Source: an uncultured Acidobacteriota bacterium | GTDB lineage: Bacteria; Acidobacteriota; Terriglobia; UBA7540 | Direction: 5' to 3' | DNA length: 64,000 bases | Assembly: GCA_963804995.1 (NCBI GenBank) | Contig: CAWDSK010000006.1 | Location: forward strand, 1,312,001 to 1,376,000 | Shown here: positions 1-64,000 of the stretch, piece by piece | How positions within the stretch are numbered: the first letter of the stretch is position 1 | Layout: each line of letters opens with the position of its first letter | The notes under the pieces: model-generated | Told to the model about the DNA's origin: nothing | The model's input: the letters and a program-made list of their open reading frames with translations, nothing else | Database searches by the model: none | Translations under genes and position numbers: made by a program

Positions 1-1009
1 CGGGGGCCATGTAAAAGGCCTTGACCTTGCTGGGATAGCGGTGCACGAGGAGGGGTTTCTCAGCGGCCGTGGAGAGCAGCGTTTCATCCGTGCCGCCGAA
101 GTCGCCGCCCCACTGGATTTCACTTCCCTTCGCTTGCAGATCCTTCACAGCGTCGTCGTAGCTGAGGCGCGGGAATGGGAGTTTGATTCTTTCCAGATTC
201 TCGATCTTCCGTTCCAGCGTGGTAAGTTCCGGCCGGCGCTTTTCCAGAACACGCTCCACGACCGATGCCACCAATTGCTCCGCAAGCTCCATGGTGTCTT
301 CGAGGTGGGCAAAGGCAACTTCCGGCTCAACCATCCAAAATTCCGTCAGGTGGCGGCGGGTTTTGGATTTCTCGGCGCGAAAGGTTGGCCCAAAGCAATA
401 GGTTTTGCCCACTGCCATGGCAGCCGCTTCGTTATAGAGTTGCCCGGATTGGGTAAGATATGCCTTCTCCTCGAAATAGTTAACTTCGAAAAGCGTGGTT
501 GTACCCTCGCAGGCGGCGGGCGTAAAGATAGGCGTATCAACCAAGGTGAAGCCGCGGTCGTCGAAGAAATCCCGCACTGCCTTGATGATCTCGTGACGGA
601 CGCCCAGAATGGCCCGTTGACGCGTGGAACGCAGCCAGAGGTGGCGGTGGTCCATCAGGAATTCCACCCCATGCTCCTTGGGGGTGATGGGATAGGGCGT
701 GTCTGTGGGAATGTGCTGCACGACCTCCACATTCGAGACATCCATTTCGAAGCCGCCGGGCGCCCGCTTGTCCGCCCGCACCTTGCCGGTGACGCGGAGT
801 GAAGATTCCTGCGTCAGGCCGCGCAAGTTTTCAAATACCTCGGGCGGCACAGCGCTCTTCACCACCACGCCCTGGATGATTCCCGTGCCATCGCGGAAAA
901 GCGGGAACAGTAACTTGCCGCTTTCGCGCAAGTTGTAGAGCCAGCCCTGTAGCGTTACTTCCTGGCCAGCGTGTTCTGCGACTCGGCGAATCTCAACGAC
1001 GGGTGGCAA
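1..1009 (-). CDS. asnS: asparagine--tRNA ligase (runs off left window edge)
   Basis: Manual translation from TTG at 1009 (RBS AAGGAGG): [35 protein letters not shown]...HRHLWLRS...TQSGQLY...[25 protein letters not shown] (AsnRS motifs). Absent from the ORF track because no stop lies in the window. Confidence 0.95.
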
Positions 1010-1013
1010 GGGT

Positions 1014-1844
1014 TCATTCCTCCTTAGGAAGGCTTTCCATGCGCTCCATGACTTCCGCCAGGCGCGGCAGGCCCGAAACCTCCGCCCCGTAATCGCGCAC
1101 TTCGAAAAGGACGGGGAATTGGCCCTCCCCGCTGCGGAGGTCGCGGACTGTCTGGGTCCAATCGATCTCGCCGTCGAAGGGCATCAAATGGTCATCCTTC
1201 TCGCGGCGATTGTCGTGCACATGGGTGGAAGCGATGTGCGTGCGAAGGGTCTCAAACGCGGGGTGCACGCCACCCGCCATATGAGCGTGGCCGGTATCAA
1301 AACAGATCTTCACGTTCAGGCGGCTGTACTGAAGGAACTCGACCAGCCGCTCAGGGGTCCCGAGTTCATTGGGCACATTCTCGAGCAGCAATTGCACACC
1401 GCGGTCCTTGGCCGCCACTTTCAGGTGCTCGAGGGAAGTCAGGACGGCGTCGAACTTACTCAAGTCGTAATCCTCCTCCGGCAATCCCATGTGTACGATG
1501 AGATAGCGGAAAGGCAGGAGGTCAGCGATGTTGAGGGAACGCTTGATTTCGTCCATGGAATCGACGCGCAGGCGGCGCTCGAGGTAAGCGAGGGAAACAG
1601 CCAGCCCACCCAGGCGTCCCCAGTCCGTGTCGCCGTAAAGCGGTGCGTGGACGGAATGCAGGCTCACCTCATGATCTTTGAACCACTGAGCCACGTCGCG
1701 CACGTGGTTGCGGTCCGTGTAGTCCAGGTGCTGGCGGGCCGCGAAAAGTTCCAGGGTTCGAATGCCCGTTCCCAGAATCTTATCCAGGATGTGTGAACTC
1801 AACCGCTCGTTGACATAAAGGTATGTGGAAAGTCCGTATTCCAT
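1014..1844 (-). CDS. sugar phosphate isomerase/epimerase (xylose isomerase-like TIM barrel)
   Basis: [18 protein letters not shown]...DDHLMP, FEV metal-binding motifs; ATG at 1844 overlaps the ggt stop (TGATG). Confidence 0.85.
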
Positions 1845-3574
1845 CAGTAGCCGACCGCCTTTCCATCCGCACGGGGATCGGAAGCGCCCCATCGCCATCC
1901 GGACTCAGGATCAATCTCGATGGCCTCACAGTCGCCAATACTGTCGCGAAAACTGAGCGGATAGCCCGCCTGCTGCAGCTTTTCGAGCGTGTCAGAGGAA
2001 AAGCCTACGCGCTCCAGTGTCAAGCGGTCCGGCAGCCATTGATCGTGAAAGCGCGGCGAGGTCACAGCTTGAAGGATATCCATTTTATAGACAAGAACGT
2101 CGAGCAATACCTGCAAAACGGTATTGGTTATAGTACCACCGCCCGGCGAACCGAGCACCAGCCGCAACTTGCCGTCACGTGTCACGATGGTCGGGGTCAT
2201 GGAGGAGAGCGGACGTTTATGCGGGGCAATGGCATTGGCTTCGCCTTGCACCAGCCCGAAGGTGTTGGGCTGGCCGGGCTTGGCCGCAAAGTTGTCCATC
2301 TCGTTGTTCAGCAGGAAGCCCGCGTCCTCCACCGTCACCCCAGAGCCAAACCATCCGTTGAGCGTATAGGTGTTCGAGACGGCATTCCCCTCCGCGTCCA
2401 CTACGGAGAAATGCGTTGTCGCGCCGGATTCAAAGGCCTGGGGCTCACCGGGACGCACCGGCGCATCCGGACTCGACTGGAGAATCTCGTCACGCAGCTT
2501 AGCCGCATAGCGAGGCGAGGTAAGACCGGCGACCGGCACGGAGACGAAATCCGCGTCGCCAAAGTAGGTGGCACGGTCGGCATAACCACGGCGCATGGCT
2601 TCGACGATCAGGTGCATCGAGGCGTAGGAATTCGGTGTGCCCAGGTCAAGGGGATCGAGCACGTTAAGCATCTCGATGAGTATCGCCCCGCCGGCGCTGG
2701 GTGGCGGCACGCTCAGGATATCAAATCCCCGAAAGTGACCGACCAAAGGCGTACGCAATTTGGCTTCGTATTGCTCGAGGTCTTTACGCGAGATCAGGCC
2801 ATGCTCTTTCTCCATGGTGGCCAGAATCGCCTCAGCCACCGGGCCGCGGTAAAAACCCTGGGGACCGTGGGCAGCAATCTCCGCCAGCGTGCGCGCCAGC
2901 TCAGGCTGCGTGAAGGTTGCCCCCGGCTCGTAGAGATGACCGTTGTTAAGGAAGATGCGGCGCGATCCGTCGAACTTTTCGAGCAACCCACGCTCTGAGC
3001 GGAGCGCTTGCGCAAGTGAATAGCTGACCGGGAAACCTTCCTTCGCGAGACGCAGTGCCGGTTCGAGGACTCGCTGGAGACCCAGCTTGCCATAGGTCTT
3101 CTCGGCTAGTGCCAGGCCCATCACCGTTCCGGGGATACCTGCGGCGTGCGCACCCACGGTACTCAAGGCAGGAATGGGATTCCCCTCCGAGTCCTGGTAC
3201 ATGGTGCGTGAGGCCACTGCGGGCGCCCATTCACGGTAATCCACCACCCTGGCATGGCCGTCTGCCAGGCGGACCAGCATGAAGCCGCCGCCGCCCAGGT
3301 TCCCCGCCTGCGGGTAGGTCACAGCGAGGACAAACCCCACCGCCACAGCAGCATCCACGGCGTTCCCGCCTGCCTGCAGGATTTCCACCCCGGCCTGGGA
3401 AGCCAAGGGTTCGCTGGACGCAACCATGCCTTGTCGTGCGGCCACAGGACTGAGGGCGTAAGCCGGCATCCCCGCCAGCAGCAAAGCCCCCAAGAGCACA
3501 GACACAGATCGTGAGAGTTTAAGGGACACCAGTATCACCTGCTCGCGATGTGAAACTCCACCGCAGCGAGACAA
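1844..3574 (-). CDS. ggt: gamma-glutamyltransferase
   Basis: GGNAVDAA, GGGGF, TTHFSVVD nucleophile Thr, LNNEMDNF, PLSSMTP, GSPGG; signal peptide; true start probably slightly downstream. Confidence 0.95.
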   Translation of the reverse strand: MSRCGGVSHREQVILVSLKLSRSVSVLLGALLLAGMPAYALSPVAARQGMVASSEPLASQAGVEILQAGGNAVDAAVAVGFVLAVTYPQAGNLGGGGFMLVRLADGHARVVDYREWAPAVASRTMYQDSEGNPIPALSTVGAHAAGIPGTVMGLALAEKTYGKLGLQRVLEPALRLAKEGFPVSYSLAQALRSERGLLEKFDGSRRIFLNNGHLYEPGATFTQPELARTLAEIAAHGPQGFYRGPVAEAILATMEKEHGLISRKDLEQYEAKLRTPLVGHFRGFDILSVPPPSAGGAILIEMLNVLDPLDLGTPNSYASMHLIVEAMRRGYADRATYFGDADFVSVPVAGLTSPRYAAKLRDEILQSSPDAPVRPGEPQAFESGATTHFSVVDAEGNAVSNTYTLNGWFGSGVTVEDAGFLLNNEMDNFAAKPGQPNTFGLVQGEANAIAPHKRPLSSMTPTIVTRDGKLRLVLGSPGGGTITNTVLQVLLDVLVYKMDILQAVTSPRFHDQWLPDRLTLERVGFSSDTLEKLQQAGYPLSFRDSIGDCEAIEIDPESGWRWGASDPRADGKAVGY

Positions 3575-3660
3575 GAAAACGGGTTAACCAAAGAAGCACT
3601 GTAGGGGAAAAGGCAGAGGGCGTCAAGGCGGCCGGAAGCCGGGTAGTGACGCATGTTGAG

Positions 3661-3866
3661 GTGCCACGGGCGTCCGAAGGTGTGAAGAAATAGTATTTTT
3701 ACCGCGGAGGCGCTGAGGCGCAGAGAAAAGGACCTTTATTTTCATTCCTCTGCGCCTCAGCGTCTCTGCGGTAAGAAGGTTTTAGACGATTTTTTCACAG
3801 CTTCTCCCGCCCGTGTCCGGTCACGGCCAAGACCCCGATGGATCGGGGCAGGTAGGCCGTGGCACC
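3661..3866. repeat. nested repeat: GTGCCACGG REP pair interrupted by a MITE-like shell (3676-3804) that contains a 9-nt-period hairpin (3699-3774)
   Basis: GAAGGTGTGAAGAAAT / ATTTTTTCACAGCTTC inverted ends flanked by TCC duplication; inner arms resemble those around the GxxExxY gene. Confidence 0.7.
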
Positions 3867-3950
3867 TCAAAATGCACCACTACCGGAAGCCGGGGGCTTG
3901 GGTGAGGGGCCTCGGCAGGTTGCACCGCAGGGTCGTGCTAGAATGGGCGC

Positions 3951-4169
3951 GTGAAGACCTACACCCTTCCCGTCGTCATCGAACGGGAAGGGCGCAATTA
4001 CTACGCCTACTCGGACGACTATCCCACCGTGTACGGAATGGGCAGGTCGATACAAGAGGCTAAGGCTAGCTTGGTTTGGGCCCTGCAAATTCACCTCCGC
4101 CGGCATCGGGCCAAGCCTGAGCCCGGCCCCGGCGACGAGGACACCGTCACGGATGGGAATCCCGAATGA
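3951..4169 (+). CDS. HicB-like antitoxin (no hicA seen)
   Basis: YTLPVVIEREGRNYYAY..YPTVYGMGRSIQEA resembles the HicB N-terminal fold; TGcTAGAAT extended -10 lies 6 nt before the GTG. Confidence 0.7.
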   Translation: MKTYTLPVVIEREGRNYYAYSDDYPTVYGMGRSIQEAKASLVWALQIHLRRHRAKPEPGPGDEDTVTDGNPE

Positions 4170-4197
4170 AGGTCTACTTTGGCTTCACGAATAGGGG

Positions 4198-4305
4198 GTA
4201 GTGGGAAATTTTGAGATAGAGGCGGCGGCATTCATCCCGATCTGATCGGGACGCCACCAAATGGCGAGGTAAACTCGCCGCTACAACATCAAACCGTACC
4301 ACTAC
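4198..4305. repeat. MITE-like shell (GTAGTGG...CCACTAC) enclosing a REP pair
   Basis: GTAGTGGGAAATTTTGA / TCAAACCGTACCACTAC imperfect inverted ends; inner GGCGAGGTAAACTCGCCGCTAC hairpin. Confidence 0.6.
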
Positions 4306-4362
4306 GCATTAGGGGGATCACTCGCCTCGAGACATCGAGACCTTCCGCACCACGAGTCTCCG

Positions 4363-4959
4363 ATGAGGACACTGATGGACTGGGAATTTCTTGAGCCACT
4401 CCGCGAAGATTGGTCACCGGTCTCGAAGCCCGTGCGTCTGGGCTGGCTGGCATTTTACGCCCTCTTTCTTCTCTACGCGCTCAAGGACCGCAGCGGGTAC
4501 CTGCTGATTGATTACGTTTTCGTGCCCATCCATGAGGGCGGGCACCTGCTCTTCAGTTACTTTGGCCATACCCTGATGGTGGCCGGTGGAACGATCCTGC
4601 AGCTTGGTGTGCCGGTGCTCCTGGCCGTTTATTTTGCGTTTCAGCGCCAGCTTACCGGCGTAGCTTTCTCCTCCTTCTTCTTTTTTGAGAACTTCCTGAA
4701 CGTCGCCACCTACATGGCAGATTCGCGCCGGATGGAATTGCAATACGTTACAGTCGGCGATCCGGATTTCGCCGAACACGATTGGTTGACGATGTTTTCG
4801 CAATGGGGCGTGTTGCAATACGACACCAAGATCGCCGCCTTTGTCCGGGCGCTGGGCTGGCTGGGCATGGTAGGAGTGCCCGTCTGGCTTTGGTGGATGA
4901 CGAGAGCCCCGGCTCGCCCTGCGGGTCCTCACTCCCTTCGACCCTATTCGCGAGTCTGA
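4363..4959 (+). CDS. membrane protein with HExxH motif (possible M50-like metallopeptidase)
   Basis: Several TM segments, IHEGGH, EHDW. Confidence 0.6.
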   Translation: MRTLMDWEFLEPLREDWSPVSKPVRLGWLAFYALFLLYALKDRSGYLLIDYVFVPIHEGGHLLFSYFGHTLMVAGGTILQLGVPVLLAVYFAFQRQLTGVAFSSFFFFENFLNVATYMADSRRMELQYVTVGDPDFAEHDWLTMFSQWGVLQYDTKIAAFVRALGWLGMVGVPVWLWWMTRAPARPAGPHSLRPYSRV

Positions 4960-5058
4960 AGGGCCACTGGATTCGCCGCCCGCGAAGGCTGTAGCGCGTG
5001 GCCCCCACAACGGGTTATCATGCCGGCTTGACACACTCAGCTTCGGGAGTCGTTCATT

Positions 5059-5754
5059 ATGAGACCTGCCGTTGTGGCATTTGACGCCTATGGCACACTC
5101 TTCGACGTGCATTCCCCCGTCCGAAATTACCTCTCGAAGTTGGGGCGCACTTCGGCGGGCTTTTCGCAACTGTGGCGGACCAAGCAGTTGGAGTACACGT
5201 GGTTGCGCAGTCTGATGCAGACCCACGCGGATTTCTGGCAGGTGACCCGCGAGGCCTTGGAATATGCCTGCGACGTGTTCGAGGTACGGGACTCGAAGCT
5301 ACAACAGGCTCTGCTGGATGCGTATCTGCATCTGGAATGCTATGCGGATGTCAAAGTCACGCTGGCGGCTCTTCGCCAGAGAAGAATCCGGTGTGTCATT
5401 CTTTCCAATGGAACTCCGGAAATGCTGGCGGCTGCGGTGGAGAGTGCAGGATTGGCCGGAGACATTGAAAGAGTGATATCGGTGGAAGATGTGCAGACCT
5501 TCAAGCCTGTCCCTGCCGTATATCAGTTGATCGAAGAACACCTGGGAGTTGAGCGCGAGAAGATTTGCTTCGTCTCCTCGAATTCGTTTGACGTGATCGG
5601 GGCGGGGCGATTTGGCTTGCGAGTCGTTTGGGTGAATCGGACTCGGCAAAAACGCGAGCGTTTGCCCTATGATGTGGAGCATGAAATTAGGACCTTGGCA
5701 GAACTGCCGGGTTTCCTGGATATGGGCGGCGCTTATAAACCGGGACGGGACTAG
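5059..5754 (+). CDS. haloacid dehalogenase type II
   Basis: FDAYGTLFD, WRTKQLEYTW, ILSNG, FKP, VSSNSFD. Confidence 0.93.
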   Translation: MRPAVVAFDAYGTLFDVHSPVRNYLSKLGRTSAGFSQLWRTKQLEYTWLRSLMQTHADFWQVTREALEYACDVFEVRDSKLQQALLDAYLHLECYADVKVTLAALRQRRIRCVILSNGTPEMLAAAVESAGLAGDIERVISVEDVQTFKPVPAVYQLIEEHLGVEREKICFVSSNSFDVIGAGRFGLRVVWVNRTRQKRERLPYDVEHEIRTLAELPGFLDMGGAYKPGRD

Positions 5755-6142
5755 CGCTGCTCACGTGTATCGCGGGAATGCTGTCCCCCTCACCCGGCCG
5801 GCAGTTTCAGATCGAAATCATGCTGGTTTCCTTTTCCCCTTCGTCCGCCCAACCGACTGTTGAGCACCAGGGGGAACGGCCCCCGGTAGCCACAGCAAAA
5901 TGTTCACTAAAAGAACAGGAAACTACAACCTTGTAATGCAGGGCCCGCGGTCGTGGTTCCGCCAATCGTGATAGAGGTCGGCGCTACTCAGGCTGGGGTC
6001 CCGGAACCCCGAAACCAATCGCTCCAAAACTCACGTTGTGTGTTGTATACTACTGTCATCAGAAGTGTAAAAAAGGAAATCCCCGGATGAACTGCGTAGG
6101 CAGCATCCCACTGGGGTCGCAACCAGCTATGGGGGGTGTAAC

Positions 6143-6499
6143 GTGGGTTTAATGGAATCAAGGTTGTTCCGACTTCATCGCAAGTGCAAAACCATTGAAG
6201 AGATGAACGAGCAGGTTGACGATCTGCGCTACATCTTGAGGAGCGCTGTGCAGGACATTGCCGTGTTGATCAGCGCCATGCAGGAGAAGGGCGTGATGGA
6301 CAACGCGACTTACAAGCGGCTCCGGGTCGCCCAGATGCTCCGCGATCACTCCAGCTCAGGAACCTCACCGTGGAGATATCACTCGCTCTACCCCTACACC
6401 TTGGACGAGCAAAATTTTCTGCGTCAACGCTTCGGAGCAGGTGAAGCCGAGGTAAGAGAGTTCTCAGAGCGTGCCAAACGTTCCGAAACCATGCTTTGA
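6143..6499 (+). CDS. hypothetical protein, paralog of 60280-60636
   Basis: Aligns along its length with the 60280-60636 product (DLRY.L.SAVQD, YKRLR...ML.DHSS, YPYTL). Confidence 0.75.
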   Translation: MGLMESRLFRLHRKCKTIEEMNEQVDDLRYILRSAVQDIAVLISAMQEKGVMDNATYKRLRVAQMLRDHSSSGTSPWRYHSLYPYTLDEQNFLRQRFGAGEAEVREFSERAKRSETML

Positions 6500-6700
6500 C
6501 GCGCGCCCCATCATTCCCAACGGGGGGCGCGGCACTCGGCGCGTGTCATTCCCTGCCCTTCAATTCGAGAAGGGTGATTTCTAACGATCAACATTAATAA
6601 TTGGCTGGCGCAGAGCGAGACCAGCTCTGCGATTCACGTCTCTACTCATGCCCGCCGATATTCCTATGATCCCGATCTATGGAACATGGTTCCGAATTTT

Positions 6701-6738
6701 TTGTCTGAACGATTCGTCCGTCTTGACCATGGACCGGT
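6701..6738 (+). repeat. 38-bp direct repeat, copy 1 (copy 2 at 9499-9535)
   Basis: TTGTCTGAACGATTCGTCCGTCTTGACCATGGACCGGT; one mismatch and one indel versus copy 2. Confidence 0.9.
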
Positions 6739-7018
6739 TGACTTGATCCGCACTAAATCGCAGAACTGAGCTCTTTCTGCGCCAGCCCGCCAGGGACGGA
6801 GGAGTGTCTGACAAAAGCGGATGGGAAGGCCGCAGTCAGCAGTTTCGGGACTCGCGATGGGGTAGACAGGGGCCTCTCCCGAGCCCCTGGATCCCGCCAA
6901 AGAAGAATAGTGCGCTGGAACCCCTCGAAGGGGTGTATAGTGCGGGGCTATTGGGAGTTAAAAGGGAAATTCCCGGTGAAATCAGCTTCGTACCTTCCTC
7001 TCCCTAATCTAGGCACCA

Positions 7019-9286
7019 TTGGAGGACGATATGAAACCACGATGGAGCATCCCGCAGGAGGCACATAAGCAAGCCTATTCAGTTGCTCGCCTCCATTTGG
7101 CACGCTTTCGGAACAGGCCCAATTTCACGGGCGTAAGTATTCGTAATATTTATCCACTTTTAGATCATAAGGGAGAACAAGGAACATTCTTCGAAGTCGT
7201 TTTTTGTTCAGAAGGCCATAATAATCACGGATTTGCAATTATATCTATTTCTCGTGACTATCCACCCATCGGCGTTTTTTCTTTTGAAGGCATCGCACCT
7301 CGAGACTACTTCACCTCTCGGCTTGGCCACCGGAAATTCGATGTCGCGCTCTACGGGACGTTCTATCTAGTCGCAGAGGATGACAACGGCCGGCCCATCG
7401 CGACACTCGGCGATCGCCCTCCCGTTCTGTGCACCAAAGAACATATAAATTCAGAGCATCTGAAAGGCCTGAGCCCACACCAGATCTTCAAGAAATGCTA
7501 CGGCGTACATCACCGCGCCTTCCTCGAGCGAACAAAAGGGACTTTTGACGGCGCATGGAAGTTGGCGGATAGGGCGCGTCAAGGAGGCGAAAGTTCCGGG
7601 GAGCCGAGTGACTATCCTTCAACAGAAACGGACCTCCCACCGCACAACTATCAAGAAATCCTCGCAAAGCACTGGGAATCGATGCCTCACTACAGGCAGC
7701 TTGCCCCGAATGAAGGCGCCAATCGAGATCACGATTTTAGCTCCGGTTGCGGCGCGACGGCATGGATGAACCTAATCGGGTACTACGACAACACTATCAC
7801 CCCAGACTTCCTGCGAGGCAACTACGATGGCCTCTCAGGTGACGTGACCGGAGGCGCATCGGCCTACCAAGATAATGTACTGGTAGCCCTAAGTGAATAC
7901 ATTGGCGTTCACGCGGATGGGGATGAGGGTAAAGAAGACTGGGACGATATGGGCAAGGGCTTCGATTTCATCAAGACACGACTCCACCATGACTGTGAGG
8001 CGAATTTCAGTGGACCGGGTTTAAGCAAGGAGCAAATTCTCGAAACTGTTTACAGTTACCTGTGTTTGCCAGGGGTTCCTTCCATCGTGGCGCTTCCGGA
8101 CCACTACGTCGTTGCCTACGGGGTGATGATGAACCAAGACGATGCAAGTGACGGCGAGCTCTCAACCTCGGATCATTACCTCAGGGTTAACTGGGGAGCG
8201 GGTTCTTCCTCCCTCGGCGATGTTTTCATCCCCTACGATTTGGCGGACAAAGGGGTCTGGACTCTGAGCCGAATCGACACCTCATCAGAGATAACCGTTG
8301 AAGGAGAATTCTCACGGGTCCCTACTTTTGTGGACCTGGGGCATTCCCTGATGATGGGTTCGCGAAGCCAGCGTTACATCAACTTCCATCAGAGTCAGGA
8401 CGGTCGCTTCTTCAACTATAGATTCTGCATTGAATCTATCGGTACAAGTAATCCCTCGTTTGCGGTTGAACCAAGCAGGAAATACCTGTATGTGGCATGG
8501 TCGGACGGTGACGGATCACTGGGACTGGCAAAGATGGACATCCACGGTGCCTCGGCGGGTTCCTTGAAAATGCTGCAGGCACCGCCTGACCAAAGCGCAC
8601 ATAGTGGACCAGCCATCGCAGTTCAAAAAGGGAGGCTCTACTACGTCTGGGGTGGAAATATCGCCTCGATTCCGCTGGATTGGCTTGATCGGTATGCCGG
8701 CAATATTTGGCCGTCGGGTCCGGGCGAGACCCATGAAACAGAAGGTGGGCAGAGCGAATGGCGAATCTGGGACATCTACGGAAGTATCGGCTCTCCTGGG
8801 TCGTTTGACCAGCCGACGTTGGTAAGTCATTTCGACCGCCTGTATTTAGGCACATCTGGGGTTCTGGACAACCAGTTTGTAAGCATGGTGAGTCTCTTGG
8901 ACGATCACGGAAACGTGATGCTCAACAACTCTGGAATACCGGTAGAAACCAAGTGTGGTCATCATCTCTGCTCGTTTGGGGGGTCACTCTATGGCAGCAA
9001 TGATTCAACCGTTTTTGCGATTCAGTCTTACCCTGTGCCCAGGTTGGGACCACCCCCGAACCCATGGTTAAAATCAAATGCGTTTCTCTGGCCCTATGAC
9101 ATCCATGCAAAGAGTGTCATGCTTGGCAGCTTCGGAACAGTGAAGCTCCATGAAGTGCAACACGAGATGGTCAACATGGGTCCATGTCTATTTTCGAGTT
9201 GGCTGGACTCTAATCGAGTGGTCCACATTAGATATCACAGCGTAAACACTTGGCCCGCACTGGACATGACTGGTTGGATCTTGTAA
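7019..9286 (+). CDS. papain-fold cysteine peptidase-like protein (C10/C39-like) with N-terminal prodomain-like region and beta-rich C-terminus
   Basis: YRQ...SGCGATAW (Cys), DHYVVAYG (His), LRVNWG (Asn); GFAIIS..DYPPIGVFS resembles the streptopain prodomain; start may be ATG 7031. Confidence 0.65.
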   Translation: MEDDMKPRWSIPQEAHKQAYSVARLHLARFRNRPNFTGVSIRNIYPLLDHKGEQGTFFEVVFCSEGHNNHGFAIISISRDYPPIGVFSFEGIAPRDYFTSRLGHRKFDVALYGTFYLVAEDDNGRPIATLGDRPPVLCTKEHINSEHLKGLSPHQIFKKCYGVHHRAFLERTKGTFDGAWKLADRARQGGESSGEPSDYPSTETDLPPHNYQEILAKHWESMPHYRQLAPNEGANRDHDFSSGCGATAWMNLIGYYDNTITPDFLRGNYDGLSGDVTGGASAYQDNVLVALSEYIGVHADGDEGKEDWDDMGKGFDFIKTRLHHDCEANFSGPGLSKEQILETVYSYLCLPGVPSIVALPDHYVVAYGVMMNQDDASDGELSTSDHYLRVNWGAGSSSLGDVFIPYDLADKGVWTLSRIDTSSEITVEGEFSRVPTFVDLGHSLMMGSRSQRYINFHQSQDGRFFNYRFCIESIGTSNPSFAVEPSRKYLYVAWSDGDGSLGLAKMDIHGASAGSLKMLQAPPDQSAHSGPAIAVQKGRLYYVWGGNIASIPLDWLDRYAGNIWPSGPGETHETEGGQSEWRIWDIYGSIGSPGSFDQPTLVSHFDRLYLGTSGVLDNQFVSMVSLLDDHGNVMLNNSGIPVETKCGHHLCSFGGSLYGSNDSTVFAIQSYPVPRLGPPPNPWLKSNAFLWPYDIHAKSVMLGSFGTVKLHEVQHEMVNMGPCLFSSWLDSNRVVHIRYHSVNTWPALDMTGWIL

Positions 9287-9498
9287 GAGCGAGAGCAGTC
9301 CCATTTGGAGCCTTCTGAATTGGCTCTGATCTCGTCATCACCTGCTCCGTGCCTCATGCCTAACGTTCCCGCAGTTCCTCCTGCGGCAATTTCTGCATTC
9401 CCATCTACACCCTTCGGGGAAATTCCCTCTTACTACCTTTGAAGGCCGCATACATCCCGACCAAGAGCGCGGGACGTATGCGCCACCCGCGTATTCTA

Positions 9499-9535
9499 TT
9501 GTCTGAACGATTTGTCCGTCTTGACCATGACCGGT
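9499..9535 (+). repeat. direct repeat, copy 2
   Basis: TTGTCTGAACGATTTGTCCGTCTTGACCATGACCGGT. Confidence 0.9.
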
Positions 9536-9571
9536 AGTTCCTGGAACCATCGCGTGTGCCCCCACCGGCCG

Positions 9572-9639
9572 TTGTAGCGCGGGTGTCCCCACCCGCGTAT
9601 GCGCAAGAACCATCGCGGGTGGGGACACCCGCGCTACAA
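9572..9639. repeat. GTAG-type REP inverted pair
   Basis: GTAGCGCGGGTGTCCCCACCCGCG ... CGCGGGTGGGGACACCCGCGCTAC. Confidence 0.85.
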
Positions 9640-9776
9640 AAGCCCTGCGCCAGCCGGCCGTCGGCGAGCAGGTTTATGTTGCAGACTTTCCTCGCCCCTG
9701 ATACAAAATGCCGGGCAGGTCAGGGTCATTTCCGTTCGCGGACACAAGCCACATCCACGTTGACGAAAGGAGTTCT

Positions 9777-11410
9777 ATGCTGACGAAAATAAGCCTCGCG
9801 ATTCTCACGCTTGCTGCCGGCCGTGGTGTAGCCGCGCCAGGGAACGCGCGCCCGCTGGCACTGGAAGATTACTACCGTCTCGTCGCCGTCATGTCACCGG
9901 CGATGTCGCCGGACGGGCGCTGGGTCGCTTTCATCAAATCGACCATTGTCGTGGCTGAGAACCGCCGCCAAAATGAATTGTGGCTGGTGGCAAGTGACGG
10001 GAGCACGCCACCCCGCCGCTTGTCCGATCCCTCGCTCAACGTCGCAAGTCCGCGTTGGAGCCCGAACGGAAAACTGCTCGCCTTTGCCGGCAGGCCCCGC
10101 TTTCGGCCGGCTTCAGGTGACGAGGGCGCTGCCATCTGGTTCTTGCGCATGGACCAGCCGGAGGCTGTGCCGTTCCACGTGCGGGGGGTTGGCGGCGTGC
10201 CGATCTTCAGCCCGGACAATCGCTGGATCGCCTTCACGCGCCGCGCCGCCCAACCCAAACCGCCGCAATACGCAAATGACCGGGAGCGCGTCATCCGCGA
10301 GCGTTTCCAGGGGCACGCCTATGATTGGATGAATGCCCGAGCGGACCAAATCGGCTATCTTCCCGACCCGCGCGATCCTGAGGCTTCGCCCGCCGAGGAG
10401 CTGTTCATCGTCTCGAGCGAAGGTGGCGAGCCGCGGCAACTGACGCATCTCGATGTCAACGTGCGGGGCGTAGCGTGGCGGCCTGACTCCGGAGCGCTCG
10501 CTTTCAGCGCCGACACCCACCAGCGCGATGAGTACAGCTATGAGCGCGCCGATCTGTTTGTAGTCGCGCTCGATGGCAAGGTCGAGCGGCTGACGGACGA
10601 TGGTTACAACAACGAGTCACCCGCCTGGTGGCCCGATGGGCGAACCCTCTGCTTCCGCCGCCAACTGGGATTGAGTGCCGTGATTGCCGCAAAGCAAAAC
10701 CACGGGGCGCCGGTGGATATCTACACAATCCCCGCAAATGGCGGGACAATGCAGAACCTTACGGCCGATTGGGATCTCCTGCCCGGCCCGCCGAACTTGA
10801 GTCCTGACGGCAGCTTCGTTTATTTCAGCGGGGGGATCGAAGGGAATGAGCATCTGTTTCGAGTGCCGTCCGGCAGATAACCCACGGTGACCGGCGGCTT
10901 ACGGGGTTCAGCCCTTCCGGGAATTACGGGACGATGGCCTTTGTCGCGACGGACAGCGCGCATTCGGATGAGCTGTTCGTGTCGGCGCTGGATGGCGGCA
11001 ACGAAAAGCAAGTCACGACGTTCAACCGGGCGCTGATGCAGGAGGTCCAACTCGCTTCCGCCGAGCGCATTCTCTTCCCGAGTAAGGATGGCACGCAGAT
11101 TGAAGGATGGGTACTCAAGCCTCGCGGGTACGATCCGGCGCGAAGTTGGCCACTGATCGTGACCATTCATGGCGGGCCGCACGGCGCCTTCGGTAACGAC
11201 TTCTCCTTTGAGCATCAGTTGTTGGCCGCGCACGGTTACCTGGTGGTCTACACGAATCCGCGCGGCTCGGCGACTTACGGAGAGAAGTTCCTTTGGGCCA
11301 CGTGGGGCGACTGGGGAAATCTCGACTATGCAGTGGTTCCACCGTTATCTGGAAAGTGCGGCGAGCGGAACGACGCAGTGAAGGGTTGGACAGAGAAATT
11401 CGCATCATGA
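9777..11410 (+). pseudogene. S9 (prolyl oligopeptidase family) peptidase pseudogene
   Basis: Signal peptide, SPDG propeller repeats, IHGGPH, NPRGS; frameshift near 10870; catalytic GxSxG region absent; native-like tail WFHRYL in another frame. Confidence 0.85.
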
Positions 11411-11751
11411 CGATTTAGGGGGTGACCCTCGGGTTTTAGTGGGACGTCGCGCGCTATACCGCGCGGAGCGCAACTTCTGGGACACGGCGCGCCTGGAAGC
11501 TCCTGCGCAGCAGAGGGACAAAATGTCGCAGCCAGGCGTCTCGGAGGTTCAGGGGAGTATCTCTGCCCATCACGCCTCATCTCGCCTCATGAACCCCCAC
11601 ACCTATCTTGTAAAGCGCACGTCATGAGGCTAACGGCAGAGGCCAAACGCCGGGTGCCACTCAACACCACCTTCTGCTACAATGCCGCCGAGCTTCCTGA
11701 CTGCTTCGCTGGCCGGGGAATTACGCCGCGCCGGCGACTCGTGACAATCGG

Positions 11752-12330
11752 TTGAGGTGCGGCTTAGTGGAACAAGACTTAGAGCTGCTCAAGCGCTGCC
11801 TGGCCGGCGAAAACTCAGCCTGGGAAGCACTGCTCAGAGTTTACACACGAAAAATTTATAATGTCTGCTACCGCTTTACGGGCAGAAGCGAAGAAGCCGA
11901 AGACCTGACTCAAGAGGTCTTCATCAAGGTCTTCCAGACGCTCGCGAGTTACGATGCCGCGCAGGGATCGTTTTCCACGTGGCTGCACCGTGTGGCGCGC
12001 AATCATCTGGTGGACCATTACCGGCGCACCAAGAAGGATCGCGTCACCTCCTCCATCGAAGACGATCTCGGAACCATTGAACAGAAGCCTGGTCCGGGAG
12101 TGGGGCCGGCCGCGCACGTAGAGGCTCGGGAGCGTAAAGAGCTGCTTCAGGGGGCGCTCGAAAAGTTGTCGCCTGACATGCGGGAGGCGGTCATTCTCCG
12201 CGACCTGCACGACCTTGACTACGATGAGATTGCCCAGGTCCTGGGGGTTCCGGCGGGCACGGTAAAATCTCGAATTAATCGGGGAAGATTGGAACTTGCG
12301 CGGGTCCTAAAGCGTATGGAAGGGTTGTAG
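11752..12330 (+). CDS. ECF RNA polymerase sigma factor
   Basis: AEDLTQEVFIK, FSTWL.RVARN, YDEIA..LGVP.GTVKSRINRGR; start perhaps GTG 11767. Confidence 0.95.
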   Translation: MRCGLVEQDLELLKRCLAGENSAWEALLRVYTRKIYNVCYRFTGRSEEAEDLTQEVFIKVFQTLASYDAAQGSFSTWLHRVARNHLVDHYRRTKKDRVTSSIEDDLGTIEQKPGPGVGPAAHVEARERKELLQGALEKLSPDMREAVILRDLHDLDYDEIAQVLGVPAGTVKSRINRGRLELARVLKRMEGL

Positions 12331-12384
12331 GGCCGGACAGGTTCCGGCCTTAATGCAAGGCCCCGCAAGAACGGGACGTGAGCC

Positions 12385-13068
12385 ATGACGCACCTGGAAA
12401 TTGAAAACCTCGCGAGCGAATACCTGGAAGGGCTCCTGGACCCAGCCAGCCGGACAGCCGTCGAGGCGCATTTGGCGCAATGTGCGGCCTGCCGGGAGCT
12501 GGTGGCGGACGTCCAGCACGTCGTGGAGTTGTGCCGGGTGGCCGAGCAATTGGAGCCCGCGCCCTGGCTGGTTTCGAAAATCCTGCTGGCCACGGTGGGG
12601 ACGCGGAAGCCCACCTGGCGCGAGCAGATCGCCGCCTTGTTCCGGCCGGTGCTTCTACCCCGGGTTGCGTATCCCGTGGCCATGACGGTTTTCGCGTTTT
12701 CGGTGATCGTCAACGCGGCCGGAATCAATCTGCGAAACCTGCAAATGGAAGACCTGAATCCCCGCACCTGGGTTTTCCGGGCCGATCGCACCCGGCACCT
12801 GATGACTGCGCATGTAGAGAAATTCATAGCCGACCTGCGGGTGGTCATAGAAGTTGAGTCGCGCTTCCGCCAGTTGCGCGACCAAACCCAGGGCCAGCAG
12901 GAGGAAGCAACCCCCAAGCCGGAGTCGCCTGCGGGTGGATCTTCCGAAGGTGCGCCCTCCGGTCAGAATCAAGTAGCGTCGGTGGATGGACTGCGGGTCG
13001 ATCCAGTCTCCCGGACAATCGGGAACCAAGCGGGATTCGTCGGGCCCGGAAGGAGAGTAATGCCATGA
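12385..13068 (+). CDS. zf-HC2 anti-sigma factor
   Basis: HLAQCAAC zinc motif plus TM helix, directly after the sigma gene. Confidence 0.9.
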   Translation: MTHLEIENLASEYLEGLLDPASRTAVEAHLAQCAACRELVADVQHVVELCRVAEQLEPAPWLVSKILLATVGTRKPTWREQIAALFRPVLLPRVAYPVAMTVFAFSVIVNAAGINLRNLQMEDLNPRTWVFRADRTRHLMTAHVEKFIADLRVVIEVESRFRQLRDQTQGQQEEATPKPESPAGGSSEGAPSGQNQVASVDGLRVDPVSRTIGNQAGFVGPGRRVMP

Positions 13069-13763
13069 AATGCGCCAATCACCCTCTCAACGATGCTTCA
13101 GCTTACTGCGGACAATGCGGGCGCTCGCTGTGCACCGATTGCAAACGCGAAGTCGGCGGAATGATCTATTGCGAGAGTTGCATTGCCGCGCGCTTGCAGT
13201 CTGGATACTCAGCGCCGTGGGGGCCCGGTACGGGTCCTAGCCCCGGTGTGGCGCTGGGCCTGGGATTCATTCCCGGCGTGGGCGCTATTTACAACGGTCA
13301 GGTTCTGAAGGGCATGGTGCAGGTCCTGATCTTCGGATCACTGATTGCCCTGAATGACCGCGTCCATGGCCCCCTGGATACCATCTTCGGGCTGGGCGCT
13401 GCGGCTTTTTACTTCTACATGGTGATTGACTCTTTCCATACCGCCAAGGCCATGCGTCTCGGCAAGCCCACGCCGGAGTGGTTTGGGCTGGGCGACCTGA
13501 AGATGAACGCGCCGATCGGCGCTGCCTTGCTGATTGGCCTCGGCGCGATGTTCCTGCTCGATAATCTCGGTATCCCGGTTTTCAGGGAGATCGGCAAGTT
13601 CTGGCCGGTGCTTCTGATCCTGGCAGGGGTTCTACTTTTGCAGCGGCGGCTCGGTGGGCCTAAGCCGGAAGCACCCGCCGCTCCAGTCAGTACAGTTGCT
13701 CTGGCCGCTCCTGAGAAGCCCTCTGATGGGCCCAGCAATATTCCAGGGCCGACGGGGATGTGA
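13065..13763 (+). CDS. B-box zinc finger membrane protein with LiaF-like (DUF5668) TM domain
   Basis: CANHP..CGQC..LCTDC..CESC; IPGVGAIYNGQ; FWPVLLI. Confidence 0.85.
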   Translation: MKCANHPLNDASAYCGQCGRSLCTDCKREVGGMIYCESCIAARLQSGYSAPWGPGTGPSPGVALGLGFIPGVGAIYNGQVLKGMVQVLIFGSLIALNDRVHGPLDTIFGLGAAAFYFYMVIDSFHTAKAMRLGKPTPEWFGLGDLKMNAPIGAALLIGLGAMFLLDNLGIPVFREIGKFWPVLLILAGVLLLQRRLGGPKPEAPAAPVSTVALAAPEKPSDGPSNIPGPTGM

Positions 13764-13766
13764 GGA

Positions 13767-13996
13767 GCAGAAGGCAGCGAGCGCTTGGCACGAGTCCCGA
13801 CAGAGTCGGGATAGGCAGCGAGCGCTGTGTGCGAGTCCCGACGGAGTCGGGATAGGCAGCGAGCGCTTGGCACGAGTCCCGACGGAGTCGGGAAAGGCAG
13901 AAGGCAGCGAGCGCTTGGCACGAGTCCCGACGGAGTCGGGAAAGGCAGAAGGCAGCGAGCGCTTGGCACGAGTCCCGACAGAGTCGGGATTGGCAG
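13767..13996. repeat. five copies of a 34-nt module within a (A/T)AGGCAG heptamer run (41/48-bp period)
   Basis: CGAGCGCTTGGCACGAGTCCCGAC(A/G)GAGTCGGGA x5, each after GGCAG. Confidence 0.9.
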
Positions 13997-14411
13997 CCGG
14001 CAAGGGGTCCGTTACCCGGGTCGAAACACGATACTTGACGAACAATTTGCGAGTTTCGAATTTCGAGTTTCGAATTTCGGCCCTTACAGGCTGTGGGAGA
14101 ACGCTCCACCGCGGACAAGCACCCGGCGCCCAGGGCGCTACCGTAACCACCCCGGCGCTCGGAGCGCCACCCCTCCTGAATCAGGAGGGGAGCTTTTACG
14201 GAACTCCCCTCCTCAGATGAGGAGGGGTGGCGCGCTGAGCGACGGGGTGGTGCTGAAAAGTTGAAAGGAGTGGTGCTGAAGAGTTTGAAGGCTGGTGCCG
14301 GCAAGGGTCTGCTAGCCGGGTCGAAACACGATACTTGACGCACACTTTGCAAGTTTCGAATTTCGAGTTTCGAGTTTCGGTTTTCGATATTCGAATTTCG
14401 GCCTTTACCGG
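13996..14411. repeat. two ~100-nt direct repeats (13996-14090, 14297-14411) bracketing a REP-like hairpin pair (14146-14257)
   Basis: CCGGGTCGAAACACGATACTTGACG twice, each followed by TTTCGAR heptamers; inner element also at 16110-16221. Confidence 0.85.
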
Positions 14412-14432
14412 CAGCCGGCAAGGAGAACCACC

Positions 14433-14684
14433 ATGTTAGGAATCGGCATTCTAATCGGTCTCATCGGCGCGGCCATGGGCGCCGCAATCGGCCTCCTGGG
14501 AGGGCTGTTCGGCCTCGGCATGGGACTGGTGGGTGCAGCCCTCGGCTTCATATTTCATCCTATCCGTTTGCTCCTGCTGGTAGCTGGAATCATCTGGATT
14601 TTGGCGGGAAGAAGCCGGGGGAATGTGCCGGCGGCGAAAACTTATCGTGACAACGCGGCCCACTTACCCCGCGGCTCCCATTGA
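14433..14684 (+). CDS. small Gly-rich membrane protein
   Basis: RBS AAGGAG; hydrophobic ORF within the operon. Confidence 0.7.
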   Translation: MLGIGILIGLIGAAMGAAIGLLGGLFGLGMGLVGAALGFIFHPIRLLLLVAGIIWILAGRSRGNVPAAKTYRDNAAHLPRGSH

Positions 14685-14758
14685 GGATTCGGCTGGTGTT
14701 GCGCTGGGAAGATGCATTTAGCTGTAGCGTGCCGATGTGTCGTGACACATGCCAGGCT

Positions 14759-14905
14759 TAACAAGCTGCGGAAAAACTCCGCAAACTGTCATCCTGAGGA
14801 GGCGAAGCCAACGAAGGACCTCTGTATTTGCTTGAAAGTTCAAATACCGGGGTCCTTCGCTGCGCTCAGGATGACAGCATTGGAGCGTTTTTCCGCAGCC
14901 TGTTA
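14759..14905. repeat. MITE-like shell enclosing a TGTCATCCTGAG...CTCAGGATGACA REP pair
   Basis: TAACAAGCTGCGGAAAAA / TTTTTCCGCAGCCTGTTA inverted ends, TA at both sides. Confidence 0.8.
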
Positions 14906-14936
14906 AGCCCGGTGCTACGAAGGCTGGAGGAAAATC

Positions 14937-15152
14937 ATGCACCTTGGTCCATTTATTGTCCCCCTGGGGCTTTTTGCGATGATCGTAATCATCGTGGCCA
15001 TCGCTTCGATGCGAAAGATGCGCGAGAAGGAGTTGGAAGCTCATCAAACGCTCCGCATGCAGGAGATGGAACACGAACGTAAGTTGAAAGAAATGGATAT
15101 CGAGAAGACCAAGCTGGAGCTGGAAAAGGCACGCATCGCCAAGCCCAGCTAA
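14937..15152 (+). CDS. small single-TM coiled-coil protein, paralog 1
   Basis: RBS GGAGG; TM then KELEAHQTLRMQEMEH. Confidence 0.8.
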   Translation: MHLGPFIVPLGLFAMIVIIVAIASMRKMREKELEAHQTLRMQEMEHERKLKEMDIEKTKLELEKARIAKPS

Positions 15153-15209
15153 AGATGGCGCAAGGCGCTGTCCGGAGTCTGGGTTGGCAACCTTAGGAGG
15201 TTTGGCAAC

Positions 15210-15434
15210 ATGGACGTCAATCCCCTATTAATTCCCCTCGTGGGAACAATCGCCAGCGCGGCGATGATCGTGGCCATCGTGGGAATCGTTTTTTGGTTCA
15301 AGGCGCGCGCGAAGGAGCTGCAATTCCATCAGGACCTGCGCATCCGCGAGATGGAACACCAGGTCAAGATGAAGCAGCTCGAAATCGAGCTCGAGAAAGC
15401 CAAGGGCGGCGGCGCTGGAACTAAGGCCGCGTGA
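15210..15434 (+). CDS. small single-TM coiled-coil protein, paralog 2
   Basis: RBS AGGAGG; TM then KELQFHQDLRIREMEH. Confidence 0.8.
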   Translation: MDVNPLLIPLVGTIASAAMIVAIVGIVFWFKARAKELQFHQDLRIREMEHQVKMKQLEIELEKAKGGGAGTKAA

Positions 15435-15478
15435 CGGCGAAACCTTTGTGGTCAAGCTTGCACGGGAGGTGACTCCGC

Positions 15479-15667
15479 ATGTCTCCGTTCATGATTCCAC
15501 TGGCCGTCTTCGCGATGGTCGTGCTGATCGTGGCCATCGTCCAGGTTGCCAGGATTCGCGACCGGGAACTGGAAGTCCATCAAAAGCTCCACGGCCTGGA
15601 GATGGAGCACCAACGCCAGATGCGGGAACTGGAGCTGGAGTTTGAGCGTATCAAGCATCAGAAGTAA
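15479..15667 (+). CDS. small single-TM coiled-coil protein, paralog 3
   Basis: RBS GGAGG; TM then RELEVHQKLHGLEMEH. Confidence 0.8.
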   Translation: MSPFMIPLAVFAMVVLIVAIVQVARIRDRELEVHQKLHGLEMEHQRQMRELELEFERIKHQK

Positions 15668-15718
15668 GATCGCTCGCGGAGCAAGGGCGGGGGGGCCAGA
15701 AGCCCCGGGGAAGAGACG

Positions 15719-15931
15719 ATGGGAGCGACACCACAACCGCCGATCCACCGCCACGGAGGACAAATGTTTCCCGTCCTCCTCATCATCCTGGGGGTCATGT
15801 TCTTGCTGGACCAGTTCGTACCCGGTTGGGGAATCGGCAAGACATGGCCAGTGCTGTTGATTGTAATTGGCGTCTTTAAGTTGTTGGACACAGGCCGGCC
15901 ACCGCGTCCGCCGGAAGGGCCGAGGGTCTAA
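15719..15931 (+). CDS. LiaI/LiaF-like (DUF5668) membrane protein
   Basis: LIILGVMFLLDQ...TWPVLLIVIG. Confidence 0.8.
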   Translation: MGATPQPPIHRHGGQMFPVLLIILGVMFLLDQFVPGWGIGKTWPVLLIVIGVFKLLDTGRPPRPPEGPRV

Positions 15932-15934
15932 GTA

Positions 15935-16335
15935 CAGGGAACAGGGAATAGGGAACAAGCGGCAGGGAACAGGGAACAGGTGGAAAGCGGAAGGCAGCGA
16001 GCGCTTTGTGCGAGTCCCGACAGAGTCGGGAAAGGCAGAAAGCAGAAGGCAGCGAGCGCTTGGCGCGAGTCCCGACAGAGTCGGGATAGGCGGAAGGTAG
16101 AAGACGGTAACCACCCCGTCGCTCGGCGCGCCACCCCTCCTAAATTAGGAGGGGAGTGGTTACAGAACTCCCCTCCTCAGATGAGGAGGGGTGGCGCGCT
16201 GAGCGACGGGGTGGTGCTGAACCGGAAAAGTGCTGAACCCGTACGGCGCTGACGAGTCAAAACTCGAAACCTGTTGCAGAAGCGGCGAGTTTCGAGTTTC
16301 GAGTTTCGGATTTCGCTTTTCGAGTTTCGATTTTC
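15935..16335. repeat. composite repeat tract: GGGAACA heptamers, two 34-nt modules, REP-like pair, TTTCGAG heptamers
   Basis: Same components as 13767-14411 and the arms at 55331-55411. Confidence 0.8.
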
Positions 16336-16359
16336 CGTAATTCCTGGCAAGAGGCTAAC

Positions 16360-18018
16360 ATGAGCGTCTATACCTACCGTCGCGGTTCAATCTTCTGGGC
16401 GCTGACTTTGATCGCCGTGGGCACGATCTTCCTTTGGCAGAATTTCAATCCCGCCATTCATCCCTGGCAGATCATCGCCAAGTTCTGGCCCCTGCTTATC
16501 ATCTTCTGGGGCGCCTCCAAGCTGATCGATTTCCTACGGGCGCAGGCCCACCCGGAGGCCGCTCCGGCGCCGCTTTTCTCAGGCAGCGAAGTGGTTCTAC
16601 TCATTCTGATTCTGGCGCTGGGCACGCTGGTTTCCAAGATCGTGTTGCGCTCCTCGCACCCGTGGGGATGGAACATCGATAACGATGAAATTGCCGGACT
16701 CTTCATGAATTCCTATACCTTCGACCAGACGTTTTCGCAGCCCGTCAAGAGCGGGTCGCGCCTGGTGTTGGATGACCAGCGTGGCGATGTGGAGATACGC
16801 GGCGCTGACCAGGCCGCCCTCGACGTGATAGCCAAGAAGAACATCCGCGCCGAAAATGGGGACGATGCCAAGAAACTGTCGGACCGCCTGAAATTCGAAG
16901 TCGTGGAGGAGGCCGGGCACTACGTGCTGCGCTCGAACCGCCACTCGCTCGAAGGAGTTTTGCCCCCTCTTGAAAACGGCCGGCTGGTTTCGACTGACTT
17001 CGACCTGCGCGCTCCCAAGGCCCTGAGCAGCGAAGTCACTTCGGAGCGTGGCGACGTCCAGGTGGATGGCTTGAAAGGGGACCAGACCCTGTCCACCCAA
17101 CACGGAGACGTGCGCGCCACCAACATCGAAGGTCTGGTAAAGATCCACAAGTCCGGGGGCTTGACGGAAGCCCGTGACGTGAAAGGCAGCGTGGAACTGG
17201 AGGGCCGCGGTGACAACGTGGAGATCGCCAACGTCTCCGGCACGGTCAGCGTCAACGGCGAATTCAGCGGTGACCTGGAGTTTCGCAATGTGGCGCAAAC
17301 CCTGCGTTACCATTCCAACCGCACCGATATGACCGCGCAAAAACTCACTGGCCGCCTGTATATGGAGGCGGGGTCGCTGGAGGTGAACGGCATCGACGGG
17401 CCTCTGGATGTGTCGACCAAGCAGAAGGACATCACAGTCGATGACTTCAAACACAGCCTGCGGATTGTCGACAGCAATGGCCAGGTTTCGCTCCAAACTT
17501 TCGTGCCGCCTGCGCACGACATTCAGGTGGATTCGAAAAACGGCGCCATCGAGCTGCGGCTCCCGGCAGGATCGAATTTTCAAATTGAGGCCAACTCGCG
17601 CCATGGCGAGGTGGAAAGCGACTTTGAGGGGCCCGGCTTGAAAGTAGTCAAGGAAGGGGAGGCAGCGTCCATCTCCGGAACTTACGGCAAGGGCGGACCC
17701 ATGATCCGCTTGAACACCGAATACGGCGCGATCCGCTTGCTCCATGCGGGCCCCCACCCGCCGGCGCCTCCGGCCCCACCGGCGCCGCCGAAGCCACCAA
17801 CCCCGCCCACGCCACCCACGCCTCCGGCGCGCCCCACTAAGACCGTAGCCACGTGGCGGCTGGATTCCCCCCTCCACCCTGCGCCCGCCGTCCATGGCCT
17901 GCGAGCGGTTTGCCCCATGGCTGAGGCCCGCGTGGCGCGAATTGCCGAGTTCGTTCAACACCTGGAAACACACCTCGAGAAATTTCGAGTTTCGGATTTT
18001 AGATTTCAGGTATTTTAG
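16360..18018 (+). CDS. DUF5668 TM domain plus DUF4097 beta-strand repeat protein with Pro-rich tail
   Basis: KFWPLLII N-terminus; repeated T..GDV motifs; C-terminus runs into TTTCGAG heptamers. Confidence 0.85.
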   Translation: MSVYTYRRGSIFWALTLIAVGTIFLWQNFNPAIHPWQIIAKFWPLLIIFWGASKLIDFLRAQAHPEAAPAPLFSGSEVVLLILILALGTLVSKIVLRSSHPWGWNIDNDEIAGLFMNSYTFDQTFSQPVKSGSRLVLDDQRGDVEIRGADQAALDVIAKKNIRAENGDDAKKLSDRLKFEVVEEAGHYVLRSNRHSLEGVLPPLENGRLVSTDFDLRAPKALSSEVTSERGDVQVDGLKGDQTLSTQHGDVRATNIEGLVKIHKSGGLTEARDVKGSVELEGRGDNVEIANVSGTVSVNGEFSGDLEFRNVAQTLRYHSNRTDMTAQKLTGRLYMEAGSLEVNGIDGPLDVSTKQKDITVDDFKHSLRIVDSNGQVSLQTFVPPAHDIQVDSKNGAIELRLPAGSNFQIEANSRHGEVESDFEGPGLKVVKEGEAASISGTYGKGGPMIRLNTEYGAIRLLHAGPHPPAPPAPPAPPKPPTPPTPPTPPARPTKTVATWRLDSPLHPAPAVHGLRAVCPMAEARVARIAEFVQHLETHLEKFRVSDFRFQVF

Positions 18019-18083
18019 GTTTTGGATTTTGGCAGTCGGTGCGGGGTCGCTATTTGTTCCTCAACTCTGAAGTGGCTCACCAT

Positions 18084-18130
18084 GGTAGCCACGGTGTCGC
18101 CGCGGCGACTTTTTCTGACCGTGGGCTTTT
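18084..18130. repeat. GGTAGCCACGGT REP family copy (target family of the IS110)
   Basis: GGTAGCCACGGT...CTGACCGTGGGCTTTT with a GTCGCCGCGGCGAC palindrome in the middle. Confidence 0.8.
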
Positions 18131-18242
18131 CTCTAGCGAAACACCCCAGCAGAATTGGCCCATCCCGCTAACTCCTCAAGTTTGATTTCTTATTCAAACG
18201 CAAAGTCGTATATAAATACGGGGACACCATCTGTGTATTCTT

Positions 18243-18770
18243 TTGAGCAGTGAATCACAGGAGACAGGAAGCATCGGTGTTATGGCCGAACGTCCGCCAC
18301 TCAAATTGCTAATTTCAGACCTCGCCAAGCTACTGGACTGGTTTGAAAAGAATTTGTGCAATCCGTGCCTTAAAGACCCGCGTGGGCATCAGGTCAAGTT
18401 TGATTGCAGTCGCTTCGCCTACATGATCAAGCTGGTAAGCTCCACTGGAGGCAAGGTTGCCAAGCCTTTAAAGATAGCGGACAAAATCAGAGCCGGGAAA
18501 AGGAGCAATGCAGATTTTGGGGGGTTCGATGCGGAACGGGCGCAGACGCTTTCTTGGATACCTTCGATAATCCTCCGTCCGACGATCATTGCGCGAAATA
18601 AGTCCTTGTTGGTCCCAGGCGACGAGCTTTATGTAAAAGAATTTGACAAGGCAGGCTACAAATACAAGGTTCTTTATTGTAAGAGAATGTCGCCGAACCT
18701 ACTTATTCCAATTTCGTCGTTCCCAAGGGAAAAGTTAGGAGCCCTTAACTCAGACATTATATGGCCATGA
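18243..18770 (+). CDS. putative PBECR-type (Barnase/EndoU/colicin/RelE-like) nuclease-fold protein
   Basis: DPRGHQVKF, FDAERAQTLSWIPSIILRP, LYVKEF, LIPISSFP resemble PBECR2/3 domains by pattern recall; lower GC than flanks; start may be ATG 18282. Confidence 0.55.
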   Translation: MSSESQETGSIGVMAERPPLKLLISDLAKLLDWFEKNLCNPCLKDPRGHQVKFDCSRFAYMIKLVSSTGGKVAKPLKIADKIRAGKRSNADFGGFDAERAQTLSWIPSIILRPTIIARNKSLLVPGDELYVKEFDKAGYKYKVLYCKRMSPNLLIPISSFPREKLGALNSDIIWP

Positions 18771-18882
18771 AAACAAAAAGGTTGCCGACTTTTGATCGAC
18801 AACCTCTTTGGTTCCTTATTATACCCAGGAACAACGGGGGAAGCCGAGTGCGACTCGGCAAGATCTTTCAATCGGCACTTAC
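18770..18882 (-). ncRNA. putative ~110-nt small RNA convergent to the nuclease gene
   Basis: TTGACA(18918-18913)-18 nt-TAAGAT(18894-18889); hairpin GCCGAG-TCGCA-CTCGGC; terminator GGTTGTCGA..TCGGCAACC followed by T-run. Confidence 0.55.
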
Positions 18883-19071
18883 ATAACTATCTTAAGACTA
18901 AGCCGGTTGGTTTGTCAACAATACTCCTGACAATTAAACTTGGTTAGTCATATGCACCAAATTCGCGGCGCGGGGGAACTAGCACCTTGATCGGGTCAAC
19001 GCTCGGGTAAATCCTTTTGAGACCGATGCCAGAATGCCCCAAGTTTCTTTTGCTTGAGGATTTAGGTGAAA

Positions 19072-20198
19072 ATGGCCAAAACTTTTCTATCTGCCGCCGC
19101 AATCGTATGCCTGCTTCTGACGGCGCTGTGCGATGCGCCGGTCTTCCCTGCTCGCCTTCCCGGCTCCGGCGCTGGCGTGGACGCTGCCGCCGACGCCGCG
19201 GCCCTGATCCATGCCGGCCACTGGAAGCGAGCGCGGGCGGCTCTCGAACCTGAAGTCCAAGCCCATCCCCAGGACGCTCCACGCTTGTACTTGCTCGCGC
19301 AAGTGAAAATGGCGTTCCAGCAGTTCGACGCGGCCCTGCCGCTTGCGCAGCATGCCGTCGAGCTCGAACGGCAAGGATTCCAACTACCACCTGAAATTGG
19401 GCCAGGTCTACGGGCAAATGGCGGCGCGGGCCAACATCTTCGCGGCCGGACCGCTGGCGGTGAAATTCCGCAAAGAGGTGGAAATTGCGCTCGAGCTCGA
19501 ACCCGCAAAACCTGGAAGCACTGGACTCCATGATGCAGTTCAAGTTTCAGGCCCCCGGCTTGATGGGCGGAGACAAGAATCAGGCGCGCGCGCTCGCCGA
19601 TACGATTACGCGTCTCAATCCCAGTGAGGGCTATCTCTCCCGAGCGAAATTGGCGGAACTTGAAAAAAACCCGGCAGAGGTCGAAGGCGATTATCTAAAG
19701 GCAGTCGAAGCCGGCCCCAGGAACTACGGCGCGCTCACCGCGCTCGCGAAGTTTTACAGTCACGCTCCCCCTGCCAAGTATGAATTGGCGGTGAAGAACG
19801 CCCAGCAGGCCGTGGAGATTGATCCCCTGCGCGTCGAAGCGTACTGGATTCTGGCGCGCTTGTTTGCCTTGCAGGAACGCTGGAACGATCTCGATTCGTT
19901 GCTCGGCGCGGCTGAAGAAAAGGTTCCGGATGACCTGCGACCCTACTACGAAGCTGCGAACGCCCAGCTTGAAACCGGCAAGGATCTTCCCCGGGCGGAG
20001 AAATACGCGAAGAAATATCTTGCCCAGGAGTCGGAGGGCGATGGGCCCGGCGCCGCCGATGCGCACCGCCTGCTGGGACTGGTTTCCGAGAAGCAGGGCC
20101 GCGTGGCCGAGGCCCGCGCCGAACTGGAAACTGCGCTGCGACTCAGGCCAAACTTCAAAGCTGCCAAGGAAGATTTGGCGAGGATCAACAAAAGGTAG
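19072..20198 (+). CDS. exported TPR protein, split by two +1 frameshifts (probably sequencing errors)
   Basis: Three consecutive frames join when one A is removed at 19362-19369 and at 19495-19502. Confidence 0.85.
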
Positions 20199-20229
20199 GC
20201 CGGACAACTCACCATGCCGGAACGCGGAT

Positions 20230-20317
20230 TTGAATTTACAGCCCTCGCCCCTTTGGGGGAGAGGGTGGACCGCAACCGGCGTTTTCATCAGCCGGGGCGG
20301 GACGGGTGAGGGGGTCA
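20230..20317. repeat. CCCTC(G/T)CCC...GGGTGAGGGG palindromic repeat family, copy 1
   Basis: Core GGCGTTTTCATCAGCCGGGGCGGGACGGG shared with 38771-38856 (reverse), 58794-58950 and 60059-60236. Confidence 0.85.
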
Positions 20318-20381
20318 TTCAGGAACGAATTAAGAACCGGAACCTCAAAAATGAACACTATCTGGGCTCGTCAGGCAAGCC

Positions 20382-20993
20382 TCAACCCGTTTTCTTCCGC
20401 CGCAACAGTTGGACCAGCAGCACGCCCACCACGACTACCGCAACGATCACCAGCGTAATCCGATTGATTCGCACCAGGAATCTGACTAATCGCTCCCAGC
20501 TACTGCCGAATATATAGCCGGCGCAACCGATGGCCAGGGCCCACGCCACCGCTCCGGTGAAAGTAAAAAAGAGGAAGCGCCGGTAGGGCATCTGCAACAC
20601 TCCGGCCAGGATTCCCGCAAACACGCGCAGGCCGGTGATGAAACGCGCCGTGAAGACGGCCCACGCACCATACTTCAGGAATTGCTGTTGGGCCTGGTCA
20701 TACCGTTTCTCCACCCAATGCAAGCGCCTCAGGGTGCGATTGACGAAGGCAGCGCCGCCGTAACGGCCGAGCCAGAAACCGAGACTGCTGCCAATCGTGC
20801 CCCCGGCAATCGCGGTGAGGATGGCCGGCGCCAACTCCATCTTGCCGTCGTAGGCCAGAAACCCGGCAAACAGCAGGACCGTCTCACCCGGGATGGGCAG
20901 ACCAATGTTTTCCAGCATCACGCCGAAGAAGACCACCCCGTACCCGTAACGGGCAAAGAACTCAGACAAGAGTTGGAAGATGGTATTGGCCAC
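20382..20993 (-). CDS. DedA family membrane protein
   Basis: ENIGLPIPGETVL, GRYGG, ARFITGLR. Confidence 0.93.
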   Translation of the reverse strand: MANTIFQLLSEFFARYGYGVVFFGVMLENIGLPIPGETVLLFAGFLAYDGKMELAPAILTAIAGGTIGSSLGFWLGRYGGAAFVNRTLRRLHWVEKRYDQAQQQFLKYGAWAVFTARFITGLRVFAGILAGVLQMPYRRFLFFTFTGAVAWALAIGCAGYIFGSSWERLVRFLVRINRITLVIVAVVVVGVLLVQLLRRKKTG

Positions 20994-21064
20994 GACTTCC
21001 GCGATTATGCACGAAGTCGGGTTCGCGGCCGAGAGGATTCTGGGTATGCTAAACTAGTCAAGAG

Positions 21065-22935
21065 ATGCGTGAACCTTTTCTGGACAGGATCGAGAAGCAG
21101 GCGCTGGTCTGTGACGGGGCCATGGGGACGATGCTCTATTCGCGGGGCATCTCACTCAACCGTTGCTACGACGAGCTGAATTTGACCCTGCCTCAGGCGG
21201 TTAAAGAGGTTCACTTGGCCTACGTCAAGGCCGGGGCGGAAGTCATTGAGACCAACACCTTCGGAGCCAGCCGGATACGCCTCGAAAAGTTCGACCTGGG
21301 CGAAAAGGTTCGGGAAATCAACCTGGCGGGCGCCCGCCTGGCTAGAGAAGTAGCGGGCGAAGACCTCTACGTGGCAGGAGCCGTGGGCCCGCTGGGTGTG
21401 CGCTTGGAGCCCCTGGGCCCCACCTCTCTGGCAGAGGCGCGCGCGGCCTTTCGCGAACAGATTGCCGCGCTCGTGGAAGGCGGCGTCGACCTGATCATCA
21501 TCGAGACCATGATGGATTTGGGCGAAGCCCAGCAGGCGTTACTCGCCCTGCGCGAAGTGGGCCGGGTTCCGGTCATCGTGCAAATGACCGTGCAAGACGA
21601 CGGCAGCACGCCTACGGGAACCCTGCCGGAGGACTTTGCGCGCGCGCTCGAACGCAGGGGGGGCGGACCTCATCGGCGTCAATTGCAGCGTGGGTCCCGC
21701 CGCCGTCGAGGAGACACTCGAAAGAATTGCGGCGGTCACGGCGAAGAAACTTTCGGCGCAACCCAACGCCGGAATGCCGCGCACCGTGGAAGGCCGCAAC
21801 CTCTATCTGTGCTCACCCGAATATATGGCGGGCTATGCCACGCAATTCATCCAGACCGGGGCGCGCCTGGTGGGGGGATGTTGCGGTACGACTCCCGAAC
21901 ACATCAAAGCCATCAAAGCTGCGGTGCGTTCCCTGCGCCCCCAGCGCTCGCGCGCGGCCGTGGAGGTGGCGGCGCGGCCCGGCCGTACGCTTGAACCGGT
22001 TCCCGTCGCCACGCGCTCACGCCTGGCGGAGAAGCTGGCGCAACGGGAATTTCCTGTCCTGGTGGAGGTGGTGCCGCCCAAGGGATGCGACGCGAATAAG
22101 GAAGTCGAAGGCGCGCATTACCTGCTCGAGCAAGGCATTGATGCGGTTAATATCCCCGATGGGTCCGGCTCGAACCGCCCGCATGAGCGCGCTGACCGTT
22201 GCGGCCCTGCTCGAGCAGCGCGCGGGCATCGAGGTCCTGCTGCACTACAGCTCGCGCGATCGCAACGTGTTGACCATCCAGTCCGACCTGCTGGGGGCCC
22301 ACGCCCTGGGCTTGCGCAACGTTCTGGCCCTGACGCGCGATACCGCGCAATATTCAACGGTACTGGAAACGGCCGTTTCGGAAGTGGATGCTATCGGACT
22401 TGTTAATATCCTGAACAACCTGAATCGCGGCCTCAACATGGGCGGCAACCCGCTGGGCGCGCAGACGGCCTTCCTGGTCGGCGTCAGCGTCAACCCCTAT
22501 GCCCTGAACCTGGAGGAGGAACTTCGCCGCTTCCAGTTCAAGACCCAGGCAGGAGCGGACTTCGCCGTCACCCAACCCGTCTTCGATGCCGGGCAACTGG
22601 CGAAGTTTCTGGAGCGGGCGCGCAGTTTCGCACCGCACTTACCCGTGATCGCCGGAATCTGGCCGCTGACCAGTTTCCGGAATGCGGAATTCATGAATAA
22701 CGAAGTTCCTGGAATCTCCGTTCCGCCTGCGGTGATGGAGCGCATGCGCAAGGCCGATGCGGGCGAACGGGCTCGCCAGGAAGGCCTGAAAATCGCCCAG
22801 GAGACCTTGCTGGAAATCCGTTCGCTGGTCCAGGGCGTGCAGATTGCCGCGCCCTTCGGCCGTTACGCCATGGCTGTCGAGGTCGCCCAAGCTCTGGGCG
22901 TGCGCCGGGCGCAGCCGTCCGTCAGCCGCCCGTGA
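21065..22935 (+). CDS. yitJ: bifunctional homocysteine S-methyltransferase/5,10-methylenetetrahydrofolate reductase, two +1 frameshifts
   Basis: DGAMGT, ETNTFG, GVNCS.GP, PNAG.P, GGCCGTTPEHI, then MTHFR part (RDRN, GADFAVTQPVFD) over three frames. Confidence 0.9.
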
Positions 22936-23061
22936 TACAATTCTTGTAATCGGCCCCACCGGGAAAGGCTGTATGGCTAAGCCTGGGAAGGGACGAATTT
23001 GCGCCCGCATTCGGAAAGCGCCAAACGGCAGGAGATTGTAGGATCGAGAAAGGACGCTGCC

Positions 23062-23322
23062 ATGTCTCAATCCGCGAAAAGCGACAAGCCAGAGCCTTTC
23101 GAAAAGAACCTGGCACGCCTGGATGCCATTGTGCAGGAGTTGGAAGACGTGGAACTTTCCCTCAACAAGGCCCTGCTGCTCTACGAGGAAGGGATGAAAC
23201 TTTCCGAAACCTGCCACCAACAATTGCAGGAAGCCGAAGGGCGCGTCGAGATTCTGACCAAGAAAGCCGGCGGGAAGATCGTGGCGGAACCCTTTGAATC
23301 GGAGGGGACGGAATCAAGTTAG
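23062..23322 (+). CDS. xseB: exodeoxyribonuclease VII small subunit
   Basis: FEKNLARLDAIVQELE..LYEEGMKL; xseB-ispA-dxs synteny. Confidence 0.93.
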   Translation: MSQSAKSDKPEPFEKNLARLDAIVQELEDVELSLNKALLLYEEGMKLSETCHQQLQEAEGRVEILTKKAGGKIVAEPFESEGTESS

Positions 23323-23337
23323 GCCATTTGATAGACG

Positions 23338-24249
23338 ATGAAAACTGCGAACCCGCTATCGACGGAGGTAATTCGCCAGCATCTGGAACAGTCCCGCACC
23401 TTGGTCGATGCGGAACTTGACCGGCTGCTCCCACCCGCAGAGGAGTTTCCACCGAACATCCATAAGGCCATGCGCTACTCGGTTTTTGCGGGCGGAAAAC
23501 GTCTGCGGCCCACCCTGTGCCTGGAAGCGGGGCGCTTGTTCGGCGGTGACGAGAAGAGTCTGCTTCGAGTGGGAAGCGCGCTGGAGCTGATTCACACCTA
23601 TTCACTGATTCACGACGATCTGCCGGCGCTGGACAACGACAACCTGCGGCGCGGCAAGCCCACTTCCCACGTGGTTTTTGGCGAGGCCACGGCCATCCTT
23701 GCCGGCGACGCTCTGCTGACCCTGGCCTTTGAAGTCATCTCCGGCGCGGACGGGGCAGCGGCGCCTGCGAAGCTACGCATCATCCACGAATTGGCTCATG
23801 CCATCGGCACGCAATGCGGTATGGTGGGCGGCCAGGTCATCGATTTGGAGACGACTGACCGGACCTGCGAAGCGCGCACTCTTGAGTACATCCATTCGGC
23901 CAAAACCGGCGCCTTTATTCGCGCCGCGGTGCGCTCCGGCGTGCTACTGACGACGGCAGGCGCAGACGACCTGGCGCGCCTCGCGGCGTACGGTGAAAAG
24001 GTGGGGCTGGCCTTTCAGATCGCGGATGATTTGCTTGATGTGCTGGGCTCCGAGGCGGAACTGGGCAAGACCATCGGCAAGGATGAACAACAGCACAAGG
24101 CGACGTACCCCGCGCTCCACGGGATCGAGATGTCGAAGCAGATTGCCTCCCGGCTGGTTGAGGAGGCCTGCGCGACGCTCGAACCCTACGGCCAGCGCGC
24201 CCACGTTCTCCAAGGCATCGCGCACTACCTTATTGTGAGGACCTCCTGA
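23338..24249 (+). CDS. ispA: farnesyl diphosphate synthase
   Basis: GGKRLRP, IHDDLP, RRGKPT, FQIADD. Confidence 0.95.
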   Translation: MKTANPLSTEVIRQHLEQSRTLVDAELDRLLPPAEEFPPNIHKAMRYSVFAGGKRLRPTLCLEAGRLFGGDEKSLLRVGSALELIHTYSLIHDDLPALDNDNLRRGKPTSHVVFGEATAILAGDALLTLAFEVISGADGAAAPAKLRIIHELAHAIGTQCGMVGGQVIDLETTDRTCEARTLEYIHSAKTGAFIRAAVRSGVLLTTAGADDLARLAAYGEKVGLAFQIADDLLDVLGSEAELGKTIGKDEQQHKATYPALHGIEMSKQIASRLVEEACATLEPYGQRAHVLQGIAHYLIVRTS

Positions 24250-26171
24250 TGGAATATCAGTACCTGACACAGATCGAATCTCCGGCCGACTTGAAGAAAG
24301 TACCGCGCCAGGATTTGCCCATCGTCGCTGATGAGTTGCGGGATTATATGGTCTCAGTTATTGCCAAGATCGGGGGCCATCTGGCGTCGAGTCTGGGAGC
24401 CGTGGAGCTCACTATCGCGCTGCACTACCTTTTTGACACGCCGCGCGACAAGATCGTTTGGGATGTCGGGCATCAGGCTTATGGCCACAAGATTCTGACC
24501 GGCCGCCGCGACCGCTTCCCCACCATCCGGCAGTACGGCGGAATCTCCGGCTTCCCGGTGCGCGACGAAAGTCCTTACGACACGTTTAACGTGGCACACG
24601 CCGGGACCGCGATTTCCGGGGCGCTGGGTATGGCGGTGGCGCGGGATCTCAAAGGCGAGAACTTTCATGTGGTGGCGGTGGTGGGCGACGCAGGACTGAC
24701 CTCCGGCGTGGAACTGGAAGGCATCAACAACCTGGGGACACTGAAGAAAAAGGTGCTGGTTATCCTGAACGACAACAAGATGTCGATTTCACCGAACGTC
24801 GGCGCCTTCGCGGGGTATCTGAACCGCATCGTGCACGGGCAGGCGTATCACCGACTGCGGGAAGAAGTGGAGAAGTTGATTCTGACCGTACCGCGCCTGG
24901 GCCCGCGCCTGGTCAAGCTTTCCAAGGACCTGGTGGAATCCGCCAAAAGCGTGCTGATTCCGGGGTTGGTATTCGAGGAGTTGGGGTTTGAATACCTCGG
25001 GCCCATTAACGGCCACAATCTGGAAGAACTGCTCGGCGTGCTGGCCAAGGCCAAAGAGCGGCCGGGACCGGTGCTGGTCCACATCGTCACCCAGAAGGGC
25101 AAGGGTTACCCGCAAGCCGAATTGCTGCCCGTGAAATATCACGGTGTGACCCAATTCGATGTTTCGACCGGGGCTTTTCACAAAACGCCCGCCCAGGCTC
25201 CGAGTTACACCGCCGTGTTCGGCAAAGCCATCTGCGAGGTGGCGGAAAAGGATCCGCGCGTGGTGGCGATTACTGCCGCCATGAGTGAAGGCACCGGCCT
25301 CGACGAATTCTCCAAGCGCTTTCCCGACCGATTTTTCGACGTGGGAATCGCTGAACAGCATGCCGTCACATTCGCCACAGGACTTGCCTGCGAAGGCATG
25401 CGGCCCGTGGTGGCGATATATTCCACCTTCCTGCAACGCGCCTTCGACGAGGTGATGCATGACACGTGCCTGATGCGCGCCCCAGTTGCTTTCGTCCTCG
25501 ACCGCGGCGGCCTGGTGGGCGCCGACGGGCCTACGCACCACGGGCTGTACGACCTGGTTTATCTTTCCGCGCTGCCAGGGATCGTGGTGATGGCGCCCAA
25601 GGACGAGAATGAATTGCGCCGCATGCTTTACACCGCGATCAATGCGAACTGCCCCGCCGCCTTGCGCTATCCACGCGGCAATGGCGTGGGTGTCCCTATG
25701 GACGCGGAATTCAAAGCTCTGGAGATTGGCAAGGGTGAGATTCTGCGCGAAGGCTCCGATATCGGCATCCTGGCCCTGGGGACCATGGTGAATCCGTGTC
25801 TCGAAGCGGCAACGCGGCTCGAGGCTCTGGGCATTCACTCAACGGTCATCAATGCGCGCTTCATGAAACCTCTGGACGAGGAGTTGATCTGCTGCCTGGC
25901 GGCTGAAAAACATTTCCTGGTTACTGCAGAGGAAGGCACGGAAGCCGGCGGGTTTGGCGCCCAGGTCGCGACTTTATTGCAGGATCGGAAAATCCCCGCC
26001 AGCGTATTGCGCATCGCCGTCCCTGACCGCATTATTCCCCACGGCGCGCCGAATCTGTTGCACGCCAAGTACGGCCTGGACGCCGACGGAATCTTCGAAA
26101 AGATCCAGAAGTTCGCCCACGAATTCCCTGTGCGGTCGGAACTCCGTTATCGCTCGCTGCTAAGATCGTAG
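24249..26171 (+). CDS. dxs: 1-deoxy-D-xylulose-5-phosphate synthase
   Basis: GGHLASSLG, WDVGHQAY, GIAEQHA, YSTFLQR, DGPTHHG. Confidence 0.97.
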   Translation: MEYQYLTQIESPADLKKVPRQDLPIVADELRDYMVSVIAKIGGHLASSLGAVELTIALHYLFDTPRDKIVWDVGHQAYGHKILTGRRDRFPTIRQYGGISGFPVRDESPYDTFNVAHAGTAISGALGMAVARDLKGENFHVVAVVGDAGLTSGVELEGINNLGTLKKKVLVILNDNKMSISPNVGAFAGYLNRIVHGQAYHRLREEVEKLILTVPRLGPRLVKLSKDLVESAKSVLIPGLVFEELGFEYLGPINGHNLEELLGVLAKAKERPGPVLVHIVTQKGKGYPQAELLPVKYHGVTQFDVSTGAFHKTPAQAPSYTAVFGKAICEVAEKDPRVVAITAAMSEGTGLDEFSKRFPDRFFDVGIAEQHAVTFATGLACEGMRPVVAIYSTFLQRAFDEVMHDTCLMRAPVAFVLDRGGLVGADGPTHHGLYDLVYLSALPGIVVMAPKDENELRRMLYTAINANCPAALRYPRGNGVGVPMDAEFKALEIGKGEILREGSDIGILALGTMVNPCLEAATRLEALGIHSTVINARFMKPLDEELICCLAAEKHFLVTAEEGTEAGGFGAQVATLLQDRKIPASVLRIAVPDRIIPHGAPNLLHAKYGLDADGIFEKIQKFAHEFPVRSELRYRSLLRS

Positions 26172-26264
26172 GGGCGAGCCCACACACGTCGAAGAAAACC
26201 AACTCCCCATTCATTCACCGTGGTAGTCTCTCCCAGAAATCCGAGCAGTAGGGGGGTATGAGTC

Positions 26265-27521
26265 ATGAAATCCCGAGAGCGCGTGGGGCGAGCCGTCAAT
26301 TTCCAGGAAGCCGATCGCGTGCCGATTGACTTGGGGGGGCTCAAGGCCTCCGGTATTTCGGTCGAAACCTATGACCGACTGACGCGCCAACTTGGCCTCC
26401 AGGTCACGCCGCGCGTGGCCGATTCGCCGGGCATGATTGCGGTAGTGGAAGAGGCGGTGCGGAAGCGCTTCAGCGTTGACGTGGCGTCGGTGGATTTATC
26501 CATGGTGTCCAGCCTCATGACCCCTCGCGACCAATGGGTACCTCGCCGATTATTCTCCGGCACCGATGTGCTATTTTCCCCCCACACACGCATCCAGGAA
26601 GAGCCGGACGGAAGCTGGGTGCTGCTGGATGCCAACGGCGCGCCCACCTCCTTCCGCATGCCCAAGGACGGCTACTACTTCGACGATGTCTCGATCAATC
26701 GCGGCAAGGGGATTGACCCCGCCAAGTTCCACCCCGTGGATGACATCGCAGACGAAGTCCTAAAACAGATGGAGGAATACTCCGCCCAGCTTTATAACGG
26801 CACGGACTACGCGCTGCTGGGATGGGGTGGCGGCGTCTGCTTCCTGGGGCTCAGCGTGATCACGGACCCGCGCTCAAACGTCACCATGGGCATGCCGGAC
26901 CAGTGGATGATGATGCTCCTGACGGAGAAGGAGACCTGCCACGAAATGATGAACCGGTCGGTGGAAGCGAGCATCAAGTGCATGACGCTTCTGCATCAGG
27001 CGGTGGGCGACCGCTGCTTTGCCTGGGGCATTGCCTCGGATGACAGCGGCACTCAGCGCGGCGAGTTCATCAACCCCAAGCTTTGGGCGGAAATGATGAA
27101 ACCCCACTACCAGAAACTCTGCGACTGGGTCCACCGCAACACACGCTGGAAGACGTTCCTGCATTGTTGCGGTTCGATCTACAACCTTATCCCGCATTTC
27201 ATTGCGGCCGGCATCGATATTCTGAATCCCGTGCAGACTTCAGCAGCCAACATGGACCCCGCCCGGTTGAAGAAAGAGTTCGGCCGCAAGATCGTATTCT
27301 GGGGCGGCGGCTGCGATACCCAGAGCGTCCTGGGCGGGGCGACGCCCGCTGAGGTCCGCGAGCATGTCCGGGAGCGCCTCGGAATCTTTGCCCCCGGCGG
27401 TGGCTACGTGTTCAACCAGGTGCACAACATCCAGCGCAACGTGCCCACTGAAAACGTCATCGCCATGCTCAACGCCGCACTGGAGTTTGGGGGGTACGAA
27501 GAGAGAGGGAATAGGGAATAG
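26265..27521 (+). CDS. uroporphyrinogen decarboxylase/cobalamin-dependent methyltransferase family protein
   Basis: DRVPIDLG, LHCCGS, LNPVQ, FWGGGCDTQ, HNIQ. Confidence 0.88.
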   Translation: MKSRERVGRAVNFQEADRVPIDLGGLKASGISVETYDRLTRQLGLQVTPRVADSPGMIAVVEEAVRKRFSVDVASVDLSMVSSLMTPRDQWVPRRLFSGTDVLFSPHTRIQEEPDGSWVLLDANGAPTSFRMPKDGYYFDDVSINRGKGIDPAKFHPVDDIADEVLKQMEEYSAQLYNGTDYALLGWGGGVCFLGLSVITDPRSNVTMGMPDQWMMMLLTEKETCHEMMNRSVEASIKCMTLLHQAVGDRCFAWGIASDDSGTQRGEFINPKLWAEMMKPHYQKLCDWVHRNTRWKTFLHCCGSIYNLIPHFIAAGIDILNPVQTSAANMDPARLKKEFGRKIVFWGGGCDTQSVLGGATPAEVREHVRERLGIFAPGGGYVFNQVHNIQRNVPTENVIAMLNAALEFGGYEERGNRE

Positions 27522-28009
27522 CTGGTAGCCATCTCTGAAACCGCGATGCCGTGTCAAGCGGATTTTAGGTGCCGATTGACAGAAGTCTGCACCTAGTTTC
27601 AGAATGGCAGTCAGCCGGCGAAGCGGAAGCGGGCTCTGCTGGCGAGCAACCCGCCGAGGAATAGCCGGTGGGAGGCTCATCGTAACGACGAGCAGGGGGG
27701 CGATGGGATGATCGCTCCTCCTCCTGGTGGTTACGATAGCTTCCCCATGCCTGAGAAAACGCCCGGCCGATTACGATCCTCGCCGAGTTCGCCACTCCGA
27801 AACTTGCACGGCTAAGTTAAAACACCTCCCTGGGGTAGGGCCAGGTTCTCACCCTGGCCTGCCGGTGGTGCGGTGGCCCAAGAGAAATCCCCAGGCCACG
27901 CACCCCCGACCGCGGCCGAGGAGAAGAATTCTCGCTCGGCCCTTTCTGAAACTCGGAGCCCAGGACGTGGGCGCTTGTCGCTTGCCACGATGTCGCCGGC
28001 GGATGCGCC

Positions 28010-28125
28010 GATTCCAGTCATCTCTACAGGATCACTGCGGGGGTCTCCCGCAGGCCTCAGTCTGTTGTTCGAGGGGCAGTTCCTCATCACGGTTCGGGTT
28101 TGGTTTCCCCATGGCTACCTCAGGC
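28010..28125 (-). ncRNA. putative bridge/seek RNA region of the IS (ends approximate)
   Basis: 5'-GGUAGCCA..ACCGUG..AACAACA..AGAGAUG-3' match the target and donor halves in canonical order. Confidence 0.8.
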
Positions 28126-29166
28126 TTACTGCCCCAGCTTGCCGGCTCTCCGGCCCCAACGTTCGGCCTGGAAAGGTGCTCCGTGTTTCAAAACTCCGTA
28201 AACGCAGCGGGCGACCGAACCCGCCACCGCCGTCTTGGCCACATTGGGGTGCTTGTGGCAGCGCCGCAGGTGCCAGTAACGCTGGCCGAGCGGGCTCTTG
28301 CTGCGCGTCAGGGCGTTGGCGGCGGTGATCAAGGCCCAGCGCAACCAGACCGGACCTTGGCGGGTGATCGGACCATGAATCGAAACCTCGCCACTATCGT
28401 AGGAACTGGGCACCAAGCCGGTATAGTTCAACAGCGCGTCGGCGGAGTCGAAACGCGCCAGGTCTCCGATCTCGCTCCAGATGACCGCCGCCAGCATGTG
28501 CCCGAGGCCGGGGATGGTCTGCAGGAGCGCCACCTGGGGGAAAGCCGCGGCGGCCGCCAGCAGTTCCGCCTCGCTGGTTTCGCGCTCGGCGCTGAGAAAA
28601 TCGTACAGGCGAAACATCCGCTCGAAACACAACTGCGCCGCCGACGAGAGCGCTTGCTGCTGGATCCAGGCTCGCCCCTTGGCGGTGAAGACGCACCGCT
28701 GCGGTCGCAGCCCGTGCATCTCCAGCAGGCTATTGACGCGGTTCTTCGTCTGGGCCCGCAGCCGCGCCAGGCCGCACCGCTGCCGCGCCAGCAGGCGTAA
28801 TTCCCGGATGGAAGGGGGCGGAAACCAAGCCTCCGGTAGCGGCTCCACGTCGTGCACCGCCAGTTTCTTCACCAAGCGCCGAGTGTCCAGCCGGTCCGAC
28901 TTCTGCTTGCGCAAGCTGTCGATCCCCGCCGTGTGCACCCAGTGCGCCCGATCCCGCCACCCCGCCTCTTCCAGCACACTCATCACAAAATAACCGCTGG
29001 TGGAAACTTCCAGAGCGATCTCCGCATCCGGCGGCAGCTCCGCCAAGCGCTGCCGCCACGCTTCCCGCGTGCACTCGATCGGCTCCAGCATTTTTACGTC
29101 TTCCCCGGGCGGAATCATCGCCATCCAACAACGTCCCTTGTGAACGTCCGACGCAACCGGTATCAT
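28126..29166 (-). CDS. IS110 family DEDD recombinase/transposase
   Basis: SDVHK, LEVS, KSDRLD (D-E-D-D); IPGLG, YTGLVPSSYDSG catalytic-Ser motif. Confidence 0.96.
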   Translation of the reverse strand: MIPVASDVHKGRCWMAMIPPGEDVKMLEPIECTREAWRQRLAELPPDAEIALEVSTSGYFVMSVLEEAGWRDRAHWVHTAGIDSLRKQKSDRLDTRRLVKKLAVHDVEPLPEAWFPPPSIRELRLLARQRCGLARLRAQTKNRVNSLLEMHGLRPQRCVFTAKGRAWIQQQALSSAAQLCFERMFRLYDFLSAERETSEAELLAAAAAFPQVALLQTIPGLGHMLAAVIWSEIGDLARFDSADALLNYTGLVPSSYDSGEVSIHGPITRQGPVWLRWALITAANALTRSKSPLGQRYWHLRRCHKHPNVAKTAVAGSVARCVYGVLKHGAPFQAERWGRRAGKLGQ

Positions 29167-29486
29167 CGTCTTGCCTCCTCGTTGAATTTCTTTCCCAGGT
29201 CCAGTCTACCTGGACCCGAGGAGGCATCGCCGTTTCATAACATCACGGTCAGCGTTCTTTTGACCGTGGGCTTTTCCCGCGTTGCCATACCCCCAGCGCG
29301 TAGCCCAGAGGTTTTCGGCTCCGAGACGAATTTCTCTGCGGCACTTTCTCATGGCCTGGCAATGAACCGGTCGGGTTCGGGATTTAAAGTGCCGCAGAGG
29401 AAAGCCAACTGCGCTTACCTCTGCGCTACCCCGCTTTGGAGGTCAAATCATTTACCATATCCTGCACATCCTGTGAGCACTTGCTG

Positions 29487-29529
29487 TTTATATCCTGGGC
29501 ATGGTTCTGTGTCAGTTCAGTAACGCTCA
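29487..29529 (-). promoter_or_regulatory. Crp-like site overlapping -35, promoter A
   Basis: minus strand TGAGC-N6-GAACT, CTGACA-17-TATAAA. Confidence 0.55.
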
Positions 29530-29623
29530 GGTGTTTGGTTACAGTTGCTCAAGCAGATTACATACCCAATCCTCTTCCCAATTAACAACAAGCGTGGCGC
29601 CATTGCCGCGAAAAGGAGGTCCT

Positions 29624-29743
29624 GTGTTCGTTGAACTCATGCCGCTTCTCGCTGGCCGCACTGTGCTCATCACGGTGGCCAGGGTGGATGACAAGACGCT
29701 TCGTGTCAATGTTATGTTTCGAGCAATGGACCAGGCTCCTTGA
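29624..29743 (+). pseudogene. truncated gene resembling the N-terminus of PRTRC system protein E
   Basis: RBS AAGGAGG then MFVELMPLLAGRTVLITVARVDDKTLRVNV; stops after 39 aa; family by pattern recall. Confidence 0.5.
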
Positions 29744-29957
29744 TGCCGGGGAGGACCTACGAGCTTTCCTGGAAGCAAACAAGAGCCGCCTGAAGCTCAA
29801 GGCATGAGACTTGAAGCTGTCGATCTTGCTTGTTAAGAGTTTTTCTGGCTGAAATGGCATAGGGCGAGCCACACCTCTGAAGAAGAGGTCCTCACCGCTG
29901 GCTCGCCTGCTGGTTCGCGTAGTCGACTGGCTCTCCCGGGTGTGCTGGATAAAATCA

Positions 29958-30662
29958 TTAGAACAGGTTGAGTGTAAGGCGGAAGCCGGGATGCCTCACG
30001 TTGAACAAATAATAGACGCCATCAATGTATTCGACATAAAAGTCGTCGTTGTAATCCCAGCCCATTGGCCACCCTTCAGTGTACCCGAACGAGTAGCCGC
30101 CGTATTGGAAGCGGTTATACCCGCCGATCATCCGGGGACGCCCCATGTGGAACGAGTGGTCATGACCGAAATGGGCACGGTAATTGGTGTCAGAAATGCG
30201 GCCATAATGGCCGGCGTTGCCGCCACGGTTGTTAGCAACGGCCTGTGGCTGCTGCCCTCTGGACTGCTGAGCGCGTTGTGGCTGTGCTTTCTCGGCACGT
30301 TGTGGCTGCGCTTTCTCGGCACGTTGTGGCTGTGCTTTCTCGGCACGTTGTGGCTGTGCTTTCTCGGCACGTTGTGGCTGTGCTTTCTCGGCACGTTGTG
30401 GCTGTGCTTTCTCGGCACGTTGTGGCTGTGCTTTCTCGGCACGCTGTGGCTGTGCTTTCTCGGCACGCTGTGGCTGTGCTTTCTCGGCACGCTGTGGCTG
30501 CGCTTTCTGTGCGTGCTGAGGTTGTTGCTCGTGTTGCGGCGCCGCCTGAGGTTTTCCTCCGCCTCCGCCCTTTTCCTCCTCGCCTTTTTGTGCGAATGCA
30601 GGAAGGGTGGTTCCGAGAAGTAAAAGCAGAACTGCTGTACTGATAACTCGCTTGTGGTTCAT
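29958..30662 (-). CDS. secreted protein with AEKAQPQR octapeptide repeats and aromatic-rich C-terminal domain
   Basis: Signal peptide (..LPAFA); RBS GGAGG; own promoter. Confidence 0.85.
   Translation of the reverse strand: MNHKRVISTAVLLLLLGTTLPAFAQKGEEEKGGGGGKPQAAPQHEQQPQHAQKAQPQRAEKAQPQRAEKAQPQRAEKAQPQRAEKAQPQRAEKAQPQRAEKAQPQRAEKAQPQRAEKAQPQRAEKAQPQRAQQSRGQQPQAVANNRGGNAGHYGRISDTNYRAHFGHDHSFHMGRPRMIGGYNRFQYGGYSFGYTEGWPMGWDYNDDFYVEYIDGVYYLFNVRHPGFRLTLNLF
30274..30513. repeat. 24-bp coding tandem repeat, about 10 units
   Basis: CGTTGTGGCTGTGCTTTCTCGGCA units. Confidence 0.95.
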
Positions 30663-30721
30663 AGGTGTTGCCTCCAACTCAATTCACATCTGGCTTTCAT
30701 CCTAATACTCAAGTTACACCT

Positions 30722-30764
30722 CTTATACCGTTTGCGCGCATGGGTGTCAGTTCAATACGGCTCG
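30722..30764 (-). promoter_or_regulatory. Crp-like site/promoter B
   Basis: minus strand CGAGC-N6-GAACT, CTGACA-17-TATAAG. Confidence 0.6.
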
Positions 30765-30913
30765 CCCATTAGGTCAAAAATGCTCATCCCAGTTCATGGG
30801 GGCTACAGTTTGGAGCCGGTGGGGAACGGTATTGAGCTTGATGCCTATCGCGCTGAGCAAGCCAAGCAGCGGATTCCCACAATGCCGCAACTGAGCAAAT
30901 CTATACACGAGAC

Positions 30914-30957
30914 TGTTCCTAAGTGGGCAGCCAACTGTCTTCGGCTTCTGTCATGCT
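30914..30957 (+). promoter_or_regulatory. Crp-like site/promoter upstream of the BON gene
   Basis: TGTTC-N6-GGGCA, CAGCCA-18-CATGCT; possible second site TGAGC-N6-ATACA at 30892. Confidence 0.45.
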
Positions 30958-31139
30958 GCGTAGCGGGGAAGTGAGTCCGGAGGAGGGAACTCTTGCGCTG
31001 GGCACATTCTCCTCCCGGCGGCACCTGCAACCCAGCAGAAAGCGCAGTTATAGGCGGTGGTTTAATGTAAGGCTGAAAAGCGTGATAGGCGTTTATCGGG
31101 ACAGGTTATTTGTGAAAAAGAGGTACGGAGGTAACGACC

Positions 31140-31946
31140 ATGACTCGGAACGAGCATCAATTGTCCCAGGACGCACAAGAACCACTTCATGAGAAAATCG
31201 CTCTCCGTGCACACCGTCTCTGGGAGGAACGTGGGTCCCCCATCGGATCATCGGAAGAAGATTGGTTCCGTGCCGAACGGGAAATGCGCACTGTGAAGAG
31301 CGACATGCAATTGCAAAGAGACGTTTCAGAGGAACTCAAGTGGGACCCAGCTGTCAACGCCGTGCAGATTCGGGTCGAAGTGACGGACGGCATGGTGACG
31401 CTCGCCGGCCGTGTCGAATACCTCGCCGAGAAGTGGGCTGCCGAATGGGCCGCCAAGCGAGTGTCTGGCGTCAAGGAGTTGGCTGTTGAGATAGAAGTCA
31501 AACCTATTCGCTCCCGCGAGCTGAGAGACGCGGATATTGCGCGGGCGGCAGCGAACGCACTCAAATGGCATGCCTTCGTGCCGCAAGACCGCATCAAGGT
31601 GACCGTAAAAGATGGGTGGATCACTCTGGAAGGAGAGGTTGAGAAGCAATTCGAGAAGGAGACCGCCCGCCAAGTCGTGCTCTACTTAACGGGGGTCAAA
31701 GGTGTCAGCAACCAGATCGTCCTCAAGCCGAAGGTGGAGCCAACCGAGGTCAAGGATAAGATCGAAGCAGCTTTCAAACGCAGCGCGATTCTTGACTTGG
31801 CGAGGATCGCGGTGAAGACCGACGGCGGTCAGGTCATTCTGACTGGGATTGTTCGCTCTTGGACGGAGTATGTGGACGCCGAGCGGGCTGCCTGGGCCGC
31901 GCCGGGTGTGCACGAAATCAAGAATCTCCTGAAAATTGTGGATTGA
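31140..31946 (+). CDS. DUF2934 plus triple BON domain (OsmY-like) protein
   Basis: IALRAHRLWEERG..EEDWFRAE; three BON repeats (VTL.G.V). Confidence 0.9.
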   Translation: MTRNEHQLSQDAQEPLHEKIALRAHRLWEERGSPIGSSEEDWFRAEREMRTVKSDMQLQRDVSEELKWDPAVNAVQIRVEVTDGMVTLAGRVEYLAEKWAAEWAAKRVSGVKELAVEIEVKPIRSRELRDADIARAAANALKWHAFVPQDRIKVTVKDGWITLEGEVEKQFEKETARQVVLYLTGVKGVSNQIVLKPKVEPTEVKDKIEAAFKRSAILDLARIAVKTDGGQVILTGIVRSWTEYVDAERAAWAAPGVHEIKNLLKIVD

Positions 31947-32352
31947 AGATGGGTAATTGCAGTTGCTTCTCGGGGGCCGGTCCACCTCGGAAGCGGAGGT
32001 TAGGGAGAACGGCTTACCAAACGGCGCAGTGGCTCATTTGGGCTGCGACTCCGCAGGAGGACAGTCATAAGACTCTTGAAACTCGCAATTCTTTGGGCTT
32101 TGCTGGCACCAATTGCTCGGGCCGATCCCGCAAGGTACTTCACGTTTGCGGCCTAGGTGACATCTGTCGGTTCACTTGGGAGATTCAGCGAAGGGCGTTG
32201 GAGAAATTTATTTAAGTGTCGCGGGTTAGGGGCGTGGGCGACAACTTGGCCCTGTGCCCAGTACCCCCCGGACATAGTGTCGCTTTAGCTAGGAAATCTG
32301 CGATATGTCATTTATAAATTGCCTTTAGTAGTTATCTGAATACTTATTTAAC

Positions 32353-32382
32353 TTGACAATAGTTTCGCCCGACGGCTACAAT
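32353..32382 (+). promoter_or_regulatory. sigma70-type promoter
   Basis: TTGACA-18-TACAAT upstream of the 32507 ORF. Confidence 0.75.
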
Positions 32383-32506
32383 ACTCGGGTAATGATCGCC
32401 GTACGCTACACCGGCCGTGCAATCCTTTTCCCCTACCATTACTGACGGTTCGACTGCAAGCGCCGCGGCGCCGGCAGCCCAGCCGCTGCCCAAGTGAAGG
32501 AGACAA

Positions 32507-33460
32507 ATGAGTCTTATCAAAAGAGAAGCCAGCCCGGCGCAGTCCAGCGCCAGCCGAGCCAACAGCCTGCACTCCACCGGGCCACGCAGCGAGCGGGGCA
32601 AGGCGATATCAAGTCGCAATTTACGGAAGGTGCGCCCTTTTTCCCGGACCGTGGCGCGGAGCCTGGCGGCGATTGGCGAAACTCCCCGGGATTTTGAACA
32701 AATGCACCAGGCTTTGGCGGACGCCATGGCGCCGCGCGATGGTTGGGAGGCTGCATGGGTGCAAGACATCGCCATTTTGCGCTGGAGGCTGGAGCGCCTG
32801 CAACGCGCGGAGGCGGGAGTGGTGGCCTTGCGACGGCGCAAGCTGGTGCACCAGCGCCGGCGCGCCACCGCCCCTCCCACCGGGTCAGCCGCCCTCGAAC
32901 TTAACAGTTTGGTGGGTTTTTGTGGTTTTACCGGCCTGCCTGATTCGACGACGAAATTCCAGCAGGTGATTGCCATCCTCACCCAACTGCGCGACCTCGT
33001 CAGGATCGAAGAGCTGGAGGAAGATGCCTCCCTGTACTTCTCCCTTCTCTACGGAAAGGCGGTCGGGCCTCACGCCGCAATCCTGAAGTCCCACTTTGAG
33101 AGCACGGCCGAGAAGTGGAAACAAGGGGATTCCGAGGCCGCGGCGGCGGCGCGCAAATCAATGGCGGCTGAGCTGAACAGGGAAATCGCCGACTGGGAGC
33201 AGCTCCAATCGCTCTACGCGGTGGAACACCTGGAAGCGGACCCGCTCCGGGAGGATGCCGAGTTGCTGCTGCCCCCTCAGGAATTGGACGAAATCATCCG
33301 CTATGAAACGCACTTGGAGGATCAGATCGAACGCAAGCTGCGCCAGTTCTACGCCCGGCGACGGGAGCCCGTCCCGCGCCAGGCACAAGCGCTGCCCGCC
33401 GCAAGTGAGGGACTCGAGGCGGAGGAGTTGACCTGCCAGACCAGATCGGCGGGGGCGTAG
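32507..33460 (+). CDS. conserved hypothetical helical protein (STGPR.ERGKA.SSRN type)
   Basis: RBS AAGGAG; ANSLHSTGPRSERGKAISSRN, WRLERLQRAE, IIRYETHL. Confidence 0.75.
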   Translation: MSLIKREASPAQSSASRANSLHSTGPRSERGKAISSRNLRKVRPFSRTVARSLAAIGETPRDFEQMHQALADAMAPRDGWEAAWVQDIAILRWRLERLQRAEAGVVALRRRKLVHQRRRATAPPTGSAALELNSLVGFCGFTGLPDSTTKFQQVIAILTQLRDLVRIEELEEDASLYFSLLYGKAVGPHAAILKSHFESTAEKWKQGDSEAAAAARKSMAAELNREIADWEQLQSLYAVEHLEADPLREDAELLLPPQELDEIIRYETHLEDQIERKLRQFYARRREPVPRQAQALPAASEGLEAEELTCQTRSAGA

Positions 33461-33988
33461 CCTATGGCGTTCACGGACCACGAACGGATGATCCCAGAGG
33501 CTGAAAAGCACACGAATTTCATGATGACACGATGTCCATTCGGCGTGAAAAAGCCCAAAGCTGAGAACTTATTGAAAACAAAGGATCAGAAGAAGGGATT
33601 TTCTTGCGCCAAAGCTGAGAACATACTGAAAATAAGTGACTTACAAGACATCCAAAAAATGGAATTTGGTGCGGGCAAATTGTCATGAGCGATGGGATTG
33701 TAAAAGCGCTGCGACCGAGGATCGATGGGCTCCGGGAATTCGACCCCCGGCATCGGGAGATGCTGGTGGAAGGCACGCATTATCTGATCAACCCCGCGGC
33801 TGGGGTGGGGAGATCGTCGCCGGGGCGGCAGCCAAACTTCTCGAAGGCGGAGCACCCATTGCTTACTACGGTTATTCATCAAGAAATATTATATCAATGT
33901 GTAATACTGAGTTTTGACCGCTTGTCCGGTCCCGCTGGGGCAACGGAGGGCGCAGGACGAGGCCCATGCGCAAATCGCCCATCACCCG

Positions 33989-34858
33989 CTACGAATTCTG
34001 GTCCTCCACCAATTGCTTGGCGCGTTGGGCAGCGCGGACCACAGCCTTAATCAGGGTGACGCGCAGGCCGCCTTCCTCGAGTTCGAGCAGCCCATCGATG
34101 GTACAGCCCGCCGGCGTGGTGACCACGTCCTTCAACTTGGCCGGATGCTCTCCCGTGTGCAGGACCAGGGCGGAAGCGCCCAATAAAGTTTGAGAAACCA
34201 GTTCGGTGGAAAGGTCGCGCGGCAGGCCCAGCTTCACACCTGCCTCGGCCAGGGATTCGATAATGAGGTAAACATAGGCGGGGCCGGAAGCCGAAAGGCC
34301 GGTGATGGCGTCCATGTGTTTCTCTTCCACTTCCACGGTACGGCCCATGGCCCGGAAGATTTCCTGCGCCAGCATCACGTCGTCGGGCGTCGCATGGACA
34401 CCGGCGGCAATGGCCGTCATGCCCTGGCGAATCAGGCAGGGCGTGTTGGGCATGGCGCGAACCACGTGCGCCGGGCGCCCGAGTTCGCGCTCGATGAGCG
34501 CCGTGGTGACGGAAGCCGCGGCGGAGATGATCACCACGTCCCTGCGCAGCGCTTGCTTTATCTCGTGCAGAACGCCCTTCACCTGCTGGGGTTTTAAAAC
34601 AATCAACACCAAGTCGGCGCCCCTCACGGCCTGTATGTTGTGGGTGTGAGCTCTCACCCCGTATTTTCCGGCAAGAAACTCAGCTTGCGGGGGCTCTGCA
34701 ACGGTCACTTCCACGTCCTCAACGGGAATGAGCTGCGAACCCAGGATACCGGAAAGCAGCGCCTCCCCCAACTTCCCGCAGCCAATCAGCGCCAGCTTTT
34801 TGACGCGGCTTTGAAAGTCACGCACGCCTCGAACGTGCTTGGATTCGGTGGTTTTCAT
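33989..34858 (-). CDS. proC: pyrroline-5-carboxylate reductase
   Basis: IGCGKLG, RAMPNTP, SASGPAY, VTTPAGCT. Confidence 0.95.
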   Translation of the reverse strand: MKTTESKHVRGVRDFQSRVKKLALIGCGKLGEALLSGILGSQLIPVEDVEVTVAEPPQAEFLAGKYGVRAHTHNIQAVRGADLVLIVLKPQQVKGVLHEIKQALRRDVVIISAAASVTTALIERELGRPAHVVRAMPNTPCLIRQGMTAIAAGVHATPDDVMLAQEIFRAMGRTVEVEEKHMDAITGLSASGPAYVYLIIESLAEAGVKLGLPRDLSTELVSQTLLGASALVLHTGEHPAKLKDVVTTPAGCTIDGLLELEEGGLRVTLIKAVVRAAQRAKQLVEDQNS

Positions 34859-34870
34859 TGTAGGCCTCTT

Positions 34871-35029
34871 GGGATTGTCGATTTACCATTGCCGATTGAC
34901 GATGGCCGATTGACGATTGCGAACGATCATCAACTGACCATCGAGAATCGGCGATTATAGGTGATCAAGGCATGGAGGCATTGCCGATTTCGTTCAATCG
35001 ACAATCGACCATCGGCAATCGGCAATTTC
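34871..35029. repeat. gene-less inverted heptamer arms (CGATTGN)
   Basis: TTGCCGATTGACGATGGCCGATTGACGATTG ... CAATCGACAATCGACCATCGGCAATCGGCAA. Confidence 0.8.
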
Positions 35030-36064
35030 TCATTCCCTCGCCGCCGCTTGCGCCGCGGTAACTTCTTGCTTGGAGGTGGAAATCCACGGCATCATCTTGC
35101 GCAGCTCGCTTCCCACTTTCTCGATGAGGTGGGCGGAAGCTTTGGCGCGCATTTCCAGGAAGTGCTGGCGGCCTTTGGCGTTTTCATCCATCCACTCTTT
35201 GGCGAAGGAGCCGTCCTGCACGCTGGCCAGGACTTGCTTCATGGTTTCGCGCACGTGGGCGTCAATCACCTCAGGCCCGCGAGTGTAGTCGCCGTATTCC
35301 GCGGTGTCGCTTACCGAGTAGCGCATGTACTTGATGCCACCCTGGTAGATGAGGTCGACAATCAGCTTCAGCTCATGCAGGCATTCGAAGTAAGCAATCT
35401 CCGGTTGGTAGCCGGCTTCGACCAGCGTTTCAAACGCGGTGGTGATAAGGGCTGAGACTCCACCGCACAGCACCGTCTGCTCGCCGAAGAGGTCGGTTTC
35501 TGTCTCTTCCTTGAATGTGGTGCGAATCACGCCCGCTTTGAGCGAACCGAGGGCCTTGGCGTAAGCCAAGCCGGTGGCCTCAGCGTGGCCGGAAGCGTCC
35601 TGCTCAATCGCGAGCAGCGCAGGCACGCCGACGCCCTCGGTAAAGAGTTCGCGCAGGCGATGCCCGGGGCACTTGGGCGCAATCATGATCACGTCCACCG
35701 AGGGGGGAGGAACGATGAACTTGTAGTGAATGTTGAACCCGTGGGCAAACACCAGGGTTTTACCAGGTCCAAGGTGCGGAGCGATCGCCTCCTGGTAAAT
35801 CTTCGCCTGGATGGGATCAGGGATGAGGATGACGAGCAGGTCGGCGCGCTTGGCGGCTTCTGACGCATCATAGACCTCGAAGCCTGCGTCTTTTGCCTTG
35901 GTGCGGGGCGGGTCGCCCATGCGCTCGGCAACGATCACCTTCACGCCGCTGTCGCGCAGATTCAATGCGTGGGCATGCCCCTGACTGCCATAGCCGATAA
36001 TGGCCACTGTCTTTCCCGCCAGATTCTTCAGATCACCGTCTTTCTCATAGTAGACTTTAGCCAT
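35030..36064 (-). CDS. ilvC: ketol-acid reductoisomerase
   Basis: [29 protein letters not shown]. Confidence 0.97.
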
Positions 36065-36119
36065 AGTTCTCTAATCCTTTTTCGATAATGGAATTTGGAA
36101 TCCTGAATTATACACCAAG

Positions 36120-36208
36120 AGCAGGAGTCAGGAGTTAGGAGTCAGAAGTTACGCATCAGGAGGGGAGAGATTATTCTGACTCCTAGCTTCCAGCTCCTGA
36201 CTCCTTCT
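36120..36208. repeat. gene-less inverted heptamer arms (AGGAGTC)
   Basis: AGGAGTCAGGAGTTAGGAGTCAGAA / TTCTGACTCCTAGCTTCCAGCTCCTGACTCCT. Confidence 0.8.
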
Positions 36209-36211
36209 TTG

Positions 36212-36706
36212 TCATGCCTGCGCGGCAACCAGCACCGGGCGCGGCACGTTTCGGGTGGTCTTCACACAGGCGAAAGGCAGGGCCTCCGGCATGCCGAAGA
36301 CCGGCGCGGCGGTTTGCCGGCGGCTTTCCGCAGGAACCTCGAGGAGGTATTTTCCGTGACTGGCAAAAATCAGTGTGGAGCCTGGAAAAGTCTTGAGGAT
36401 GTCGGCCACGCGCGAAGTGTCCTCCTGGGCGTCAATAAAAACGAACGCGGCGTTGAGAGAGGTGTTGTGGCGGTAACAACTGACGCGCTGCACGCCTTCG
36501 ACGCGGCGCAGAAAATTGAAGAGGTGATCAACGTCCGGCTCCAACGATTCCAGCACGGCCATCATGGAAAAGCCGTTGGGCCGCGTGGCCAGGGCGAGAG
36601 TCACAATCTTCATACCCTTGCGGCGAAAAACATTCATCAGCCGGCAAGTCACAATCAAGTCCTGTTCGGTTTCAAGCGTGATGAGCCACTGCATGGTGAA
36701 CTCCAA
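36212..36706 (-). CDS. ACT-domain protein, probable acetolactate synthase regulatory subunit
   Basis: RLMNVFRRKGMKIVTL ACT pattern; lies between ilvB and ilvC. Confidence 0.65.
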   Translation of the reverse strand: MEFTMQWLITLETEQDLIVTCRLMNVFRRKGMKIVTLALATRPNGFSMMAVLESLEPDVDHLFNFLRRVEGVQRVSCYRHNTSLNAAFVFIDAQEDTSRVADILKTFPGSTLIFASHGKYLLEVPAESRRQTAAPVFGMPEALPFACVKTTRNVPRPVLVAAQA

Positions 36707-36709
36707 GTA

Positions 36710-36868
36710 CCAGGTGTCGGGTGTCAGGTGCTGGGTTCTAGAAACCGGGTTGGGTAATTTACGAAGGTTAAAGGATAAAGGGTAAAGTATGAAGCCATCT
36801 GTCCTTTATCCTTTACCCTTTACATTTTACACTTATTTTATCCACCAACCCCCAGTACCTAGCACCCA
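36710..36868. repeat. two nested pairs of inverted heptamer arms
   Basis: Outer GGTGTCA/GGTGCTG...CCAGTACCTAGCACC; inner AAAGGAT/AAAGGGT...CCTTTATCCTTTACCCTTT. Confidence 0.7.
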
Positions 36869-36869
36869 G

Positions 36870-38612
36870 TCACACCGCCCACAAATCATCCAACGCTTCT
36901 TCTTCCACCTGAACTCGCGGTGGTTCGACCACCATCTCCGCCAGCGCTGCGCCGGGGGGAACGATGGGATAAACGTTTTCCGCCGGGTCCACCCAGAAAT
37001 CGATCAGGCGCGGCTCACGGTCGGCGAGGAAATCCTCCACTGCGTCCGCCACGTCGGAGCGGTGCTCGACGCGCGCGCCGCGAATGCCATAAGCATCCGC
37101 CAGCTTGACGAAGTCCGGCGCGAAGTTGAGATCGATGTCGCAATAGCGTTTCTCAAAGAAAATCTCCTGCCACTGGCGCACCATGCCAAGCGCGCGGTTA
37201 TTGATGATGGCGATTTTGACCGGCACCCGGTATTGCACCACGGTAGCGAGATCGTTCAGCGTCATCTGAAAGCCGCCGTCACCCACGATGGCCACCACCT
37301 GGCGATCCGGGAAGGCCATCTGCGCGCCCATAGCGGCTGGGAAGCCGTAACCCATCGACCCCAGGCCGCTCGAGGAGAGCCAGGTGCGCGGCTGCGTGAA
37401 GTTATAGAACTGCGCGGTCCACATCTGATGCTGCCCCACGTCCACGGATATGATGGCGTCTTCCGCGGCGCGCTGGGCAATGGACTCAATTACAAACTGG
37501 GGCTTCACCGTATTCGCATACTTGTCATAGGTCAGCGGATGCTCGCCGCGCCAGGATTCGATGCGTTGCAGCCACTGCTGACGCGCCGGGGTGGGAGCCG
37601 CCTTCCGCCGCTTCAAAACATCCACCAGCGCCCGCAGCGCTTCCCGCGCGTCGCCGACCACAGAGAGGTCAACCGCCACGTTCTTGTTGACCTCGGAAGG
37701 GTCAACATCAAAGTGGATTTTCTTCGAGTGCGTGGCGAAACCGTTCAGGCGCCCCGTCACGCGGTCATCAAATCGCGCTCCAATGGCCACCAGCAGGTCG
37801 CAATTGCAGATCGCCATGTTGGTGGAATACGAGCCGTGCATGCCCAGCATCCCGAGCGACAGGGGATGGCGGGAAGGAAACGCGCCCAACCCCATCAGGG
37901 TTGTGGTGACCGGGATATGCGTCAACTCCGCCAACTCGCGAAGCTCCAGCCAGGCGTCGGAGGCAATCGCTCCGCCGCCTACGTAAAGGACCGCCCGGCG
38001 GGATTCGAGAATCATATCCGCGGCGCGTTCAAGGTCGGCGTCCGTAAACTCGCGCAACCGCTCAGGCGGCGTCACACCCAGCGTGGACGGGTAGTTGGGC
38101 TCCGCTGTTTCCATGAGCACGTTCTTGGGGAGATCAATCAGCACCGGCCCCGGCCGTCCGGAGACCGACGTGCGGAAAGCCCGATCGATAATGCGGGGAA
38201 TGTCCGCGGCAGAGCGAATCGAGAATGACTGCTTGGTGCAAGGGAGGCTGATGCCGACGATATCAGCTTCCTGAAAACCGTCCTTCCCAATCAACGCCAT
38301 CGGGACCTGGCCCGCCAAGGCAACGACGGGGATGGAATCCATCATGGCCGAGGTCAATCCGGTGATCAGGTTGGTGGCGCCCGGGCCGGAAGTTCCCAAA
38401 CACACCCCCGGCTTGCCGGTCACGCGCGCGTAGCCGTCGGCGGCGAAAGCCGCGGCCTGCTCGTGCCGCACCAGCAGGTGGCGAATGCCCGCACTGTAAA
38501 GGGCGTCGTAAAGAGGAAGGACCGTGCCGCCCGGGAGGCCAAAGAAGACATCGACATTTTGGCGCTTCAAACTTTCGAGCAGGATTTCGGAACCGGAAAT
38601 AGACTTTCCCAT
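36870..38612 (-). CDS. ilvB: acetolactate synthase large subunit
   Basis: FGLPGG, RHEQ, TSGPGATN, GMHG, GDGGFQM..NN. Confidence 0.96.
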   Translation of the reverse strand: MGKSISGSEILLESLKRQNVDVFFGLPGGTVLPLYDALYSAGIRHLLVRHEQAAAFAADGYARVTGKPGVCLGTSGPGATNLITGLTSAMMDSIPVVALAGQVPMALIGKDGFQEADIVGISLPCTKQSFSIRSAADIPRIIDRAFRTSVSGRPGPVLIDLPKNVLMETAEPNYPSTLGVTPPERLREFTDADLERAADMILESRRAVLYVGGGAIASDAWLELRELAELTHIPVTTTLMGLGAFPSRHPLSLGMLGMHGSYSTNMAICNCDLLVAIGARFDDRVTGRLNGFATHSKKIHFDVDPSEVNKNVAVDLSVVGDAREALRALVDVLKRRKAAPTPARQQWLQRIESWRGEHPLTYDKYANTVKPQFVIESIAQRAAEDAIISVDVGQHQMWTAQFYNFTQPRTWLSSSGLGSMGYGFPAAMGAQMAFPDRQVVAIVGDGGFQMTLNDLATVVQYRVPVKIAIINNRALGMVRQWQEIFFEKRYCDIDLNFAPDFVKLADAYGIRGARVEHRSDVADAVEDFLADREPRLIDFWVDPAENVYPIVPPGAALAEMVVEPPRVQVEEEALDDLWAV

Positions 38613-38770
38613 ATTTGCACTCTCAACGCCTGGCCGCACCAAACAACCGACCAGTCGGTAGGTAAATTAGCACGGCGGCCCTCCGGCGTCAACTCCTAAT
38701 TCGACAGAAATTCAGATCCGCATGAGTCGGGATTTTTGGGGGGGAGCCAAACCGCCGTCCGCGTCCTAGA

Positions 38771-38856
38771 ACCCCCTCACCCGTCCCGCCCCGGCTGGTG
38801 AAAGCGCCGGCTGCGGTCCATCCTCTCCCCCAAAGGGGCGAGGGTAGTAAATTCAA
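38771..38856. repeat. CCCTCACCC palindromic repeat family, copy 2 (reverse)
   Basis: Close to the reverse complement of 20230-20317. Confidence 0.85.
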
Positions 38857-38964
38857 ATCTCCACTCTCCATCGGTCGCCGCGGCGAGAGAGGGGCCGGGT
38901 GGGGTCGCCCATGAACGAATTGATCACAAATTTCCTCAAATCCCTTATGTGAACACTATTCGGG

Positions 38965-39801
38965 CTACCGCAGCCACTCCTCCAGGCGCACAGCCTGATC
39001 GGTTTTCTCATCCCGGTACTTGATGATGACCGGTGTGTAGAGGGAAATGCCCAACTCCTTGCCGCGGCCTTTGGTGACGGCGCGTGCGCCGGGGACAACC
39101 ACTGCGCCCTCGGGAATCCGCAACGGCATCTCTCCGTCGCGGCGATGCACGGTATCACGCACCAGGTCGTAGACGGGCGTCGAACCTGTGAGGATGGCGC
39201 CGGCGGCAAGCACGGCTCCCTTCCCCACTATCGTGCCTTCATACACGCCGCAGTTGCCGCCCACCAGCACCTCATCCTCGATGATCACCGGCAAGGCGCC
39301 AATGGGCTCCAGCACTCCGCCGATTTGCGCCGCGGCGCTGATGTGGACGCGCTTGCCCACTTGCGCGCAGGAACCCACCAGGGCGTGTGAGTCAATCATG
39401 GTGCCGTCGTCCACGTAAGCGCCCGCGTTCACGAACATGGGCGGCATGCAGGTCACGTTCTTGCCGATGTAGCAGCCATCGCGAATCGAGGAGCCACCCG
39501 GCACGACGCGGATGTTCTGGCCGTCCGGAAGCTGCTTCAAGGGATAGGTGTGCTTGTCGCGGAATTGCAGATCGCTCGGCGGCATCGCTGCCACACGCCC
39601 GATGCGGAACCCCAGCAGGATGCCTTTCTTGACCCAGCCATTCACCTTCCATCCCGTGGGCGAGGAGGCGTCGGGTTCAGCGGCGCGAATGCGGCCCTCA
39701 TTCAGCGCAGCCTTGAATTCGTCGAAAACGCTGAAATACTCCTCACCAAATTCTTTTGTTTCTCGCGCGTACAGTTCTTCAATTTTGGTTTGCAGTTCCA
39801 T
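38965..39801 (-). CDS. dapD: tetrahydrodipicolinate N-succinyltransferase
   Basis: WVKKGILLGF, VGSCAQVG, IGGVLEP. Confidence 0.95.
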   Translation of the reverse strand: MELQTKIEELYARETKEFGEEYFSVFDEFKAALNEGRIRAAEPDASSPTGWKVNGWVKKGILLGFRIGRVAAMPPSDLQFRDKHTYPLKQLPDGQNIRVVPGGSSIRDGCYIGKNVTCMPPMFVNAGAYVDDGTMIDSHALVGSCAQVGKRVHISAAAQIGGVLEPIGALPVIIEDEVLVGGNCGVYEGTIVGKGAVLAAGAILTGSTPVYDLVRDTVHRRDGEMPLRIPEGAVVVPGARAVTKGRGKELGISLYTPVIIKYRDEKTDQAVRLEEWLR

Positions 39802-39820
39802 TTTACCTTTCTGTTCTGAT

Positions 39821-39904
39821 CTACAGGCCTAGCACCAGGCGCATTCCGGCATCGACTTGATAAGTCAGAAGTGATGCGCGCCAAATTTCACCGCACCGAA
39901 TCAC
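39821..39904 (-). pseudogene. internally deleted MazF/PemK toxin remnant (27 aa)
   Basis: MIRCGEIWRASL + LTYQVDAGMRLVLGL resembles MazF N- and C-termini; GTG overlaps the antitoxin stop. Confidence 0.75.
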
Positions 39905-40138
39905 CAGTCCTCCCGACCCAGCGCCGTCGCCTGCAACTGAGCGATCACGGGATCTAGTTCCGATGACTCTGTCTTGTAAACCTCGTCCAGCGCTTCCTTA
40001 ATTCCTTTTGACCTGTGGCGCTTGACGTAATCTTCCAAGGCTCTTACATAGAGCTGACTGCGCGGAATATGCAGCCGCTTCGAGAGCCGCTCAACCTCAT
40101 GGAAGAGAGGGTCGGGTATGGAGACGGACGTTCTTCAT
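39901..40138 (-). CDS. ribbon-helix-helix antitoxin (ChpI/MazE-like), +1 frameshift at codon 3
   Basis: Removing one A gives MKTSVSIPDPLFHEVERLSKRLHIPRSQLYVRALEDY...GREDW; TATACT -10 lies 6 nt upstream. Confidence 0.8.
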
Positions 40139-40336
40139 GGCTGTAGTATAACCGGGGACGTAACGGAACTCGATTTGATAATCCTCCGACTCCCTTTCTC
40201 TTCCCTGCTTCCGGCATACCGTGCTTCCCGGGCGTGAAGTGAGGCTTGTGGGTACGAGAAAAGCGATAACATTTGGCCCTAATACCGATAAGCGGCTCAT
40301 CGCTATCGTCTCGCGTATAGTCGATAACTCCATTTC

Positions 40337-40593
40337 TTTTCATCAACATAATGGCTTTACAATTATAACTAGCTTATTTTTCATAAACATCATGGGTTAG
40401 CGCAAAACTGACATTTTTTCTACATGTGTTTTCAACAACATGATGGGTTCATCCTTCATTTTTAATTCCCCCTTTTTTGCTGCACCCACTCCGGCGGATC
40501 GAACTAAGTTACTTAATTTCAAATACATAGGAGTTATGACATTTTTGCCATTTTACCGCTAAGTACTTTTGTTTTCTAATACATCATGGGTTA
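40337..40593. repeat. AT-rich array of five ~22-nt direct repeats
   Basis: TTTTCAnnAACATnATGGGTT-like at 40337, 40378, 40429, 40516 (degenerate), 40572. Confidence 0.8.
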
Positions 40594-40878
40594 GAAGGTT
40601 CTTTTCGCTCGCTTCCCAGGGTTCCATTTTGCGCTCTCGGCGAAAAAGAGATTCACCACTGAGGTCACAGAGAACACAGAGAAACAGCCTCCTGTTTCGC
40701 CCCATTTCACCAGGGCGCTTCCGTCCCCTACAATGGTAACATTTCTCGAATGGGTAATGTCAAGACAAGAACTTACGATTTGGGCTACCGGTAGCCCAAA
40801 AATGCGAGCCAGGCAGCTAATTGTCCGAGAATTTTACTGTGGTGGAAAGCCCACAGAAAGCAAAATGTATGCCCCGCC

Positions 40879-41440
40879 CTACGACCCCCTCCTGCCCCCA
40901 AGCAGGCGTTCGAAGTCTGTCTTTAGCCCGCTTACCAATTCTTCATTCACCGAGCCGCACAGGGGCACAGGATCACCCGAATTCCTCTGGAGGTAGAGCA
41001 CATACTGCGGATAGCTGACCCTCCCGGTGGGGTAAGATTCCACTTTTACGTTGAAGCCTTGAATTTCCGACCAGGGAATGACGAATTCCGGTCCGCCGCC
41101 GCGATACTTGAAGAATTGAACCTCCCCAGCGCCCTTGGGCACTTCGATGCGCGGCATGCCTCGCAAGTAGCGAATCAGGATGTACCAAAGCAGCACCGCG
41201 AAGATCCCAGTGGCATATTTGGCGTAGGTGTAGAACAGTCCTCCGTGCGGGTTGGGAAACCCATACCAGGCAAGAAAGGACAGGCCGCCGCCACCGACCA
41301 CCAGGATAAAGAGCGACGAAGAAGTACTCGCCGGGATCGAGCCGGATGACCATGCGATCCTCCAGCCGCCGCACCTGAAGGCTATTGTCGCTGCCCATCA
41401 GCCCGACATACGGTTTGGGAAGGGTTGTGATCACGGGCAT
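40879..41440 (-). CDS. hypothetical two-TM membrane protein, +1 frameshift near 41336
   Basis: Two overlapping ORFs join as ...VIRLDPASTSSSLFILVVGGGG... on removing one base. Confidence 0.6.
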
Positions 41441-41709
41441 GGATCTGCCAGGAACTTCAAGTTTCGAGCGGGCAGGATACCACACCCCCCAAGTCAGGTG
41501 TATGGCTTGGATTGTCCTTCAGGCAGGAGTCGCCAATGCTGGGAGCGTGCACGCGAAGAGCCCCGACCTGCGCGCCTCTTCCGGCAGTCCGTTCACGAGG
41601 CGGGCGGGGGCCACCTGGGAGTTCTGACCTTTACGTTTTGCGTTTGGCGATTTGACCTGTGCGTGAGGCCGAGCGCCGCTCGGCCCTACGCCACGATCGC
41701 AATGTGAGC

Positions 41710-42613
41710 CTAGAGGGCAGCGCTCTTTGACAGCAGCCCCAAACCGGCCATCACCTTTTCCAGCTTGGCGCGGTTTTCAGGTCTCATAGGGACCATGGGC
41801 AGGCGGTAAACTTCCTCGATCATGCCCAGCATGGCAAGCGCGGCCTTGACGGGAATGGGGTTGGTCTCGATAAAGTTCACCTGCATCAGGGGGAGCAGTT
41901 GCGCGTTCAGCTTGCGGGCTTCGTCGTATTTGCCATCCAGCGCCAGGTGGGTGAGCCGCACCATGGGCCCGGGGATTTCGTTCGAGACGACGGAGATGAT
42001 GCCCGCACCGCCTACGGCTACGAGCGGCAAAGTGAAAGCGTCATCACCCGAAAGCACCAGGAATCCCGGCTCGAACGGCGTTCAGCACTTCCATCTGCTG
42101 CACGATGCTTCCGGAGGCTTCTTTGATTCCGATGATATTGGGAATTTTCGAAAGCCGCCCGACCGTGGCCGGTTCAATGTTCGACGCCGTGCGCCCCGGC
42201 ACGTTGTAAAGAATCACAGGCAGGGAAGTCAATTCCGCGATGGCCTTGAAATGCTGGTAGAGACCTTCCTGCGTCGGTTTGTTGTAATAAGGCGCAACGG
42301 AAAGGAGAGCCTGCACGCCCAATCCTTTGACTTCGCGCGCCAAATCGCAAACCTTCTTCGTGTTGTTGCCACCCACTCCAGGAATGATGGGGACTTTCCC
42401 GCCGGCTTCTTCCAGCACGACGCGGATCACACCCAGGTATTCACCGTCCTCGAGCGTGGGGGTTTCGCCGGTCGTGCCGCAGGGGACCAGGAAATCGATT
42501 CCTTCGCGAAGCTGAAACTGTACGAGCCGCCGCAGCGCCGGTTCATCCACGGAACCGTCTTTGCGAAAAGGCGTGACGAGTGCCGTACCACATCCACGAA
42601 TTGCGAGACTCAT
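41710..42613 (-). CDS. dapA: 4-hydroxy-tetrahydrodipicolinate synthase, +1 frameshift at 42069-42076
   Basis: CGTTGE, PYYNKP, YNVPGRT, IKEASG / LSGDD, ETNPIPVK. Confidence 0.95.
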
Positions 42614-42630
42614 GAGATGACCTCCAAGAC

Positions 42631-43338
42631 CTAGCTGCCTGCTCCTAGCTCCAAGATTTCCGCGAAACTGTAGAACCCCTTCTTGCCCACCACCCAGCGT
42701 GCTGCGTAAAGCGCGCCCTCGGCAAAACCCTGGCGGCCACGCGCCGTGTGGCGAAGAACGACCGTATCCGCCTCCGAGTCAAAACCCAGCTCATGGGTGC
42801 CGGGAATGTAACCGGCGCGCACACTGGCCACAGGGATATCGCGGTCCGCAAAGTAAGGCTGGATCTGCCGAGCAACTTCGAGCGCCGTGCCCGACGGGGC
42901 GTCCTTCTTCATCTTGTGATGAGACTCGGTGAGGAAGGGATCGTACATGGGGAAGGGCGCGAAGATTTGCGCGGCCGCGCGCGCCAGGCGGTAGAACAAG
43001 TTCACACCGATGGAAAAATTGGGGGCATACACCATGCCGACGCCCGCCTGCTCAATCACCTTGCGGACCTCCGCCTGGTGCTTGTGCCAGCCGGTGGTGC
43101 CGACCACCAGGTTCACACCCAAGGCGGCGACGCGGTGAACGTTCTCAACCACGGCGTCAGACACGGTGAAATCCACGCACACGTCGATGCCTTTGAACTT
43201 TTCGCGCGTGATGCCATGGCCTTTGGCGTTGACATCAATATCCATCACGAGACGCACTTCGAAGCCGCGCTGCGGCGCAAGTTGCGCCAGCGCCTTGCCC
43301 ATTTTCCCGTAACCGAGGATGGCGAGGTTTATCATCAT
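42631..43338 (-). CDS. dapB: 4-hydroxy-tetrahydrodipicolinate reductase
   Basis: GYGKMG, VGTTG, HHKMKKDAPSGTA. Confidence 0.95.
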   Translation of the reverse strand: MMINLAILGYGKMGKALAQLAPQRGFEVRLVMDIDVNAKGHGITREKFKGIDVCVDFTVSDAVVENVHRVAALGVNLVVGTTGWHKHQAEVRKVIEQAGVGMVYAPNFSIGVNLFYRLARAAAQIFAPFPMYDPFLTESHHKMKKDAPSGTALEVARQIQPYFADRDIPVASVRAGYIPGTHELGFDSEADTVVLRHTARGRQGFAEGALYAARWVVGKKGFYSFAEILELGAGS

Positions 43339-43352
43339 TCACCGCCGGGGCG

Positions 43353-43897
43353 GATTCACCGCAGAGGCGCGGAGGCGCTGAGAAATGCTCTTACAGGAAT
43401 TCCCTGTTGCATTGGCTATTTCCCATGAGCTTCATCGCTACTATCGTCTCCGCCTCGTTCCGAGCCCTCATCAAAGTGATTCACAATTCTTTTGATCCCG
43501 CGTCGCAGCACGGGAACATTGAAATTGATCAACAGGCCCACCGTTAAACCCGAAAGCTTCAAATACGTCAAGAGTTGGGCCTCATGGATGGGCGCCAACG
43601 CCTCAACAGATTTGAGTTCTACGACCAGCTTGTTCTCAACCACAACGTCCAAGCGATAGCCACAGTCCAGTCGGACACCCTTGTAGGCAACTGGAAGCGA
43701 CCTCTGGCGCTCAAATCCCAGACCCGCCAAACGCAACTCGTGGCACAAACATTCTTCGTAAGCTGATTCGAGCAACCCTGGACCGAGGGTTTTGTGGATC
43801 TCTATGCAGGCCCCGATGACCCGCTCGGTCAGTTGGTTGATCTGCATGGCATCCGTTCATCTTACTTCTCAGCGCCTCAGCGCCTCTGCGGTGAATC
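43353..43897. mobile_element. GxxExxY cassette bounded by 32-bp inverted repeats
   Basis: 43353-43384 versus 43866-43897, 31/32 complementary; mobility is inferred. Confidence 0.65.
43416..43847 (-). CDS. GxxExxY protein (PD-(D/E)XK nuclease-like)
   Basis: [37 protein letters not shown]. Confidence 0.93.
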
Positions 43898-44945
43898 AGC
43901 CCAAGTACCCTTCCGACTTCATCAGTTCCGCATTGAGCAGGGCTGCACCCGCGGCGCCGCGGATGGTATTGTGGCTGAGCGCGATATATTTGAACTGCAG
44001 CACCGGGCACTCACGCACCCGGCCCACCACGGTTGCCATGCCATGCTCAGCGTTCACATCGAATTTCGGCTGGGGCCGGTCCCGCTCCTCGCGCACAATA
44101 ATGGGATGCTTCGGCGCGGAAGGCAAGGCCCGTTCCTGCGGCAGGGAGCGATAGGCGCGCCAAGCCTCCAGGAGGTCCGGGATAGTGGCTTTGGTCTTGA
44201 GCGACACGGAGATGGTCTCCGTGTGACCGTCTTCCACCGGCACGCGGTTGCAATGCGCGCTGACCGCAAAGTCACCCATCTTCACCTGGCCATCCACCAA
44301 CTTGCCCAGAAGCCGGCGGGTTTCGCGCTCAACCTTTTCTTCTTCGCCGCCAATATAGGGAATGACGTTGCCCAGGATGTCGAGCGTCGGCACGCCGGGA
44401 TAGCCGGCGCCAGAAACCGCCTGCATGCTGGTCATCAAAACCTTCTCGAGCCCAAAGGTATGTTCAAGCGGCGCAAGCGACATCACCAGCCCCACGGTAG
44501 TGCAATTGGGGTTGGTGACAATCATGCCCTTCCAGCCGCGCTGCTTCCGCTGCTCTCGGACCAGCGCCAGGTGGTCCGGGTTAACGTCGGAAACCAGGAG
44601 CGGCACATCCTTCTCCATGCGGTAGTTCGAGGAATTTGAGACCACCACATGGCCGGCCTGTGCGAATTCCTTCTCCACTTCCCCCGCCACCTTGGAATCA
44701 AGCGAAGAAAAGATCAAGGGCGGGGCGCCCGCGGGCTTGCACTCGTGCACGGAGAGCTCCCGCGCGTATTTGGGCAAAGCCTCGCGCAGGCGCCAATTGC
44801 ATGCATCCGCGTAAGTTTTGCCCGCCGACCTTTCTGAGGCGGCGAGCCATTTGAGTTCGAACCAGGGATGATGCTCGAGCAGGCTCACAAACCGCTGCCC
44901 GACCATTCCCGTAGCTCCCAAAATGCCAACTTCAAGCTTCTTCAT
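43896..44945 (-). CDS. asd: aspartate-semialdehyde dehydrogenase
   Basis: GATGMVGQ, TNPNCT, QAVSGAGY, HNTIRGAAG. Confidence 0.95.
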   Translation of the reverse strand: MKKLEVGILGATGMVGQRFVSLLEHHPWFELKWLAASERSAGKTYADACNWRLREALPKYARELSVHECKPAGAPPLIFSSLDSKVAGEVEKEFAQAGHVVVSNSSNYRMEKDVPLLVSDVNPDHLALVREQRKQRGWKGMIVTNPNCTTVGLVMSLAPLEHTFGLEKVLMTSMQAVSGAGYPGVPTLDILGNVIPYIGGEEEKVERETRRLLGKLVDGQVKMGDFAVSAHCNRVPVEDGHTETISVSLKTKATIPDLLEAWRAYRSLPQERALPSAPKHPIIVREERDRPQPKFDVNAEHGMATVVGRVRECPVLQFKYIALSHNTIRGAAGAALLNAELMKSEGYLG

Positions 44946-45000
44946 GACCCTCACTAGGGCGGATTGAATCCGCCTTTACCTTTCTGCCCCCGGATTATTT

Positions 45001-45126
45001 TAGCAGGCTGATGAAAAACGACGTAGCGGCGGGTTTACCCCGCCATCCGCGGTTGAAATCGTTGGCGATATGGCGGGGTAAACCCGCCGCTTCGTCGCAC
45101 CGTAAGGGTTTTTCAACAGCCTGCTA
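45001..45126. repeat. MITE-like shell enclosing a GTAG REP pair
   Basis: TAGCAGGCTGATGAAAAA / TTTTTCAACAGCCTGCTA ends; inner GGCGGGTTTACCCCGCCAT..ATGGCGGGGTAAACCCGCC. Confidence 0.85.
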
Positions 45127-45224
45127 GATGTTGGATTCCAGTCAGCGATGCCGCGTTTAAGCGGTGGGCCATAAGAACGGATAATCAGAGAGGAAAAACC
45201 AGCTTTCCTGGATCCAAAATCAAT

Positions 45225-46214
45225 TCATGACTTCAAGTCACGGACCAAACGGCAATAGAGCTCGACCGCCGCCAGCAGGTCGGCCTTGCGCACGCACTCG
45301 CGCTCCGTATGCGCCACAGAAATCGAGCCCGGCCCCAGCAACAGCGGCCGCCCCCAATTCCCGAGCGAGGGCAAGTCAGTGGTAAACGCCACCACGTCCG
45401 TTTCGTACCCCTCGAGCTTTTCCATCAGGAGCAACGGCGTGTCGCGCACGAACTCAAATTCGCAGCGGCCTCCAATAATTTCCGTAATCCTCCGGCGCAG
45501 CGGCTCGGATTCCTCAACCATGCGGATCAGGATCTGCACGTGGGCTTCATCGGGCACGACATTGGCAGCGCGTCCTCCGGCGATCACTCCGATGTTCATC
45601 GTCGAAGGACCCAGCACCGGGCTGACCGGCAAGGTGAGCTTGCGCAAGTCTGCCAGCACATCCAGCAGCTTTTCGATGGCATTCACACCCAGATGCGGAT
45701 AGGCGGAATGCGCCATCTTCCCACGCGCCCGCAGATCCAGCCGCAGGATGCCCTTGGTTCCGATGACCAACTTGTTCTCGGTGGGCTCGCCATTGATGAT
45801 GTATCGCGCGCCCTGCGGATGCAGGTTGGCCTCGCGTGCGCCGTCGCTGACGGTCTCTTCCCCCACCAGGAAAAGCAGGGCGAAATCCGTCACGCCCTCC
45901 TGTTTCAGACGCTCTGCGGCCACTAACTGCGCAGCCACGATCCCCTTGGCATCGCACGACCCACGACCGTAAATGCATTCCGCGTCCTCGTGCGCAGGCG
46001 CGAAAGGAGGCACGGTATCCAGGTGCGTGCTCAGCACCACGTCCGGCTTCCCCCAACAGGCGAACACATTCGACCGGTCGCGCGAAACGGGCATCAATTC
46101 TGCCTGAAAACCCAGTTGCGCAAGGTAGTCCTTAACGAACCCGGCGCAAACTTTCTCGTGACCGGTGACCGATGCCATGTTGACCAGGCACTTTGTCAGT
46201 TCGAAAAGATCCAT
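45225..46214 (-). CDS. M20 family metallohydrolase (ArgE/DapE-like)
   Basis: STHLDTVPP, GRGSCDAKG, GEE, GEPT, AHTERE; heads the dap operon. Confidence 0.88.
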   Translation of the reverse strand: MDLFELTKCLVNMASVTGHEKVCAGFVKDYLAQLGFQAELMPVSRDRSNVFACWGKPDVVLSTHLDTVPPFAPAHEDAECIYGRGSCDAKGIVAAQLVAAERLKQEGVTDFALLFLVGEETVSDGAREANLHPQGARYIINGEPTENKLVIGTKGILRLDLRARGKMAHSAYPHLGVNAIEKLLDVLADLRKLTLPVSPVLGPSTMNIGVIAGGRAANVVPDEAHVQILIRMVEESEPLRRRITEIIGGRCEFEFVRDTPLLLMEKLEGYETDVVAFTTDLPSLGNWGRPLLLGPGSISVAHTERECVRKADLLAAVELYCRLVRDLKS

Positions 46215-46536
46215 GGGAAAGCCCAATTTAGACCGTCACCGAAGGGGGCGTGCGCTCACCGTTCGGGAACAATTCTGGGATCATGACCAACCGTAAGACG
46301 TTAGCCTACTACTGAAAACAGCGTCAAGCCCAAATCACGCGTCAAGCCCTGAGCGTGGCAGGTGGACCGTGTCCCACTTAGAACCATCTCGCTATTGCTC
46401 AATACTTAAACCAAAGCCCTGTGGAAGTGCAACCAACCCCCGCGTCGAAGCATCCCCTTAATGCTCGCATTTGGACTTGGAGAGTGCTAGAATTAGGGCT
46501 AGTGCGAGGCAATTGGGTTCCGTTGCAGGAGACCAC

Positions 46537-47076
46537 ATGCGCCGCCGGTGCCTTGTCATCCTTCTTCTCAGTCTTTCGTTCCTTCTTGTGTCTGCTCCCG
46601 TCTTCGCCCAGCGGGGGGGGACTGGTAGCGCTGCCCGGTCTCTTAGCGCTGGTCGCTCGTATGGAGGCTACGGCGGCTATGGCGGTTACGGGTATGGTGG
46701 CTACTCTTTCTACCCCACGTACAACTCGCCCCTGTCAGTCCCGCCCAACTACTGGTGGGTCAGCCCCTATCCCAGTGAAAACCCGTGCCAAGCCGGCTGC
46801 AATCCCAATTCTGGATACGAATGGGATAGCGTCGGGGCGCTAATCCTCGACACAAACCCACCTCAGGCGCGCGTTTCTCTGGATGGCACCTATGCGGGCA
46901 CCACCGACAAGCTTGGTCCCTTCCAACTTCCCGTCGGCGAGCACACCCTGCACATCGAAGCGCCGGGTTTCGAACCCTCCGACGTCATCGTCAAGTTCGA
47001 CAAACCGGGCGTCCAAAGCCTGAAGGTCGAACTGAAGCGTCTGACCGCTTTTGCCAAGCCCGCCCCACGCCAGTAG
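46537..47076 (+). CDS. PEGA domain exported protein
   Basis: Signal peptide, GY-rich linker, ARVSLDG...LPVGEHTL...PGF. Confidence 0.8.
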   Translation: MRRRCLVILLLSLSFLLVSAPVFAQRGGTGSAARSLSAGRSYGGYGGYGGYGYGGYSFYPTYNSPLSVPPNYWWVSPYPSENPCQAGCNPNSGYEWDSVGALILDTNPPQARVSLDGTYAGTTDKLGPFQLPVGEHTLHIEAPGFEPSDVIVKFDKPGVQSLKVELKRLTAFAKPAPRQ

Positions 47077-47234
47077 CTTGCCCTCACTTCTTTTGCACTG
47101 AACCCACCAGCTAAAATCGAGGTGTACTTCCGGGTTAGCGGCTTGCCCGCTTGCGGTAGAATGGCAGGCGGAAGATTCGGGCTGCAATTCAAGCAGAGTC
47201 AATCGTTAGCCAAAGTCGTCGCGTTGGAGGTCCT

Positions 47235-48581
47235 ATGCCACCCAAAGCCAACCCCGCGAACCGGCGGGGATTCTTGAAACTTGCCGGAGCGGCAGCGCTC
47301 ACGGACCCGGCGCTCGCCAAAGGCCGGGCTCCGGGATCGGCATCACTCCCTGCACCCACACTGGGCCTGCCGCCACTTAAGATTACTGACGTGCGCGTCA
47401 TCGTCACCTGCCCCGGCCGCAATTACGTGCTGGTCAAGATTCTGACGAGCGAGCCGGGGCTTTACGGCGTGGGCGACGCCACGCTCAATGGGCGAGAATT
47501 GGCCGTGGCGACGACGCTCGAAAAACATCTGGCGCCGCTGCTCATCGGGCGCGACCCCGAAGCCATCGAGGACATTTGGCAGTACCTCTATCGTGGCCCC
47601 TACTGGCGCGGCGGCCCGGTGCAGATGACGGCGCTCGCCGGGATCGATCTGGCCCTCTGGGACATCAAGGGCAAGCGCGCGGGGATGCCCGTCTATCAGT
47701 TGCTGGGCGGACGCACTCGCCACGGAGCGCTAGCTTACACGCACACCAACGGCAAAGATTTTTCGGAGGTTGAAGACGCGGCGCGGCACGCCATGGAACG
47801 CGGCTTCAAGGCGGTGCGCGCGCAGGTGGCCATTCCGGGCCTGGAAGGAACCTATGGCATCGCCGCCATGGGCGGAATCCTGCACCAATCCGACTTGCCG
47901 GAGACTGAAACTTTTGAGCCCGGACCCTACCTGCGCACCGTGCCCCGGCTCTTCGAGCACCTGCGCAAAGCCTTGGGAGATGAAGTCGAGCTGCTGCACG
48001 ACGTCCACGAAAAACTCGGACCGGTGGAGGCAGCGCGCCTGGCGAAAGAACTTGAACCCTCCCACCTGTTCTTTCTCGAAGACCCGCTGCGCCCCGAATA
48101 CAAGGAGAGCTTCCGCCTGATCCGCCAGCACTCCACCACACCCATCGCCATGGGAGAGCTCTTCAATACGCTGTGGGATTGCGTGGACCTGATCAAAGAA
48201 CAGTTGATTGATTTCATCCGCTGCGACCTGGGGCACATCGGAGGCATTACCAATGCGCGCAAAGTGGCCGCGCTGGCCGAAGCTTTTCAGGTGAAAACCG
48301 CGTGGCACGGCCCCGGCGATATCGCTCCACCGACGCACGCCGCGAATGTCCATGTGGATGTTTCCATTCCTAATTTCGGCATCCAGGAGATGGTGTTCTT
48401 CTCCGACCCGGCGAGCGAGGTCATGCCCGGCGCCCCGGAATTCAAAGATGGCTACATGATGGTCAGCGACAAGCCCGGCCTTGGAACCGATGTGAATGAG
48501 GAATTGGCCAAGAGGTATCCGTACAAGCGCGCGTATCTGCCCACGGCGCGGCGAAGAGATGGGAGCGTGCAGGATTGGTAG
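47235..48581 (+). CDS. enolase-superfamily sugar-acid dehydratase (ManD/RspA-like) with Tat signal
   Basis: NRRGFLK; VTCPGRN, GDATLNGRE, YWRGGP, HDVH, FLED, GGIT. Confidence 0.9.
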   Translation: MPPKANPANRRGFLKLAGAAALTDPALAKGRAPGSASLPAPTLGLPPLKITDVRVIVTCPGRNYVLVKILTSEPGLYGVGDATLNGRELAVATTLEKHLAPLLIGRDPEAIEDIWQYLYRGPYWRGGPVQMTALAGIDLALWDIKGKRAGMPVYQLLGGRTRHGALAYTHTNGKDFSEVEDAARHAMERGFKAVRAQVAIPGLEGTYGIAAMGGILHQSDLPETETFEPGPYLRTVPRLFEHLRKALGDEVELLHDVHEKLGPVEAARLAKELEPSHLFFLEDPLRPEYKESFRLIRQHSTTPIAMGELFNTLWDCVDLIKEQLIDFIRCDLGHIGGITNARKVAALAEAFQVKTAWHGPGDIAPPTHAANVHVDVSIPNFGIQEMVFFSDPASEVMPGAPEFKDGYMMVSDKPGLGTDVNEELAKRYPYKRAYLPTARRRDGSVQDW

Positions 48582-48628
48582 GGTGGATTAGTCCGCGAGT
48601 GTCGTACGATGCTGCTGGAAGACACCTA

Positions 48629-49169
48629 CAAACCAAAAGGCAAAGGGCAAATGTCAAAAGGCAAATGTAGATAGTACAGTGCGTATGGTCCGTAAAGGTA
48701 TGGAGGTTAAGTGGCAGAACAACGGAAGATCGGTGAGCGGTTGCTCGATTACAGCGCGCGAGTGATAAAGCTAGTAGATACTCTGCCAAAGACCCTGGTG
48801 GGAAGACGCATCGCGGACCAGTTACTTCGTAGCGCTATGTCCGCCGGCGCTAACTATGAAGAAGCTCAGGGTGCGGAATCCAAGGACGATTTCACTCATA
48901 AACTGCAGATTGCGCTCAAGGAGCTTCGCGAGTCGGGCTATTGGCTGCAATTACTTGTGCGATCCGGTAAAATCCCCATCAAAAAAATGCATCCACTCCT
49001 TGATGAATCGGATCAGTTGCGCTCGATGATATCCAAAGCGGTTGCCACGGCTAAAGGAAAGGCCAAGGCCCCGAATGAGAATCCCTAGAATGGCTCGCCC
49101 GAGACCCTTGCCCCCCGCGCAAATCGGTACCTTTTGCCTTTTGCCATTTGCCCTTTGCCTTTTGGTTTG
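48629..49169. mobile_element. four-helix-bundle cassette 1 bounded by ~40-bp inverted AAAAGGC heptamer arms
   Basis: 48629-48669 and 49128-49169 are near-perfect reverse complements; mobility is inferred. Confidence 0.65.
48711..49088 (+). CDS. four helix bundle protein (23S rRNA IVP/Avd-like family)
   Basis: QLLRSAMSAGANYEEA..AESKDDF.HKL.IALKE.RES.YWL. Confidence 0.92.
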   Translation: MAEQRKIGERLLDYSARVIKLVDTLPKTLVGRRIADQLLRSAMSAGANYEEAQGAESKDDFTHKLQIALKELRESGYWLQLLVRSGKIPIKKMHPLLDESDQLRSMISKAVATAKGKAKAPNENP

Positions 49170-49899
49170 CTTTTCACCCTCCTTCGCCGTTCCGCTTTCC
49201 CAAACGGAGAAACTAAAGCCTCCCCCGCAAGACGACCGCGTTTTACAAGCGGTCGTGCAGCTTGTGTCTGTCGGTCCTGCAAACCAGCAGCAGAATCGCG
49301 CCTGCTCGGCCACGGCCTTCCTGATTGATGAACAGGGCTATCTGATTACCAATGCGCACGTGGTGGAAGACGCCAAGCGGTGCCTGGAAAAAGCGCCAGG
49401 GGCGAAGATTCTCGCCAAGCTGGCCATTACTGACTCACGAACTGCGAAGGCGGTTCCGTGCGAGGTGATCGGAATCGACGCCGCCAACGATTTGGCTCTG
49501 CTCAAGACCGAGCGGCCACTGGTTGTGAACCCGGGTGGCAAGCCAGTTTATGCCTTGCTTGATAGGCGCGAAGTGGCCGTAGGAATTGCAGTGAGGGTCA
49601 GCGGCTATCCGGCATTTTCATGGCAAGCGGTTACGCAGGCAGGCCACGTCAGATGGCGAGGCAGAACGCGGCTCGATGAAAACAATTCCTCTCTCCGCAA
49701 CTCCAGCGATGCTTTGGATATCGATATCCACCTGCGCCCGGGAAACAGTGGCAGCCCCGTGTATCGTCCCGGGGGCGGGGTGGTCGCAGTGGTTGACATG
49801 AGGAATTCCCTGCAGCCCTCACACTCTGTGGCCGTGGCGATTCACTACGCCATTGAGCTTGCGGAACGCTTCGGTGCGCCGTGGCAAGGCATAGATTAA
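49090..49899 (+). CDS. trypsin-like (S1) serine protease
   Basis: TNAHVV, DLALL, GNSGSP triad; start uncertain (49075 or 49090). Confidence 0.88.
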   Translation: MARPRPLPPAQIGTFCLLPFALCLLVCFSPSFAVPLSQTEKLKPPPQDDRVLQAVVQLVSVGPANQQQNRACSATAFLIDEQGYLITNAHVVEDAKRCLEKAPGAKILAKLAITDSRTAKAVPCEVIGIDAANDLALLKTERPLVVNPGGKPVYALLDRREVAVGIAVRVSGYPAFSWQAVTQAGHVRWRGRTRLDENNSSLRNSSDALDIDIHLRPGNSGSPVYRPGGGVVAVVDMRNSLQPSHSVAVAIHYAIELAERFGAPWQGID

Positions 49900-49908
49900 G
49901 ACCCACCG

Positions 49909-50154
49909 CTACTTAGGATGGGGCCGAATGTCGTGTAAGAGATACTCCTCACCTTCAAGGGTGAAGTAGAAGCGCCAATTGCGATTCACGCGCGCCTGCC
50001 AGAGGCCGAGCACCTCGTCGTATTTCTTGGCTCGTAATGATGGATGGCTGAGGTTTTCAAGCAGGAACCCGCATTGCTTCTCAAAGGCTTTCCGGACTTC
50101 CGCAGGTGCGGACGCATATTGGCGTAGGAACCGTTGCGAGTATCGGGCCCTCAA
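49909..50154 (-). CDS. RelE/ParE-superfamily toxin
   Basis: HPSLRAKK..WQARVNRNWRFYF; coupled to the antitoxin. Confidence 0.8.
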   Translation of the reverse strand: MRARYSQRFLRQYASAPAEVRKAFEKQCGFLLENLSHPSLRAKKYDEVLGLWQARVNRNWRFYFTLEGEEYLLHDIRPHPK

Positions 50155-50441
50155 GTTTGCGAGACTTTGCGACCGGACTTCTTCGAACGCAATTTTGCCA
50201 CTTCCTTGCGAAGCGACACCACAAGTTCCGCTTGGGTATCAAAGGGCCCGTAGGCACGGCCCTCTTTGAAGTCCGCCAGGCTCTCCGCGATACCCCGATC
50301 CACCACCGATTTCGGAGTGAACGTGATCTTTCCCCGTTCCACCCTGGCCTCCAGGAGGTCTCCGACGTTGAGGCCAATCTTCTTGCGGACGTTCCGGGGA
50401 ATGACGACTTGGTATTTATTCTTTACAGAGACGAGGGCCAT
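50151..50441 (-). CDS. AbrB/MazE family antitoxin
   Basis: KYQVVIP..VRKKIGL.VGD. Confidence 0.9.
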   Translation of the reverse strand: MALVSVKNKYQVVIPRNVRKKIGLNVGDLLEARVERGKITFTPKSVVDRGIAESLADFKEGRAYGPFDTQAELVVSLRKEVAKLRSKKSGRKVSQT

Positions 50442-50449
50442 AGTTGATT

Positions 50450-50466
50450 AGTTGAACAGTTCAACT
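50450..50466. promoter_or_regulatory. palindromic operator of the TA operon
   Basis: AGTTGAAC-A-GTTCAACT just upstream of the antitoxin start. Confidence 0.65.
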
Positions 50467-50756
50467 CTCCACCTAAAGAATAGCAGGCCAGAATACTCTG
50501 TCAAGGGTGAACGTGCAGAATCTCATTGCTACTACTCAGTCGCAAAAACGTTCGTTCCAATCCCCTGAAGTCTGCATGGGCAAATGCTCCACGCGCTCGC
50601 CTCGTGAGCCTTTTGTCCATCCACCTCCCGCCCATGCGACCATCATATTGACGCGGCATTGGCTTAGAAGTACAGTTGGTATTCTCATCAATTGCGAGGT
50701 ATCCGCAAGTAACCCTGAACAGTCCCGCAACTCGGAGAGAAGAGAAAGGCGAGGAG

Positions 50757-51914
50757 ATGGGATTTCCTGCCGTCATTAACTTGAGAAGCCGCAACGGACT
50801 TTGCTCGGCTGCCCAGGCGGTATGCGCCGGCGTGCTCCTTTCGAGTCTGCTGACGCTCGGAGGCTGCGCCTCCAAATCCGCCGAGTCCCCGGCGATGAAG
50901 GGCGCCTTCCGCGCTCCCGTGACTGTCGCCAAGGCCGTGGCAAAAACCATGCCGGTCGAAGTAGCGGTCATCGGCAACGTGGAAGCCTATTCGAACGTCT
51001 CGGTGCGCACCCAGATGGCGGGAGAAATCGAACGCGCCTATTTCACCCAGGGCCAGGACGTAAAAAAGGGGCAACTGCTGTTCACCCTGGACCGCCGCCC
51101 CTTCGAAGCCACCTTGCACCAGTACGAGGCGAACCTGGCTCGCGATGAAGCGCAACTGGCCAACGCCCAGGCCCAGGCGGAACGCAACCGCAAGCTGTTC
51201 GAGGCCGGCATTACCTCCAAGGACCAGTACGAGACCATTCGCACCAGCGCGCAGGCACTCGCGGCCACGGTGCGCGCTGACCAGGCGGCCATTGAAAACG
51301 CCAAGGTGGACTTAAGCTACTGCTCGATTTATTCCCCCATCGACGGACGCACGGGAAGCTACCAAGTTTATCCCGGCAATATTGCAAAGGTAAGTGATAC
51401 GGTCCTGGTGGTCATCAATCAGATTCATCCCATCTACGTGACCTTCGCCGTGCCGGAGCTCCATCTCGCGGACGTCAAGAAGTACCAGGCGCTGGGCCCG
51501 GTGACGGTCGAGGCCCACATTCCCAACGACGCGCGGCCGCCGGCGGTCGGCCAACTCACCTTCATTGACAATGCCGTGGATATGACCACCGGCACCATCA
51601 AGATGCGCGCCACGTTCGAGAATCCCGACAATCGCCTCTGGCCGGGGCAGTTCGTGAACGTGATCATGCGCCTGACCACGCAGCCCAACTCGACCGTGGT
51701 GCCGTCACAGTGCGTGCAGACCGGCCCGGCGGGAAAATACCTTTTCGTGGTGAAACCCGACGAAACGGCGGACCTGCGTGTGGTGGTGGCGGGCGAAACG
51801 GTAGATGGCGAAACGGTGATTGAGAAAGGCGTCGAGCCCGGCGAAATGGTAGTGACCGACGGTCAGTTGCTGCTCGCCCCCGGATCGAAAGTCGAAATCA
51901 AAAAGGGAAGCTAG
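50757..51914 (+). CDS. RND efflux periplasmic adaptor (MdtA-like)
   Basis: LGGC lipobox-like; GQDVKKGQLLF, SPIDG, TGTIK.RA, LWPGQFV. Confidence 0.92.
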   Translation: MGFPAVINLRSRNGLCSAAQAVCAGVLLSSLLTLGGCASKSAESPAMKGAFRAPVTVAKAVAKTMPVEVAVIGNVEAYSNVSVRTQMAGEIERAYFTQGQDVKKGQLLFTLDRRPFEATLHQYEANLARDEAQLANAQAQAERNRKLFEAGITSKDQYETIRTSAQALAATVRADQAAIENAKVDLSYCSIYSPIDGRTGSYQVYPGNIAKVSDTVLVVINQIHPIYVTFAVPELHLADVKKYQALGPVTVEAHIPNDARPPAVGQLTFIDNAVDMTTGTIKMRATFENPDNRLWPGQFVNVIMRLTTQPNSTVVPSQCVQTGPAGKYLFVVKPDETADLRVVVAGETVDGETVIEKGVEPGEMVVTDGQLLLAPGSKVEIKKGS

Positions 51915-51967
51915 AAGAAAAAGTCAAAAGGCAAAGGTCAAAAGGCAAAACCTCAGGGCGGACATCA

Positions 51968-52084
51968 ATGATTGTAGATAAGCGCGATCTGGGGGAACGC
52001 CTTTTGAAGTATAGCGCGATTCTCTCAAAATCCGTGGCCACCGCCAAAGGAAAGGCCAAGGAAAACGCCCATGATTCGCCTTAG
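51968..52084 (+). pseudogene. internally deleted four-helix-bundle gene (38 aa) between inverted heptamer arms 51918-51952 and 52124-52170
   Basis: MIVDKRDLGERLLKYSA + ILSKSVATAKGKAK matches both ends of the 48711 protein. Confidence 0.85.
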
Positions 52085-52198
52085 TTTTCCAGAGTTGCAG
52101 GGTCTGACCGCAGGTCGCCAGCGGGTTTTTACTTTTGAGTTTTGCGCTTTGCGTTTTGACTTTTGACTTGTATTTCGCTTTGTGCGGCACAGGGAATT

Positions 52199-55100
52199 AT
52201 GAATTTAGCGGAAATCTTCATCCGCCGGCCGATCATGACCACGCTCGCGATGGCGGCCATTCTGCTTTTCGGCATCATTGCGTACCGTGTCCTACCGGTC
52301 AGCGACCTGCCCAACGTGGATTACCCCACGATTCAGGTGCAAGCCTCCCTGCCCGGTGCGAGCCCGGAGACAATGGCCGCCGCCGTGGCCACCGTGCTCG
52401 AGCGCGAGTTCTCAACCATTGCCGGCCTTGAGGCCATGAGCTCCATGAGCACGCAAGGTGGCACGCAAATCACCTTGCAATTCAGCCTGAGCCGCAACAT
52501 TGACGCCGCCTCACAGGACGTGCAGGCCGCCATCGCGCGCGCGCAGGGCAGGCTTCCCTCCGACATGCCGGCGCCACCCTCCTACCAGAAAGTGAACCCC
52601 GCGGACCAGCCCATCCTCTACATGGCAGTCTATTCCGACACGCTTCCGCTCTCCACCGTCAACGAATACGCCGACACCCTGATGGCGCAGCGCATCTCGA
52701 TGATCAGCGGCGTGGCGCAAGTACAGGTGTACGGCTCGCAGAAGTATGCAGTGCGCGTCCAGCTCGATCCCCGAGCCCTGGCCGCGCGCGGCATCGGCAT
52801 TGACGAGGTGATGGATTCGGTCAAGAACGCCAACGTCAACCTGCCCACGGGAACGCTTTTCGGGACGCACAAATCCTATGTGGTCGAGGCCAACGGGCAG
52901 CTCAAGAACGCCGCTGCCTACCGGCCGCTGATCGTGGCTTATCGCAACGGCGCGCCGGTGCGCTTGGAAGCCCTGGGCCAGGTGATCGACGACGTACAGA
53001 ACAATAAGCTTGCCAACTGGTACAACGGCCAGCGCGCCGAGGTGCTCGCCATTTCGCGGCAACCCGGCACCAACACCGTGGAAGTGGTGGACAACATCCT
53101 GCGCCTGCTTCCCACCTTCCGCAAGGAGATCCCTCAGTCCGTTCGCCTGACCACCCTCTACGACCGCTCGATTTCTATTCGCGACTCGGTGGACGACGTC
53201 AAGTTTACGCTCTACCTGACGCTCGCCCTGGTGGTGATGGTCATCTTCCTGTTCCTGCGCAACGTGTCGGCCACGATTATCCCCAGCCTGGCGCTTCCCA
53301 TGTCCATCGTGGGCACGTTCTCGGTGATGTACCTTCTGGGCTACACCGTGGACAACCTTTCGCTGATGGCCCTGGTGCTGGCGGTGGGCTTTGTCGTGGA
53401 CGACGCCATCGTCATGCTTGAAAACATCGTGCGGCACCTGGAGATGGGCGAGGACATTCTGGAAGCAGCCCTCAATGGCTCGAAAGAAATCAGCTTCACG
53501 ATCTTTTCCATGACGCTGTCGCTGGCCGCCGTCTTCATTCCCGTGCTTTTCCTGGGGGGGATTATGGGGCGGCTGCTGCACGAGTTCTCAGTAACCATCA
53601 TTTCCGCCGTGCTGGTGTCAGGAGTGGTCTCGCTGACCCTGACGCCCATGCTGTGCAGCCGATTCCTGCGCCATGCCAAGCCCGAGGAACATGGTTTCCT
53701 GTTCAACCTTTTCGAGCGCGGCTTCCAGGCGATGCTCCATGCCTACGATTGGAGCCTCCAGAAGGTTTTGCGGTTCCGCTTTGCCACCCTGATGTTTTCC
53801 TTCGCCATCATGGCGGTCACGATCTATCTCTTCGTGAAGATTCCCAAGGGATTCCTCCCCAGCGAAGACAGCGGTTTGATCTTCGGGATCACCATGGCGC
53901 AGCAGGGCATCTCCTTCGACTCCATGAAGGAGCACCAGAAGGCCGTGGCCGACCTCATGGTGACGGACCCCTACGTCGAGAACGTCACGTCCTTTGCGGG
54001 CGCCGGTGGACCGGGGGGCGGGGGAAACTCTGGCTTCTTCTTCATGAGCTTAAAATCCCGCCCCAGCGGCCGCGCCCAGATGCTCAACTGGTTTAAGGGC
54101 CTGCTGCATATCCCCTACCCGCGCGATCCGAACCTGCGCTACATCGACACCGATCAGGTCATTCAGGAACTGCGGGGAAGACTGTTCCCGGTTCCCGGCA
54201 TCATGACCTTTATGCAAAACCCTCCGCCGATTGAAATCGGAGGACGCCTGACCAAGAGCCAGTACCAGTTCACGCTGCAAGGGCCGGATACCAAAGAACT
54301 CTATCGTGAAGGGCTTAATCTGGAAGGGGCGTTGCGGACGGTTCCGGGACTGCTGGACGTGACCACCGATATCCAGATGAACAACCCGCAAGTGAATGTG
54401 GATATCGACCGCGACAAGGCGAACGCCTTGGGCGTGTCGGCGTTCCAAGTGGAAAACGCTCTGGAAACAGCTTACAGCTCGCGCCAGGTTTCCACCATCT
54501 ACACGCCCAACAACGAGTACTGGGTCATCGCCGAACTCCTGCCGCAGTACCAACTGGATCCGCAAGCGCTCAGCATGCTTTACATTCGCTCGAGCGGCGG
54601 GCAGCTTGTACCCCTGAGCGCGGTCTCGAAGCTAAGCCAGTCGCTGGGCCCGCTGGTGGTGAATCACACCGGGCAGTTGCCGTCCGTCACGGTATCGTTC
54701 AATCTGAAGCCCGGCACGGCGCTGGGCGATGCCGTCGATAACGTGGGGCAGATCGCCCGGCAGACTTTGCCCTCCGATATCAGCGCCAACTTTGAGGGCA
54801 CCGCGCAGCAGTTTGAGTCCTCCCTGGTCGGCCTCAGCCTTTTGCTGGTCATCACTATCCTGGTGATTTACATCGTGCTGGGGATTTTGTACGAAAGCTT
54901 CATTCACCCCCTGACCATTCTCTCCGGCCTTCCCTCGGCGGCGCTGGGAGCGCTGCTCACGCTGATGTACTTCGGGTATCAGCTCGACCTTTACGGTTTT
55001 GTGGGCATCATCATGCTGATCGGCATCGTGAAGAAGAACGCCATCATGATGATTGATTTTGCCCTGGATGCGGAGAGGAATGCCGGCAAAAGTACGCAGG

Positions 55101-55396
55101 ATGCCATCTACTACGGAGCGCTGGTGCGCTTCCGTCCCATTATGATGACCACCATGGCGGCACTCATGGGGACGCTGCCCATCGCGGTAGGCTTAGGCGC
55201 GGGCGCGGATTCTCGCCGCCCGCTGGGCTTGTGCGTGGTGGGCGGGCTGGTGTTCTCCCAGTTCATCACCCTTTACATCACCCCTGTCTACTACACCTAC
55301 CTCGATTCGTTCCAGAAATGGCTGCAAAGATTAGGGAACAGGGAACAGGGAATAGGGAACAGGCGGAGGGAACAGGTTGTAGAGAATAGGCTCTAG
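52199..55396 (+). CDS. RND efflux permease (MdtB/MdtC-like)
   Basis: FIRRPI, GFVVDDAIVMLENI, GIVKKNAIMMIDFA, RFRPIMMTT. Confidence 0.95.
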   Translation: MNLAEIFIRRPIMTTLAMAAILLFGIIAYRVLPVSDLPNVDYPTIQVQASLPGASPETMAAAVATVLEREFSTIAGLEAMSSMSTQGGTQITLQFSLSRNIDAASQDVQAAIARAQGRLPSDMPAPPSYQKVNPADQPILYMAVYSDTLPLSTVNEYADTLMAQRISMISGVAQVQVYGSQKYAVRVQLDPRALAARGIGIDEVMDSVKNANVNLPTGTLFGTHKSYVVEANGQLKNAAAYRPLIVAYRNGAPVRLEALGQVIDDVQNNKLANWYNGQRAEVLAISRQPGTNTVEVVDNILRLLPTFRKEIPQSVRLTTLYDRSISIRDSVDDVKFTLYLTLALVVMVIFLFLRNVSATIIPSLALPMSIVGTFSVMYLLGYTVDNLSLMALVLAVGFVVDDAIVMLENIVRHLEMGEDILEAALNGSKEISFTIFSMTLSLAAVFIPVLFLGGIMGRLLHEFSVTIISAVLVSGVVSLTLTPMLCSRFLRHAKPEEHGFLFNLFERGFQAMLHAYDWSLQKVLRFRFATLMFSFAIMAVTIYLFVKIPKGFLPSEDSGLIFGITMAQQGISFDSMKEHQKAVADLMVTDPYVENVTSFAGAGGPGGGGNSGFFFMSLKSRPSGRAQMLNWFKGLLHIPYPRDPNLRYIDTDQVIQELRGRLFPVPGIMTFMQNPPPIEIGGRLTKSQYQFTLQGPDTKELYREGLNLEGALRTVPGLLDVTTDIQMNNPQVNVDIDRDKANALGVSAFQVENALETAYSSRQVSTIYTPNNEYWVIAELLPQYQLDPQALSMLYIRSSGGQLVPLSAVSKLSQSLGPLVVNHTGQLPSVTVSFNLKPGTALGDAVDNVGQIARQTLPSDISANFEGTAQQFESSLVGLSLLLVITILVIYIVLGILYESFIHPLTILSGLPSAALGALLTLMYFGYQLDLYGFVGIIMLIGIVKKNAIMMIDFALDAERNAGKSTQDAIYYGALVRFRPIMMTTMAALMGTLPIAVGLGAGADSRRPLGLCVVGGLVFSQFITLYITPVYYTYLDSFQKWLQRLGNREQGIGNRRREQVVENRL

Positions 55397-55975
55397 GGAA
55401 CAGGGAACAGGAAAGAAAAAAGATGGCTCAGTCGCACCGGGATCTTATTGTTTGGCAAAAGGCGATGGACCTTGCCGTGGCCGTTTACGGGTTAGCCGGG
55501 AAATTTCCGCCAAAGGAGACATATCGCCTCGGCTCGCAGATTACCCGGGCTGCTGCTTCGGTCCCCGCCAACATTGCGGAAGGAAATGCGCGAGGTACAA
55601 GGCGGGACTATGCCAATTTCTTGTCGACGGCAAAGGGCTCGCTGATGGAAACCGAAACGTTCCTTATGCTGGCGGTCCGCCTGAAATTCCTGACCCAGGG
55701 TGAGACAACACTGGCATTGAGCCTCGTGACCGAGATCAGTAAGATGCTTACCGCCCTACGCAGCCGCCTGCTTGCCAATACCGAGTAAGCCTGTTTCCTG
55801 TTCTTTACCCTGTTCTTTACCCTGTTCTTTACCCTGTTCTTTACCCTGTTCTCTTCCCGCCGTCCTGTTCCCTGTTCCCTATTCCCTGTTCCCTCTTTTG
55901 TTCCCTATTCCCTAGTCCGTTCTTTCGCTCTGTTCCCTATTCCCTATTCCCTGTTCCCTTCCGCCCTGTTCCCTA
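55331..55975. mobile_element. four-helix-bundle cassette 2 bounded by inverted GGGAACA/TGTTCCC heptamer arms
   Basis: Arms 55331-55411 and 55790-55975 extend into the 3' ends of both neighbouring genes. Confidence 0.6.
55423..55788 (+). CDS. four helix bundle protein (23S rRNA IVP family)
   Basis: DLIVWQKAMDL, QITRAAASVPANIAEG, AKGSLME. Confidence 0.93.
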   Translation: MAQSHRDLIVWQKAMDLAVAVYGLAGKFPPKETYRLGSQITRAAASVPANIAEGNARGTRRDYANFLSTAKGSLMETETFLMLAVRLKFLTQGETTLALSLVTEISKMLTALRSRLLANTE

Positions 55976-58698
55976 GTACTTACGTTCCACCCATCGACCG
56001 AAACAACCGCCCCCCCTGTGCCCAAATCTTTGTGGGAATAGGTCGCCGTCACTTCCCGGGTTTCCCCTGGCATCAACTCAATGAAGTTATCGGTCCAGAA
56101 GGTGGGGATCAATTCCGGTCCACCCTTGCCCTTCAGGACACGCAGATGGACGGAAAAAGCTAGCGCCGGACTCGGGTTCACCAGGGTGACGCGGACCGTA
56201 TCCTTGTCATCGTGGGATTCGGTTTTGGTTTGGAGATTCAGGGTGGCCATGGGAAGGCGGCTCAATCCTGTCACGTCGGAATAGGCGGTAATCGGCGTGG
56301 AGTGCTCACGGAAAGTTTCCCAATCATATTGATCGGGCTTGGTGGAGAGCCAGTAGAAGTTCGAACTCTCCACTTCACCCTGCGCGTCGCGGAGCGTGAG
56401 CTTAAGAAAGTAGGTGGTAGTCAGTCCCTCAAGCTTGGGAATGACGAGAATCCGCGTACTGCTATCCGCGGGAACGTTCGCCTCGGCCGACTTTGAAAAT
56501 CTGGGCTTGAGGTCCAGATCGAAGAGATGAGCTTCCACGCGCAGGCCATCAAAGTTGCGATAAAGCGAGTTCACAACCACCACCGAATCGTCATCGTAGG
56601 AGTACTGAACGTGGAGGGGCTCGCAGGCTTTCTTGGTTCCGTAATAGGCGCCGCCCGTCCGCAAGTAGTAGTCGTAAAGATTCCACACGATGGTGGGCCA
56701 GGCGTTATTCAGCATCCATTGGATCACGCCGGTCGCAACGTATTTATTGCGCCCATAGGCCTCAAACATGGCGCGTTCGCTTTCGTAATCCATCACCTGA
56801 GCCTTGCGCAGGAAGTCATGAAGGTCGGCAGCGGGGCCGTAGCGCGCGTTCATCCCGTCGCGGTAAGCTCCCAGCATCTTCCGCCGGCATTCTTCGCCAT
56901 CCGCATGGAGCAGCCAAACCTCGTTAATCGGCCACAGCTTATCATCCGGCAGGAACTCCTTGAGGCTTTCGAGCACCGGTATGGTTACTCCCGGACTCGT
57001 CTCCGTATTGAATCCCCAACCGCCGCCGCGCTTGTTGGGGTCAAGCAGCCAATAGCTCGGTGGGATGTAGTCGTAGGGGCCCCAGTGTCCGTTCGTCTGC
57101 CCTTTGAATCCCGGCAGTCCAGTCAGGGATGACCGGGTTGCGTCAGAGGTATTTTCATACGGGTTAGGCCAGTGGGTATCGTGAAGCACCTGGAGGTAGA
57201 TATTCTCAACCCGCGGTGGCGGCGCCTTGTCGCTTCCGTACATCCAGTCCAGCACACAAGGATGGTTTTGCAGCCGGTGGAGTTCGTCGCGCAGGGAGGC
57301 GCCGGCCACCGCAAAATTTTCAGGCTTCCAACTTTCCCACATCTCCCACTGGTCGCAGCAGCACCAGCCCGCCATCACCAGGATTCCATAGCGGTCGCAC
57401 AGATCGAAAAAGTGGTCGGTTTCAATTTTCCCTTCCAGACGCAGGGCGTTCAAATGCATGTCGCGCACATACTGAATCTCAAGCTCGGTCTTTTCCGGAT
57501 TTTCCCGCAGCATCATGTCCGGCGCCCAGCCCCCGCCGCGAATAAGAAGCCTCTTGCCATTAACCGCGAATTCGATGTCGCCATGCGCGTTGATGCGGGA
57601 AGTGACCTGCCGCACGCCGAATTGAACTTCCTTGCGATCGGAGACTTGGTTTCCCGCCTCAAATTCCAGATCCAGCTTGTACAAGTTCTGTGGCCCAAGG
57701 TCGATCGGCCACCACAGGCGCGGATTGTGCAGATTGAGCTGCGAGAATTGGGTGGGAGCAAAGGTAATCTCGCGAGTCTCCCCGGCGTTGAGGTGAACCG
57801 GCTGGTGGAACTCCACCTCGCCGATCCGCCCTTTAAGCGTGCCGTCGATGGGCTCGCGCGCGGCGTTTTCCAAGCTCGTGCGGACGGTCAAGTGTGCCAC
57901 CTCGAGCGCGGGCAAATCGAAATGGGTAACCACTTGCGGATCACGCAGAGCCACCGGCCCCGTCGAAGTAAGGTAGGCCGGCCGCCACAGCCCCATGTCC
58001 TTATCCGGAGGGGCAGGGTTCCAATCGACCCAGGTAATCCCCAGCTCATCGGCTTCGGGCGGCGTCACTTCGACGGCCAACACGTTCTCACCGCCGGCGT
58101 GAACCAGGCTGGTTACATCAAAACGGTAGAGCCGCCACGCCCCGGCCACCTGGTCCGCGCCCGCTACCTTGTGGCCATTCAGCCAGATTTCGGCGCGATA
58201 GTTGATCCCATCAAAGTGCAGCCAAATGCGCCTGTTTTGCCATTCCGGTGAGAGTTGGAATTCCTTGCGGTACCACCAGGCAGGCTTGAAGGGACTGTCG
58301 GTAGGCATGGGAAGATTCGAAAAATTCTCCCCTTCAGAGGGGCTCGGCGCCTTCGCGTCGCGCTTGGGGTTTTCGTTCAGCCACGATGCCAGGTAGTTTG
58401 ACCCAGGAAGGGAGGCAAGATTCTTCCCAAAGTAGGGATCGGGATACACGCCGTGGTGTACCAAAGCCGCGAGCACGGTGGATGGAACCTTGGTGGGTAT
58501 CCAACTCCCAGGTTTGAAAGAGGGCGTGGAAACAACTTCTCCGGTTTCGTGAACCAGCGCCGAGGATTGAATCAACCAACCCTCTTCCAGCGCCCAGCGC
58601 GTCCCGCCCGATTCATTTGCCGGCGTTGATTGACACTGGCCGAAACCCGCCAGGGCCAGAATAAGTACGATCGAAGCAAACGTGCATCGAGTTCTCAT
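55912..58698 (-). CDS. glycoside hydrolase family 2, exo-beta-D-glucosaminidase (CsxA-like)
   Basis: FDGINY, WVDWNPAPPDKDMGLW, LRLEGK, GWCCCD, GSD, FNTETSPG, WMLNNAWP; signal peptide. Confidence 0.88.
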   Translation of the reverse strand: MRTRCTFASIVLILALAGFGQCQSTPANESGGTRWALEEGWLIQSSALVHETGEVVSTPSFKPGSWIPTKVPSTVLAALVHHGVYPDPYFGKNLASLPGSNYLASWLNENPKRDAKAPSPSEGENFSNLPMPTDSPFKPAWWYRKEFQLSPEWQNRRIWLHFDGINYRAEIWLNGHKVAGADQVAGAWRLYRFDVTSLVHAGGENVLAVEVTPPEADELGITWVDWNPAPPDKDMGLWRPAYLTSTGPVALRDPQVVTHFDLPALEVAHLTVRTSLENAAREPIDGTLKGRIGEVEFHQPVHLNAGETREITFAPTQFSQLNLHNPRLWWPIDLGPQNLYKLDLEFEAGNQVSDRKEVQFGVRQVTSRINAHGDIEFAVNGKRLLIRGGGWAPDMMLRENPEKTELEIQYVRDMHLNALRLEGKIETDHFFDLCDRYGILVMAGWCCCDQWEMWESWKPENFAVAGASLRDELHRLQNHPCVLDWMYGSDKAPPPRVENIYLQVLHDTHWPNPYENTSDATRSSLTGLPGFKGQTNGHWGPYDYIPPSYWLLDPNKRGGGWGFNTETSPGVTIPVLESLKEFLPDDKLWPINEVWLLHADGEECRRKMLGAYRDGMNARYGPAADLHDFLRKAQVMDYESERAMFEAYGRNKYVATGVIQWMLNNAWPTIVWNLYDYYLRTGGAYYGTKKACEPLHVQYSYDDDSVVVVNSLYRNFDGLRVEAHLFDLDLKPRFSKSAEANVPADSSTRILVIPKLEGLTTTYFLKLTLRDAQGEVESSNFYWLSTKPDQYDWETFREHSTPITAYSDVTGLSRLPMATLNLQTKTESHDDKDTVRVTLVNPSPALAFSVHLRVLKGKGGPELIPTFWTDNFIELMPGETREVTATYSHKDLGTGGAVVSVDGWNVSTREQGGREQGIGNREQSERTD

Positions 58699-58793
58699 GA
58701 CTTTTGACCCCAATATGATTCCCCTTTAGAGCTTGGTAAAGAATTTGGACGCGTTGTTCACAACCCTTGCTTGCTCAACCTAGCGGGATAGAA

Positions 58794-58950
58794 ATTGAAA
58801 TCATAGCCCTCTCCGAGGGGAGAGGGTGGACCGCCGCCGGCGTTTTCATCAGCCGGGGCGGGACGGGCCTACGCCCACCGAAGGGCCACCTCGGATACGT
58901 AACCCACTTCGGCTCCGGCCCGCAGGCGGGTGAGGGGTCACTTCACCACC
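58794..58950. repeat. CCCTCTCC family copy 3 with 59-nt insert (58868-58926)
   Basis: Compared with 20230-20317; CGGG duplicated around the insert. Confidence 0.85.
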
Positions 58951-59020
58951 CTATGAGTGGACCCGCACTCACCTTCGGAACAGGCAGCGTCATTTCTGGT
59001 TTGATTGCCGCCACGCCGCC

Positions 59021-59959
59021 CTACGGAACAAGCCTGCCCAATTCTCGCCAACCGATGACGGTAATGTGCCGGCTGCGCAGCGCCTCTTTGAAGACGGGAT
59101 TACCCACCAGATCGAAATCCCGTTGCCGCCACTTGGCGTCCCAGCCGGTATTAACCACGGTGATGGCTTGGAGTTCCTGGTCGTCGTAACCGAGGTGCAC
59201 AATCATCTGGTTGAGGCCCGGCACCACCCGATCGAGCATGCGCACGTATGAGTCGACCCATTGGTCGGGGGGGACATGATAGTTGGGCTCAAGAAACCGA
59301 TCCAGAATAATGTCCTGGGGCGACACCAGGGAAAGCCATCCCTTTTTGTCGAGGTCAGGGCGGCCGCAGCGGAAGGGCAGATGAAATTCATGCGCCACTC
59401 TGACCATGGCCGCGAAAAAATCCATGCGGTCCTCGATGGTTGCCTCGTGGCTGTCCACGTGGGTGGGCTGCAAACCCATCCGCAGGGCCTGCTCGATCTG
59501 TGCGCGAATCTCTCGTTCAACGTCCTCAGCCTCCCCGTGCTGGACGGTTAAGGTCGAATCCCACCACAAATAGCGGTCCGGGTCCAGCAGGCTCTTCACT
59601 TGATCGCGCGGCGACTGCGGACCCCAACGAAAAGGCTTCCACTCACTGTTGAGCGTCAGATGGAGGCCAATGTCCGCCTCCGGATGCTGATGAGCATACT
59701 CGACAACTTCGGGGAACCATGGGCAAGGCACCATCACGCTAGCCGAGCTCACATTATGCTCCTCAAGCGCACGGAAACTCGCCAGGTCAACGGAATGCGC
59801 CACCGCAAGATCGTCAGCGTGAATAATCAGCAGCTTCGCATCCCGAGGATAGCCCAGCCGCTCTGCGATGGTCGGGGACTGAGCATGAGTCGTGGAGCCA
59901 GCCCAGAACACGCTGAGCAACAACCCCATCAAAGCCATGAAGGAAAAATTCAGTTTCAT
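59021..59959 (-). CDS. ChbG/YdjC family carbohydrate deacetylase, exported
   Basis: IIHADD, GLHLTL, THVDSH, IVHLG; signal peptide. Confidence 0.88.
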   Translation of the reverse strand: MKLNFSFMALMGLLLSVFWAGSTTHAQSPTIAERLGYPRDAKLLIIHADDLAVAHSVDLASFRALEEHNVSSASVMVPCPWFPEVVEYAHQHPEADIGLHLTLNSEWKPFRWGPQSPRDQVKSLLDPDRYLWWDSTLTVQHGEAEDVEREIRAQIEQALRMGLQPTHVDSHEATIEDRMDFFAAMVRVAHEFHLPFRCGRPDLDKKGWLSLVSPQDIILDRFLEPNYHVPPDQWVDSYVRMLDRVVPGLNQMIVHLGYDDQELQAITVVNTGWDAKWRQRDFDLVGNPVFKEALRSRHITVIGWRELGRLVP

Positions 59960-60058
59960 TCTCACACCCAATCTCCCTGTTGAGCCCGGGATTCTCACCA
60001 AGGCATTGGAAGCAAGCAGCGCTGCCGCTATATGCTTGCTCAACCTCACGAAATGGAT

Positions 60059-60236
60059 ATTGAAATCATAGCCCTCTCCAAGGGGTCGTAGATCCGCCGT
60101 GGCGGAAGAGGGTGGCCCGCCGCCGGCGTTTTCATCAGCCGGGGCGGGACGGGCCTACGCCCACCGAAGGGGCACCCGGGAACAGTAAACAACCTCAGCT
60201 TCGGCCCGCAGGCGGGTGAGGGGTTACTTCGCCACC
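60059..60236. repeat. CCCTCTCC family copy 4 with 59-nt insert (60154-60212) and extra mini-hairpin
   Basis: Direct repeat of 58794-58950. Confidence 0.85.
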
Positions 60237-60279
60237 TGCCGGATAACCAGTCGCCGGTCCACCGTAACCTCGCATCCGC

Positions 60280-60636
60280 TCAAGTCCGCATTCCCGCGGC
60301 GGCGGCATTTTCCTCGAAATGTTTCACTTCCTCCTCGCTTGCCCGCAGCGCGTGACGCAAGAAATCCTTTTCCTCCAGCGTGTACGGATAGATCGCGTAG
60401 TTCACCCAGGGGTCGGCGCCGGCGCTCGAATGGTCGCTCAGCATTCGGGTAATGCGCAGCCGCTTGTACAAGGCTTCATCCATCAAGCCCTTCTCCTCCA
60501 GCACGCCTTTCATGATGACGAGATCCTGCACGGCGCTGTTCAGCGTATAGCGCAGGTCCTGGATCTGCTGGCTCAATTCCTCCAGCGACTTGGGTGTCAA
60601 GAACAGCCGGAATAATCTTTCTTGAAAGAAGCTCAC
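60280..60636 (-). CDS. hypothetical protein, paralog of 6143-6499
   Basis: RBS GGAGGAGG; shared motifs. Confidence 0.8.
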   Translation of the reverse strand: MSFFQERLFRLFLTPKSLEELSQQIQDLRYTLNSAVQDLVIMKGVLEEKGLMDEALYKRLRITRMLSDHSSAGADPWVNYAIYPYTLEEKDFLRHALRASEEEVKHFEENAAAAGMRT

Positions 60637-60774
60637 AATTTCCTCCTCCCAAACGCAAAGCGGGGTGGGATTGCCGTCGCCATAGTCTACAACGAGCCGC
60701 GGCTGAAAACATTTGTGGCGTGAACCGCAGACTCAAAGAGCCGATCCGCGCTACACTTGCCCTGGGAGGAAAAC

Positions 60775-61140
60775 ATGGAACGGCAGGAAATGATCGCCAT
60801 CGACACGACCACGATGCCGTGGGAAGAAAAGTATCAGCCGGCCCTCGGCAAAAGCAACTACCTCAAGCGCTTGCTCCAGGACCCGGACACGGGCATGGAG
60901 GTCAGGCTGGTTCGCTACCCCGCCGGCTTCGTGACCACGTGGCACACCCACTCCTGCGCCCACGGCATGTACGTGCTGGAAGGCACTCTGGTCACTCACG
61001 CGGGCAGCTATGGTCCGGGCGCCTTCGTCTGGTTTCCGGAAGGCATGCTGATGGAGCATGGCGCCACCGCGGACAAGGAAGTGGTGGCCGTGTTCATCAC
61101 CAATAAGAAGTTCGATATTCACTTCGTGGAAAAGAAATAG
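60775..61140 (+). CDS. cupin domain protein (ChrR-like)
   Basis: RYPAGF..WHTH..HGMYVLEG, H in EHGA. Confidence 0.85.
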   Translation: MERQEMIAIDTTTMPWEEKYQPALGKSNYLKRLLQDPDTGMEVRLVRYPAGFVTTWHTHSCAHGMYVLEGTLVTHAGSYGPGAFVWFPEGMLMEHGATADKEVVAVFITNKKFDIHFVEKK

Positions 61141-61375
61141 ATGTTGAGGAGAACTATCCGCCGCCAGGTATGGCGGGGGCCAAGGGCAGTCGCGGAAATC
61201 AGCTAACAGCTCACAGCCGACAGCTTACAGTTTGTTCCGAGGGCCGACCTCCGTTCGGCCATGGGGTGAACACCTGGCTCGTCACTTGTCACTGAGCCTG
61301 CCCTGAGCCCGTCGAAGGGTCACACGTCACTGCTCTTAGCTTTCGCGGTCATAAAGAAACCGACGCCGCAAAGTC

Positions 61376-61467
61376 CCACGGCCGACCTGCCCCGATGCAT
61401 CGGGGTCTTGGCCGTGCCCATTCACGGGCGGGACCCCGATGCATCGGGGCAGGTCGGCCGTGGCACA
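61376..61467. repeat. CACGG REP pair, each arm with a CCCCGATGCATCGGGG palindrome
   Basis: Matches 3822-3865. Confidence 0.75.
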
Positions 61468-61746
61468 AGCTACGCGCGGGGCCAAGGATGAACCGAGCGG
61501 GACGGGGCTTTAGGGACTGTGTGAAAACGCAGTGTGAAAGGCCCGGGACGCTATGCCTTCGGCATGATAGGCTGAGCCCAAAGTCAGAACTGCGCTGACT
61601 GTGGGCCGTTACGAGTCGCGAGACCGGGCGTGGACCGCGCACCACTCCACAGTCGCCCGGGTAGAATCCACCGGGAGGCAGATAACGCCGTTCGTCTCGC
61701 AACGAACAATTGCGGCCGGGCCCCTGGGGTTCCCGGCCCCCTTCCT

Positions 61747-62001
61747 TTAACGCTTGAAATCCTTACCCCATGTATGGACTCTGTAGTGCTGGCGAAAGTG
61801 GCCATTGTTGTCATGTACCCAAACGTCCCCAGAGCGGGTATCGAAGAACGCGTGTTCACCCCCGCTATACGAGAATTGGATACTGGCGAAGTTTCCCGCC
61901 GCATCGGCGGCCGGGGGTTGAAAGTATGGTCTCAATGCGATCATCCCAAGGAACAAAAGGATGAGCGTGAGGATTGTCTTCGTGTAAAGGTCAATACGCA
62001 T
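61747..62001 (-). CDS. small membrane-anchored hypothetical protein
   Basis: RBS GGAGG; MRIDLYTKTILTLILLFLGMIALRP. Confidence 0.75.
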   Translation of the reverse strand: MRIDLYTKTILTLILLFLGMIALRPYFQPPAADAAGNFASIQFSYSGGEHAFFDTRSGDVWVHDNNGHFRQHYRVHTWGKDFKR

Positions 62002-62142
62002 GTGAGCGCCTCCAAGTAGGGATTTCGATTTTTCTCCCGAGTTCGAATGAGCCCACACCCGATTGCCTCAGGAGCTGCCAATAACATCGGGCGTGTTTGA
62101 TCAAACCTGGGCCGGTTTTCAGGAGCCGCGGCTGCGAGCTGC

Positions 62143-62367
62143 TCAGCGGCCGAAGAGCCCAAGCAGCCCAACCAGGATGAGGTAACAGCCCACGATATAT
62201 CTGAGGAGCTTGGGGAAAATCAAAATCATGATGCCTGCGGCCAGAGAAACCAACGGCGAAAACGAAGTGTAGTGCAGCGTAAAGGAGCCGCCCCTGGTCT
62301 GCGCGAGAGCCGTGGTGGTCAACAAACTGAATAGGACTATAGAGGTAACCCCTGCTTTGAGTTTCAA
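62143..62367 (-). CDS. DUF3096-like small membrane protein
   Basis: RBS AGGAGG, TTG start; LAAGIMILIFPKLLRYIVG.YLI.VGLLG. Confidence 0.75.
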   Translation of the reverse strand: MKLKAGVTSIVLFSLLTTTALAQTRGGSFTLHYTSFSPLVSLAAGIMILIFPKLLRYIVGCYLILVGLLGLFGR

Positions 62368-62509
62368 TCCACACCTCCTGTTACAAACCAAGCGTTGCGC
62401 AGGCCTGTTCGGTAGGTCCGCGGCTTTCTGGTATCAAGGGGGGACGAACCGCAGACCTTCAAGACAGGTCCGCGCTACACCTGCTCCTCGGCGGGGCGGG
62501 CGCCCAGGT

Positions 62510-62551
62510 AGCATCGCATAACGGCGGCAACTGTCTGTTCAATTTTGCTCA
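62510..62551 (-). promoter_or_regulatory. Crp-like site/promoter C
   Basis: minus strand TGAGC-N6-GAACA, CAGACA-16-GATGCT with upstream TG. Confidence 0.5.
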
Positions 62552-62631
62552 CGATGAGCAGATCTGTAACTGCTAGCCTGGATTTCTCACTGCGGCTTTG
62601 GAAGGGGGCGTTGATGTAGTGCCACGGGGCG

Positions 62632-62874
62632 GGTAGCCACGGTCAGCGCATTTCTGACCGTGGGCTTTTCCCTCGATGACAAACCGGAGTGCATGCACCT
62701 GTTGGCAAGGGGCCGACGAAGCGGGATTCGGGAAACGGGGCTCGGGATTTGGGATTCGGGGTTCACAACTCAGAACTAACTGTTAGCTGTCGGCTTACTT
62801 GACGACGTGCTATTTTCGCCGGGGTACCGTGCACGAGAAGAGCCCACGGTCAGAACTGCACTGACCGTGGCTAC
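62632..62874. repeat. inverted pair of GTAGCCACGGTCAG REPs (62632-62672, 62838-62874) enclosing heptamer runs
   Basis: Uninterrupted copies of the site split by the IS110. Confidence 0.9.
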
Positions 62875-62997
62875 GCGCTTGCTTCGAAGTTGATCGCCGC
62901 CCTGATCAAACTTGTGGGGCACGAAGCTTTAGCTCTGGCGGATAGCCGGCCGGCGGCAGGAATGGGGCCCCGGGCGAAAAGCCGAGGCAATCCCTAA

Positions 62998-63723
62998 CTA
63001 ATTGTGCAGGACAACGCTCATGAGGCCGCTGTTTACCGTCAACCCGCCGTTGCCCGCGTAATCGATAAAGCCCATGGTGCGGAACTTGTTCATGAAATGA
63101 CTGACCCGCGACCGGGTGGTGCCCACCATTTGGGCCAGGTGTTCCTGATTGATTCCGGGATGGACGGTTTCGGTTCTGCTTTCCTTGCCAAAATGCGCCA
63201 GCAATAAGAGAATCCGGGCCAGGCGCTTCTCGCTGGAGTTGAAAAGCTGGTCGACCAGATCCTCTTCAAATCGAATGTTGCGGGTAAGCAGGTGCGTCAT
63301 GAACAATTCCGAGACACCCTGCTGCTCGTGAAGCAGACGCACCATCAGCGACTTCTCGATCCTGTAAAGGGTGCAATCCGTCACCGCGGTCGCCCTTGCG
63401 ATGCGCAACGGCTGGCCGGCCAGGCATCCCTCACCAAAGAACTCGTTGTCACCCAGAACCGTGACGATCGCTTCCTTGCCTTCTTGGGATGTCACCGCGA
63501 GTTTCACCTCGCCATGCTGAAGATAGAACACGGAATCCGCAAGGTCTCCCTGCGCAAAGATCGTGCGGTTCGCGCCATATTCTAGAACCGATTTCCCGCG
63601 CGTGATTCCTGCGAGGAATGCCTGCCAATCGACAGGCTGAGTCATCCCGTTTGCTGTAGCCGGTGCAGGCTTGCCTTTGCCCATGGCCCTGACAATCTTA
63701 GACTGGCTCTTCTGTGGCTTCAT
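62998..63723 (-). CDS. Crp/Fnr family transcriptional regulator
   Basis: FFGEGCL..R.A.A cNMP pocket; LAQMVGTTRSRVS HTH. Confidence 0.95.
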   Translation of the reverse strand: MKPQKSQSKIVRAMGKGKPAPATANGMTQPVDWQAFLAGITRGKSVLEYGANRTIFAQGDLADSVFYLQHGEVKLAVTSQEGKEAIVTVLGDNEFFGEGCLAGQPLRIARATAVTDCTLYRIEKSLMVRLLHEQQGVSELFMTHLLTRNIRFEEDLVDQLFNSSEKRLARILLLLAHFGKESRTETVHPGINQEHLAQMVGTTRSRVSHFMNKFRTMGFIDYAGNGGLTVNSGLMSVVLHN

Positions 63724-63839
63724 AACAGCCTTTCCTTTCTCCGTACTGACGGCGAATCCGTGGACTTCAGCATGGAAAATGCACGCAATAACACCGATTT
63801 GGATCTTCGATCCTGAACTCTAGTTATCCACTGGCTGAG

Positions 63840-63882
63840 ATGGTAGCCTTCGCAGAAGGCCCTGTCGGTAGGCTGCCGAACA
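63840..63882 (-). promoter_or_regulatory. Crp-like site/promoter D upstream of the Crp gene
   Basis: minus strand TGTTC-N6-CTACC, CCGACA-17-TACCAT. Confidence 0.5.
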
Positions 63883-64000
63883 CTGGCAGGGAATATTAAA
63901 GGATCTCATCGATCGTCGTCTTTCCGGCAGTATTCACGCGTCCGGCTTGAAAGTCTTTCCTTGACGCAGTGGTCCTTCGCCAAACCTGTCCTCCCGGATA

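Follow-up and report, generated by a model that had tools for sequence, protein, structure and literature searches.

An insertion sequence of IS1111-type anatomy in an acidobacterial genome, with a predicted bridge RNA matched to the foot of a REP hairpin

How does an insertion sequence in an acidobacterial genome come to lie exactly at the foot of a repeated hairpin, and what chooses that site? The element in question is an IS110-family insertion sequence of 1714 bp with IS1111-type anatomy, located within the window, the whole 64-kb stretch of DNA analysed here (Table 1). Every coordinate that the original prediction had given for the element, its target and its guide segments was reproduced. 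We regard the locus as very probably an apparently intact IS110-family element of IS1111-type architecture, the site of which is chosen by an RNA encoded 3' of the transposase gene (tnp).

Mapped across the 7.55-Mb genome, all four copies lie at the predicted GTAGC^CACGG, or in full GGTAGC^CA^CGGT, where a REP hairpin has its foot, and each junction carries CA. As the core CA is present at 27530-31 and again at 29244-45, either side of it may serve as the element boundary; TAACAT ends at 29243 and the hairpin CACGGTCAG..CTGACCGTGGGCTTTTCC comes next. The short core common to target and donor is the only duplication in 4/4 copies, and likewise in a second family of the same genome, family B, at its own site. 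Empty 12-mer sites number 87 in the genome against 1.5 expected (68 of the 87 with a palindrome), and the window has three REP matches against 0.22 expected. The REP count was taken from the 12-mer search in place of a 28-nt REP query that included the loop, which, because the loops differ among copies, matched the copy at 29244 alone. The uninterrupted REP GGTAGCCACGGT, said to occur at three other places in the window, is indeed present at 62632 (+) and, as an inner-hairpin variant, at 18084 (+); the copy placed at 62838 is real but differs in strand and sequence, lying on the minus strand at 62875-62864 and reading CGTAGC, with one mismatch.

The transposase matches Pfam transposase domains PF01548 (E = 1.8e-08) and PF02371 (E = 3.1e-22) and scores above the cut-off of NCBIfam NF033542, 'IS110 family RNA-guided transposase' (177.7 bits vs 140), which makes it an IS110-family DEDD transposase. 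In the alignment to IS621 (PDB 8wt6), YDSG corresponds to YESG and SDRLD to TDTVD, and the candidate catalytic residues D7, E53, D91, D94 and S258 align with IS621 residues. The match to IS621, an IS110-type protein, scores 51.2 bits and comes mainly from the C-terminal 125 aa; IS4321, which is of IS1111 type, shares 23% identity over 289 aa (51.6 bits, pairwise comparison only), and no named relative exceeds 31% identity. A phylum-wide protein search at E <= 1e-40 over 400 sampled genomes returned no relative outside the element's own genome; relatives were found by an order-level search. According to PMC11187229, IS1111-group transposases have 330-350 aa and a GL-P----S(t)G motif, and the 346-aa enzyme carries GLVPSSYDSG at residues 250-259.

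The ends are also those of the IS1111 group. Its sub-terminal repeats range over 7-17 bp, which includes the 15 nt seen here, and non-coding DNA measures 77 nt ahead of the ATG and 596 nt after the stop, giving a short LE and a long RE, as in that group. A hairpin in LE pairs the Shine-Dalgarno (SD) sequence of tnp with an anti-SD arm and would limit read-through translation. A junction promoter may arise upon excision. The predicted -10 of TTGACA-18-GATGAT spans the RE|LE joint, so it is completed in the circle only, and the integrated RE plus flank has no promoter scoring at least 9/12. By its sequence, this junction promoter would become functional when the circle forms.

Table 1. Positions in the window of the element, its target site and its predicted RNA features. 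Ranges written high to low are read on the minus strand.
Feature	Position	Strand	Evidence or remark
Left target half GGTAGC, host flank adjoining element 3' (RE) end	27524..27529	+	Hexamer flanks 4/4 copies
Insertion sequence	27530..29243	-	Four full-length genomic copies (3092, 3092, 3092, 3087 bits; identity printed 100%)
Sub-terminal inverted repeat, RE arm TGAAACCGCGATGCC	27536..27550	.	15 nt, 93% complementary to 29223-29237; 6 nt from end
TTGACA, predicted -35 of junction promoter	27552..27557	-	10/12 at circle junction
Sigma-70-like promoter TTGACA-18-CAGAAT, inward-facing	27576..27605	+	10/12; 0.1 expected
Conserved structured module	27596..27763	+	Core block 27596-27690 with helices H1-H3; covariation
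Predicted bridge/seekRNA core, ~118 nt, two loops	28018..28135	-	Consensus structure and guide/target covariation
Helix P1	28135-28128 / 28080-28073	-	Overlaps tnp stop codon
Target loop, g1 GGUAGCCA	28119-28112	-	
Target loop, g2 ACCGUG, then AUG	28093-28088, to 28085	-	
Donor loop, g3 AACAACA	28069-28063	-	
Donor-loop hairpin	28053-28035	-	Stem CUGCGGG/CCCGCAG at 28053-47/28041-35
Donor loop, g4 AGAGAUGA	28025-28018	-	AGAGAUG at 28025-28019
Transposase/recombinase, 346 aa	28126..29166	-	Pfam and NCBIfam matches; alignment to IS621
LE hairpin UGCCUCCUCG / CGAGGAGGCA	29172..29226	-	10-nt repeat, 100% complementary
Sub-terminal inverted repeat, LE arm	29223..29237	.	6 nt from end
CA core with the right half of the target, CGGT, and the REP hairpin, intact, CACGGTCAG-loop-CTGACCGTG, then GGCTTTTCC (terminator-like)	29244..29277	+	

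An RNA had been predicted downstream of tnp, and a covariation-supported fold does follow directly upon the stop codon. The consensus of 14 RNAs has 22 pairs, with 98.3% of cells paired. Compensatory changes occur at 14 of the 22 pairs, compared with 7.6 +/- 1.2 in shuffles (0/500 reach 14) and 1-4 with the partners slid. The guides fall in unpaired loops. The two target guides face each other across a single internal loop flanked by helices P2 and P3 (columns 33-44 and 59-69), and both change together with the target, as expected of a bridge RNA. Folded as a single sequence, the RNA has z = -1.16, and 25/200 shuffles fold equally well. An Rfam E-value search of 27000-30000 and five related loci left the bridge RNA unmatched, and the structured module described below as well, returning nothing beyond a chance-level mir-602 and a sub-threshold Acido-Lenti-1 at IS3 ends. 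Published IS1111 seekRNAs are ~82-154 nt long and lie directly 3' of the tnp stop (PMC11187229). The guide order LTG-RTG-LDG-RDG, part of the original prediction, holds only for a target top strand set antiparallel to tnp; along the element itself it runs the other way, a reversal also reported for IS1111-type elements by Siddiquee et al. 2024 (PMC11187229).

The suggestion of handshake-like bases after ACCGUG fared well for the target loop. The AU(G) is conserved and fits the post-exchange junction, ACCGUG-AU(G) and, in family B, GCUCUG-AU both being the flank-core-LE junction sequence. The donor loop departs from this rule, as the A that follows AGAGAUG matches the cognate donor and not the target. 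In IS621 such cognate-donor pairing is reported to inhibit exchange (PMC11208158), and the equivalent position differs in this respect.

How the RNA would read the element's own ends is less clear. The joined circle ends would read ..CAGAGA-TG-ATGTTA.., the donor ends are constant across the whole set of relatives, and AGAGAUGA, which equals the RE end plus core, is invariant in 14/14 aligned RNAs, all with the same ends. Weakest within the scheme is AACAACA, the left-donor guide. A guide-like stretch is present as predicted, but it has one mismatch and the relatives fit better with a one-position shift, A[C/U]AAC.. against ATAACATCA, which leaves the register ambiguous. It is conceivable, though on the doubtful side, that the target half works as described while the donor half differs, either with a left guide A(C/U)AACA.. 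one position 3' of AACAACA or with ends read mainly by the sub-terminal repeats and the protein, the RNA giving AGAGAUG only. By hand count, the B-type, C-type and L038 RNAs agree with ATAACATCA at 7/9 positions in the shifted register, and the A-type RNA at 6/7 in the AACAACA register and 5/6 in the shifted one. The consensus of 14 RNAs lacks a helix closing the donor loop, and the long sub-terminal repeats of IS1111 elements are thought to have an end-recognition role unlike the IS110 group (PMC11187229). On the other hand, a CGAACAAC-like stretch is conserved at the expected place in 14/14 RNAs, and the natural donor loop of IS621 also tolerates non-canonical pairs (PMC11208158).

The target half can be judged from elements that have changed their site, and this natural reprogramming is the deciding evidence. 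Family B, with four copies in the same genome, tnp DNA 65-67% identical and the same termini, occupies GCTGGCG^CA^GAGC, and the homologous positions of its RNA read GCUGGCGC and GCUCUG. For guide matching, 19 elements from this genome and eight others were parsed. Among those with the relevant flank, g1 agrees with the right flank plus core at 8/8 positions in 16/18 (L033 has 6/8 and L036p 5/8), and g2 with the left flank at 6/6 in 12/15 (L018/29 and L019 have 5/6, with a G:U-type wobble as the mismatch, and L033 has 4/6), counts in which copies in one genome and closely related elements are non-independent observations. The relatives keep the ends and the AGAGAUG donor guide; at two other REP-like sites, both target guides are changed to match. 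The covariation of guide and target across homologs, proposed as a check on the original prediction, was computed and found over three target classes (T1 to T3). The T2 guides are GCUGGCGC and GCUCUG and the T3 guides CGUAGCGC and GGUCUG. Compared with T1, the T2 and T3 g1 is shifted by one base, matching seven flank bases and the first core base with a U opposite the second. Guides also move between scaffolds, as L038 has T2 guides and a T2 flank on an A-type scaffold and L031 has T1 guides and a T1 flank on a B-type scaffold. Target class is independent of transposase phylogeny; it follows the guides, not transposase relatedness. A literature search found nothing relevant on such natural reprogramming.

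Could the protein alone recognise the REP hairpin by its shape or sequence, with the RNA-target identities as by-products? In all three classes the site is the 5' foot of a terminator-like palindrome, and GTAGC/GGCG-CA is common to them; because of this common site architecture a structural preference of the protein could contribute. That it would be the whole explanation is very unlikely, since the transposases B3 (T2) and L031 (T1) are 81% identical and differ in target while A (T1) and L031 (T1) are 59% identical and agree, target class tracks exactly two loop sequences that lie within a covariation-supported fold, near-cognate insertions depart from the guide by wobble-compatible changes, and the family is RNA-guided by experiment, as reported in PMC11208160 and PMC11187229. 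Still harder to credit, and disfavoured, is that the guide matches are chance or target relics of imprecise excision and the post-tnp region merely a terminator or 3' UTR; segments of only 6-8 nt in a GC-rich genome, and a single-sequence fold short of significance, speak for this view, yet the same two positions co-change to three targets in three scaffold lineages with helices kept by compensation, and the guides of relatives L033 and L037 (CGUAGCGC, GGUCUG) predicted a repeat family, GTAGCG-CA-GACC, which is found 84 times in the genome, 74 of them in a palindrome, and CGCTAC flanks the right ends of L061 and L083.

Under the RNA-guided reading, the computed site specificity, core, sub-terminal repeats, protein family and conserved fold can be joined into a mechanism in which transcription and processing of the RNA, protein binding, the circle and the chemistry would follow the IS621 and ISEc11/ISPa11 literature. 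The RNA is predicted to fold into two stem-loop domains. In the first, GGUAGCCA on the 5' side of the loop would pair with the tnp-sense strand of GGTAGC-CA and ACCGUG on the 3' side with the other strand of CA-CGGT; as these are opposite strands, both strands of the 12-bp REP foot GGTAGC-CA-CGGT would be read. In the second, the ends brought together in the excised circle would be read by AGAGAUG(A) and, with less clarity, by A(C)AACA... The RNA-bound DEDD/Ser recombinase would then exchange strands at the shared CA/TG core, inserting the element where the REP hairpin has its 5' foot and leaving the hairpin intact, and the AU(G) after ACCGUG would pair with the incoming donor strand post-exchange in a handshake-like manner. 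Circle formation would also assemble TTGACA-18-GATGAT across the RE|LE joint. The RNA-guided recombinase is probably complete, to judge from its sequence.

Among known systems, the closest are the IS1111 elements with seekRNA, ISEc11, ISKpn4 and ISPa11 (the last with a Pseudomonas REP target), described by Siddiquee et al. 2024 (PMC11187229). Common to them and the present element are a DEDD transposase of ~340 aa with the GL-P----SG motif, sub-terminal inverted repeats, a long 3' non-coding region with the RNA encoded right after the tnp stop, two short target matches on opposite strands, the top-strand one 5', which overlap where the element inserts, and insertion into a repeated hairpin. 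The present element differs from those accounts in its acidobacterial host, in a transposase only ~23% identical to IS4321, in a much longer 3' region (596 nt) with an extra conserved module, and in that it is a genomic reading. The bridge RNA of IS621, described by Durrant et al. 2024 (PMC11208160) and Hiraizumi et al. 2024 (PMC11208158), likewise has a target and a donor loop, each reading both strands around a 2-nt core, follows the rule of handshake-type bases 3' of the target guide (PMC11208158), and belongs to an element that inserts in REP and rebuilds a promoter at the circle junction, as predicted here. However, the IS621 RNA lies 5' of tnp, whereas here it is 3' with the guide order reversed relative to tnp, the core is CT instead of CA/TG, and the long sub-terminal repeats are a feature of the present element.

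We know of no studied example of RNA-guided transposition in Acidobacteriota. The element leaves what is known of the workings of the IS110 family unchanged; it is a clean natural case, readable in full, of an RNA-guided transposon of a kind already described. What it adds is a view of modular reprogramming, in which donor ends stay constant over three target classes and three RNA scaffolds, together with guide exchange between scaffolds and, in one target guide, a one-base plasticity of register. Such elements also offer the bridge-recombinase toolbox compact new recombinase/RNA pairs that use a CA core.

The long 3' region holds a further conserved feature, a structured module of ~95-170 nt that IS3-, IS481- and IS21-family elements also have at their 3' ends. 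Beyond its core block are a variable long hairpin and then a conserved motif at 27739-27763, which on the minus strand reads GGCGUUUUCUCAGGCAUGGGGAAGC. Covariation favours the + strand, antisense to tnp, on which the loops are purine-rich, Shine-Dalgarno-like and conserved (GAAGCGGAG, GAGGAAUA, GGGAGG). From the inward-facing promoter the predicted RNA start is at ~27612, at the edge of the conserved block, and such a promoter was found in 17/83 module instances versus 0/83 in each of two controls. A coding origin was considered, as some IS3 ORFs read through the module (..DESPAGYSSASCSPAE..) and a 76-aa ORF spans 27565-27795 of the window; it was rejected because L079, L087 and the window read the upstream conserved motif in differing frames, because many ORFs end ahead of the block, and because the paired changes are non-synonymous yet compensatory.

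The module may therefore be a second functional RNA gene, antisense to tnp and portable across IS110/IS1111, IS3, IS481 and IS21 elements in Acidobacteriota, a proposal to which we give somewhat less than even chances. Its loops suggest that it acts in trans on something these elements share, candidates being the anti-SD/SD hairpins gating transposase translation, or a host factor. There is some likeness, by description only, to ssr9, the extra small-RNA gene downstream of tnp in ISPpu9/ISPpu10, IS110-family elements in REP of Pseudomonas putida (Pares-Guillen et al. 2025, PMC12288879), where for ISPpu9 antisense and sense small RNAs act on the structured tnp 5' UTR (PMC12288879). Unlike those elements, the module has no duplicated end boxes and is common to other IS families. 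No solitary copies of it were found in this genome, and the literature search returned neither a description of it nor a cross-family transposon regulatory RNA. If it is a functional RNA common to IS families with unrelated transposases, it would represent an undescribed transferable layer of transposon control or host interaction, and this side observation, if true, could outweigh the bridge-RNA finding.

Public sequencing runs with similar sequence were available as contig sets, with at most 0.18 of the sampled words present. One DNA contig that joins 27669 to 29184 was considered as a tnp-less derivative and set aside, as one side is only 28 nt and too weak. In four contig-only public runs, the conserved block is covered by many contigs with unlike flanks, and it was this that led to the module.

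Our analysis supports reading the window element as an apparently intact IS1111-type element that targets REP sequences and is guided by a bridge/seekRNA with a CA core. The positions originally given for its target, core, ends, guides and stem were all correct (see table). The terminus ..TAACAT at 29243 is followed by CACGGTCAGCGTTCTTTTGACCGTGGGCTTTTCC. A 15-nt inverted repeat, 14/15 complementary, lies 6 nt in from each terminus, and non-coding stretches of 77 nt and 596 nt lie upstream of the ATG and downstream of the stop of the transposase gene, tnp. These sub-terminal repeats and the long 3' non-coding region, both anticipated, belong to an anatomy that PMC11208160 and PMC11187229 give as defining the IS1111 group.

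Features of the window element, its RNA and REP copies in the window
Feature	Position	Strand	Remark
Left target flank	27524-27529		GGTAGC
Core	27530-31		CA, repeated at 29244-45
tnp ORF	28126-29166	minus	346 aa; sole long ORF with a family match
Helix P1	28135-28128 with 28080-28073		overlaps tnp stop codon
g1, target guide	28119-28112	minus	GGUAGCCA
g2, target guide	28093-28088	minus	ACCGUG, then AUG
g3, donor guide	28069-28063	minus	AACAACA
Stem	28053-47/28041-35	minus
g4, donor guide	28025-28019	minus	AGAGAUG
Sigma-70-like promoter	27576-27605	antisense to tnp	TTGACA-18-CAGAAT; 10/12, 0.1 expected; ends 6-7 nt before the conserved block of the module
REP, uninterrupted	62632		GGTAGCCACGGT
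REP, uninterrupted variant	18084		GGTAGCCACGGT with inner hairpin
REP, one mismatch	62875-62864	minus	CGTAGC..

The transposase carries the Pfam domains DEDD_Tnp_IS110 and Transposase_20 and scores 177.7 bits (cut-off 140) against NCBIfam NF033542, 'IS110 family RNA-guided transposase'. Its matches among solved structures are the IS621 and ISCro4 transposases, and alignment to these identifies YDSG as the catalytic-serine motif and SDRLD as containing the third and fourth acidic residues. Similarity to IS4321 (23% identity over 289 aa, 51.6 bits) and to IS621 (51.2 bits) is distant, and the best plasmid-borne relatives reach at most 31% identity. Against NF052498, the TIGR-Tas RNA-guided endonuclease, the protein reaches 38.8 bits (cut-off 100), a weak match below threshold.

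At the left end (LE), the Shine-Dalgarno sequence and an anti-SD arm form a perfect 10-nt hairpin. Joining the right end (RE), which adjoins the GGTAGC flank, to LE creates TTGACA-18-GATGAT (10/12) across the joint, consistent with a junction promoter; the integrated RE with its flank has no promoter at 9/12 or better. One DNA contig of a public run (X1) joins 27669 to 29184, skipping 1514 nt that include tnp and the bridge RNA; it could represent a tnp-less miniature derivative, though with a shorter side of only 28 nt. In a 239-aa ORF located 700 nt from the element (29958-30677, minus strand), a signal-like N-terminus is followed by some ten QPQRAEKA octapeptides in tandem.

Four copies of this element, all full-length and together termed family A, are present in the 7.55-Mb assembly of 9 contigs; three score 3092 bits and one 3087, all printed as 100% identical. 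As predicted, each of the four sits at GTAGC^CACGG, between a GGTAGC flank and a CACGGT flank with its hairpin; one occupies a variant REP. The empty 12-mer of this target (T1, GGTAGC-CA-CGGT) occurs 87 times in the genome against 1.5 expected, in 68 cases within a CACGGT..ACCGTG palindrome that usually precedes a T-rich tail. The flanks of all copies and the palindromes at empty sites thus place the element at the 5' foot of a REP that resembles a terminator, with the hairpin left intact beside LE. Three matches to the REP 12-mer lie within the window (0.22 expected). Both the uninterrupted REP and its variant were found at the positions given; the copy assigned to 62838 is real but lies on the minus strand with one mismatch. 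Genome-wide, the LE junction TAACATCACGGT occurs five times and the RE junction GGTAGCCATCTCTG just four times, and there may be a fifth, partial or rearranged copy.

Covariation supports the fold of the bridge RNA. Fourteen distinct RNAs were aligned with MAFFT, and their RNAalifold consensus comprises five helices with 22 pairs in all, 98.3% of cells being paired. Compensatory changes affect 14 of these pairs, against 7.6 +/- 1.2 in shuffled alignments (0/500 reach 14) and 1-4 in a slid-partner control. P2 and P3 enclose an internal loop whose two sides are formed by the target guides, and the donor guides lie on either side of the P4/P5 hairpin. No helix closing the donor loop appears in the 14-RNA consensus, and the fold of the single sequence is not significant (z = -1.16).

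Guides and targets also change together among relatives, as had been proposed. The same genome encodes a second family, B, whose four copies have tnp DNA 65-67% identical to that of family A and the same termini (CATCTCTGAAACCGCGATGCC.. and ..TTTCATAACAT), inserted at GCTGGCG^CA^GAGC (target T2). In the A/B alignment the two target-guide segments read GCUGGCGC and GC(GC)UCUG in B, and AGAGAUG and the CGAACAAC stretch are identical between the families. We parsed 19 elements from this genome and eight others, relatives having been collected within the order with a single genome for each species. In 16/18 with the right flank, g1 matches flank plus core at 8/8, the exceptions being L033 (6/8) and the fragmentary, nested locus L036p (5/8); g2 matches the left flank at 6/6 in 12/15 of those that have it, with L018/29 and L019 at 5/6 (both wobble-compatible) and L033 at 4/6. 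Same-genome copies and close relatives are non-independent in these counts, and the independent events are class switches within scaffolds.

The RNA scaffolds fall into three types (A, B and C) and the guide/target combinations into three classes, and scaffold and class are uncoupled. Locus L038 carries T2 guides and a T2 flank on an A-type scaffold, while L031 carries T1 guides and a T1 flank on a B-type scaffold. Transposase identity is 81% between a T2 element of family B (B3) and L031 but 59% between L031 and A, which share T1. A third target, T3 (GTAGCG-CA-GACC), is predicted from the guides of L033 and L037, and right ends flanked by CGCTAC occur at L061 and L083. The window element is a useful natural case of modular guide exchange, though no surprise to a specialist.

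The T3 12-mer occurs 84 times in the window's own genome, and 74 of these occurrences belong to a palindrome; four members of this third REP-like family, GTAGCGCAGACC..GGTCTGC, lie in a row at 146-bp spacing (C1:78525, 78671, 78817 and 78963, minus strand). No element aimed at T3 was found in that genome. Family B copy 2 (C3:1379539-1382378) carries a 1102-bp IS630-like insert (C3:1380797-1381898) with HTH_33 and DDE_3 domains, perfect terminal repeats and a TA duplication. The insert falls in the donor-binding loop of the bridge RNA, which should be disabled in cis.

In element orientation, pairing with the top (tnp-sense) strand is predicted for the 5' guide and pairing with the bottom strand for the 3' guide. 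In PMC11187229 this top-strand-first order is the one reported for IS1111 seekRNAs, the reverse of IS110-type. The LTG-RTG-LDG-RDG order originally proposed is equivalent if the target is taken to run antiparallel to tnp; in element orientation it is reversed. The AU(G) after g2 equals the first bases of LE and mismatches the cognate target; once strands are exchanged, it can therefore be predicted to pair with the donor strand, like the handshake guides that PMC11208158 describes for IS621. That part of the suggested handshake fits, but in the donor loop the base following AGAGAUG matches the cognate donor, unlike IS621. The register of g1 differs by class: it covers six flank bases and both core bases in T1 elements, and seven flank bases and the first core base, followed by a U opposite the second, in T2/T3 elements. 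The left-donor guide is the weak point of the scheme. By manual count from printed sequences, AACAACA matches AACATCA at 6/7 in family A, as predicted, but in the RNAs of L038 and of the B and C types the fit is to ATAACATCA, at 7/9 and one position further 3'.

The part of the 3' non-coding region deserving follow-up is a conserved, structured module (27596-27763). Similarity between A and B peaks about 350 nt beyond the bridge RNA, at 27530-27766 (74-75% identity), and many contigs of four public runs match about 27612-27690 alone, with both sides unlike the window; these data, being contigs only, are a lead uninformative on transcription or abundance. With a 95-nt query (27596-27690), the module was detected in 54/137 genomes of the order (E <= 1e-4; 3 unpublished genomes included) and 9/400 other sampled genomes of the phylum (E <= 1e-6); transposase relatives occur in 39/137 of the order (E <= 1e-25; 2 unpublished genomes included). 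In loci from the order it sits at the 3' ends of same-strand IS3-family ORFs or beside IstB, and the C-type relatives L030 and L039 are without it. Scanning metagenome contigs with a 31-nt core gave at least 120 stretches. Among 80 loci fetched, 74 have a same-strand ORF ending at most 800 nt upstream; by Pfam these are 56 IS3-like (rve/HTH_21), 3 IS481-like (rve with HTH_32/HTH_28), 2 IstB_IS21, 3 DEDD_Tnp_IS110 with Transposase_20, 2 other proteins and 8 of no family. Instances (core 27614-27668; loci L059-L167) span the order and soil and peat metagenome contigs.

A conserved coding region was considered and rejected. Helix H1 of the module covaries across 95 instances, with C-G to U-A exchanges at pairs 2 and 3 and G-C to A-U at pair 5. 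Read in the tnp sense, intermediates are mostly C.A/A.C (77, versus 9 G.U), which become G.U pairs on the opposite strand, and the covariation therefore favours the strand antisense to tnp. The plus-strand fold of 27611-27775 has z = -3.75. A promoter comparable to that of the window precedes 17/83 instances, against 0/83 for both a control region and the other strand; the majority thus have no consensus promoter. Neither Rfam, searched with the window region and related loci, nor our literature searches yielded a description of the module. Our preferred guess, with low confidence, is a regulatory RNA that works across families, either antisense or in trans. Sub-threshold matches to Rfam Acido-Lenti-1 (RF01687; 19-26 bits, gathering score 37) were seen at L087 (2980-3020, plus; 1358-1389, minus) and L079 (146-169). 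Both L087 matches lie near the placed ends of an IS3-family element, suggesting that the motif may be its terminal inverted repeat.
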